Below, piece by piece: positions 1-38,213 of a DNA stretch of 38,213 bases. The position numbers and the translations under genes are program-made. The stretch comes from Deltaproteobacteria bacterium (GTDB taxonomy: Bacteria; Myxococcota_A; UBA9042; DTJE01): contig JADHTP010000003.1 of assembly GCA_016784945.1 (NCBI GenBank), positions 1 to 38,213 of the forward strand. Reading direction: 5' to 3'. A model generated the notes under the pieces. The model had not been told where the DNA came from, did no database searches, and saw only the letters and a list, made by a program, of their open reading frames with translations. The number at the start of each line of letters is the position of its first letter. The stretch's first letter is position 1.

Positions 1-1
1 A

Positions 2-406
2 GAAGATTCCGATTCCCTGGACAGCCAGTCGGGGATGCATGAGCTGGAGGCGCTGGGACCGGGGACGGTCTATGTGCTGCCTCACCATTCCTGGGCCCGG
101 TTCGAGCAGGACGGGGTGTTCCAGGTGGGGGTGGAGGATTCCTTCCTGGCGGCCGTGGGCCGGGTGGCGTCGGTCACGTTTCCCGACGAATCCGAACTGC
201 TGGACCAGGGCGCCGTTGGAATCCGACTTACCAACGAACCCGGCGAGGAGCATGGCGTGGCCATGCCCGTGAGTGGTCAGGTGATGGCCGTCAATCCCGA
301 GGTCATGGCCGATCCCGGGGCCATCCGGACCGACACCTGGATGATGAAGGTGCTGCCCACGCACCTGGACAGCGAGATCCGCAGCCTCATGGTACGGAAA
401 GACTAG
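2..406 (+). CDS. GcvH (glycine cleavage H protein)-like domain, probably the C-terminal part of a gene starting before the window; lacks the lipoyl lysine
   Basis: Motifs HSWAR...VGV.D, PVSGQVMAVN and W.MKV match the GcvH pattern. The frame is open from nt 2 through ATG 35 to TAG 404-406. There is no Lys at the ESVK-equivalent turn (RLTNEPGEEH). Confidence 0.7.
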   Translation, partial: EDSDSLDSQSGMHELEALGPGTVYVLPHHSWARFEQDGVFQVGVEDSFLAAVGRVASVTFPDESELLDQGAVGIRLTNEPGEEHGVAMPVSGQVMAVNPEVMADPGAIRTDTWMMKVLPTHLDSEIRSLMVRKD

Positions 407-565
407 TGACCTGTCCCGTTATTTCGTCACATAATTCGTCGGCCCTTCACGACGCTGCCGGCGTTACGCCTCCTCAAAATACCACCGGTATTCCTTCGTC
501 GCCGTGCCTTGGCAGCCCCGCGATTGACTCGACGACTTCTGCAACGAACTTCCAAAGACAGGACA
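407..565. mobile_element. 159-bp MITE-like element with imperfect ~35-bp terminal inverted repeats, flanked by CTAG direct repeats (403-406, 566-569)
   Basis: Left end TGACCTGTC...TTCGT...TCGTCG (407-441) matches the reverse complement of the right end, TGTCCTGTC...TTCGT...TCGTCG (565-530). Internal hairpins are GCTGCC/GGCAGC (454-459/511-516) and AATACC/GGTATT (478-483/487-492). It has no coding capacity for a transposase. Confidence 0.75.
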
Positions 566-1546
566 CTAGGCCTGGAGGCCGAATACCTTTTTCAGGTCCC
601 GCACCTGCTGGTCGAGGTCATCGTAGAAATCATCGGAGCCGGCCGAAAACCGCAGGAGGATGTGGCTGAGTTCGGGGGGTATCCAGGGGTAGAGCCGGCC
701 CAGGTTGGCCACCCGGTGGGGAAACAGGAGCATGGCGTCTTCTTTGGCGAGGGGCCCTTCGAGACCCGGGAATCGATCGGGTTCGCGCCGGACCTCGTGG
801 ACCGTGTGGTGGCCCTGGCCCACCACGTAGACCAGCACGTTTCCCATGCTCCAGACGTCGAAGTCGGCGAAGTTGACGTGGTAGTCGAAATCGATCCAGG
901 TGAATACTCCCGTGTCCCGGTCGATGAGGATGTGGTCGTTGCGGATGTCGCCGTGGTGGTGACCCCGGCGATGCACGCCGGCCAGGGCCTCCACGCAGTC
1001 GACGACCTTCTTCATCAGGCCCGGCAGTTCCTCGTGGAAATACTGCTCGTGGCCCATGGTGTATTTCTCCATGTGCTTGAACAGGCTGCGCCCCCGGATC
1101 CGGTCGATGACCCGGATGGGATCCCCGCTCACGTCCCGACGGGTTACGCCCTGCATGAACCGGGGATCGCCCCGCACCAGGTCCATGAAGTCGCTTTCCT
1201 TGTCGGGATTGCGACGGAAACGCAGGGTGAAGTCCCCCACCGTGGTGGAAAATTGTTCGTGGAACACCAGCTTGATGATCTTTTCGGCCCCGTCTTCCAA
1301 TTTTACGGCGTACTTCACCCAGAACTTGGGCTGGTCGTCGATGCCGAATCGTCCCTCGCTGGCATTGCCCAGGATGAAGTAGTCGTTGCCTTCCAGCCGC
1401 AGGACACAGCCCCCGGGGATGGCCATGTAGTTGGAGGCGTCCTCCAGCACCTCCACGGGACCGCGCACCCGGCGGTTGCTGAACCGTTCGATGCGATCTT
1501 TGATCTCGGCGGGGTTGTCGAAGGTCATGACACAAGGATAAGGCAC
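566..1546 (-). CDS. Ser/Thr protein kinase-like protein (atypical Hanks-type)
   Basis: EGRFG loop, IIK lysine, catalytic loop HGDIRNDHILI, WIDFD and DVWSMG are present. GTG 1546 is preceded by GAGGG; ATG 1528 is an alternative start. Confidence 0.8.
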   Translation of the reverse strand: MPYPCVMTFDNPAEIKDRIERFSNRRVRGPVEVLEDASNYMAIPGGCVLRLEGNDYFILGNASEGRFGIDDQPKFWVKYAVKLEDGAEKIIKLVFHEQFSTTVGDFTLRFRRNPDKESDFMDLVRGDPRFMQGVTRRDVSGDPIRVIDRIRGRSLFKHMEKYTMGHEQYFHEELPGLMKKVVDCVEALAGVHRRGHHHGDIRNDHILIDRDTGVFTWIDFDYHVNFADFDVWSMGNVLVYVVGQGHHTVHEVRREPDRFPGLEGPLAKEDAMLLFPHRVANLGRLYPWIPPELSHILLRFSAGSDDFYDDLDQQVRDLKKVFGLQA

Positions 1547-1559
1547 AACCGGCCCTCAG

Positions 1560-1608
1560 GGGAATAATCCGCCTGTCGCCTATCGCCTGTCGGCGGTGGA
1601 TTGTTCCC
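1560..1608. repeat. 14-bp stem hairpin enclosing heptamer repeats (GCCTRTC)x3
   Basis: GGGAATAATCCGCC (1560-1573) pairs with GGTGGATTGTTCCC (1595-1608) using two G-U pairs. CCCTCAGG is repeated at 1553-1560 and 1612-1619. Confidence 0.6.
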
Positions 1609-1656
1609 TTCCCCTCAGGTCGCGCTACAATCCCCCTGGTCGAACCTGGGGCCGGC

Positions 1657-3060
1657 ATGCGGTATCACGAACTGATCTTCTTCGCGGTCCATCGCCTCCT
1701 GGGCACGGGAACCGCGCAGGCCTGGCGTACGTTGCTGGCGGCGGAAGACCAGTCGCCCGGGACCCTGTTCAGGTCCCGGGACGCGGCCCTCGCGGCCGTC
1801 TGGGAGCGCCTTCGGACCGCCACGCCCTTCTATCGCGAATGGCTGCCCCCGGGACCCCTGCTGGACGGGTCTGGCCGCCTGCGACCCGATGTCTGGGCCG
1901 CTGCGCCGGTGACAGACCGTCGGGACATCCGCACCCACTTCGACGACATGGTGGCCTTTCCCTCGGCCGATGCGCGGCGGGCGTGGCGGGAACGTCGGGC
2001 CCTGCCCGCCGGTTGGACCGTCCAGAAGAGCGGCGGGTCCACGGGTCAGCCCGTCGAATACCTTCAGGATCGCACGTGGCAGGCCTGGAACCGGGCCGCG
2101 GCTCTCTGGTGCGACAAGCTGTCAGGCGCCTGGCCATGTCGTGAGAAGCGCCTCAAGATCTGGGGAGGCACCCAGGAGATCCGCGGGGTGAAGGTCCCTT
2201 TGACCACGCGCCTGTCGTCCTGGCTCCAACGGGGCATCATCCTGCCGTCCTTCCGCATGGACGAAGCCACCATGCGCGGTCATATCGAAACCATCAACCG
2301 GCGCACCGACGCGCCCACCCTGGAAGGCTACGTGTCCACCCTGTACACCCTGGCCAGGTTTGCCCGGGGGGCCGGTCTGTCCGTGAGGCCCCTGCAACGG
2401 GTGATTTCCTCCGCCGGGACCCTGCATGCCCCCATGAAGGAACTCATGGAGGCGGTCTATGGCGGACCGGTGTTCGATCGCTACGGGTCCCGGGACGGCG
2501 GCGCCACGGCGAACCAGTGTGAACTGAGGCGGGGCCTCCACGTGTGCGAGCCCACGCTGTACGTGGAGGTGGTGGACAAAAAGGGTCGACAGGTGCCCGA
2601 CGGATCCGAGGGCGACATCCTGTTGACCCAGTTGCACAACCACGGCATGCCCCTCTTTCGCTACCGCATCGGCGACCGGGGTGTGATGGACCCCGAGCCC
2701 TGTCCCTGCGGGCGCCCCCACCGGGTGTTGAAGAAACTGCTGGGGCGGGTCACGGAGCGCATCTGTACACCCGACGGCCGGATCCTGGATTCCCTGTATT
2801 TCGTCCACCTCCTGGGCGTGGTGTTGAATTCGGGATGGCTCGATCGCTTCCAGGTGGTGCAGGACAAGCAAGACGAGGTCCGGATAGCCCTGGTACCCCG
2901 GGAGGGTTCCAGCCCCGGGGAAAGGGAAAGCGGCCTGCGGGCGGTGATCGCGGAACTCGAAGAATCCCTGGGTCCTTCGGTGCGTCTGGATGCCCGTCTC
3001 GTGGGGGACATCCCCCCGTCACCCTCCGGAAAACACCTCTACGTGGTCTCGTCCCTCTGA
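1657..3060 (+). CDS. Phenylacetate--CoA ligase family / CapK-like adenylate-forming protein
   Basis: KSGGSTGQP P-loop, YGSRDG, PLFRYRIGDRG, CPCGR, GR and C-terminal SGK motifs. Confidence 0.85.
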   Translation: MRYHELIFFAVHRLLGTGTAQAWRTLLAAEDQSPGTLFRSRDAALAAVWERLRTATPFYREWLPPGPLLDGSGRLRPDVWAAAPVTDRRDIRTHFDDMVAFPSADARRAWRERRALPAGWTVQKSGGSTGQPVEYLQDRTWQAWNRAAALWCDKLSGAWPCREKRLKIWGGTQEIRGVKVPLTTRLSSWLQRGIILPSFRMDEATMRGHIETINRRTDAPTLEGYVSTLYTLARFARGAGLSVRPLQRVISSAGTLHAPMKELMEAVYGGPVFDRYGSRDGGATANQCELRRGLHVCEPTLYVEVVDKKGRQVPDGSEGDILLTQLHNHGMPLFRYRIGDRGVMDPEPCPCGRPHRVLKKLLGRVTERICTPDGRILDSLYFVHLLGVVLNSGWLDRFQVVQDKQDEVRIALVPREGSSPGERESGLRAVIAELEESLGPSVRLDARLVGDIPPSPSGKHLYVVSSL

Positions 3061-3160
3061 GATTGGACTCTCCGCACGATCAACGATCGACGTTTCCATT
3101 GCAGTTTCGGGGTTTACGGGGCAAACTACGCCGTCCGATGTCTTTGCCGGCGAGGTTGGT

Positions 3161-4063
3161 TTGAAACCGATCCTGTTAGTGCCCGCCATCCTGACTTCCT
3201 TTCTGTGTTCCTCCGGCCTGGCCCAGGAGCCGGAAACAGATGGCGTGCCTCAAGCCCCGCCCGAACCGGAACCCGTCGCGGAACCGGAACCGATCCCGGA
3301 AGAGGCCCCGCCCGAGGCGCCCCCGGACGAGGTGGAGGTCGTCACACCCGATGACGGGACCGAGGATGCGGTTGAGGAGGCCGTGGCCGCTGCAAGGAAA
3401 AAGAACCATTGCCGCCACATCTGCCAGGGCGATTTCACCGTGGGCCTTGGCATCGGGTACACCTATTTCGCGGTACAGGGTGTCAGCGATGACCACATCT
3501 CCGTGATAGAAAACCAGGACGGTACCGGAACCCTGTTCCCGACCAACGAAGACCCGGGTAACCGGGGGAGCGGCTACGGGATCACGTTCACTGGTCATTT
3601 CGGCTACACCGTGGTGGACAACTGGATGATCGGGGCCGCGGTCCACTACGCCTACCAGTTCAAGACCCTGCAACTGGAGGCCTTCGGCCGGTACTACATC
3701 AAGATGAAGCAACCGGACACCCTGCCTTTCATCGGTGTGCGGCTGGGGTACCTGTGGGGCATGGGAAACCACGACTCGCCGGTGTTCAGGGAAACGCCGT
3801 TCGACAAACTGGTAGACGCGGAAGGAAATGAGAGCCTTCCTAGTTCGAACGACCAGACCGTGGTGGACGAAAAAGGTGAAAATACGGTCTTCGACAGCAA
3901 CAAGAATTCCAACGGATACCTGGGCGCCGTGGAACTGGGGGTGGTCCACTTCTTCACTCCCAACGTGGGCCTCTTCGTCACCCTGGGCTACCAGTACCTC
4001 TTCACCGGCTACAACAAGGGCGGCGGCGTGGACATCAAGGGCTGCGTCGCCTTCAGTTTCTAG
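3161..4063 (+). CDS. Outer-membrane beta-barrel protein with Pro/Glu-rich N-terminal linker
   Basis: Likely TTG start at 3161 after GAGG. It has a signal peptide (…SSGLA|QE), alternating amphipathic strands rich in Y/G/F, and a C-terminal Phe beta-signal (VAFSF). Confidence 0.7.
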   Translation: MKPILLVPAILTSFLCSSGLAQEPETDGVPQAPPEPEPVAEPEPIPEEAPPEAPPDEVEVVTPDDGTEDAVEEAVAAARKKNHCRHICQGDFTVGLGIGYTYFAVQGVSDDHISVIENQDGTGTLFPTNEDPGNRGSGYGITFTGHFGYTVVDNWMIGAAVHYAYQFKTLQLEAFGRYYIKMKQPDTLPFIGVRLGYLWGMGNHDSPVFRETPFDKLVDAEGNESLPSSNDQTVVDEKGENTVFDSNKNSNGYLGAVELGVVHFFTPNVGLFVTLGYQYLFTGYNKGGGVDIKGCVAFSF

Positions 4064-4077
4064 CGGAGGTCTGATCC

Positions 4078-5499
4078 ATGGGTGAGGGGAACAGGGGCCC
4101 GGTCCGGCCGGCGAATCTGGCCCACGCCCTGGTCCCCGTGGTCTTTCTGGTGACCTCCCTCGGCGTCAACGTCCTCGCATTCGATTCGAGCCCCCACATC
4201 CCGCTCATCCTGTCCACGGCCGTGGCGGCCCTGGTGGGCTGGCGCCTCGGTCACACCTGGAAGGGACTGGAAGAGGGCCTCATTGGCGGGATCACCAAGG
4301 CCCTCCAGGCGTGCCTGATCCTCCTGGTGGTGGGTACCCTCATCGGTACCTGGATCGTGAGCGGCATCGTGCCGGCCATGATCTACTACGGGCTGCAGAT
4401 CGTGTCACCGGGCCTTTTCCTGTTCACCGCCTGCCTGTTGTGTGCCGTGGTTTCCCTGGCCACGGGCAGTTCCTGGTCCACCGCGGGCACCGTGGGCATT
4501 GCCCTCGTGGGGATGGGGCAGGGACTGGGGGTGCCCCTGCCGCTGGTGGCGGGCGCCATCGTGTCGGGGGCCTACCTCGGGGACAAGATGAGCCCCCTGT
4601 CGGACACCACGAACCTGGCTCCCGCCGTGGCCGGCACTGATCTGTTCGTCCACATCCGCCACATGGTGTACACCACCGGGCCGAGCTTCCTCATCGCCCT
4701 GGCGGCTTACCTGGCCATCGGTCTTTTCTACCAGGGCGAGTCCGTTCCCCTGGAATCCATCGCGTCCATCACCACCCTCCTCCAGGGGCATTTCAACATC
4801 AACCTCGGACTGCTGATCCCCCCGCTGCTGGTCATCGGCATGGTGGTGCTGCGTCTGCCGGCGCTGCCCGCCCTGCTTGGGGGCGCGGTCCTGGGCGGCC
4901 TGTTCGCCGCCGTGATGCAGGGGACCGGGGTCGGCGACGTCATGAAAGCGGCCTACGGGGGCTACGTGTCCCATACCGGCGTGGAAGCCGTGGACGGCCT
5001 GTTGACCCGCGGCGGCCTCACGGGCATGTATTCCACCGTGGCCCTGATCCTGTGCGCCCTGTCTTTCGGGGGCGTGCTGGAAAAGACGGGCATGCTGGCG
5101 GCCATTGCCGGTGCCATCCTGAAGCTGGCCCGGTCCACGGGGAGCCTGGTCCTGGCCACCGTGGCCACGGCCATGGCCATGAACGTGCTGGCGCCGGACC
5201 AGTACTTGGCCATCATCGTGCCTGGCCGCATGTACCAGGACGCCTACCGCAAGAGGGGCCTCCACATGAAGAACCTGTCCCGCGCCCTGGAAGACGGGGG
5301 CACCCTGTCATCGCCCCTCATCCCCTGGAACACCTGCGGGGCCTTCATGATGGCGACCCTGGGCGTGCACCCGTTCCTGTACCTGCCTTTCGCTTTCGTG
5401 AATCTGCTGAACCCGGTGATCTCGGTGTTCTACGGCTATACGGGCCTCACAATGCATCCCGCCCCGTCATCAGACGATTCCCGTACTGAAGGCGCCTGA
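4078..5499 (+). CDS. nhaC: Na+/H+ antiporter NhaC family
   Basis: TGSSWSTAGTVG, GAYLGDKMSPLSDTTNLA and LSRALEDGGT..SPLIPWN signatures, many TM helices, and a GGAGG RBS. Confidence 0.92.
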   Translation: MGEGNRGPVRPANLAHALVPVVFLVTSLGVNVLAFDSSPHIPLILSTAVAALVGWRLGHTWKGLEEGLIGGITKALQACLILLVVGTLIGTWIVSGIVPAMIYYGLQIVSPGLFLFTACLLCAVVSLATGSSWSTAGTVGIALVGMGQGLGVPLPLVAGAIVSGAYLGDKMSPLSDTTNLAPAVAGTDLFVHIRHMVYTTGPSFLIALAAYLAIGLFYQGESVPLESIASITTLLQGHFNINLGLLIPPLLVIGMVVLRLPALPALLGGAVLGGLFAAVMQGTGVGDVMKAAYGGYVSHTGVEAVDGLLTRGGLTGMYSTVALILCALSFGGVLEKTGMLAAIAGAILKLARSTGSLVLATVATAMAMNVLAPDQYLAIIVPGRMYQDAYRKRGLHMKNLSRALEDGGTLSSPLIPWNTCGAFMMATLGVHPFLYLPFAFVNLLNPVISVFYGYTGLTMHPAPSSDDSRTEGA

Positions 5500-7057
5500 C
5501 CTGGTCCCGGAAGAACTGCTGCTTCCAGGGCGGCGCCGAATAGAACATGCCCGTGGGCGTGTCCGCGGTGAGCTCGCGATACCAGACGAAGGCGTCATAG
5601 GCCACGCCATAGAAGCTGCCGTCCAGGTCGGGAATGGCGTGATCCATGAAGGGGCTTTCGTTGCAGTCCAGGCCCGGTTCGTCCGCTGCCAGGAAGTACC
5701 GGTCCTCCGGCAGGGGATCCAGGGCGCTGGTGATTATCGGCGGTTCGGCGGGAACGGGCTGGGACATGATCCCGTAGAAGACCTGGCTGCCGTTTCCGAT
5801 GGCGGGTGTCACCGTATACACGGCGTCCTGGCCCGCGAAGACCTCCTCGTCCAGGTACGACGACACGGTCCAGGTCCCCTTTCCCGCGTGGGCCGCGCCC
5901 ATGTGGGCATAGACCCGTCCCGGCCGGGCCTCGATGGCCTTGTGGAACAGGTACTTGACCAGCTCCTCCCGGTGCTTGAGCATCTCGATCATGGCGGACA
6001 TGTCCTGTCCCGTCATGGCCGCCATCATGAAGTCCTGCGACGCCATGATGGCCCCTGTCCACAGGGCCAGTGACAGCTTCTCCAGCCATTCGCAGTCCTC
6101 GGCCGACATGGCCTGGCACACGGTGTCCAGGCTGCCCAGGATGTGTTCGCGGTAGGCCTTGGCCTGATTCACGTAGGCCGTTTCCAGGCCGAACATCCCG
6201 TAGCTGTCCACTTCCCGGGGGGGCGGCAGCGTGTCCAGGACCATGGCCTTGGCCGGGGCCGCCAGTCCGTCGACCAGGGCCTCGATCTGCTCGTTCACCC
6301 AGGCCAGTCTCTGGGGCACGTCGATACCCGCCAGGTACAGGTCCAGGCCCTCACTCCGCAATTCCAGCGCCCTCTGCGGGAAGACCCGGCGGAACATGTT
6401 GTCTCCGTACATCTGGAAGCCGATGGCCTGGGCGGCCGCGGCGTCCCCGGTTCTGGCATAGGCGTTCAGCGCGTCGGTGGTGTCCATGCCGATTTCCAGG
6501 ACCCAGGTGTCCACCCCGGCGTGGCGCGCGAGGTGCTCCGCCAGGTCCACGCTGTCCGGGCCGATTTCGTTGGACCCGTGTATCTCGCCCAGCACCATGA
6601 CCTGGCGGCCCTGGAACTCCCGCATGAACACGGTGTAGTCCCACTGTCCGCCGGATGCGTCGCACTGAAGGGGAATGGCGTTGGCCGACACGAACGCCTT
6701 GACGGCCTGCTGCCCTTCGGGGGGCGGCGTGGTGGTGGGGCAGGTGGCCAGTTCGGGCTGGTCGCAGGGGCTGGCGGGCACCATGACCTCCAGCGCCACG
6801 GTCTCCATGGCCGTTTCGGGGATCGTGTCCTCGACCCCCGTTTCGGGATCGGTGGTTTCCGGTACGGCGGTGTTGTCCGGGAAGTCCATTGGCCCCGATT
6901 CCGTCAACACGTCCAGGGGGGAATTCCCGTCCGGTCCCGGTCCCGTGTCCGGCGTCCCGTTGGAACCGTTTCCCGAGCATGCCGCAGCGAAAATCAAGAG
7001 TCCCGCTGCCGCGGCCCGCGCCACGGTGCGCCAACCTGTTCCTTGTGCCCGTTTCAT
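5447..7057 (-). CDS. Lipoprotein, erythromycin-esterase/TraB/ChaN-like fold (putative hydrolase)
   Basis: ATG 7057/7060 follows GGAGG. Lipobox LIFAAAC and an acidic linker are followed by VLGEIHGS, WVLEIG, GID and HMGAAH motifs typical of the EreA/ChaN-like superfamily. Confidence 0.6.
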   Translation of the reverse strand: MKRAQGTGWRTVARAAAAGLLIFAAACSGNGSNGTPDTGPGPDGNSPLDVLTESGPMDFPDNTAVPETTDPETGVEDTIPETAMETVALEVMVPASPCDQPELATCPTTTPPPEGQQAVKAFVSANAIPLQCDASGGQWDYTVFMREFQGRQVMVLGEIHGSNEIGPDSVDLAEHLARHAGVDTWVLEIGMDTTDALNAYARTGDAAAAQAIGFQMYGDNMFRRVFPQRALELRSEGLDLYLAGIDVPQRLAWVNEQIEALVDGLAAPAKAMVLDTLPPPREVDSYGMFGLETAYVNQAKAYREHILGSLDTVCQAMSAEDCEWLEKLSLALWTGAIMASQDFMMAAMTGQDMSAMIEMLKHREELVKYLFHKAIEARPGRVYAHMGAAHAGKGTWTVSSYLDEEVFAGQDAVYTVTPAIGNGSQVFYGIMSQPVPAEPPIITSALDPLPEDRYFLAADEPGLDCNESPFMDHAIPDLDGSFYGVAYDAFVWYRELTADTPTGMFYSAPPWKQQFFRDQVRRLQYGNRLMTGRDAL

Positions 7058-7174
7058 CATGCGCCTCCACCTCCGGTGTCTCACGGCCCCGTGCCTCGAT
7101 CAGGGGAATGTTACACATTTGTACGGGTTCCGATACCATAGGGGTCAAAGCCTTGCGAATCGCGAGGAGGACCG

Positions 7175-8233
7175 ATGCCCAGGAAGCCCCCCGCCGGTCC
7201 AAAGCCCGTCGTGGACCTCGATCGGGCCATCGACTTCTACGAAAAGCTCGATCCCGACGTCAAGGCCCGGGTCCGACGGGAGATCATGAAGCGGGCCGCC
7301 AGGGACGAAGTGGACCGCCACGCCCGGGAAGTCCGGGAAGAAAAGGCAAAGCGCCTGCTGAGCCAGGGGCGGATTCCGCCGGAGGACCAGTACGAGCCCT
7401 TTTCGGACCAGATCATCGGTTTCCTGAAGGACACGGTGAGCGTCCTGTCCAGGGCCCTGCCCATGGACGCCTACCAGCCGGGTGACGAGAACCGGCGGGA
7501 CCTGTTCCAGAAAGACCTTCGCAACGCCCTGGAGCCCCTGGAGTGGCTGCTCAAGACCTACTTCCGCTACGAAGTGAAGGGCATCGAGAACATCCCCCGG
7601 AAGGGACGGGCCATGATCGTGTCGAACCATGGCTTCCTGCCCATCGACGGCTGGTTCCTCTACTACGAGATCCTGCGGACCATGGGTCGGTGGCCCCGGG
7701 GTCTCACGGACTGGCGGTTGTATCGTCTTCCCTGGATCCGACAGTTCTTCATGGACATGGGCATGGTCCAGGGGTCCCACGAAAACGGCGATGCACTGCT
7801 CCAGGACGAAGAGCTGATCTTCATCATGCCGGGGGGCGCCAGGGAGACCTGGAAGTCGTCCCGGTACCGTTACCGGCTCATCTGGAAAGACCGCCTGGGC
7901 TTCATCCGCCTGGCGCTGAGGAACCGGTGCCCCATCATCCCCTCCGCCAACGTGGGCACCGACGACACCTACCACCTGTTCTTCAACGGGTACACCACGG
8001 CCTACAACCTGTTCCGGACCCGCAAGGCCCTGTTCCCCATCAGCCTGCCCGTGGGCATGGGCATCCTGCCCTTCCCCGTGAAGATGACCCAGTACGTGGG
8101 CGAACCCATCCACCTACCCTATCCGCCTGAGGCCGAAAGCGACCCGGCCATCCTGGAGGAGTGCCAGGATCTGGTAAAGGCCCGGGTGTACGATCTCATC
8201 GACTGCGGGCTCCACGAAAGGGCGGCCGGGTAG
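7175..8233 (+). CDS. Lysophospholipid/glycerolipid acyltransferase family (PlsC/DGAT2-like)
   Basis: VKGIENIP, SNHGFLPID (HxxxxD), MPGGARE, GFIRLAL..CPIIP and VGEPI motifs; GGAGG RBS. Confidence 0.85.
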   Translation: MPRKPPAGPKPVVDLDRAIDFYEKLDPDVKARVRREIMKRAARDEVDRHAREVREEKAKRLLSQGRIPPEDQYEPFSDQIIGFLKDTVSVLSRALPMDAYQPGDENRRDLFQKDLRNALEPLEWLLKTYFRYEVKGIENIPRKGRAMIVSNHGFLPIDGWFLYYEILRTMGRWPRGLTDWRLYRLPWIRQFFMDMGMVQGSHENGDALLQDEELIFIMPGGARETWKSSRYRYRLIWKDRLGFIRLALRNRCPIIPSANVGTDDTYHLFFNGYTTAYNLFRTRKALFPISLPVGMGILPFPVKMTQYVGEPIHLPYPPEAESDPAILEECQDLVKARVYDLIDCGLHERAAG

Positions 8234-8237
8234 GGGG

Positions 8238-8348
8238 CAGTCAATAGTCAATAGTTCATAGTCAATAGTCCGGATCTCGGGAGGGGACCTGGGACCTTGA
8301 TCGACTATCGACTATCGACTATCGACTATCGACTATCGACTATCGACT
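8238..8348. repeat. Inverted pair of heptamer tandem arrays: ~(AGTCAAT)x4.5 at 8238-8270 and perfect (ATCGACT)x7 at 8300-8348
   Basis: Directly visible. The reverse complement of ATCGACT (AGTCGAT) differs from AGTCAAT at one position, so the arrays can pair as a long hairpin. Confidence 0.95.
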
Positions 8349-8365
8349 AACCCTTTTGCTAGAAT
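8336..8365 (+). promoter_or_regulatory. Putative sigma70-type promoter for the 8393 gene
   Basis: TG-extended -10 TGCTAGAAT (8357-8365), with -35-like TCGACT (8336-8341) supplied by the heptamer array and an 18-bp spacer. Confidence 0.4.
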
Positions 8366-8392
8366 CCCGTCCAGGAATTCTGGAGCGATGGC

Positions 8393-9373
8393 ATGACAGC
8401 GGGAAGGCGGGGGGCCCTGCTCGCGGCGGGCGTGTTTCTCTGTGTCGCGGGTGGCTGTGGCAGCGACGATGGCGTCCCGGATCCGGCGGACGCGTCCGAT
8501 TCGGGCGATCAGGGCCCGGACCTGGCCGTGGACGACGGCGCCCAGGAGGACGGCGTCAACCAGACCTGCCTCCAGTGCATCGAGCCGGGGCTCATGCTGC
8601 GCTGGCACAAGATCGACCTCGTGGAGCCTTCCGTGCCCGCGGGTCTGCCGGAATTCCTGAACAACATCATCCAGCCCGACGTGAACGACTACCGCATCAA
8701 CATCGGGTTGCGGATCAACGAAATCAGCCCGAAGCCGGACGGCACCCTGGGCGTCCAGCTGACTGCGGGTACGACGTGGCATGACCTCGATCCCTCGGAC
8801 GTCCTGGCCATCCACGGGGGGGACAAGACGCCGTCCTGGTATCAGTTCATGGACGGTTTAACCACGGAGGTCGATGCCGTGGTCAAGAAGGACTGCACCT
8901 TCGGAACCAGCGAGGAAACGACCCTGTGGTTCAAGTCCGGACCCGCCGAGTTCGGGTACATGTGCTCGCCGGCCCGTCCGGACCTGGTGGCTCCCGCCGA
9001 CGTTCTGCCCTTCGAAAAGGCCATCACCTGGGGGACCTTCGACAACCAGTGCACCCGGATCATGAACGGGCGAATCGACGCCTGCATCCGGGCCGTGAGG
9101 GCCTGTGAAATCTGTGTCTTCATCCTGTCGCCGGACTACAAGACGTTCGTTTCCGAGGAAGACCCCTCGGTGGACCCGGCCGAGCCCTGCTTGCCACAAT
9201 TCTGTGATCGCTGGTGCGGGCGCGGTGAAGGCGGCGTTCCCCTGTGGACCAACCTCGGTGGCTTCATCGAGACCATCGAAGTGCCCCAGAACTGCGAGGT
9301 GAACGGGGATCCCGGGTACCATTTCGTGGTGAACTTCGAAGCGGAGGTCGTCCCGGTTCCACCCGGATCGTGA
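8393..9373 (+). CDS. Cys-rich hypothetical lipoprotein
   Basis: Lipoprotein-type signal (FLCVAGGC), an acidic linker and many Cys; GGAG RBS. Confidence 0.7.
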   Translation: MTAGRRGALLAAGVFLCVAGGCGSDDGVPDPADASDSGDQGPDLAVDDGAQEDGVNQTCLQCIEPGLMLRWHKIDLVEPSVPAGLPEFLNNIIQPDVNDYRINIGLRINEISPKPDGTLGVQLTAGTTWHDLDPSDVLAIHGGDKTPSWYQFMDGLTTEVDAVVKKDCTFGTSEETTLWFKSGPAEFGYMCSPARPDLVAPADVLPFEKAITWGTFDNQCTRIMNGRIDACIRAVRACEICVFILSPDYKTFVSEEDPSVDPAEPCLPQFCDRWCGRGEGGVPLWTNLGGFIETIEVPQNCEVNGDPGYHFVVNFEAEVVPVPPGS

Positions 9374-9750
9374 TGACGTCTATGACCTGTGTCTTCCCCG
9401 TCCTGACACTGACTGCCCTGGTCGCGCTCCTGCTGGCGGAGTACCGCGGATTCCGGCCCGGCATCTGGATCGCCAAGCCGCTGGCCTCCCTGGGATTCCT
9501 CGGCGGCGCGGTGTACCTGGGGGCACTGGACGGATGCTACGGGGCCACGCTCTTCGCCGGGCTGGTGCTGTCCTTTGTAAGCGACGTCCTGCTGATCCCG
9601 AAAAAACCGCTGGTCTTCCGCCTGGGCATCGTCTCCTTCCTGCTGGCCCACGTGGCCTACATTGCCGCCTTCGTGAACCGGGCCTGGGGCCTGCCTTTCT
9701 ACTACGGGGGGCAATGGTTGCTGGTCTGGTCCGCCGCCCCCCTGGCCTGA
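9373..9750 (+). pseudogene. Lysoplasmalogenase (YhhN/TMEM86) family gene with in-frame internal deletion
   Basis: TGATG-coupled start. KPLAS, GLVLS..SDVLL and G..SFLLAHVAY are followed at once by the family's C-terminal YY.GQ motif. It is only 125 aa, and the middle helices with the second F..SD motif are absent. Confidence 0.65.
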
Positions 9751-9763
9751 GCCTCACCCGTTT

Positions 9764-11059
9764 TTACTTCTTCTTTCCGAACCGTTCGAGCAGGGCCGGG
9801 GCCACGTCCCGGTGGACCATCACCGTGAGCATCTTCAGGCGGATGAAGTCTTCACGGAAGAAGTAATAACCCTTGAATTTCCCCTTCCTGGCGCTGCGGC
9901 CGGAATCCTTGATCAGGTACCAGTCACTGCCGTCCACCGTGGCCCGCCCCAGCAGGTGAATGCCGTGATCGTCTCCGGTGGACTTGTTGTGGATCCGGTA
10001 TTCCCGCACATCCTGAGTGATCAGTCCGGGCGGGATGTCGAAGTCGGGAACGAAGGCCACGTCCTGCTCCGGGTTCTTGCCGGGCTCGGACACGTCACCG
10101 CCGAGGCCCACGGTGTACCCGGCCTCCACGGCCTGCCCGACCACGCCGTAAAAGTCCTCCAGCGGGACATTGTGGTAGGTGTCGTCGAGCCACCAGTTGT
10201 CGGGCACGTCGAAGAGCGCGGTCTGGAACAGGGGCTCCCGGGTGGTGGACATGAACTGGACGTAGGCGTCGGGGTCCAGGCCCAGGTAGTCCGTCACGAA
10301 GGTGACCGGGGTGTACTGCCGGCCCTCCCATTGGAACTCCGCCGGCGGCCGGCCCAGGTACCGCTCCATGATGGCGTGGATGTTGGCCAGCACCAGGGCC
10401 TCGTCCCACAGGTCCGTGGCCTTTGCGTGTTCCAGGTACTGGTTCATCTCCCGGTGCATGCGGCTGTGGTCGTGCCAGCCGTCTTCGGCCAGGATGCCGG
10501 GGAACAGTTCGTGTGGGACCGCGCCGTGCTTCTTCCACATCCGGGTGACGGAGTTGAGCTGCGATCCCTCCCCGAAGGCCGAGTCGCCCCGCCGGGCCAC
10601 GAACCGCCGGGCCTTTTCCACGTATTCCCAGTACACGGTGAACATTTCGGACATCTTGACCTTGCGGCCCCTGATTCGGTGAATCTCCGACTCGAGGTAG
10701 GACGTGCCTGCGAAGGACCAGCAGGTGCCGGTGTAGTACTGCGCCACGGGGGCAAAATGGAAAGGCGCCCCGAAGATCTCCAGGGAGGCGGGTCTCCGGG
10801 ACGCGGGCAGGTCGGCGATGAGGTCCTTCCGGCTGTCCTTCTTCAGCTTCTTTTCGGTCTTCTGGTTTTCCCGGATGTTGGCCGTGGCCTTCTTTTCATC
10901 CGCGTCCCGGGCCTCGTTCCGGTCCTTGATGGCCTTGATGACCTTGTCCTCGACGTGAGGGCGATACCGGGCCGGGTCGGGCCTGTCGGCGGGTGATGCC
11001 TCCGCCCAGGCCGGCAGGGCGGTACACACCAGGGCAACGATGAAGGGCCTTGCGTTCAT
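9764..11059 (-). CDS. Secreted papain-like cysteine peptidase, family C1 (aminopeptidase C-like)
   Basis: Signal peptide, Q..TGTCWSF catalytic Cys motif, DDHGIHLLG catalytic His and WYLIKDSG. Confidence 0.88.
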   Translation of the reverse strand: MNARPFIVALVCTALPAWAEASPADRPDPARYRPHVEDKVIKAIKDRNEARDADEKKATANIRENQKTEKKLKKDSRKDLIADLPASRRPASLEIFGAPFHFAPVAQYYTGTCWSFAGTSYLESEIHRIRGRKVKMSEMFTVYWEYVEKARRFVARRGDSAFGEGSQLNSVTRMWKKHGAVPHELFPGILAEDGWHDHSRMHREMNQYLEHAKATDLWDEALVLANIHAIMERYLGRPPAEFQWEGRQYTPVTFVTDYLGLDPDAYVQFMSTTREPLFQTALFDVPDNWWLDDTYHNVPLEDFYGVVGQAVEAGYTVGLGGDVSEPGKNPEQDVAFVPDFDIPPGLITQDVREYRIHNKSTGDDHGIHLLGRATVDGSDWYLIKDSGRSARKGKFKGYYFFREDFIRLKMLTVMVHRDVAPALLERFGKKK

Positions 11060-11138
11060 GGATTTTTCCCTCGTTGCGTTTTAGGGGGCAAGAATACTTC
11101 ATCTGCGGGGCCAGGCGATAGGCGATAAGCCATCTTCG

Positions 11139-11206
11139 CAGGGCAAACGCATCTAATTCGTGGTCGTGCGTAGCTTCTGTTTCAACATTTTGATGCGTTT
11201 GCCATG
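11139..11206. mobile_element. 68-bp ISAs1-like internally deleted IS/MITE with 10-bp target-site duplication
   Basis: IRs are CAGGGCAAACGCATC (11139-11153) and GATGCGTTTGCCATG (11192-11206), matching 14/15. The perfect direct repeat GCCATCTTCG lies at 11129-11138 and 11207-11216. CAGGG ends and ~10-bp DRs are characteristic of the ISAs1 family. Confidence 0.85.
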
Positions 11207-11223
11207 GCCATCTTCGTCACACG

Positions 11224-11325
11224 GTAGACGACAGACGACAGACGACAGACGGCAGACGCCTCCCCCACGATCAACGATGTACGATCAGACCATCAACGTC
11301 CCGCGATAGGCGATCGGCTAACCGG
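11224..11325. repeat. Heptamer tandem repeats (ACAGACG)n followed by degenerate (ACGATCA/GGCGATA)n
   Basis: GTAGACG ACAGACG ACAGACG ACAGACG GCAGACG (11224-11258), then ACGATCA ACGATGT ACGATCA and further degenerate units. AGGCGAT x2 also occurs at 11113-11126. Confidence 0.8.
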
Positions 11326-11331
11326 TTCCAC

Positions 11332-11580
11332 GTGGTGGTCCTGGACAAGCTGACCTATGCTTTGCAACCTGGACAACCTGTCGGCCCTGACCCCGGAACA
11401 GAAATCACGCTTTTCCTTAGTCAAGGGCGACACCGGAGACCGCGACTGCGTGGACGGGGTTTTCGGGCAGCGGGACCTGCACGCGGTGGTCAATTTCGCG
11501 GCGGAGTCCCACGTGGACCGATCCATCGAAGACCACGAATAACGATTCGTGACCAACGTCAAACTGTTGACCCTCTTCGG
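11332..11580 (+). pseudogene. rfbB: dTDP-glucose 4,6-dehydratase fragment
   Basis: VVVLDKLTYA, then a frameshift near 11351-11357, then NLDNL...KGD.GD...VVNFAAESHVDRSI, an in-frame TAA at 11540-11542, and TNV. Both the N-terminal GxxGxxG and the catalytic C-terminal part are missing. Confidence 0.85.
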
Positions 11581-11657
11581 AGGGGGGGGGCTGGCGCAAA
11601 GGTGTGCTAGCATGAAATCGGTCTGCGGCCGATGGTGTCATTCAACCGGCGAGAGCA

Positions 11658-12782
11658 ATGAACAGCAACAAGACAAGACTGCTTTCCATAGGGTTCCTCC
11701 TGGTCGCACTGACCCTTCCGGCGGCGGCCCGATCCGATCCTTTCACACCTTTCAGGGGCGAGTCGAAACCGGTGACGGTGGAGGACGTCCGGCCCCACAT
11801 CGGCGAGGACGGAAACGCCACCAACGAGTTCTACAGCGAATGGTGGTCCTTCGTGTTCCAGATGGAAGACGGCTACGGGGCCTATGCCCAGTTCCTTCTC
11901 TACAACCTGGGACCCGGTGACGGCATGGCGGCCGTCCGCACCACCCTGGCTCTCCCCGACGGCTTTCACATGAACGAAAAGACCGTGTACGAGTCGGGGG
12001 AGTGGGACTACGCAAAGGACAAGTTCGAAATCCGGCTGGGCGACAACGTGGTGGGAGGTCCCCTGGACGGGCTGAAGATACGGCTGAAGAACGAGTCCTT
12101 CGAGGCCGAATACAATCTGGAGAACATCGCCCCGCCCTGGAAGCCGGGCAGCGGTCGGGCCCACTACGGGAAGTCCGGCAAACGCCACTACGACTTCCAG
12201 GTCATCGCCCCCGTGGCCCGAATGACGGGCCGGGTGAAGGTGGAGGGCGAAGACGAATGGCGCCCGGTCAAGGGCATCATGTACGTGGATCACTCCATGG
12301 CCACCATCGGCATGCACGAGCAGTCGAAGCGCTGGCTTCGGTTCAGGAGCATCGATCCAAAGCGCACCTTCCTCATGGCGGATATCCGGCCGCCGGAGCT
12401 GTATGGCGACGAGACGATCCAGTACGCCGTGCTGTTCGAGGAGGGCCGCAAGGTGTTCGAAAGCCTGGACCTGGACCTGGGATTCGGGAGCCGATACGTG
12501 GACCCGGAAAAGAGCGGCTACGTGGCGGCCCGACTGGTGGAGATGAAGCACAAGGAAGGCGATCTCAAGATCCACGGCGCCGTGAAGGCCCGCAAAATGA
12601 CGAACCGGGAGGATTTCCTGGCGGCCCTGAGCCCTGCCATCCGTTTCGTGGTGTCCAAGTTCGTCAAGCCCATCATGTACTATTTTTCCGGCCTGTACAC
12701 CATCGAGACCGTGGACAAGGACGGCCAGAAGAAACGCTACAAGGGCAACGGAAAGTACTACGTCACCATCGTGAATCCCTGA
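11658..12782 (+). CDS. Secreted protein, AttH/CrtC/lipocalin-like beta-barrel fold (putative lipid-binding or hydratase/cyclase-like)
   Basis: Signal peptide (…LPAAA|RS), FYSEWWSF motif and G.MYVDHS, as in the AttH/CrtC/tocopherol-cyclase-like clan. Confidence 0.5.
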   Translation: MNSNKTRLLSIGFLLVALTLPAAARSDPFTPFRGESKPVTVEDVRPHIGEDGNATNEFYSEWWSFVFQMEDGYGAYAQFLLYNLGPGDGMAAVRTTLALPDGFHMNEKTVYESGEWDYAKDKFEIRLGDNVVGGPLDGLKIRLKNESFEAEYNLENIAPPWKPGSGRAHYGKSGKRHYDFQVIAPVARMTGRVKVEGEDEWRPVKGIMYVDHSMATIGMHEQSKRWLRFRSIDPKRTFLMADIRPPELYGDETIQYAVLFEEGRKVFESLDLDLGFGSRYVDPEKSGYVAARLVEMKHKEGDLKIHGAVKARKMTNREDFLAALSPAIRFVVSKFVKPIMYYFSGLYTIETVDKDGQKKRYKGNGKYYVTIVNP

Positions 12783-12824
12783 CATGGCCCCGGTCCGGGC
12801 CGCGGTGGAACACTGCCATTTGAA

Positions 12825-13165
12825 ATGTCCCTGATGGATTCCCGGTCGCGCGTCCAGGGTCTGATGCAGGGGTGGGTGGACCTGTCCCTGCGCCACCTCT
12901 GGCGGATCATCGGCATCGCCACGCTGGTTTTCTGGACGTCGGTGCTCTTCGCGGTCCGCCTGGACCTCAAGATCGACTTTGTGGAACTGCTGCCCACGGA
13001 CTCCCCCTCCGTACTGAACCCCGAACAGCTCAAGGGGCGGGTGACGTCCTACCGGACCCTGACCGTGGCCATCGAGTCACCGGACCTCGACGTATCCATG
13101 AAGTTCGCCGATGACCCGGCCGAGCGGCTGCGGGCCTTTCCCAGGGACCGGATCCGGTACGTGGG
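12825..13165 (+). pseudogene. N-terminal fragment of an MMPL/RND (HpnN-like) transporter
   Basis: TM1 followed by LDLKIDFVELLP..SPSV and LTVAIESPD...FADD. Similarity stops at about RIRYV and the ORF runs on into unrelated sequence to 13334. Confidence 0.65.
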
Positions 13166-13354
13166 CGTACAGGGGCATGGTGGGACAGGGCTCGACCGTT
13201 GTGTCAGTATCCCGGACTTCGACCTCTACCACGTCCAGTGGCGTCCCGGCAGTGCCGCTGCAACCGAAAAGCAGCACGAACGCGGCAAGCCAATGACGTG
13301 TTTTTCATCACATTTTCCGTGCGATTCCGAATAGTACCTGTAAACGTAAAGAAA

Positions 13355-13404
13355 TTGACTTAACGAACCGATTTCCGGAGTATCGGTACCCGGGTACCGC
13401 TACT
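13355..13404 (+). promoter_or_regulatory. Putative promoter with overlapping palindromic operator upstream of the amidohydrolase operon
   Basis: TTGACT (13355-13360) lies in an AT-rich stretch. The perfect 16-bp palindrome CGGTACCCGGGTACCG (13384-13399) extends with AGTA/TACT to 13379-13404. Confidence 0.5.
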
Positions 13405-13429
13405 TTCTCGCGGGGGTGGGAGCAACTAC

Positions 13430-14248
13430 ATGGCAGTCATCGACTTCAGGGTGCGACCCCGAACGGCCTATTTCTTCAAGGACCTGGTGCCCGATGTCAT
13501 TCCGGCGTACCAGACCTACGTCCGGATGTTCAACATCGAGCCCCGGCTGACCCTCGTGTCCCTGGAAGACTCCGTCAAGGAGATGGTTTCCGGCGAGGTG
13601 ACCCACGGCGTCATCTTTTCGGGCAACGCCGAAGGCAATCGCGAGGTGTACAAGGCCTGCCGGCAGTTCCCCGACCAGTACTTCGGGATGGCCGGTATCG
13701 ACATCACCCAGGGCGTCACGAAGGGCATGAAGGACCTGGAACAGGCCTACGAGGAGTTTGGTCTGGCAGGGCTCAGCCTGAGCCCGTTCATGACCGGGAT
13801 TTCCGCGGACGACCCGCGTTATTTTCCCCTGTATGCCCTGTCCGAAAAGGCCGGGAAGGTGGTCCAGATCCACTCGGCCGTTCATTTCAACCAGGAGTTT
13901 CCCCTGGAGGTCTCCGAGCCGGTCCACATCGACCGGATCGCCGTGCATTTCCCGGGCCTGCGGATCGTGATGTGCCATGCCGGATTCGGTTTCGGCAACG
14001 CCGGCCTGGTCATCGTGGCGCGTCACCCCAACCTGTTCGCCGACTTCTCCGGGCTCCATCCCAGTGCCCTGCCGACGGAGATGGTGAAGGCCATCAACGG
14101 TATCCTGCGGGACAAGGCGATCTTCGGCACCAACTACCCGTGCATCACCTTCGACATCGTGCCAGAATGGAAGAAGGTCGTCAGGGAAGAGAACCAAGCG
14201 GTCTTCTTCCACCTCAATGCCCAGCGGGCCCTGGGAATCGAACGATAG
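13430..14248 (+). CDS. Amidohydrolase superfamily protein (Amidohydro_2-like)
   Basis: D.RYFPLY, VQIHS, FPGLRIVMCHAG, HPNLFADFSG and IFGTNYP motifs and C-terminal NAQRALG. The N-terminal motif is IDFRVRP instead of IDxHxH. Confidence 0.85.
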   Translation: MAVIDFRVRPRTAYFFKDLVPDVIPAYQTYVRMFNIEPRLTLVSLEDSVKEMVSGEVTHGVIFSGNAEGNREVYKACRQFPDQYFGMAGIDITQGVTKGMKDLEQAYEEFGLAGLSLSPFMTGISADDPRYFPLYALSEKAGKVVQIHSAVHFNQEFPLEVSEPVHIDRIAVHFPGLRIVMCHAGFGFGNAGLVIVARHPNLFADFSGLHPSALPTEMVKAINGILRDKAIFGTNYPCITFDIVPEWKKVVREENQAVFFHLNAQRALGIER

Positions 14249-14257
14249 GGCGCATCG

Positions 14258-15688
14258 ATGAAACCCGAAGACTTCGAAGCACCACTGGACGCGTTTTCCG
14301 AATACGCCATGGCCGTGGAGAACGACGACTACCCCAAGACGGATTTCACCCAGTTGCAGTTCCGCGGTCCCGTGGATCCGGCCGCCATGGCCGAGGCCCA
14401 TGACGATGCCATCGCCCTGGTCCCTATTTTCAGCAGCCACCTCGTGGAGCGGCGGCGGGGACTGTTATACCGGCCCCGCTGGGTCTTCGACCGGGAAGTG
14501 CCGAACCGGTTGCGGGTAGAAGACTGTCGCCACGTGGCCGGCGATCCCTTCGACCCCATGGATTTCAGCACCAGGCACTACGAGCTCCGTATACGGCAGC
14601 GGATGGACCTGACGCGTGAATTTCCCTGCAATTGCTCGCTGTTGCGCGTGGGCGACGAAGAGCACATCCTTTCACTTCAGTTCCATCACAGCTGCATGGA
14701 TGCCCACAAGGGTTACCTGTACCTGACCCGGCTCCTGGCCGGTTACCATGAAAGGATCAAGGGCAAGGCCCCCGACTGGGCCGACTCCCAGGGCATGGCC
14801 GCACTGACCCGGCAGGGCGATATGGTGAAGCCGGTGTCCGCCGGACGGTTCATCCGGGAACAGCTCGCGGACGTGTTCTGGCGGAACCGATCCGGGAGCG
14901 TGTCCAACATCGCTTCCGAGGAAGTGCGGGACTACCGTGAGGTCCGGGGACGGTACAGCCTGCGGGCCGTGATCGAAGACCCGGCCGTGCTCCAGGGTCT
15001 TTTCGATCGAGCACGGGCCCATCATGCCACGGTGAACGACCTGTTTTTCGCGGTGACCCGCCGGGTCCTGTCCCGCTGGAACCGCGATCACGGCGCGTCC
15101 GACGACCGGTTCCGCTTCATGCTGATCACCAGCATCAAGGGCCGGACCCGGCAGTCCGAGGCTGCGGGGGCGGGCGTTTCCGGGTTGAACTTCGTTTCCA
15201 CCGGCCAGGGGGGCGCCAGTCTCGACACGCTGATGCAGTTCTTCCGGGATGTCAGGCGCGACCAGCTCGCCCGGGGGATCGACATCCGGTTCAACCAGGC
15301 CATGTGCCGCATGGTGGGGGCGGCGCGGCTGCTGCCGCTGCGCAAGCGTTCGAGGCTTCTGAATCCGGTGGTGAACAGCATCCCGTGCACCTTCTCCCTG
15401 TCGAACCTGGGGGTGGTCTGGCCTCGCATGGAAAACGGTCGCCCCACCCTGGACTCGGAGGTGCTCGGCGCCGGGGACTTCGTGATCAGTGACATCCACT
15501 CGAGCGCGTCCGCCGGGCGTAGCGTGGGACTCGCCCTGGCCGTCCGTATCCACCAGCGACGCATGTACCTGAACTTCGTGGCCGACCGCTTCCGGTTCCG
15601 GGAGCCCGAGGCGCGGGAACTGGTCGACCGGTTCGTACGGGAACTCACGGCGGCCCACGAGCCCGGTTCCGGGCAGGAGGGGGAATGA
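14258..15688 (+). CDS. Stand-alone condensation-domain / CoA-dependent acyltransferase (PapA5/AATase-like)
   Basis: FHHSCMDA (HHxxxD), ATVNDL, SNLG and MDLT..FP motifs. Confidence 0.75.
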   Translation: MKPEDFEAPLDAFSEYAMAVENDDYPKTDFTQLQFRGPVDPAAMAEAHDDAIALVPIFSSHLVERRRGLLYRPRWVFDREVPNRLRVEDCRHVAGDPFDPMDFSTRHYELRIRQRMDLTREFPCNCSLLRVGDEEHILSLQFHHSCMDAHKGYLYLTRLLAGYHERIKGKAPDWADSQGMAALTRQGDMVKPVSAGRFIREQLADVFWRNRSGSVSNIASEEVRDYREVRGRYSLRAVIEDPAVLQGLFDRARAHHATVNDLFFAVTRRVLSRWNRDHGASDDRFRFMLITSIKGRTRQSEAAGAGVSGLNFVSTGQGGASLDTLMQFFRDVRRDQLARGIDIRFNQAMCRMVGAARLLPLRKRSRLLNPVVNSIPCTFSLSNLGVVWPRMENGRPTLDSEVLGAGDFVISDIHSSASAGRSVGLALAVRIHQRRMYLNFVADRFRFREPEARELVDRFVRELTAAHEPGSGQEGE

Positions 15689-17313
15689 TCCGAGTGCGCA
15701 AAATGGCCATGGTCTGGATCCTCGTTCCGGCGCTCCTGGCCGGGGCCTGTTCCGGCGGTGATTCGTCCGATCCGGACGACGCGATCGCGGGCGATTCGGT
15801 GGACGAGGAAACGTCGGTGACCTGTCCCGCCGTGGTCAAACAGTACCTGGAGATCGCGGGTGAACCCATACCGGACAACCCGGTTACCGGGGACGGGACG
15901 CCTTCGGAATTCAACCGGGTCCGATACATCCGCTACCGCGCCGACACCGGTGCCGATACACCCCGCCCCGTGGACGCCATCCTGGTCATGCTGCCCGGGT
16001 TCACCGTGGGAACGGGATATCTCACCTATATGGCGCGAAGCCTGGTCCGGATGTCCTGCGGCCGCATGGAAGTCTGGCTGGCGGAACGGAGGCACCATCT
16101 CCTGGAAGATCCCACGGGCATGATCGCCGCCGAGGCGGCCGGAGATCCCTGGATCGCCAACGGCTACTACTTCGAGGGCCAGGAAGTCGACGGGAAGACC
16201 TTTGCCGGGTTCATCGACGGCAACGGCCCCGACAGCGCCATCATCAGCGAGTGGGGCCTGGACATTGCCATGAAGGACATCCGGAGCGTGATCCGGCAGG
16301 TGCCGGAATCGGCACGGCAGGCCACCGTGTTCCTGGGCGGGCAGTCCCGGGGCGTGGCCTACGTGAGGGCCTATGCCGCCTATGAATTCGAGGACGGGCG
16401 TCTGGGCTGCGAGGACCTGGCCGGCCTGGTCCTGGTGGACGGCGATTCCCAGTACAAGTCGGGGATGAGCGAAGAGACCTACCTGGAGGATCTGCAGGCG
16501 ATCCGTTCCGGCGACAAGGCCCGGTTCGTCACCGTGCCGCCGGTGGGGCCCCCCATCTATACCTTCCTGGAAATCCTGGCCATGGCCTCGTCCGAGGGCT
16601 TCGGCGACCCCGCCGACCCGCAACTGGGACCTGATGGCCGTTTTCCTGAATTCGGTCCCCTGGAGCCCCTGCTGCCCCTGCTGTTCCGCCAGGAGGACAT
16701 CCAGATGACCAACGAGGCCTTCTTCGGGTTCGCCACGGACACCGACTCCGCCGTCATCGACATCCTGCGGGCCGGTCTGGGCGCCATGGACGGACCCGTG
16801 GCGGAAGACACCGTGGGCCTGTACCCCAGCGACCCGGACCACCTGTACACATGGAAGCACTGGGACGAAGTGGATCCCGTGGATTTCTGCGAGATACAGG
16901 ACCTGCTGAAATCCCTCTGGGAGGGGCCCTCCAACGCCACGGATCCCTATTACGCCTCGCGGCTGGACCTGGACTTCTTTGCGGCGGACAAGCTGGAAAC
17001 GGCGGGCGCCTGGCGTGACAAGTACTTCACCTTCCGTAGCTCGGACATGGACGCCCCGGTCTATAACCTGGGCTCCCACATCCTTCATGGCCAACCCGAA
17101 CGAGTGACCGACTACCGCGACCGCATCGCACCGGTCCGCGGACAGGACCTGCCGCGGTCCGAATACGGCTTCGACATCCTGTGGAAGCCCGAATGGGAGC
17201 ACATCGACACGGTGTTCGCCGTGGCCGAAACCAACGACTTTTTCATGGGCCTCGTGGACTGGATGCGACTGCACTCCAAGGGCGAAGTCCAGGTGCCCGT
17301 GAGCGGGGAATAG
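15685..17313 (+). CDS. Lipoprotein alpha/beta-hydrolase (esterase/lipase-like)
   Basis: ATGA overlap with the upstream gene, lipobox LLAGAC, oxyanion LPG, nucleophile elbow GGQSRG, GLVLVDG and C-terminal EHID. Confidence 0.75.
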   Translation: MIRVRKMAMVWILVPALLAGACSGGDSSDPDDAIAGDSVDEETSVTCPAVVKQYLEIAGEPIPDNPVTGDGTPSEFNRVRYIRYRADTGADTPRPVDAILVMLPGFTVGTGYLTYMARSLVRMSCGRMEVWLAERRHHLLEDPTGMIAAEAAGDPWIANGYYFEGQEVDGKTFAGFIDGNGPDSAIISEWGLDIAMKDIRSVIRQVPESARQATVFLGGQSRGVAYVRAYAAYEFEDGRLGCEDLAGLVLVDGDSQYKSGMSEETYLEDLQAIRSGDKARFVTVPPVGPPIYTFLEILAMASSEGFGDPADPQLGPDGRFPEFGPLEPLLPLLFRQEDIQMTNEAFFGFATDTDSAVIDILRAGLGAMDGPVAEDTVGLYPSDPDHLYTWKHWDEVDPVDFCEIQDLLKSLWEGPSNATDPYYASRLDLDFFAADKLETAGAWRDKYFTFRSSDMDAPVYNLGSHILHGQPERVTDYRDRIAPVRGQDLPRSEYGFDILWKPEWEHIDTVFAVAETNDFFMGLVDWMRLHSKGEVQVPVSGE

Positions 17314-17328
17314 ACCCGCGCCCCGGAC

Positions 17329-19632
17329 ATGCCGGGGAAGGGACCAATGGAACGGATCACCGGGTGGGTCGTGCGCCTTCGCTGGGTCGTGATCGCGGCC
17401 TTCGTGGGGATCACCGCCTTTTTCGCCGCCCAGATCCCCGACGCCCGGATGGACCCCGAGGTCAAGAACCAGTTGCCCACCGACATGCCGAGCCGGCTGG
17501 ACCTGGACCGGATCGAAGAACTGTTCGGCGGCACCGACATGACCCTGGTCCTCCTGCAGTCCGACGACGTCCTGACCGGCGACACCCTGGGCCGCATTCG
17601 TCGTCTGACGCGGCGATTCGAAAGACTGCGGCCCGTGGACCGGGTCATGAGCCTGTTCACCCTGAAGGACATCCGGGCCGAGGGCGGCGACATGATCGTG
17701 GACCCCGCTGTGAAACGGGTCCCGAAGGACGAGGCGGGCCGCCGGGCCCTGCGTGAGTCCCTCGAACGCAACGAGTTCGTCTACGGAAACGTGGTGTCGA
17801 AAGACTTCACCACGGCCGCCATCATCGTGTTCAAGAAGATGGATGCATCGGACGAGGAACTGTTGTCCCTCGTGGAGAAAGCCATCGAGGAGAACCCCGG
17901 TGACGAGCGGGTGGTGTACGGGGGCATGCCCTTCATCCGGAAGACCATGAGCGAGGACATGCGCCACGACCTGCGGCTGTTCCTGCCGGCGGGCCTCGCC
18001 ATCATGCTGGTGTTCCTGTTCCTGTCGTTCCGCCAGCTGAGGGGGGTCCTGCTGCCTTTCCTGGTGGTGTGCATGGCCATCGTGGTGGGGCTGGGTCTGA
18101 TACCCCTCCTGGGTTGGAAGATCCAGATGGTCACCATCATTCTGCCCGTCATCCTCATTGCCGTGGCCAACGACTACGGGATCCACCTCATGGCGGCCTA
18201 CCAGGAAAACAACCAGCCGGGCAGGGGCCTGGATCGCAAGGGTCTGGCGCTGGTGGTGGGTTCGACCCTGGGCAAGCCCATCGTCGCCACGGGCGTCACC
18301 ACCATGGCGGGCCTGTTGTGCCTGATGGCCCACGAAGTGGTACCGGCCGAGAGGTTGGGCATCCTGTCGTCGGCCGGCATTGCCTTCGCGCTGCTGGCCA
18401 GCCTGGCCTTCGTGCCGGCGGTACTGTCCCTGTTGCCAGTGGCCGCGCCGGTGACCACTGCGGCCAGCGGCGAAGCCGGCGCATCGGGCCTGGAGAAACT
18501 GCTGATCTGGAATGCCCGCCTGGTGACGCGACACCCGGGCGCGGTGACCGGGGTGTCGGCGGTGCTCCTGGCCGTCTTCGCGGTGGGGATCTTCTGGTTG
18601 CGGGTGGACACGAACCCGGTGAACTACTACACGGCCGATTCCCCGGTGGTGGAGTCCGCCGACCTGGTGAACCGTCACCTGGGCGGCGTGAACAGCGTGT
18701 CCGTGGTGGCACAGGGGGACATCAAGGATCCGGCCGTCATGGCGCGGATCGACGACCTGGAACGGTCGTTCGGCAGATTGCCCATCGTGGGCCACACTAG
18801 TTCCCTGGCGCGGACCCTGCGCAAGATGAACCGGGTCATGAACGGGGACGACCCGGCCTTCGATAAGGTGCCCGACTCCCGCAAGGCCATTGCGCAGTAC
18901 CTCCTGCTGTACTCCATGAGCGGGGACCCCGAGGACTTCGAGCGGCTGGTGGACTTTCCCTACGAGCACGCCCTGGTCACGGCCCGGATCAAGACGGCCA
19001 GCAGCCGGGACTTCGCCGACGTGGCGCAATTCGCCCGGGACGCCGCAAACCGGGATGACAGCGGCACCTTCACGAGGGTGAGCGGGTTCGCCGTGGTCTA
19101 TGCGGACCTGGTGGACGCGGTCATCGACGGCCAGTTGCTGAGCCTGGCCCTGTCCGTGCTCCTGGTGGCTCTCATGGTCTCCCTCCTGTTGCGGTCCCCC
19201 ACGGCGGGGCTGTTGACCCTGGTTCCGCTGGGCCTGGCCGCGGCATCACTGTTCGGACTGATGGGTCTGCTGGGCATCGAGCTCAACCTGATCACGGCCA
19301 TGCTGTCGTCCATCATGATCGGGGTGGGCGTGGACTACACCATCCACTTCCTGTGGCGCTATCGCGAAGAAAGGCGTGGTGGGTCCGACCCCGTCACGGC
19401 CATGGTGACCACCCTGACCACCACCGGCCGAGGCATCGTGTTCAACGCCCTGTCGGTCATCGTGGGATTCACGGTGACCTTCGGTTCGTCCTTCCTGCCG
19501 GTCCGCTATTCGGGGTTCCTGATCGTGGTGTCCATCGGCATGTGCCTGCTGGGCGCCCTGCAATTGCTGCCTGCTGTGGCCCTGTTGACCCGGCCCCGTT
19601 TCCTGGAACCGCCCGCCCCGCCTAGACAATGA
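17329..19632 (+). CDS. MMPL/RND family lipid exporter
   Basis: Two repeats of TM1 + periplasmic domain + TM bundle, with NDYGIH and GVGVDYTIHF proton-relay motifs. ATG 17347 is an alternative start. Confidence 0.9.
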   Translation: MPGKGPMERITGWVVRLRWVVIAAFVGITAFFAAQIPDARMDPEVKNQLPTDMPSRLDLDRIEELFGGTDMTLVLLQSDDVLTGDTLGRIRRLTRRFERLRPVDRVMSLFTLKDIRAEGGDMIVDPAVKRVPKDEAGRRALRESLERNEFVYGNVVSKDFTTAAIIVFKKMDASDEELLSLVEKAIEENPGDERVVYGGMPFIRKTMSEDMRHDLRLFLPAGLAIMLVFLFLSFRQLRGVLLPFLVVCMAIVVGLGLIPLLGWKIQMVTIILPVILIAVANDYGIHLMAAYQENNQPGRGLDRKGLALVVGSTLGKPIVATGVTTMAGLLCLMAHEVVPAERLGILSSAGIAFALLASLAFVPAVLSLLPVAAPVTTAASGEAGASGLEKLLIWNARLVTRHPGAVTGVSAVLLAVFAVGIFWLRVDTNPVNYYTADSPVVESADLVNRHLGGVNSVSVVAQGDIKDPAVMARIDDLERSFGRLPIVGHTSSLARTLRKMNRVMNGDDPAFDKVPDSRKAIAQYLLLYSMSGDPEDFERLVDFPYEHALVTARIKTASSRDFADVAQFARDAANRDDSGTFTRVSGFAVVYADLVDAVIDGQLLSLALSVLLVALMVSLLLRSPTAGLLTLVPLGLAAASLFGLMGLLGIELNLITAMLSSIMIGVGVDYTIHFLWRYREERRGGSDPVTAMVTTLTTTGRGIVFNALSVIVGFTVTFGSSFLPVRYSGFLIVVSIGMCLLGALQLLPAVALLTRPRFLEPPAPPRQ

Positions 19633-20185
19633 CATCGAACAGGAAGGCCGCGGCCAGGACCGGGGGGAGCAGTCCGAGCAGGGTCCCCAGCAGGTAATCC
19701 CGAAAGCGTACGTCCGACAGGGCCAGGGCGTAGGTCACGGGCGGGGCCAGCAGAGTGATCAGGCGCAAAAGCGCCACCGACGCCACGGGTCGGGCGTCGA
19801 GGCGGGCCAGCATCCGTTTCACCAGGGGCCACTCGATGTGCCTTGCCGCCCGTCCGCCGATGGCCCGGAAGAACCAGAATCCCGCCGTCAGGGCGACCAG
19901 GGCCCCTCCGAAGGCCAGGATGAAGCCCGTCACGGGCCCCCACAGCAGGAAGGCGGTGGCCACGAATATCAGGCCCGGCACCTGGACGAACTGACTGGCG
20001 CAGAAAAGGGCCAGGTAGACTACGTAACCCCAGGCTCCCGCGGCCTCCACCCGGGCCCGCACGCCGTCGGCGTTAGCCTCGTCCAGGAACCCGCCCATGC
20101 GGGCCGCCACGAAGACCACCCCCACCACGCCCAGGGCGATGAAGGGGCGGAGTTTCTCCACACGTGCTCTGGTCCTGTCTTCCAA
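19622..20185 (-). CDS. TVP38/TMEM64 (VTT/DedA superfamily) membrane protein
   Basis: VPG...A..LWGP..G, F...R..G, LLRL and F.DYLLGT..GLLP motifs. Confidence 0.85.
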   Translation of the reverse strand: MEDRTRARVEKLRPFIALGVVGVVFVAARMGGFLDEANADGVRARVEAAGAWGYVVYLALFCASQFVQVPGLIFVATAFLLWGPVTGFILAFGGALVALTAGFWFFRAIGGRAARHIEWPLVKRMLARLDARPVASVALLRLITLLAPPVTYALALSDVRFRDYLLGTLLGLLPPVLAAAFLFDVIV

Positions 20186-20192
20186 AGGCCGG

Positions 20193-21812
20193 CTACTCCC
20201 CCCACCTCGACGGGTCTTTCACCGCTTCACAGTCCACAAAGCCGATGCCCGCCGGGTTCTTGAAGGGGGACCAGCAGTATTCCAGGAGGTGGGCCATGTC
20301 CTCGATGCGGATCAGGTGGGACTCGTGTTTCGGGTACATGCCGCCGTCGCGGAAGTTGTACACCCCGTCGGGGACCGAGTCGTCCCACAGGTCCCAGCGG
20401 GGAAAGTCGGAATAGGCTTCCACGGTGGCCAGGTGCACGGTCTGGATGTGCCGGGCCTCCTCCGCGGTCAGCGGATAGCCCAGGCTGGCTGCCATCAGGA
20501 GGAGCCGCGACATGTCCCTTTCCCAGTTGTCGCTGGACCGACCGGGTTCCTTGGATGCCGGGTCCCGATAGCGCTCGATCCGGGTGATCAGCCCCTCCAC
20601 CAGGGCCTTTGCAACCACCGGGTGGCCCGTGGTCAGCGCCAGGGCCACGGCGGCCATGTGGAACTGGTCGATGATGTCGTAGTTGAAGTAGTTGCCCGCA
20701 CCGGCAATGGCGTCGTAGGGGCTGCCCTGGCCGGACCCGCACTCCTGGTCCCGGGTGTCGCCGTATCCCAGCAGGGCCGTGGCAAGGCGAGGGTCGCACT
20801 CGGCGTCGGGAATGAAATCGATGTAGTTGACGAAGCTGTCCAGGTCCTGGTCATCCACGTGGACGGGCTTTCCGTCGGCGTCCTTGGTCCGGATCAGCCA
20901 CCCGTGGTCCACGATGTCCCGGGCGAAGAGCACCAGCAGGTCCAGCGCCTCCCGGGCCGACGCCTTGATGCCTTCATCGGGCGCCAGTTCGATCACGTAG
21001 GGCAGCCAGGCCGCCACCCGGTAGAAGTAGGGCACATCGTCCTTGGACCGCTTGTTCGTGACCCAGATGTCCCCCCAGGTGGGGTTGTTCTCATAGCGGA
21101 ACCGATCCGCGTTCCAACCCTCGTAGGGGAAGTACCACTCGGTGTAGTCCACGGCCTTCTTCTTGCCGCTGGGCAGCGTGAATGCGTGATTCAGGGTGAT
21201 GATGTTCCGCGACATCAGGTGCTCGATGGTGTCCTTGTCGTCGTAGACCATCCCCTTCATGGTGGCTGTGATGGACTTGGTGAACTGGTCCACCACCAGT
21301 CCCATGGCAGGGTCCCCTGTCGTGAGGTAGCCGCCGATGGCCTGTCCCAGCAGCAGCATGGTGGGTTCGGCATTGTTGTGGCTGCCCCCGTCGGCGGCGC
21401 TGTTGGTGAAGGTGACCGTGTCCCCCACCTTCACGGCCTTCACATCGTGCCACCAGATCAGGTAGTCGGGCTTGCCCGTGGAGGCGTCGTTTCCGTGGGT
21501 CGTCTCGTAGAGCCAGGTGAAGAGGTCCACCTGTTTCCAGAACCCGGTCATGGCCCGGGTGAAGTCCGCGATCTCGGCCGTCGACAGGGGATCTCCCGGG
21601 TCCTGCCGCGAGAGTTCGAAGGGCAGTGACAGAGGCAATCCTTCGGGCGTGGTCCGGGGCACCTCCGGCGTGGTCACGTCCTCGCCGGGGGCCGGGATGT
21701 CGTCGGCCCCGTCCATCATCGCGTCCGCGGGGTCAACCGCGTCGCTGTCGGATCCACAGGCCAGGGCCAGCAGGGTGATCGCCGTGACGGCACATCGCGT
21801 CGAATACTTCAT
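20193..21812 (-). CDS. Hypothetical lipoprotein, aromatic-rich, possibly an alpha-helical carbohydrate-active enzyme
   Basis: ATG 21812 follows AAGGA. Lipobox LALAC, an acidic linker and a ~480-aa globular region. No family motif recognised. Confidence 0.7.
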   Translation of the reverse strand: MKYSTRCAVTAITLLALACGSDSDAVDPADAMMDGADDIPAPGEDVTTPEVPRTTPEGLPLSLPFELSRQDPGDPLSTAEIADFTRAMTGFWKQVDLFTWLYETTHGNDASTGKPDYLIWWHDVKAVKVGDTVTFTNSAADGGSHNNAEPTMLLLGQAIGGYLTTGDPAMGLVVDQFTKSITATMKGMVYDDKDTIEHLMSRNIITLNHAFTLPSGKKKAVDYTEWYFPYEGWNADRFRYENNPTWGDIWVTNKRSKDDVPYFYRVAAWLPYVIELAPDEGIKASAREALDLLVLFARDIVDHGWLIRTKDADGKPVHVDDQDLDSFVNYIDFIPDAECDPRLATALLGYGDTRDQECGSGQGSPYDAIAGAGNYFNYDIIDQFHMAAVALALTTGHPVVAKALVEGLITRIERYRDPASKEPGRSSDNWERDMSRLLLMAASLGYPLTAEEARHIQTVHLATVEAYSDFPRWDLWDDSVPDGVYNFRDGGMYPKHESHLIRIEDMAHLLEYCWSPFKNPAGIGFVDCEAVKDPSRWGE

Positions 21813-21831
21813 GGTCGTCCTTTTGTCGAAA

Positions 21832-22206
21832 CTAGAGGTAGTTCCAGGCGCACTTCCCGTCCACGCAGGCGAAGCCGTCCGCGGCGGGGCAGTCGTCGGC
21901 ACCGCTGCACTGGGCCACCTGGGCCAGCAGCGACTGCCAGGTTTCGAACCACTGGGCGCAGGTGCAGGTCACGCAACCCTCCACCGGGTCCCATCCCTGG
22001 CCCGCGCCGCACTCGCACTGGGAGATGCACACACCCGGGCAGATGGTCTGGACGGGCTTGCCGCAGGTCCAGGGGCCGCACCCCGACCCACAGTCGTTCC
22101 ACTGGCCCCGGGGAGGCGTTCTTCCCACTGCACGAAAAGAATAGGTGTTTTGCGTCGCCAAGACAATTGAGACCGACGGTCTGGCCGGCGTGGCCCAGGA
22201 CACCAT
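21832..22206 (-). CDS. Small Cys-rich protein with a TIL (trypsin inhibitor-like) pattern; possibly a 5'-truncated remnant
   Basis: WNDCGSGC..TC.x6.CPGVC..QCEC..G.x6.GCV. No signal peptide is evident, and the first TIL Cys is missing. Confidence 0.5.
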   Translation of the reverse strand: MVSWATPARPSVSIVLATQNTYSFRAVGRTPPRGQWNDCGSGCGPWTCGKPVQTICPGVCISQCECGAGQGWDPVEGCVTCTCAQWFETWQSLLAQVAQCSGADDCPAADGFACVDGKCAWNYL

Positions 22207-22212
22207 CGAAAT

Positions 22213-25200
22213 CTAGTCTTGCCAGTCCCTTTCCACCTTCAGGCGGTGACCGGCGCTGTAGGCGTTGAATTCCGGAGCATACATGGGCTGGGCCGTGGCC
22301 GGGCTGACCTTGAAGGAACCGGCGTGAGCGGCGCGCACGCGGTACTTGAAGGTGTGTTCGCCCTGGGGCAGCCACTCGAAGAAGAAGTTCTGGCCACTGT
22401 CGCGGACCTCTTCGTAGTAGTACAGGCCCAGGTCCCACCGGTGCCGTGAGATCTGGCTGACCGGTTCGAATCCCGCGCCCCGGGGATCCCGCAGGTGGAC
22501 GTATTCCATGGGGTGCTTCGCTCGCAGGGACACCTGCACCTCCACTTCGTCGCCGGGTTGCAGGCTCGCCCCGTCCTCCAGAGGTTCCAGCGTGATGGTC
22601 TTGCCGGTCTTGACCCGCTTGAAGAAGGTGCGGGTCACGGCCAGGAAGTCACCCCGGGCCTCCTCGGGCAGCTTTTCCGTGCTGAAGTGCCAGGTGGCCG
22701 ATGCGAACAGGTGTCCCCTGGTGGCCTTTTCCACGGTGACGGTGTGGTGCTTCGCCCCGTTCACCTCATCGCCGGGAATCACGATCTGGTTCTTCTTCCC
22801 TGTGTATTCGTCGGGTTCGAACGCGAAGTGGGTGACCCGGTCGCCCACGGTCACGTCCACCGCCTCGCGCACGGCCAGTTGTTCCGTGGCCTGCAGGTAG
22901 TGGGCGAGGCTGTACACCACCTCGGCCGTGGCCTTCGTGGACTTCCAGTGGTTCAGTTTCTTGTTCAGGAAGATCCACAGGACCAGGCCGTCCAGCCTGG
23001 CGTTCTTCGGGTCCAGTTCCATGAGGGTGCGGATGGCGAAGGCGTGGGTTTCGATGGTGTCGTTGTACCACAGCCATCCCCGGTCCTCTGGGGCCCAGAA
23101 GGTGCCCTGGTCCTTTTTCGTCTTCGCCGAATCCATCACGCTTTCCCACACCAGGAGGGCGTCCTTCTTCCGGTCCATGCGCGCCAGCGTGAGGGACAGG
23201 TAGCCCTTCAGGTAGGGCGCGTGGTCCTTCCAGTGGCGAAAGCTGAAGTCCAGCATGGTCTGGCGTTCCGCAGCGGTGAACACGCCGCCGGTCCAGGAAT
23301 CGTCGGGGTAGGCGCTGATCACGTAGTTCAGGAAGGCGATGAACTCCCAGCAGCAGTCGTGGGTCATCATGTTCTTCACCAGCTCGTTCACGTAGTGCCG
23401 GTGCATGTAGGCCCAGGCCTTCCGGATCATCTGCTTCGGCACGTCCACCTGGAACTCCAGGCCCTTGGAGAAGCCGTGGAGGATGTACAGGGTCATCCAG
23501 GGGGAGGGCCGGCCACCCGGGAACCACGGGAAGGCGCCGCTGGACGTCTGGGCCTTCTTCAATTTGGCCAGCGCCCCGTTGCGCTGGGCCTTGGCGATGC
23601 GCGGGTCCAGCACGTTCAGCAGGTCGCCCGGGTCCTCGGGGCCGCCCTTGGCCTGCTGCAGCCAGGGGATCTCCTCCAGGGCCATCTTGCGGTTGGGATC
23701 GGCCGCGTCCCAGGTCTCCAGCCGGGTCTCGCGCTGCGAAAGCTTCTTTCCCATGCGCTTGAGCGCCGGGTACTGATCATAGAAGGATGACACGATCCCC
23801 GTGGACAGGAACCGGTTCAGGGTCTGCTCCGTGCATTCGTAGGGATAGTTCACCAAGTAGGGCAGGGCCGACAGGACCTGGTAGAACATCTGGGCGTCCA
23901 CCGTCACCACCAGTTGGTCGTGGATCAGGCTGGGGTCGTCGCTCCTCTTCATGTCATCGAAGGTCATCACGCGTTTTTCGCGGTCCTTCAGGGTCACGAA
24001 CCGCGACTGGGCCAGGTGGAACCGTCCGGGCAGCACCGGGATGGGACGCAGTTCGCCGTCGCTGAAGTCACCGGACATGGCGGAGATCCGGAAGGCCACC
24101 GTGCCCACGCGGTTGGGGGCCTTCACCGGGAACGTCAGGCTGGTCCCACCGCCGGCCTTCACCGTGAAAGGCCTGTCCGTCACGTCGGCGGCCCTGAGGC
24201 CGAATTCCCCCAGCAGGCTCTTTTCGGTGTCGGGATCGATGATGTCAAAGGTCAGGCGGCCCGCCATCTCCGCGTCGGAGGCGTTGTTGACCACCACCTT
24301 CAGCAGGGCGTCGTCCCCCTCCCGCAGGAAACGCGGCAGGTAGGGCCGCACCATGAGGTCCTTGACCGTTCTGGCCTCCTTCTTCACCAGCCCCGATTTC
24401 AGGTCCTCGGTGACCGCGTGGACCCAGATGTTCCAGGAGGTGACCGAATCGGGCACGGTGAACTCGATGGAAGCGGAGCCGTCGGGCCCCGTGACCAGGT
24501 GGGGCTCGAAGAAGGCGGTCTCCGAAAAGTCGCTGCGCATCTGGACCGCGGGCGGTTGCGGGCCGCCCATTTGACCGTCCACGTCATCCCCGTGACCCGA
24601 TGCCTTGGTCTTGTCCGCGAACCGTCCGTCAGCCTTTGTTTCGCCGGCCATCAGGTTGCCGGAGACCTCGGCCTCCTCGGCCACGGACATGTCCATGGAC
24701 ATGGTCTGCCGGGACACTTCCGGTGCGGCGGCCGCGGGCATGGACCTGGCGTGGAACATGCCTCGCCCGGATCCCCCGCCCCCGCGATATCGCCGCCTTC
24801 CCGGACCACCGATGCCGTATCCGCCAAAGAACACCAACTGGTCCTCCTGGAGGTGCGGGTAGGAGGGGAGCGGTGCGAACCCGTTGCTTTGAACCCAGAT
24901 CAGGCGGGCCTGGCCCAGGCTTGACCGCGCCTGCACGGCGCCGGTACGGGCGGGAAAGATCGACTGGGGTGACGCCGGGGAGTGGGCCGCAAAGAGGTCC
25001 AGGGAACGGTCGTACATGTAGGCCAGCACCTCGGCCGCCGATACCGCCGTGTCCCGGCCGGCCGGTCCGGTCACCTTCACGGTCCATTTTTCCTTTGAGC
25101 CGGGCTTCAGAAGGTCGCGGAAGGTGGAGAAGGCGACCTTCAGTTCCTTGTTGTCCCAGGGTACGAAGACCGATTGGGTGAAGCTCATGGTCTGGTGGTC

Positions 25201-28200
25201 GCGGACCGCGGTCAACGTGATGCCGAAGCCGCCACGGTGGTCCTCGGTCACGGGGATCTCGATGAGGGTGGCGTCCCTTCCCGATGTCAGGAGGCGTCGA
25301 TCCACGCGCTTGGAGGCCCGGTAGACGTCCAGGGTCATGGGCTGGTCGTACAGACCGGACACCACCAGGATGCGGGCCGTGCCGCCCACTTTCACGCTGG
25401 GCTTCTCCACCAGGAGGATCGCCGGCAAGGACAGCCGTGAACGGGTGCCCGCCACCACGATTTCCCGTGACATCTCGTATTTCGCGCCGAAGGGATCCGT
25501 GGTCTGGTAATGCAGTCGGTAGGCGCCCGGGTCCAGTGCTGGCAAGGTGACCAGGGCCTCCCCCTGCTTGCCGTGCTCCAGGCGTCCGCGGGAAAGGGTG
25601 CGTCCGTCCTTCCACTCGCGCATCACCGCCTCGGGCCGGTAACCGGGATTCCACCGGGGACGCAATCCGTCCCCCGGGGTCTTGAATTTCTGGCTGGTTC
25701 CGGGCGCCGTATGGACCGGCTGGTGGGCGGGGAGGAGGGTCCTGCGGTCCTGCCGCAGCGAGGTCAGTCGCCAGGTGCCCCTGCCGGGTGCGGGTGTCCC
25801 GTCCAGGTCCGAGCGGATCAGCTTGAGTTCCGAGGATCGGCCTTCCACGAGGAAGCCCGCGTCCATCACCAGTGAGGCCTCCACGGCCACGAAACCGAGC
25901 CGGAAGGACCGGGATGTCGTCCGTGTTTCGCCCCCTTCGTCGGTCACGTCCACGGAGATCGAATACCGGTAGGTGAGGTCGGACGCGCCATCGCCCAGCC
26001 TTTCGTCAGCCTCGGGCGTGAATTCCACGGGGAAGTTCCCGTTTTCATCCAGTTGGGAAGTGCCCGTGGCCACGGTCTGTGAACCCGCGGTTTTCGTGGA
26101 TCCCCAGCCGTACCAGTACCACCACCAGGGGTACACGGCTTCCCTGACCACCCGCCAGTTCGCCGTTCCGTTGGTCACGGGCAGGCCGAAGTAGTACTTC
26201 ACCTCCCCCTTGAGCTTCGCGGGCCGGTTCAGACGGAGGGGATCCTCGGAGTCCAGGAGCCTGGCTTCGAATGTGGGCCTCTTGTACTCTTCCACCTGCA
26301 CCCAGGCGACCCCGCTCAGGGAACTCTGGACCCGCCATCGACCCAGCATGCGGCCCGCCGGGATGTTGAACTCCCCGGACGCCGTTCCGAAGGTGTTGGT
26401 GACCGCGGTCAGGGACTCCACGGTCTGGCTGTTGGCGTCCAGCAGGGACACGGTGATCTTCCTGGACGGGGCCGCCCGGTAGTCCGCCTCGTCGTGCCGG
26501 CCACGATAGACAACGGCCTTCCACAGCAGCTTCTGGGACGGTCGGTAGATGCTGCGGTCGGTGTACACCAACGTGGCGGTTCGTTCCGGTTGCGGGTTCT
26601 GGCGATAGAAATAGAGGTAGCTCTCGTCGATGGCCACCTGCGGGCCCTTCCTGGCAAAGGTGAAGTGCTGCTGGTTGGTCTTCAACCGCTTGAACACGGC
26701 CGTGCCGTCGACGCCGGTCTTCTTCGTGGCCACCCGGCGGTGGCCCTTGTTCCAGTTGTAGGCGTACAGGGACACGCTCGCATTCTCTACCGGCTTCCCG
26801 GTGGCGCCCGATCGCACCGTGACCTCCACCTCGCCGCTCTGTTGGCGGGTCAGCAGCACCAAATCCCCGATCACCAGGGGCACGGCCACGATCCGGTTGT
26901 CGGCCTTGCGGAAATCCTTGTCCGCGGACACCGCCACCACGTACAGGCCGGGCTTGTCCATCGGGGGCGTCACCCAGGCCCTATGGTGTCGGAAGTCCGG
27001 GGTCGCGGCCAAGTCCACGGACCACTCGTGGGTGGGCCGGGCGCCATGGACCAGGCGGTTGGCCTTGCGGTAGTCGGGCAACAGGTTCCAGTCGTCGGAG
27101 GATTCCACCTGGCGTTTCAGGTTCACCGGGTAGGCCCGCAGGTACAGGGTCTTCAGGTTCTTGTAGTTGATGCCCATGCTGCGTTTCCGGGGCCCGTCAC
27201 TCTTCATGGACTCCAGGTTGTAGTCCGGGGCCTCGATGGACTTGACCATGTGCAGGCAGCGCTGTCCGCCCACGCTGTCGGGCCAGGCCTCGTGTCCCTT
27301 CAAGGCGATGCGCCGGGCCCGTATCAGGGCGTCGGGCTCGTCCAGTTGCTGTACGAAACCGGCCAGTTGCGCCCTGCCCATGGCGGACCAGGGGCGGTCG
27401 GCCATGGCGGGAATCCGCTTTTCCAGGTGGGCGCGGATCACGGCGCGGTCGGTGCCTTCCGTGAAGGCGGCGTGGAGCCGTCGCAGGCGTTCCAGGCGTG
27501 CTTCGAAGGCCCCGTTCCTGTTGCCGGAGGCGGTGTGCCAGGATTCGAGGTCTTCCAGCACCGCTACCACCCGGACCAGGGGGTGGGCGGTCCTGTTGCC
27601 CACGATCCGGGGCCTCTCGCCGGGCTTGGAACGCAGGAGATCTTCCAGGTCCAGTCGCCATGTCTCGTTGCTCTGTTCTGGGGTCCATCCCTGGGTGTCG
27701 GAAAGGGTGGCCACGAACAGGTAGGACACCGCGTCACGAAGCGTGGGCCGGATCCCCTCGGGGTAGCCGTTGGGGGTCATGATTTCCTTCAATGTGTCCC
27801 GCGGCAGGGTGCCCAGGACGGCCCGGTTGGACCAGACGGACAGGTAGGCGTCCTTCGCGGCGTCGTGGATCTGGTGCATGGTCCATCGTTTCAGGTCTAC
27901 TTCTTCCGACGACATCACCCGTTCCCGCCGGTTGATTTCCCAGGAATAGGACTGGGCGTAGGTGGTCAGGGAGCGGGCATAGAAAAGGGACAGGGCGGCG
28001 TGTGCCAGTGGTTGTGACGGCCATTCCTGGTCCTTCAGGAAGCGCACCGCGGCTTCGTAGCCGTGTAGGGCCGTGCGCAACTGGACCCAGCGGATGAGGC
28101 TCCGGGCCCATTCCTTGTCGTCACCCGTGGTGACCGCGTCCGCCAGGATCCCCTCCACCACCTTGGATGCCTTTTCGTACTTCTGTTCGCTGATCAGCTG

Positions 28201-28377
28201 GTCGAAGTCCTTTCCGGTGGCCTTGGTTGCGCCGGTCCAGGTCAGGTCCTGCCCCGGGCCCGAATCGGTGGCCAAGGGCACGGATAGCGCGTCGGGGGTG
28301 GGCCCTGCCGTGAGCCCGTTGGTGGCGCAGCTGACCAGGAGTCCCAACAGGGTCGGCAGGACGTGTGTTGACCGCAT
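22213..28377 (-). CDS. Bacterial alpha-2-macroglobulin family lipoprotein with thioester motif
   Basis: Lipobox LLVSC, YTDRSIYRP (MG2), VEEYKRP, RSDFSETAFFEP, PDSVTSW, PRFLREGD, YPYECTEQ thioester and C-terminal PMYAPEF; GGAGG RBS. Confidence 0.95.
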   Translation of the reverse strand: MRSTHVLPTLLGLLVSCATNGLTAGPTPDALSVPLATDSGPGQDLTWTGATKATGKDFDQLISEQKYEKASKVVEGILADAVTTGDDKEWARSLIRWVQLRTALHGYEAAVRFLKDQEWPSQPLAHAALSLFYARSLTTYAQSYSWEINRRERVMSSEEVDLKRWTMHQIHDAAKDAYLSVWSNRAVLGTLPRDTLKEIMTPNGYPEGIRPTLRDAVSYLFVATLSDTQGWTPEQSNETWRLDLEDLLRSKPGERPRIVGNRTAHPLVRVVAVLEDLESWHTASGNRNGAFEARLERLRRLHAAFTEGTDRAVIRAHLEKRIPAMADRPWSAMGRAQLAGFVQQLDEPDALIRARRIALKGHEAWPDSVGGQRCLHMVKSIEAPDYNLESMKSDGPRKRSMGINYKNLKTLYLRAYPVNLKRQVESSDDWNLLPDYRKANRLVHGARPTHEWSVDLAATPDFRHHRAWVTPPMDKPGLYVVAVSADKDFRKADNRIVAVPLVIGDLVLLTRQQSGEVEVTVRSGATGKPVENASVSLYAYNWNKGHRRVATKKTGVDGTAVFKRLKTNQQHFTFARKGPQVAIDESYLYFYRQNPQPERTATLVYTDRSIYRPSQKLLWKAVVYRGRHDEADYRAAPSRKITVSLLDANSQTVESLTAVTNTFGTASGEFNIPAGRMLGRWRVQSSLSGVAWVQVEEYKRPTFEARLLDSEDPLRLNRPAKLKGEVKYYFGLPVTNGTANWRVVREAVYPWWWYWYGWGSTKTAGSQTVATGTSQLDENGNFPVEFTPEADERLGDGASDLTYRYSISVDVTDEGGETRTTSRSFRLGFVAVEASLVMDAGFLVEGRSSELKLIRSDLDGTPAPGRGTWRLTSLRQDRRTLLPAHQPVHTAPGTSQKFKTPGDGLRPRWNPGYRPEAVMREWKDGRTLSRGRLEHGKQGEALVTLPALDPGAYRLHYQTTDPFGAKYEMSREIVVAGTRSRLSLPAILLVEKPSVKVGGTARILVVSGLYDQPMTLDVYRASKRVDRRLLTSGRDATLIEIPVTEDHRGGFGITLTAVRDHQTMSFTQSVFVPWDNKELKVAFSTFRDLLKPGSKEKWTVKVTGPAGRDTAVSAAEVLAYMYDRSLDLFAAHSPASPQSIFPARTGAVQARSSLGQARLIWVQSNGFAPLPSYPHLQEDQLVFFGGYGIGGPGRRRYRGGGGSGRGMFHARSMPAAAAPEVSRQTMSMDMSVAEEAEVSGNLMAGETKADGRFADKTKASGHGDDVDGQMGGPQPPAVQMRSDFSETAFFEPHLVTGPDGSASIEFTVPDSVTSWNIWVHAVTEDLKSGLVKKEARTVKDLMVRPYLPRFLREGDDALLKVVVNNASDAEMAGRLTFDIIDPDTEKSLLGEFGLRAADVTDRPFTVKAGGGTSLTFPVKAPNRVGTVAFRISAMSGDFSDGELRPIPVLPGRFHLAQSRFVTLKDREKRVMTFDDMKRSDDPSLIHDQLVVTVDAQMFYQVLSALPYLVNYPYECTEQTLNRFLSTGIVSSFYDQYPALKRMGKKLSQRETRLETWDAADPNRKMALEEIPWLQQAKGGPEDPGDLLNVLDPRIAKAQRNGALAKLKKAQTSSGAFPWFPGGRPSPWMTLYILHGFSKGLEFQVDVPKQMIRKAWAYMHRHYVNELVKNMMTHDCCWEFIAFLNYVISAYPDDSWTGGVFTAAERQTMLDFSFRHWKDHAPYLKGYLSLTLARMDRKKDALLVWESVMDSAKTKKDQGTFWAPEDRGWLWYNDTIETHAFAIRTLMELDPKNARLDGLVLWIFLNKKLNHWKSTKATAEVVYSLAHYLQATEQLAVREAVDVTVGDRVTHFAFEPDEYTGKKNQIVIPGDEVNGAKHHTVTVEKATRGHLFASATWHFSTEKLPEEARGDFLAVTRTFFKRVKTGKTITLEPLEDGASLQPGDEVEVQVSLRAKHPMEYVHLRDPRGAGFEPVSQISRHRWDLGLYYYEEVRDSGQNFFFEWLPQGEHTFKYRVRAAHAGSFKVSPATAQPMYAPEFNAYSAGHRLKVERDWQD

Positions 28378-28418
28378 GGGGCGACCTCCATGAATGTGAA
28401 AAGACGTCGTGCAGTTCG

Positions 28419-28447
28419 TTAGACGGCCGGACCCGCAAAAAGATTTC
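28419..28447 (-). promoter_or_regulatory. Possible ECF-sigma promoter upstream of alpha-2-macroglobulin
   Basis: The minus strand reads GAAAT-N17-CGTCTAA, resembling the ECF -35/-10 (CGTC) architecture. Confidence 0.3.
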
Positions 28448-28655
28448 TTTGATTGTCGATCGGATGGATGCCTGCCGTCTACAACGAAAACCTGGTGACT
28501 GTCCCCAGGTTGTCCCCGGCGTGTGGGAACTTTCGTCCACTGGTTTCATTGCCCTTTGGAAATGGCGACTGTCCGGGATTCGGCCCTTCCCAATCCTTGC
28601 GAACACAGGGGTGGATTGGTACCTTGTGTCCATCGGGGCCTCGGGGGGATCGGTT

Positions 28656-29669
28656 TTGCAAAGCGTGTTCACTGGTGTCGTGGGAATCGGCCTGGCGCCG
28701 GCCCTGGCCCTCCTGCTGGCCTGCAGCGGCGTGGGCGGGACATCTCCCACAGACGTTACGGGGACGGACCTGGGCTCGGAAGGCATCGCCGACGTGGTGA
28801 CCAACCCTTCCATGGAAACCCAGGCGGACACTCCTTCAGACCTGCCCGTGACGGGCTGCGCAGGTGATACGCCCTGGTGCGCCTCGTCCTGCGGTTCCGA
28901 CGCCCTGGTGGGCGAGGCCGTGTGCAAGGATGACAAGTGGTTCTGCCCCGAAGGGGTCCTCTTCGACGACTGCCCGCCTGGCACCTGCTGGGGTGCGCCC
29001 ACGCCCGGTGAGATCTGCGGCGAAAGCGGCTGGGAGTGCCACCCGGATCAGACCGGGGCCTACCAGTGGTGCCCCGATTTCATGTGTCCGGAATGCACCG
29101 GGTTCGAGGGCCCCGTGACCGTGGACGGCTGCCATTGCTGGTGCGACGGTTCCTACGTCCTGTGCGAAAAGGTCCCACAGTGCCAGGCCGACGGGGAATC
29201 CGACCTGCCGGGCGTGTCCATCCACTTCCTATCCGACACCTGCACCTGGACCCTGGACGAGGCCGCCGCGGGAATCGAGATCCCCTGGATGGTAGCGGTG
29301 GCCGATGACTACCAGGGCGTAATCCCCCTGCCCCAGGACGCGGGCTGGTGCGCACAGAAGGGACCCAGCGGGCTCATCGTCTTCGAAAAGCTGACCGGCA
29401 ACGACCAGACCTATTGTATCTGCGACACGGGTCTGTGCATGGGGCCGGGCGACGACCAGGTCACCCTGAAGAAGGGGGAGCACCCTGGTTCCTTTGCCTG
29501 GGACGGGGTCAACTGGGGAGGTCCTTCGGACACGGGCATGCCCAAGGGCGATCCCTTTCCGGCGGGCAGCTACACCCTGACCGTGAGTGCCGTGGGCAAC
29601 ATCGGAAGTCGCGACGGCGCGTCTTTCAAGGTCCAGGCGACCTTCACGGTCCACCTGATCGACGAGTGA
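28656..29669 (+). CDS. Cys-rich hypothetical lipoprotein with C-terminal Ig-like beta domain
   Basis: Likely TTG start at 28656 after GGGGGA. Lipobox LLLAC, a Cys-rich middle and WDG...FPAGSYTLTV Ig-like ending. Confidence 0.65.
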   Translation: MQSVFTGVVGIGLAPALALLLACSGVGGTSPTDVTGTDLGSEGIADVVTNPSMETQADTPSDLPVTGCAGDTPWCASSCGSDALVGEAVCKDDKWFCPEGVLFDDCPPGTCWGAPTPGEICGESGWECHPDQTGAYQWCPDFMCPECTGFEGPVTVDGCHCWCDGSYVLCEKVPQCQADGESDLPGVSIHFLSDTCTWTLDEAAAGIEIPWMVAVADDYQGVIPLPQDAGWCAQKGPSGLIVFEKLTGNDQTYCICDTGLCMGPGDDQVTLKKGEHPGSFAWDGVNWGGPSDTGMPKGDPFPAGSYTLTVSAVGNIGSRDGASFKVQATFTVHLIDE

Positions 29670-29682
29670 CAATCGTTTGAGC

Positions 29683-31836
29683 ATGGCGAACACGCCCACA
29701 GAATGGAAGGCAGGTGCAGCCCATGTCCGGTCATGGCTGTCCACCGGCCTGCTGATCGCCCTGGTCGCCGCGCCGCTGGTGACCGTGGTGGACCTCCTGG
29801 TGACCGTGAGCCACCAGGCCGTGGGCGCCTGGGCGCCGGGCGCCTTCCCCACAGCCCTGGGACTGACCATCTTCTTCGGCGGCGTTCTGGCGCTGGTTGT
29901 CAGCGTCCCAGCGGGCTTCCTGTGGCGGGCCGCGGGCCGTGCGAACCCCCTTGATACCCGTCGCCTGGTGGTCACCATCGCCACGACGCTGCCCCTCCTT
30001 GCCCTGTCGGCCGCCGTGCTGTACGGCGCCTTCGCGTCCATCACCGAGCCCTACCTGCGTTCCCTGCTCTTCGTCACCGCCCTGGTGCTTTCGGGCGGGC
30101 TCTGCGTGTTCGCGGGCTGGGGCGTGTCCACCTTTGCGTCGGCCTTTTTGGACCGATGGGGATCCCGCGGCACCGTCTGGGTCGCGGCGTTCCTGGTCCT
30201 GGCCTGCGCCGTGGTCGTCCTGGTTCTCTGGGTCAACTTCCGGCGTTCCATGCCGGCGGGCGTCTGGCTCACCGGAACGGCTTTCTTTGCCATCGTTTCC
30301 CTGGGGTTGCTGGTTGCGGGCGGGCTGGTTCCCCGGCTTAGGCGCCTGGCCTCGAGCCTGTTGTCCAGTGCCCGGTTCAGGGTCTTCCTGTGGGCCGTGC
30401 CTCTGGCGTCCCTGCTGATGTCCCAGATCGTGGTGTCCGTGGACGGTGGTTCCGCCCGCTACCTGGCCGCCAGGGGTGGTCTGTCGGGGCACCTGGTGGT
30501 GACGGGCCGCCTCCTCCTGGACGTGGATGGTGACGGGGTGGCCTGGGTCTTGGGCGGGGGGGACTGCGACGATTTCGACGGGACACGGCATCCCCTGGCC
30601 ATGGAAGTGCCCGCCAACGGCGTGGACGAGGACTGCGACGGCCGCGATCGGCCCTGGCGGGACGTGGCGGTGAAGATCGCCCCCTTCGTTTCGGAAAAGG
30701 GGAAAAAGGAAGAACTCAACGTCATCGTCCTCTGCGTGGATGCCTTGCGTTTCGATCACACGGGCTTTGGCGGATACGGGCGCAATACCACGCCGAGGCT
30801 GGACGAACTGGCGGCCAGGAGTTGGGTTTTCGAAGAGGCCGTGGCCCCCTCTTCCACCACCCGCGAGACCATCCCGGCCCTGCTGTCCGGGAAGTACCCG
30901 TCGGGCATCCAGTGGGTCAAGGGGTCGAAGATCAACCAGGTGGCCGCCGACGAGAAGCTCCTGCCAGCCCTGCTCAAGGCCCGGGGTTACCAGACCATCG
31001 GGCTGGTGGACGAATGGTTGCGTCGTTTCCTGCCCAGCTTCCGGCGGGGCTTCGACCAGTACGAGGTCCCCTACGGCGACCTGAAATGGCACCTGTTCGG
31101 GCAACAGGCCGCGCCCTACACGACCTTCAGGGCCATCCAGTTGCTGTCCAGGCTTCGATCACCCAGACCCTTTTTCCTGTACCTGCAGTACGAGGCGCCC
31201 CATCACCCCTACGTCCGCCACGAGGGCATTCCGTCCTTCGGGGACCGCCCAATTGACCTGTACGACCACGAGATCGCCTATGCCGACCACTTCGTCGGGA
31301 TCCTCATGGACTTCCTGGAATTCGCCAACATGATGGACCGCACCATCGTGGTGGTCTATGGGGACCACGGCGAGGAATTCGGGGAACACGGGGGTGAACG
31401 GCATTCCCGGACCGTTCACCGCGAAAGCGTGCACGTGGCCCTCCTGGTCCACGTCCCCGGCAAGGGGCACGCCCGGATCAGCGAGCGGGTCTCGCTGGTG
31501 GACGTGTTTCCCACCCTCCTGGACCTCCTGGGCTTCCAGGATGACGGCGGGCAGACCCAGGGCCTCAGCCTCCTGTACGCGGTGTCACCGGACCTGGAAA
31601 CACCCGTCAGGCCCATCTATTCGGAGCTGATGGTCAATCACGAAGGGCCCGTCAAGTTCAGGAAGGCGATTTATTTGGGCGACCACAAACTGATGTGGGA
31701 CATGGCCTCGGACGAGGTCCAGCTCTACGACGTGCGGAAAGACCCCGGCGAAACCAGTCCCCTGGATCTCCCGGCCGTCCGGCGCGGACTCTTCCAGCGA
31801 CTCAAGACATTCGTTTCACTGGGAAATCACAAGTAG
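29683..31836 (+). CDS. Membrane-anchored sulfatase-like / alkaline-phosphatase-superfamily hydrolase or transferase with a putative metal-binding repeat
   Basis: Several N-terminal TMs, then DVDGDG...GDCDD...NGVDEDCDG, NVIVLCVDALRFDH, TPRLD, PHHPY, YDHEIAYAD, GDHGEEF, LVDVFPT and LYD...DPGE. Confidence 0.88.
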   Translation: MANTPTEWKAGAAHVRSWLSTGLLIALVAAPLVTVVDLLVTVSHQAVGAWAPGAFPTALGLTIFFGGVLALVVSVPAGFLWRAAGRANPLDTRRLVVTIATTLPLLALSAAVLYGAFASITEPYLRSLLFVTALVLSGGLCVFAGWGVSTFASAFLDRWGSRGTVWVAAFLVLACAVVVLVLWVNFRRSMPAGVWLTGTAFFAIVSLGLLVAGGLVPRLRRLASSLLSSARFRVFLWAVPLASLLMSQIVVSVDGGSARYLAARGGLSGHLVVTGRLLLDVDGDGVAWVLGGGDCDDFDGTRHPLAMEVPANGVDEDCDGRDRPWRDVAVKIAPFVSEKGKKEELNVIVLCVDALRFDHTGFGGYGRNTTPRLDELAARSWVFEEAVAPSSTTRETIPALLSGKYPSGIQWVKGSKINQVAADEKLLPALLKARGYQTIGLVDEWLRRFLPSFRRGFDQYEVPYGDLKWHLFGQQAAPYTTFRAIQLLSRLRSPRPFFLYLQYEAPHHPYVRHEGIPSFGDRPIDLYDHEIAYADHFVGILMDFLEFANMMDRTIVVVYGDHGEEFGEHGGERHSRTVHRESVHVALLVHVPGKGHARISERVSLVDVFPTLLDLLGFQDDGGQTQGLSLLYAVSPDLETPVRPIYSELMVNHEGPVKFRKAIYLGDHKLMWDMASDEVQLYDVRKDPGETSPLDLPAVRRGLFQRLKTFVSLGNHK

Positions 31837-31839
31837 GTT

Positions 31840-31868
31840 GCCGATAGCCGATAGCTTGTCGCCTATCG
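31840..31868. repeat. Short inverted heptamer array between convergent genes
   Basis: GCCGATA GCCGATA GCTTGTC GCCTATC G; it contains the thiD stop codon. Confidence 0.6.
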
Positions 31869-32612
31869 TAACGGGTTCCGACGGATTTCTTCGACGACCA
31901 CGTTCACGCCCTGCCGCACCGCATCTTCCAGTCCCTGGCCCAGGGCGAGGTGGGCGGCCACCGTGGACGACAGGAGACACCCCGATCCGTGGATTCCCCC
32001 GTGTTGCCTGGGGTGCTCCATCCGGAGCGTCTTTTCGCCCCGGCGGACCAGCACGTCCACCACCGGGTCCGTGTCCATGTGTCCTCCCTTCAGCAGGACG
32101 GCGCCGACACCGGACTCCAGGAGATCCCTTGCGGCGGCGATCATGTCGCCCGGGCCCCTGATGGTCGCCCCGGTCAGGACCTCGGCTTCCGGCACGTTGG
32201 GCGTGACAAGGGTTGCCAGGGGAAGCAGCACGTCGCGCAGGGCATCAAGGGCGCTGTCGTCGATCAGTTCCGCGCCCGTGGAGGCCCGCAGCACCGGGTC
32301 CAGCACCACCGCTGCCGACCCACCCTGGCCCTCCAGAAAGGTCGCCATGGCCTCGCAGTTGTCCCGGGAGCCCAGCATACCGATCTTCACTGCAGCCGGT
32401 GGCGCCGACCCCGCGGCGACCCGGACCTGGGCGTTCACCGATGCCGCGTCCACGGTATGGAACCCGGAGAACCGGTATTCGTCCTGGGCGGTGATCGCAG
32501 TCACCACGGCTCGCGCCCGGGCTCCCAGGGACTCCACGGCACGGACATCCCGCAGGATGCCGGCCCCGCCGCTGGGGTCGAAACCGGCCACGACCAGGAC
32601 CACGGGCTTCAT
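31863..32612 (-). CDS. thiD: Hydroxymethylpyrimidine/phosphomethylpyrimidine kinase
   Basis: ATG 32612 (ATGA overlap). AGFDPSGGAGI, TAITAQ, KIGML, LDPVL, TPNVPEA, LKGGH and HGSGC motifs. Confidence 0.9.
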   Translation of the reverse strand: MKPVVLVVAGFDPSGGAGILRDVRAVESLGARARAVVTAITAQDEYRFSGFHTVDAASVNAQVRVAAGSAPPAAVKIGMLGSRDNCEAMATFLEGQGGSAAVVLDPVLRASTGAELIDDSALDALRDVLLPLATLVTPNVPEAEVLTGATIRGPGDMIAAARDLLESGVGAVLLKGGHMDTDPVVDVLVRRGEKTLRMEHPRQHGGIHGSGCLLSSTVAAHLALGQGLEDAVRQGVNVVVEEIRRNPLR

Positions 32613-33076
32613 TTTCGTCGAATCCTCGCCACCACCAGTTGGGCGATCAGGGTGACGCCCGCCGTCACGTACAGCGCGATGGGGACGTACAGGATGGGGA
32701 GTTCGGTTCGCCGGGTCACGGGGCCCGCCATCACCGCCTGCCCGGGAACCTTGTCCAGCAGGACCCATACCCAGAACACCAGGAGGGCCAGGTTGAACGC
32801 CACCAGGCTTCCCGCGGCCACGTTGCGCCCGGCGTACTGGGCCAGGAACCGCAGGGCGATGAACAGCCACAGAAGCACACCCATGAGGGGGTACATCACG
32901 GGGTGCGGGAAGGCCTCGGTGAACACGATCCAGGTCAGGGCGGACGTGGCGGCCAGGTGGATGGTCAGTACGATGGCGGTGAGCCCGTGGATGAGGGTCG
33001 GCAGAACGGTCCTGATCTTGTCCGCATCGGCACGGACCATGGTGCCTACGTTGTGCCGGTCGGCCTTCACTGGCAT
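32609..33076 (-). CDS. Hypothetical 4-TM membrane protein
   Basis: Four hydrophobic segments; overlaps both neighbours in the same-strand run. Confidence 0.6.
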   Translation of the reverse strand: MPVKADRHNVGTMVRADADKIRTVLPTLIHGLTAIVLTIHLAATSALTWIVFTEAFPHPVMYPLMGVLLWLFIALRFLAQYAGRNVAAGSLVAFNLALLVFWVWVLLDKVPGQAVMAGPVTRRTELPILYVPIALYVTAGVTLIAQLVVARIRRK

Positions 33077-34455
33077 TTGCCCACCACCTGAATGTCGTCC
33101 AGGTACACGCCTTCATAAGTGTTGGCGAATCCGTTGACCGTGTCGAACACGAAGGCGACGGCCACGGTGTCTCCCGTATAGAACGCGAGGGACACGTTCA
33201 CCGGAACAAAGGCCCCCGCCGTGTTGGCGAACTGGGGGTACTGGGCCGACGACCACACCGTTGATTCCTGCCCGTCGAGGATCACCACCACGGACAGGAC
33301 GTCCGATGAGGCCACCAGTTCCGTTTCCTTCCACAGCTGGAACCGGAGTTCGGGCTCCAGGGTCTTGGTCAGGTCCAGTTCCGCGAAAACCGCCTTGCCG
33401 CCTACGGGCGTCTGGACGTCCACGTCGTAGGTGTGGGCCGCGGGGTCGCCGAAGTACAGGCTGGACGGTGGGCTGGCCGCGCGATGGGAGTCCACCACCC
33501 AGCCGGGCCCGGCACCGTAAAGCGCAGAAACGGTGAAGCCGCCCAGGCTGCCGTCGTCGAAATCCACGGTCAGCACCGAAGTGGTGCAGCACTCGGGCGA
33601 GGAAACGAGGGTGATCACGCACTCCCCCTTGTCACTGCCCACGGGGATCACGCAGGTGCCCACCTTGCAGGGATCGGTCACCTGGCAGTCCGGGTCGCCG
33701 GTGCAGCACGCCCCCACGGCCGCGTGTTCACAGTACAGGCTCACGCACACGTCCGACGTGCAGGCGTTCCCGTCGTCACATTCCTGGTCATCGGCGCAGC
33801 ACCCCGGGACCTCGGTGTACTCGCAGGCCCCCTTGTCGTTGCAGGTGCCGTCCTTTGTGCAGGGGTCGTCGTCCACGCAGTCTTCGTCGATCTGGCAGCA
33901 ACCGGTGTTGACCCACATACACTTCCCGTCCTGGCAGAAATCGTCGGTGCAGGGATTGGAGTCGTGGCAGTCCAGGTCCTTGCCGCAGCAGTCGCCGCCC
34001 ACCAGGACCGTGTAGGTGCACTTGTTGTTGAAGCAGTCGTCCAGGGTGCAGTCATTGCCGTCGTCGCACTGGGACGCCTTGGTGCAGCATGCCGGGTCCG
34101 GGACATCGTACTGGCATGCGTAGGAGTAGCATGTGTCCGTGGTGCAGGGGTTCTTGTCGTCACAGTCGGCGGGTTCGAGGCAGCACAGTGGTTTGTGCTC
34201 GTACACGCAATTGCCGCCTACGCAGACATCGTCGGTGCACAGGTTGTTGTCGTCGCAGTTCCGCAGGGTGAACTCGCATTTTCCGCCGACGCATGACGGA
34301 ATGGTGCAGGGATCGCCGTCGTCGCACTGTGACATGGACAGGCACTCGGGCGGTGGCCCGGGATCCGGCGTGGTGTTGATTTCGTCGCCACCTCCGCACC
34401 CGACCCAGATCAGGACCAGGGACAGGACGGCACACTTCCCTGTCGATGCGATCAT
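33067..34455 (-). CDS. Cys-rich repeat lipoprotein (8 x C-D-D-x-N/D-x-C-T-x-D-x-C repeats) with C-terminal MAM-like beta-sandwich
   Basis: ATG 34455 follows AGGTGG. Lipobox IWVGC, eight Dictyostelium-CTDC-like repeats, then DFDDG...W...SLYFG...EGVYLDDIQV. Confidence 0.8.
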   Translation of the reverse strand: MIASTGKCAVLSLVLIWVGCGGGDEINTTPDPGPPPECLSMSQCDDGDPCTIPSCVGGKCEFTLRNCDDNNLCTDDVCVGGNCVYEHKPLCCLEPADCDDKNPCTTDTCYSYACQYDVPDPACCTKASQCDDGNDCTLDDCFNNKCTYTVLVGGDCCGKDLDCHDSNPCTDDFCQDGKCMWVNTGCCQIDEDCVDDDPCTKDGTCNDKGACEYTEVPGCCADDQECDDGNACTSDVCVSLYCEHAAVGACCTGDPDCQVTDPCKVGTCVIPVGSDKGECVITLVSSPECCTTSVLTVDFDDGSLGGFTVSALYGAGPGWVVDSHRAASPPSSLYFGDPAAHTYDVDVQTPVGGKAVFAELDLTKTLEPELRFQLWKETELVASSDVLSVVVILDGQESTVWSSAQYPQFANTAGAFVPVNVSLAFYTGDTVAVAFVFDTVNGFANTYEGVYLDDIQVVGKCQ

Positions 34456-34630
34456 GCTTTTCCACCTGATGGACCAGTTCGAATGATAGCAGTTCATTTC
34501 TCGATGAGCGACCAAACGATCGACGATCATCGTGGCCAGCGCCTTCCGCCCTTCTGGTGACACCATCGGGCAATTGGGAATATCATTGTCCGGTTCGGGC
34601 GAACTGGGCCCGAGTACAGCAGGTATGCCA

Positions 34631-35179
34631 ATGGATTTGTCCTTACGGCTCGCGATTCCCAAGGGACGGCTCGAAGGCGCCGTCCTCGAATTGCTGGATG
34701 ACATCGGCCTCGACCCGGGCCGGAACGCCCGTTCCTATCGCCCCTCGGTGACGGCGCCCGATATTGCCGTCAAGATGTTCAAGCCCCAGAACATCCCGGA
34801 TCTGGTGGGCCTGGGATCGGCCGATGCGGGATTCACCGGTGGGGACTGGGTGGCCGAATCGGGCGCAGACGTGACCGGCGGCCGGGTGGTCAAGGGGACG
34901 CAGTTCGTGGGCCTGCGCGACGCGGGCAATCCCGTGGACCTGGCGGCCCGCTATTACCGGGAGGGCGCCGACGAGATCTTCTTCCTGGACATCACCGCCA
35001 GCGTGGATGGTCGGGATATCACCCTGGACGTGCTGCGGTCCGGGGCCGAGAAGGTGTCCGTGAATACGGCGGCCGTCAAGGACCCGTCCCTGGCGGCCTC
35101 CATTTTCCATTTCGGCGAGTACACCGTGGGGGACGTGAAAGAGTACCTGATCAGTGGCGGTGTGCCGGTGAGACTGTAA
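34631..35179 (+). pseudogene. hisG/hisF: In-frame mosaic of hisG N-terminus (to ~34873) and three separated pieces of hisF
   Basis: HisG part: [10 protein letters not shown]...[23 protein letters not shown]. HisF parts: [19 protein letters not shown]...GADE..FLDITAS | [17 protein letters not shown] | [18 protein letters not shown]...GVPVR. Confidence 0.85.
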
Positions 35180-35194
35180 GGCAGGAGAGTATTC

Positions 35195-36418
35195 ATGCTG
35201 GTTCCGAGCATCGACTTGATGGACGGCAAGGCGGTCCAGCTCAAACACGGAAAGGAGAAGGTCCTGGAAAGAACCGATGTGCTGGAACTGGCCGAGCGGT
35301 TCGGGCGCGTGGGCGAAATCGCCGTGGTGGACCTGGACGCCGCCATGGAGAAGGGTGACAACGAGGAACTGATCCGGAAGATCGTCCGCGTGGCGGCCTG
35401 CCGGGTGGGCGGCGGAATCCGGACGGAAGACCACGCACGACGCCTGCTCCGGGCCGGGGCACACCGAGTGATCATCGGGACGGCGGCGTCCCGGGAGTTC
35501 CTGTCCCGCCTGCCCCGCCACCGGGTCATCGTGGCCCTGGATTCCATCAAGGGCGACGTGGTCACGGAAGGCTGGACCCGGTCCACGGGCAAGACACCCG
35601 TGGAACAGATGCAGATCCTCGCTCCCCATTGCAACGGGTTCCTGTGCACCTTCGTGGAAACAGAGGGGACCATGGAAGGAATCCCCATGGAACGGGTGAA
35701 AGAACTGGCCTCCGCCACCAAGCTGCCCCTCACCGTGGCCGGGGGCGTGAAGGGTCTGGACGAAGTGGTGGCCATCGACAAGGAGGGCGTGGACGTTCAG
35801 GTGGGCATGGCAATCTACACGGGCGCCATGGACGTGTCCGACGCCTTCGTGTCCTGCGTGGACTTTTCCAAGGGGCTGGTCCCCACGGTGGTCCAGGACG
35901 GGAACGGTCAGGTCCTGATACTGGCCTATTCCAGCCCCGAGTCCCTCAAGCAGGCCATTGAAACGGGCCGTGGCACCTATTACTCCCGGTCCAGGGAATC
36001 CCTGTGGGTCAAGGGCGAAACGTCGGGCAATACCCAGGGCCTGGTCCGGGTCATGGCCGACTGCGACCGGGACGCTCTCCTGTTCGTGGTGGATCAGAAG
36101 GGGATGGCCTGCCACCGGGGCACCTATTCGTGCTTTGACGGGGGTGAAAAGCAGTTCAACCTCGGGACTCTCTTCGACGTGATCATGGAGCGACGGCAGA
36201 GTCCCCGGCCCGGTTCCTACACGTCCTTCCTGTTCGAGAAAGATGACCGCATCCCCCGCAAGCTCAACGAAGAGGTGTACGAACTGCTGACGGCCCAGAG
36301 CCACGACGACGTGGTCTGGGAGGCGGCGGACGTGCTGTACTTCATGCTGACCTACGCGGCGAAACGCGGGGTTGCCCTGGAAGAAATCGTGGTGGAGCTG
36401 CGGGGCAGGGAACGATGA
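35195..36418 (+). CDS. hisA/hisIE: Trifunctional HisA-like isomerase + phosphoribosyl-AMP cyclohydrolase (HisI) + phosphoribosyl-ATP pyrophosphatase (HisE) fusion
   Basis: PSIDL.DGKAVQL, VDLD, VGGGIR and AGGV (HisA); GLVP.VVQD, YYSRSR..LW.KGETSG, DCDRD and ACHRG..SCF (HisI); GSYT..L, KL.EE and WEAAD (HisE). Confidence 0.9.
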   Translation: MLVPSIDLMDGKAVQLKHGKEKVLERTDVLELAERFGRVGEIAVVDLDAAMEKGDNEELIRKIVRVAACRVGGGIRTEDHARRLLRAGAHRVIIGTAASREFLSRLPRHRVIVALDSIKGDVVTEGWTRSTGKTPVEQMQILAPHCNGFLCTFVETEGTMEGIPMERVKELASATKLPLTVAGGVKGLDEVVAIDKEGVDVQVGMAIYTGAMDVSDAFVSCVDFSKGLVPTVVQDGNGQVLILAYSSPESLKQAIETGRGTYYSRSRESLWVKGETSGNTQGLVRVMADCDRDALLFVVDQKGMACHRGTYSCFDGGEKQFNLGTLFDVIMERRQSPRPGSYTSFLFEKDDRIPRKLNEEVYELLTAQSHDDVVWEAADVLYFMLTYAAKRGVALEEIVVELRGRER

Positions 36419-36619
36419 AGCGCGTGCACTACAGCGAACTGAACGCCGGGTTGCTGGCCCCCGCGAAGCCCGACCCGGACGTGTCAAAGGCCGTGATGGC
36501 CATTTTCGACACCGTGGAATCCGAAGGGGACGACGCGGTCCGGCGATACGCCGGGAGTCTGGACGGCCCGGGCCGAGGGTCTTTTCGGCTACGAAGCCGC
36601 GGCCAGGCGTCGCCAGTAG
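36415..36619 (+). pseudogene. hisD: Histidinol dehydrogenase remnant (N- and C-termini joined by a large deletion)
   Basis: The N-terminus V..I.D.V..EGDDAVRRY...LDG runs to ~36569. A shifted frame from 36566 reads ARAEGLFGYEAAARRRQ* (TAG 36617-36619), resembling the HisD end (AEGLxAHAxAxxxR). Confidence 0.7.
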
Positions 36620-36655
36620 TCCGGCAGGAGAATCCAGAAAACTGAGGGTTGGCGT

Positions 36656-37594
36656 CTAACGACGGCCGTACCTGGTGCGCAACACCAGGGCCGCCACGAC
36701 CCAGGTGAGGAACAGCCACGGTAGGCCGCTCATGGGGCGGGGACCGGCGGTGCATCCGATGTCGCCACCGTCACCGGCTGCCGCCTTTTCTTCGGGGGCG
36801 GGGGACGTGGGGTCCTGGGGGCTCCCTGTGCCGTCGTTCTGGGAACCGCCCAGGCTGGCAAAGGCACTGTCCGGCGAGGATTCGGACCCCTGGTAGCCCG
36901 CACCGGACCAGCCGCCGGGAAGGCAGGCCTTATCGCCCGGGTCGTCGCATTCACAGGGCGGGCAGTCGCATTCTGGGACCTCGGGACAGTCGTCGTCGGC
37001 GGGACAGACCATCCCCGTGCACACGCACGGGGCGCATCCGCAGGGGACGGGGATCGCCTCGCACTCCCATCCGTCCGGGCAGTCGGACACGTCTTCACAG
37101 GCCTGCTGGGCGGGCATGCACCAGGCACCATCCACTTCGCACTGCTCCTGGAAGTCGTCTGGATTGCAGTCACATTCGATGACTTCAGGGCAATCGCAGG
37201 GCGGGCACTCGACGTCCGGTGGGCAGGTGGGACAGGCGCAGGCCGAGCAGGCGCATCCCGACCCCTGGCAGGATTCTACTTCCACGCATTCGAACCCGGC
37301 CTCACAGTCGTCGTCCTTGGTGCATTCCACCGGGTCGTACCGGCACATCTTTACCGTCTTGGTTTCACAGGGTTCGGGTTCGGGACAGGGGTCGCACTGG
37401 CACGGCGGGCACTCTCCTTCCGGGGGACAGAGGCAGGGGCAGGGCGGGCAGTCCGGCGCCGTGGCGCAGGGCAAGGTGACCTCTTCACACTGGAATCCGT
37501 AGGGGCAGTCCGCGTCAACGGTGCAATCGTCATCGGCCATGGCCGTCATCGGCACCGCCATCAGCAGGGCCGTCATGAACACCCGGATCTTCAT
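36656..37594 (-). CDS. Secreted ultra-Cys-rich protein with MYXO-CTERM-like sorting tail
   Basis: Signal peptide (…TAMA|DD) and 45 Cys by my count. A Ser/Pro/Gly linker leads to GC, a hydrophobic helix and RTRYGRR; GGAGG RBS. Confidence 0.8.
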   Translation of the reverse strand: MKIRVFMTALLMAVPMTAMADDDCTVDADCPYGFQCEEVTLPCATAPDCPPCPCLCPPEGECPPCQCDPCPEPEPCETKTVKMCRYDPVECTKDDDCEAGFECVEVESCQGSGCACSACACPTCPPDVECPPCDCPEVIECDCNPDDFQEQCEVDGAWCMPAQQACEDVSDCPDGWECEAIPVPCGCAPCVCTGMVCPADDDCPEVPECDCPPCECDDPGDKACLPGGWSGAGYQGSESSPDSAFASLGGSQNDGTGSPQDPTSPAPEEKAAAGDGGDIGCTAGPRPMSGLPWLFLTWVVAALVLRTRYGRR

Positions 37595-37606
37595 AGGACA
37601 CCTCCC

Positions 37607-38164
37607 TTATTCCAGGTCCGCCGTCAGCATGGCTTCCACCGCAATACTAACGAATTCTTCCTGGGTCAGCCCCAGACCCTCGAACTGGCCGATCCGCTCA
37701 CGGCTGATCTTGGCGGCGAATCGCCTTTCCTTGATGCGTTTCCGCACGGATTTTGGTTTCACGTCCGCCAGCTTCTTCGATGGCAGGATCAGGGCGGTCG
37801 CGAACACCAGTCCCGAGATGGATTCGCCGGCGGTCAACGCGAATTCTAGGGGGGTCTTGCAGGGGATGCCCAGTTCGTCGCCGTTGTGGGACAGGATGGC
37901 GTCCAGGCCTTCTTTGGGGTAGTCCAGGTCGTTGAGGATCGCCACGGTCCGGAGTCCGTGGAGTTTCGGATCACCGTCCACCAGTTCCAGGTCCAGGTCA
38001 TGGAGCAGGCCGGTGATCCCCCACAACTCTTCGTCGTGTTCCAGTCGGTGTGCCAATCCCCGCAGGATGGCCTCGGAGGCCAGGCAGTGCTTGCGCGTGT
38101 AATCGACCTTCAGGTACCTGTTCAGGAGCGTAACGGCTTCGTCGCGCGTGGGCAGTCTGGACAT
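37607..38164 (-). CDS. HD-domain (HDIG-like) metal-dependent phosphohydrolase
   Basis: KHCLASE, WGITGLLHDLD, HG, AILSH and KSVRKRIKE..FA motifs; GGAGG RBS. Confidence 0.88.
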   Translation of the reverse strand: MSRLPTRDEAVTLLNRYLKVDYTRKHCLASEAILRGLAHRLEHDEELWGITGLLHDLDLELVDGDPKLHGLRTVAILNDLDYPKEGLDAILSHNGDELGIPCKTPLEFALTAGESISGLVFATALILPSKKLADVKPKSVRKRIKERRFAAKISRERIGQFEGLGLTQEEFVSIAVEAMLTADLE

Positions 38165-38213
38165 GGCGGCCTCCTCGTGCGGTCAAGTCTATCACAGCGA
38201 TCCCGGGGGGCGC

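Follow-up and report, generated by a model that had tools for sequence, protein, structure and literature searches.

The window analysed here, a stretch of 38,213 nucleotides that makes up the entire contig C216 of a metagenome-assembled genome (G000; 2.73 Mb in 247 contigs, 68% complete), carries towards its end the remains of a histidine biosynthesis operon (Table 1). An open reading frame of 182 uninterrupted codons (34631-35179, forward strand; ATG at 34631, TAA at 35177-35179) joins HisG residues 1-82 to HisF residues 11-65, 93-112 and 228-255, and is followed by an intact hisA-hisI-hisE fusion gene (hereafter hisA-IE) and by a remnant of hisD. The public annotation holds only a 134-aa product (P0121) at 34775-35179, read from Met49 of this mosaic, which hides the HisG-derived part. 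Genes for Cys-rich, probably secreted proteins flank the his relics at 33067-34455 (-) and 36656-37594 (-); the upstream protein combines Dictyostelium-type CTDC repeats with a weak MAM-like C-terminus, the downstream, converging gene starts 10 nt past the hisD remnant frame, and several paralogues of these proteins are encoded elsewhere in the genome. The window also contains a 2054-codon open frame at 22213-28377 (-).

Table 1. Features of the his region of the window, with the comparison on which each rests.
Feature	Position	Strand	Basis
Promoter-like site, GTGACA-18-TATCAT	34557..34586	+	10/12 consensus matches; 1 found vs 0.4 expected
hisG remnant, codons 1-82 of ~286	34631..34876	+	78/82 identical to intact HisG P0002 (286 aa); 80.5% identical to syntenic G001 hisG
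Junction 1, hisG to hisF, GAC GTG ACC (Asp-Val-Thr)	34868..34876	+	DNA/codon comparison with relatives
hisF piece 1 (HisF residues 11-65)	34868..35032	+	49/55 identical to intact HisF P0004 (255 aa); blastn to G001 hisF nt 40-233
Junction 2 zone, 81-nt (27-codon) in-frame deletion in hisF	35030..35061	+	Aligns to both G001 hisF places
hisF piece 2 (HisF residues 93-112)	35033..35092	+	16/20 to P0004, 17/20 to P0003
Junction 3, CC CTG G, 345-nt (115-codon) in-frame deletion, HisF 113-227 lost	35088..35093	+	DNA comparison with relatives
hisF piece 3 (HisF residues 228-255) and native hisF stop	35093..35179	+	23/28 to P0004; TAA 35177-35179
Intact hisA-hisI-hisE fusion gene, 407 aa	35195..36418	+	Pfam; G001 comparison
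hisD remnant, ORF of 76 codons	36415..36645	+	tblastn of G001 HisD

Protein alignment to intact HisG and HisF of relatives (P0002 and P0004) bears out the preliminary description of this locus, which saw in one frame about 80 aa of HisG and three non-adjacent HisF segments, and the junctions that it placed at 34868-34873, 35027-35032 and 35088-35093 coincide with those found against the relatives' genes. In Pfam searches the mosaic matches His_biosynth with 62.5 bits (E 5.3e-17) over residues 80-136, its best HisF stretch corresponding to profile positions 7-66 of 228 (PF00977), while the N-terminal HisG stub stays below threshold (20.9 bits vs a cut-off of 25.5) because only profile positions 1-30 of 158 are left. 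Descent from hisG is evident from the protein identity over 82 residues and from the position of the remnant, which lies behind the Cys-rich gene exactly as hisG does in the sister species G001.

What is left of the two enzymes amounts to about 29% of HisG (82 of about 286 residues) and 40% of HisF (103 of 255). The full HisG catalytic domain (PF01634 plus HisG_C) is missing, as residues 83-286 of the intact relative have no counterpart, and the HisF pieces fall short of a complete eight-unit (beta-alpha)8 barrel (PF00977). The second catalytic Asp of HisF (Asp130 of strand 5 in Thermotoga numbering) falls in the deleted region 113-227, and the assembly, at 68% completeness, contains no hisH for the partner subunit. 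The catalytic N-terminus of HisF, at first thought to be gone, has been lost in part: its first 10 codons are missing, but junction 1 still carries the Asp-Val codons of the CLDV motif. Given how few residues of either protein remain, the mosaic would be unable to act as a HisG or HisF enzyme and is most likely a non-enzymatic relic. A structure predicted by AlphaFold2 (mean pLDDT 33.5, pTM 0.27) was computed from the single sequence without an alignment and is uninformative on foldability.

Over positions 34300-36800 the junctions are covered by assembled contigs, as opposed to raw reads, of four sequencing runs. In run X1, which may be the source of the window itself, one contig spans the whole interval without a difference. 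In run X6, from a different study, one contig covers 34304-36797 with eight substitutions and no gaps, and reproduces all three junctions, hisA-IE and the hisD stub. Runs X10 and X12 yielded short identical fragments alone, none of which bridges a junction; those of X12 (labelled metatranscriptomic, but probably DNA) lie at 34381-34531, 35210-35485 and 35597-35747, and while none falls on the mosaic, gaps in such contig cover prove nothing. A protein identical to the mosaic is on record on six contigs, and a variant with two changed residues (L135V, I174V) on eight, from several sources. Since the X6 contig from another study spans every junction, the mosaic is confirmed as real DNA and is not a one-off assembly error.

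The likely parental arrangement is found in G001, a species of the same genus, in which an intact operon runs hisG, hisC-HAD fusion, hisB, hisH, hisF, hisA-hisI-hisE, hisD. Its upstream neighbours are those of the window (thiD, a membrane protein and a Cys-rich secreted protein, all on the opposite strand), and the window's downstream neighbours, a Cys-rich protein and an HD protein, are adjacent on another G001 contig. That contig also encodes a 592-aa secreted protein, for which we found no match in G000, and a flavodiiron-like gene, for which G000 holds a partial match alone (57% over 137 residues, contig C114). A further intact his operon (L016) was among the 80 loci returned by a scan, with the mosaic, of a metagenome contig set that may lack records close to the window's genome; none of the 80 contains the mosaic itself. 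With intact syntenic orthologues in G001 and essential parts lost in the window, the mosaic can be ascribed to deletion from an ordinary operon, as had been proposed. Measured against G001, junction 1 corresponds to a loss of about 3.8 kb, which removed hisC-HAD, hisB and hisH entirely, together with the 3' 70% of hisG and hisF codons 1-10. Within hisF, the register of the mosaic relative to the G001 gene shifts by 81 nt and then by 345 nt; these losses uphold the claim that the rest of hisG and two internal hisF blocks are gone.

A fourth loss, which the preliminary description had overlooked, affected hisD. About the first 51 codons of the remnant (to 36567) are homologous to hisD; beyond them the frame runs on through 25 codons of unrelated sequence to a stop. 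Some 380 hisD codons are lost, and this deletion kept no frame. The G001 contig used for comparison itself ends within hisD. The remark that hisH is missing from the window proved correct and extends to the whole assembled genome (68% complete), in which we likewise found no match to IGPD or Histidinol_dh and no second HisG or HisF, although unassembled DNA may hold such genes. The organism is predicted to need external histidine.

All three junctions within the mosaic fall on short similarities between the parental sites, read here from proxy relatives at about 77% nucleotide identity instead of from the direct parent. Junction 1 lies in the CLDV motif of hisF and at the end of the retained part of hisG; Asp-Val is encoded there in the hisF of all four relatives and in G001 hisG, Asp-Val-Thr is common to HisG P0005 and HisF P0004, and the two sites share 5-9 nt in the proxies. 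At junction 2 (codons GAC GTG / CTG CGG, 35027-35038), mosaic nucleotides 400-431 (35030-35061, 32 nt) align to both parental places in G001 hisF. The arms are codon-aligned homeologous hisF stretches, V-V-R-A-V-A-E-x-V and V-L-R-A-G-A-E-K-V, which lie exactly 27 codons apart and are identical at 19-25 of 36 nt in each of the four relatives. At junction 3 both parental sites encode D-x-x-L, and the shared bases number 6 (G CTC G) in the G013 and G008 proxies and just 2 in G001. The preliminary account seems largely sound as to mechanism: codon-aligned similarities at every junction would fit microhomology-mediated deletion, with exact repeat lengths that are estimates from proxies. As for the order of events, which had been described as three successive deletions, no intermediate form occurs among the best 120 of 7997 matches, and one complex event also fits.

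Two further observations concern the junctions. The first base of the junction-2 codon, position 35033, carries a C/G polymorphism between strains, one of eight differences over 2.5 kb, which toggles between the left-parent-like GTG (Val) and the right-parent-like CTG (Leu). The polymorphism may be fortuitous, may derive from a mismatch in the deletion intermediate that later segregated, or may mark two separate breakpoints. The sequence at junction 3 (35084-35106, +) shows a weak terminator-like pattern of a 5-bp stem and a T-rich run, which probably arose by chance, as three such sites occur in the region against 1.5 expected.

Why the frame survived three deletions can be judged from how often short repeats in such genes share a codon phase. 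For exact matches between hisG and hisF in four relatives, with k = 5-8, the phase-matched fractions were 0.60, 0.67, 0.75 and 0.83, and for matches within hisF they were 0.55, 0.59, 0.64 and 0.67; GC3 in the genes of those four relatives is 0.75-0.95. With 55-83% of short exact matches in phase, the joint chance of three in-frame events without selection is about 0.18-0.37, and not (1/3)^3 = 0.037. Keeping the frame three times therefore needs no selection. Of the two explanations first offered, these figures favour that of codon-aligned repeats, with all three junctions on similarities of the same codon phase.

The gene downstream of the mosaic is intact, as had been claimed. All three Pfam domains of hisA-IE exceed their cut-offs (His_biosynth 152.4, PRA-CH 105.8 and PRA-PH 52.6 bits), its HisI and HisE motifs align with those of operon copies, and its product aligns with that of G001 over 407 of 407 residues without gaps, at 85% identity. 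The two strains differ in this gene by four non-synonymous changes (K22N, M212I, N237I, W271R) and one synonymous change, none of which falls in HisE; the Trp at W271 is shared by every one of the 13 window-type and operon-type copies in the alignment. These changes fit a beginning decay of HisA and HisI, in numbers too small to test. In a tree of HisA-IE proteins (below), the branch of the window genome (0.078) is not longer than that of G001 (0.083), as would be expected if constraint has continued or if the loss is very recent.

To place this gene in context, we examined the family to which the window genome belongs, and a HisA-IE-like frame without stops is present in all 19 other genomes. 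We fetched 16 HisA-IE-like loci outside operons (L102-L116, L130), from genera g2-g7. All 16 lie at the site that hisA-IE occupies in the window: the gene adjoins the membrane and/or Cys-rich gene in 15 of them (the sixteenth begins at a contig end), is followed by an HD gene in four, and has no other his gene beside it in any, so that it usually stands alone. IGPD was found in 13 of the 20 family genomes. Six genomes that are 86-97% complete (G002, G003, G004, G015, G017 and G019) gave no match to IGPD, hisG or hisF, and in the five of these that were searched for the HisG and HisD families, neither was matched. Where genomes of the genera with the same-site gene do contain IGPD, a second his operon, including a hisA-IE of its own, lies elsewhere in the genome.

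We built a tree of 31 HisA-IE proteins, leaving out three partial rows. The second-operon copies group in it as a clade together with copies of other families (support 100/99), same-site copies branch in step with the genera, and branches are short for the window-type copies (G000, G001, G008, G013 and one metagenome contig). Constraint in the same-site copies has shifted to HisE. In all eight pairs compared, dN/dS was 0.02-0.06 for HisE vs 0.09-0.31 for the HisA-like and 0.13-0.28 for the HisI-like part; in two pairs of operon copies, by contrast, HisE was the least constrained domain (0.15, 0.21). In Pfam searches, all 11 same-site copies examined score above the cut-off for PRA-PH, five do so for His_biosynth and none for PRA-CH, while two controls have all three domains. 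The HisI motifs (WVKGETSGN, DCDRD, ACH..SCF) are lost in the same-site copies, and the HisA motifs often so. The family thus retains a HisA-IE gene at this locus whether or not the pathway is present, and the constraint on it rests with HisE, which suggests that the HisE domain has a histidine-independent role. In one genome, G007 (89% complete), the operon hisA-I (L125, on contig C13) ends after HisI and lacks HisE, and the sole strong PRA-PH match is the lone same-site gene on contig C157; there, the retained HisE of the lone gene may still serve the histidine pathway.

We also considered whether the lone gene might be ancestral, with an operon built around it in two genera. For the window this is rejected, as the relic holds hisG, hisF and hisD fragments. 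In the other genera the direction towards loss would follow from the degenerate HisA and HisI domains and from a spacer motif shared between loci, and a tblastn search (E up to 5) for his remnants in 15 lone-gene spacers (98-317 nt) gave nothing consistent. In 14 of 15 lone-gene loci, a near-palindromic motif (TGATA(C/T/A)CAT-like) is found 58-95 nt upstream of the HisA-IE-like start and some 25-30 nt away from where the divergent Cys-rich gene begins. It was matched in 15 of 17 spacers vs a mean of 2 in shuffles, and variants occur in the window (TGATAGCAG, about 34481-34492) and in G001 (TGATAACAG). Possible readings are an extended -10 element and an operator.

The promoter-like site lies about 45 nt upstream of the mosaic ATG, and as the same AATATCAT stretch precedes hisG in G001, it is likely to be the retained his promoter. 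At the other end, 15 nt separate the native hisF stop from hisA-IE, a gene that does not overlap the relic and has a ribosome-binding site of its own, AGGAGAG. The mosaic would, we infer, be translated passively as a leader of the hisA-IE transcript. A different account of the same features is that selection kept the frame, the relic being translated either to avoid polarity, by which early termination would leave RNA bare of ribosomes and so reduce hisA-IE transcription, or to deliver ribosomes to hisA-IE. Its premise, that hisA-IE matters to the cell, does hold, for this is clearly a kept gene in the family; the promoter-like site, the start codon and the native hisF stop are all preserved, all three internal deletions are in frame, and neither of two alleles contains a stop. 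Yet the chance of three in-frame events is 0.18-0.37 even without selection, hisA-IE has a ribosome-binding site of its own and does not overlap the relic, and the fourth deletion, in hisD, kept no frame. At the 15 other same-site loci, moreover, the HisA-IE-like gene follows a non-coding spacer of 98-317 nt with no detectable remnant of a leader frame, so that a leader is unneeded there. On balance we regard selection against polarity as unlikely.

Less likely still is that the mosaic is a new functional protein under selection, with a binding, regulatory or scaffold role. Its frame is intact in two alleles from different studies: no stop or frameshift interrupts the 549 nt, and the alleles differ by two conservative replacements (L to V, I to V), as would also suit a young but selected frame. 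However, the two changes are both non-synonymous, with no synonymous change beside them, and so give no hint of constraint on the relic (too few, from two strains, to test for relaxed selection), and the mosaic occurs only in this species' cluster of three sequences among 7997 scored matches. Most of both parent folds is also gone, including the 115 HisF residues between 112 and 228; junction 3 leaves about five residues between two parallel strands, presumably too few for the usual helix crossover of the HisF fold. Finally, that the junctions are assembler mis-joins or a binning artefact would suit a metagenome-assembled genome inspected through contigs and not reads, but is scarcely credible against an independently sequenced and assembled run with only point differences, 14 contigs of the mosaic or its variant from several sources, flanking synteny unbroken on both sides, and junction similarities (at most 9 nt exact, or imperfect at 19-25 of 36) far below assembler word size.

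We thus return to decay, and consider it probable that the mosaic is a chimeric gene relic and not an enzyme, left by an ancestral operon that lost all but hisA-IE through at least four deletions. One of these would have joined hisG codon 82 or so to hisF codon 11 or so, two would have taken 27 and 115 codons inside hisF, and one would have left hisD with about 51 codons. Junctions on same-phase similarities would be the commonest product of slipped mispairing or microhomology-mediated deletion in GC3-rich coding DNA, which makes the open frame of the mosaic largely a by-product. With the his promoter, hisG start and hisF stop apparently retained, transcription from the old promoter probably runs through the relic into hisA-IE. 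The latter was probably spared for a function independent of the pathway, which, to judge from the relatives, would most likely reside in the C-terminal HisE (PRA-PH, MazG-like) domain.

As the operon of G001 is intact, the reduction in the window is independent and recent, and represents a second approach to the lone hisA-IE state. Taken together, these results can be read as the early phase of a second, independent operon reduction to a lone hisA-IE, kept for a histidine-independent role of HisE as a MazG-like pyrophosphohydrolase; we offer this joint reading tentatively, giving it slightly less than an even chance. On such a course, HisA and HisI would drift into a scaffold after loss of the pathway, as in the six relatives in which no other his gene was matched, the HisI allele W271R would be a first step towards decay, and the C/G polymorphism at 35033 could be either the scar of a mispaired intermediate or a sign that the junction-2 deletion arose twice.

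Taken alone, the mosaic is ordinary as a product of gene decay, though uncommonly tidy, and it is the context of the locus that is moderately interesting. Two features are unusual: the relic is an open chimera with three junctions, and it records how an operon was taken apart while a single multidomain gene within it was kept. Neither such a mosaic nor a phase bias of microhomology is described in the titles and abstract openings of the literature consulted, or under the terms searched for in PMC1963479; degenerate HisA-IE copies that retain HisE are likewise absent from those titles and abstract openings. In GC-rich genomes, in-frame junctions are an expected result of short-homology deletion, so little can be concluded about function from an open chimeric frame. 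The locus also illustrates how a single operon gene persists at one chromosomal position while the pathway is lost repeatedly, with constraint moving onto one of its domains, a pattern that points to an unrecognized histidine-independent role for HisE-type pyrophosphohydrolases. The series from intact operon through relic stage to lone degenerate gene offers a natural view of operon dismantling and of the repurposing of a multidomain enzyme.

Gene remnants from the deletional decay of biosynthetic operons are commonplace in bacteria that lose a pathway by reductive evolution. The present case is similar in that an operon was removed piecemeal and in that relatives have also lost the pathway (IGPD in 13 of 20 genomes), and differs in that the pieces form one open chimera of two genes and three junctions, with an internal gene spared. 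In the classical genetics of laboratory Salmonella, deletions joining neighbouring his genes gave fusion polypeptides. As in those fusions, the beginning of one his gene continues in frame into the end of another, giving one chain; the Salmonella fusions, however, were selected for retained enzyme activity, whereas the mosaic is natural, has lost most of both folds and is probably inactive. The internal repeats of HisF and HisA are (beta-alpha) units that arose by gene elongation, according to the summary of PMC7284861, and junction 2 likewise falls between paralogous stretches 27 codons, or about one module, apart; here the repeat would have served as a substrate for deleting a module and not for building a barrel. 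HisA-IE-type fusions were also seen in other phyla in our analysis. Bifunctional HisIE and trifunctional HisA-HisIE fusion enzymes are known from the summary of PMC10242683, and the gene downstream of the mosaic resembles them, with three domains above the Pfam cut-offs, whereas the same-site copies of other genera keep HisE without the HisI motifs and often without those of HisA.
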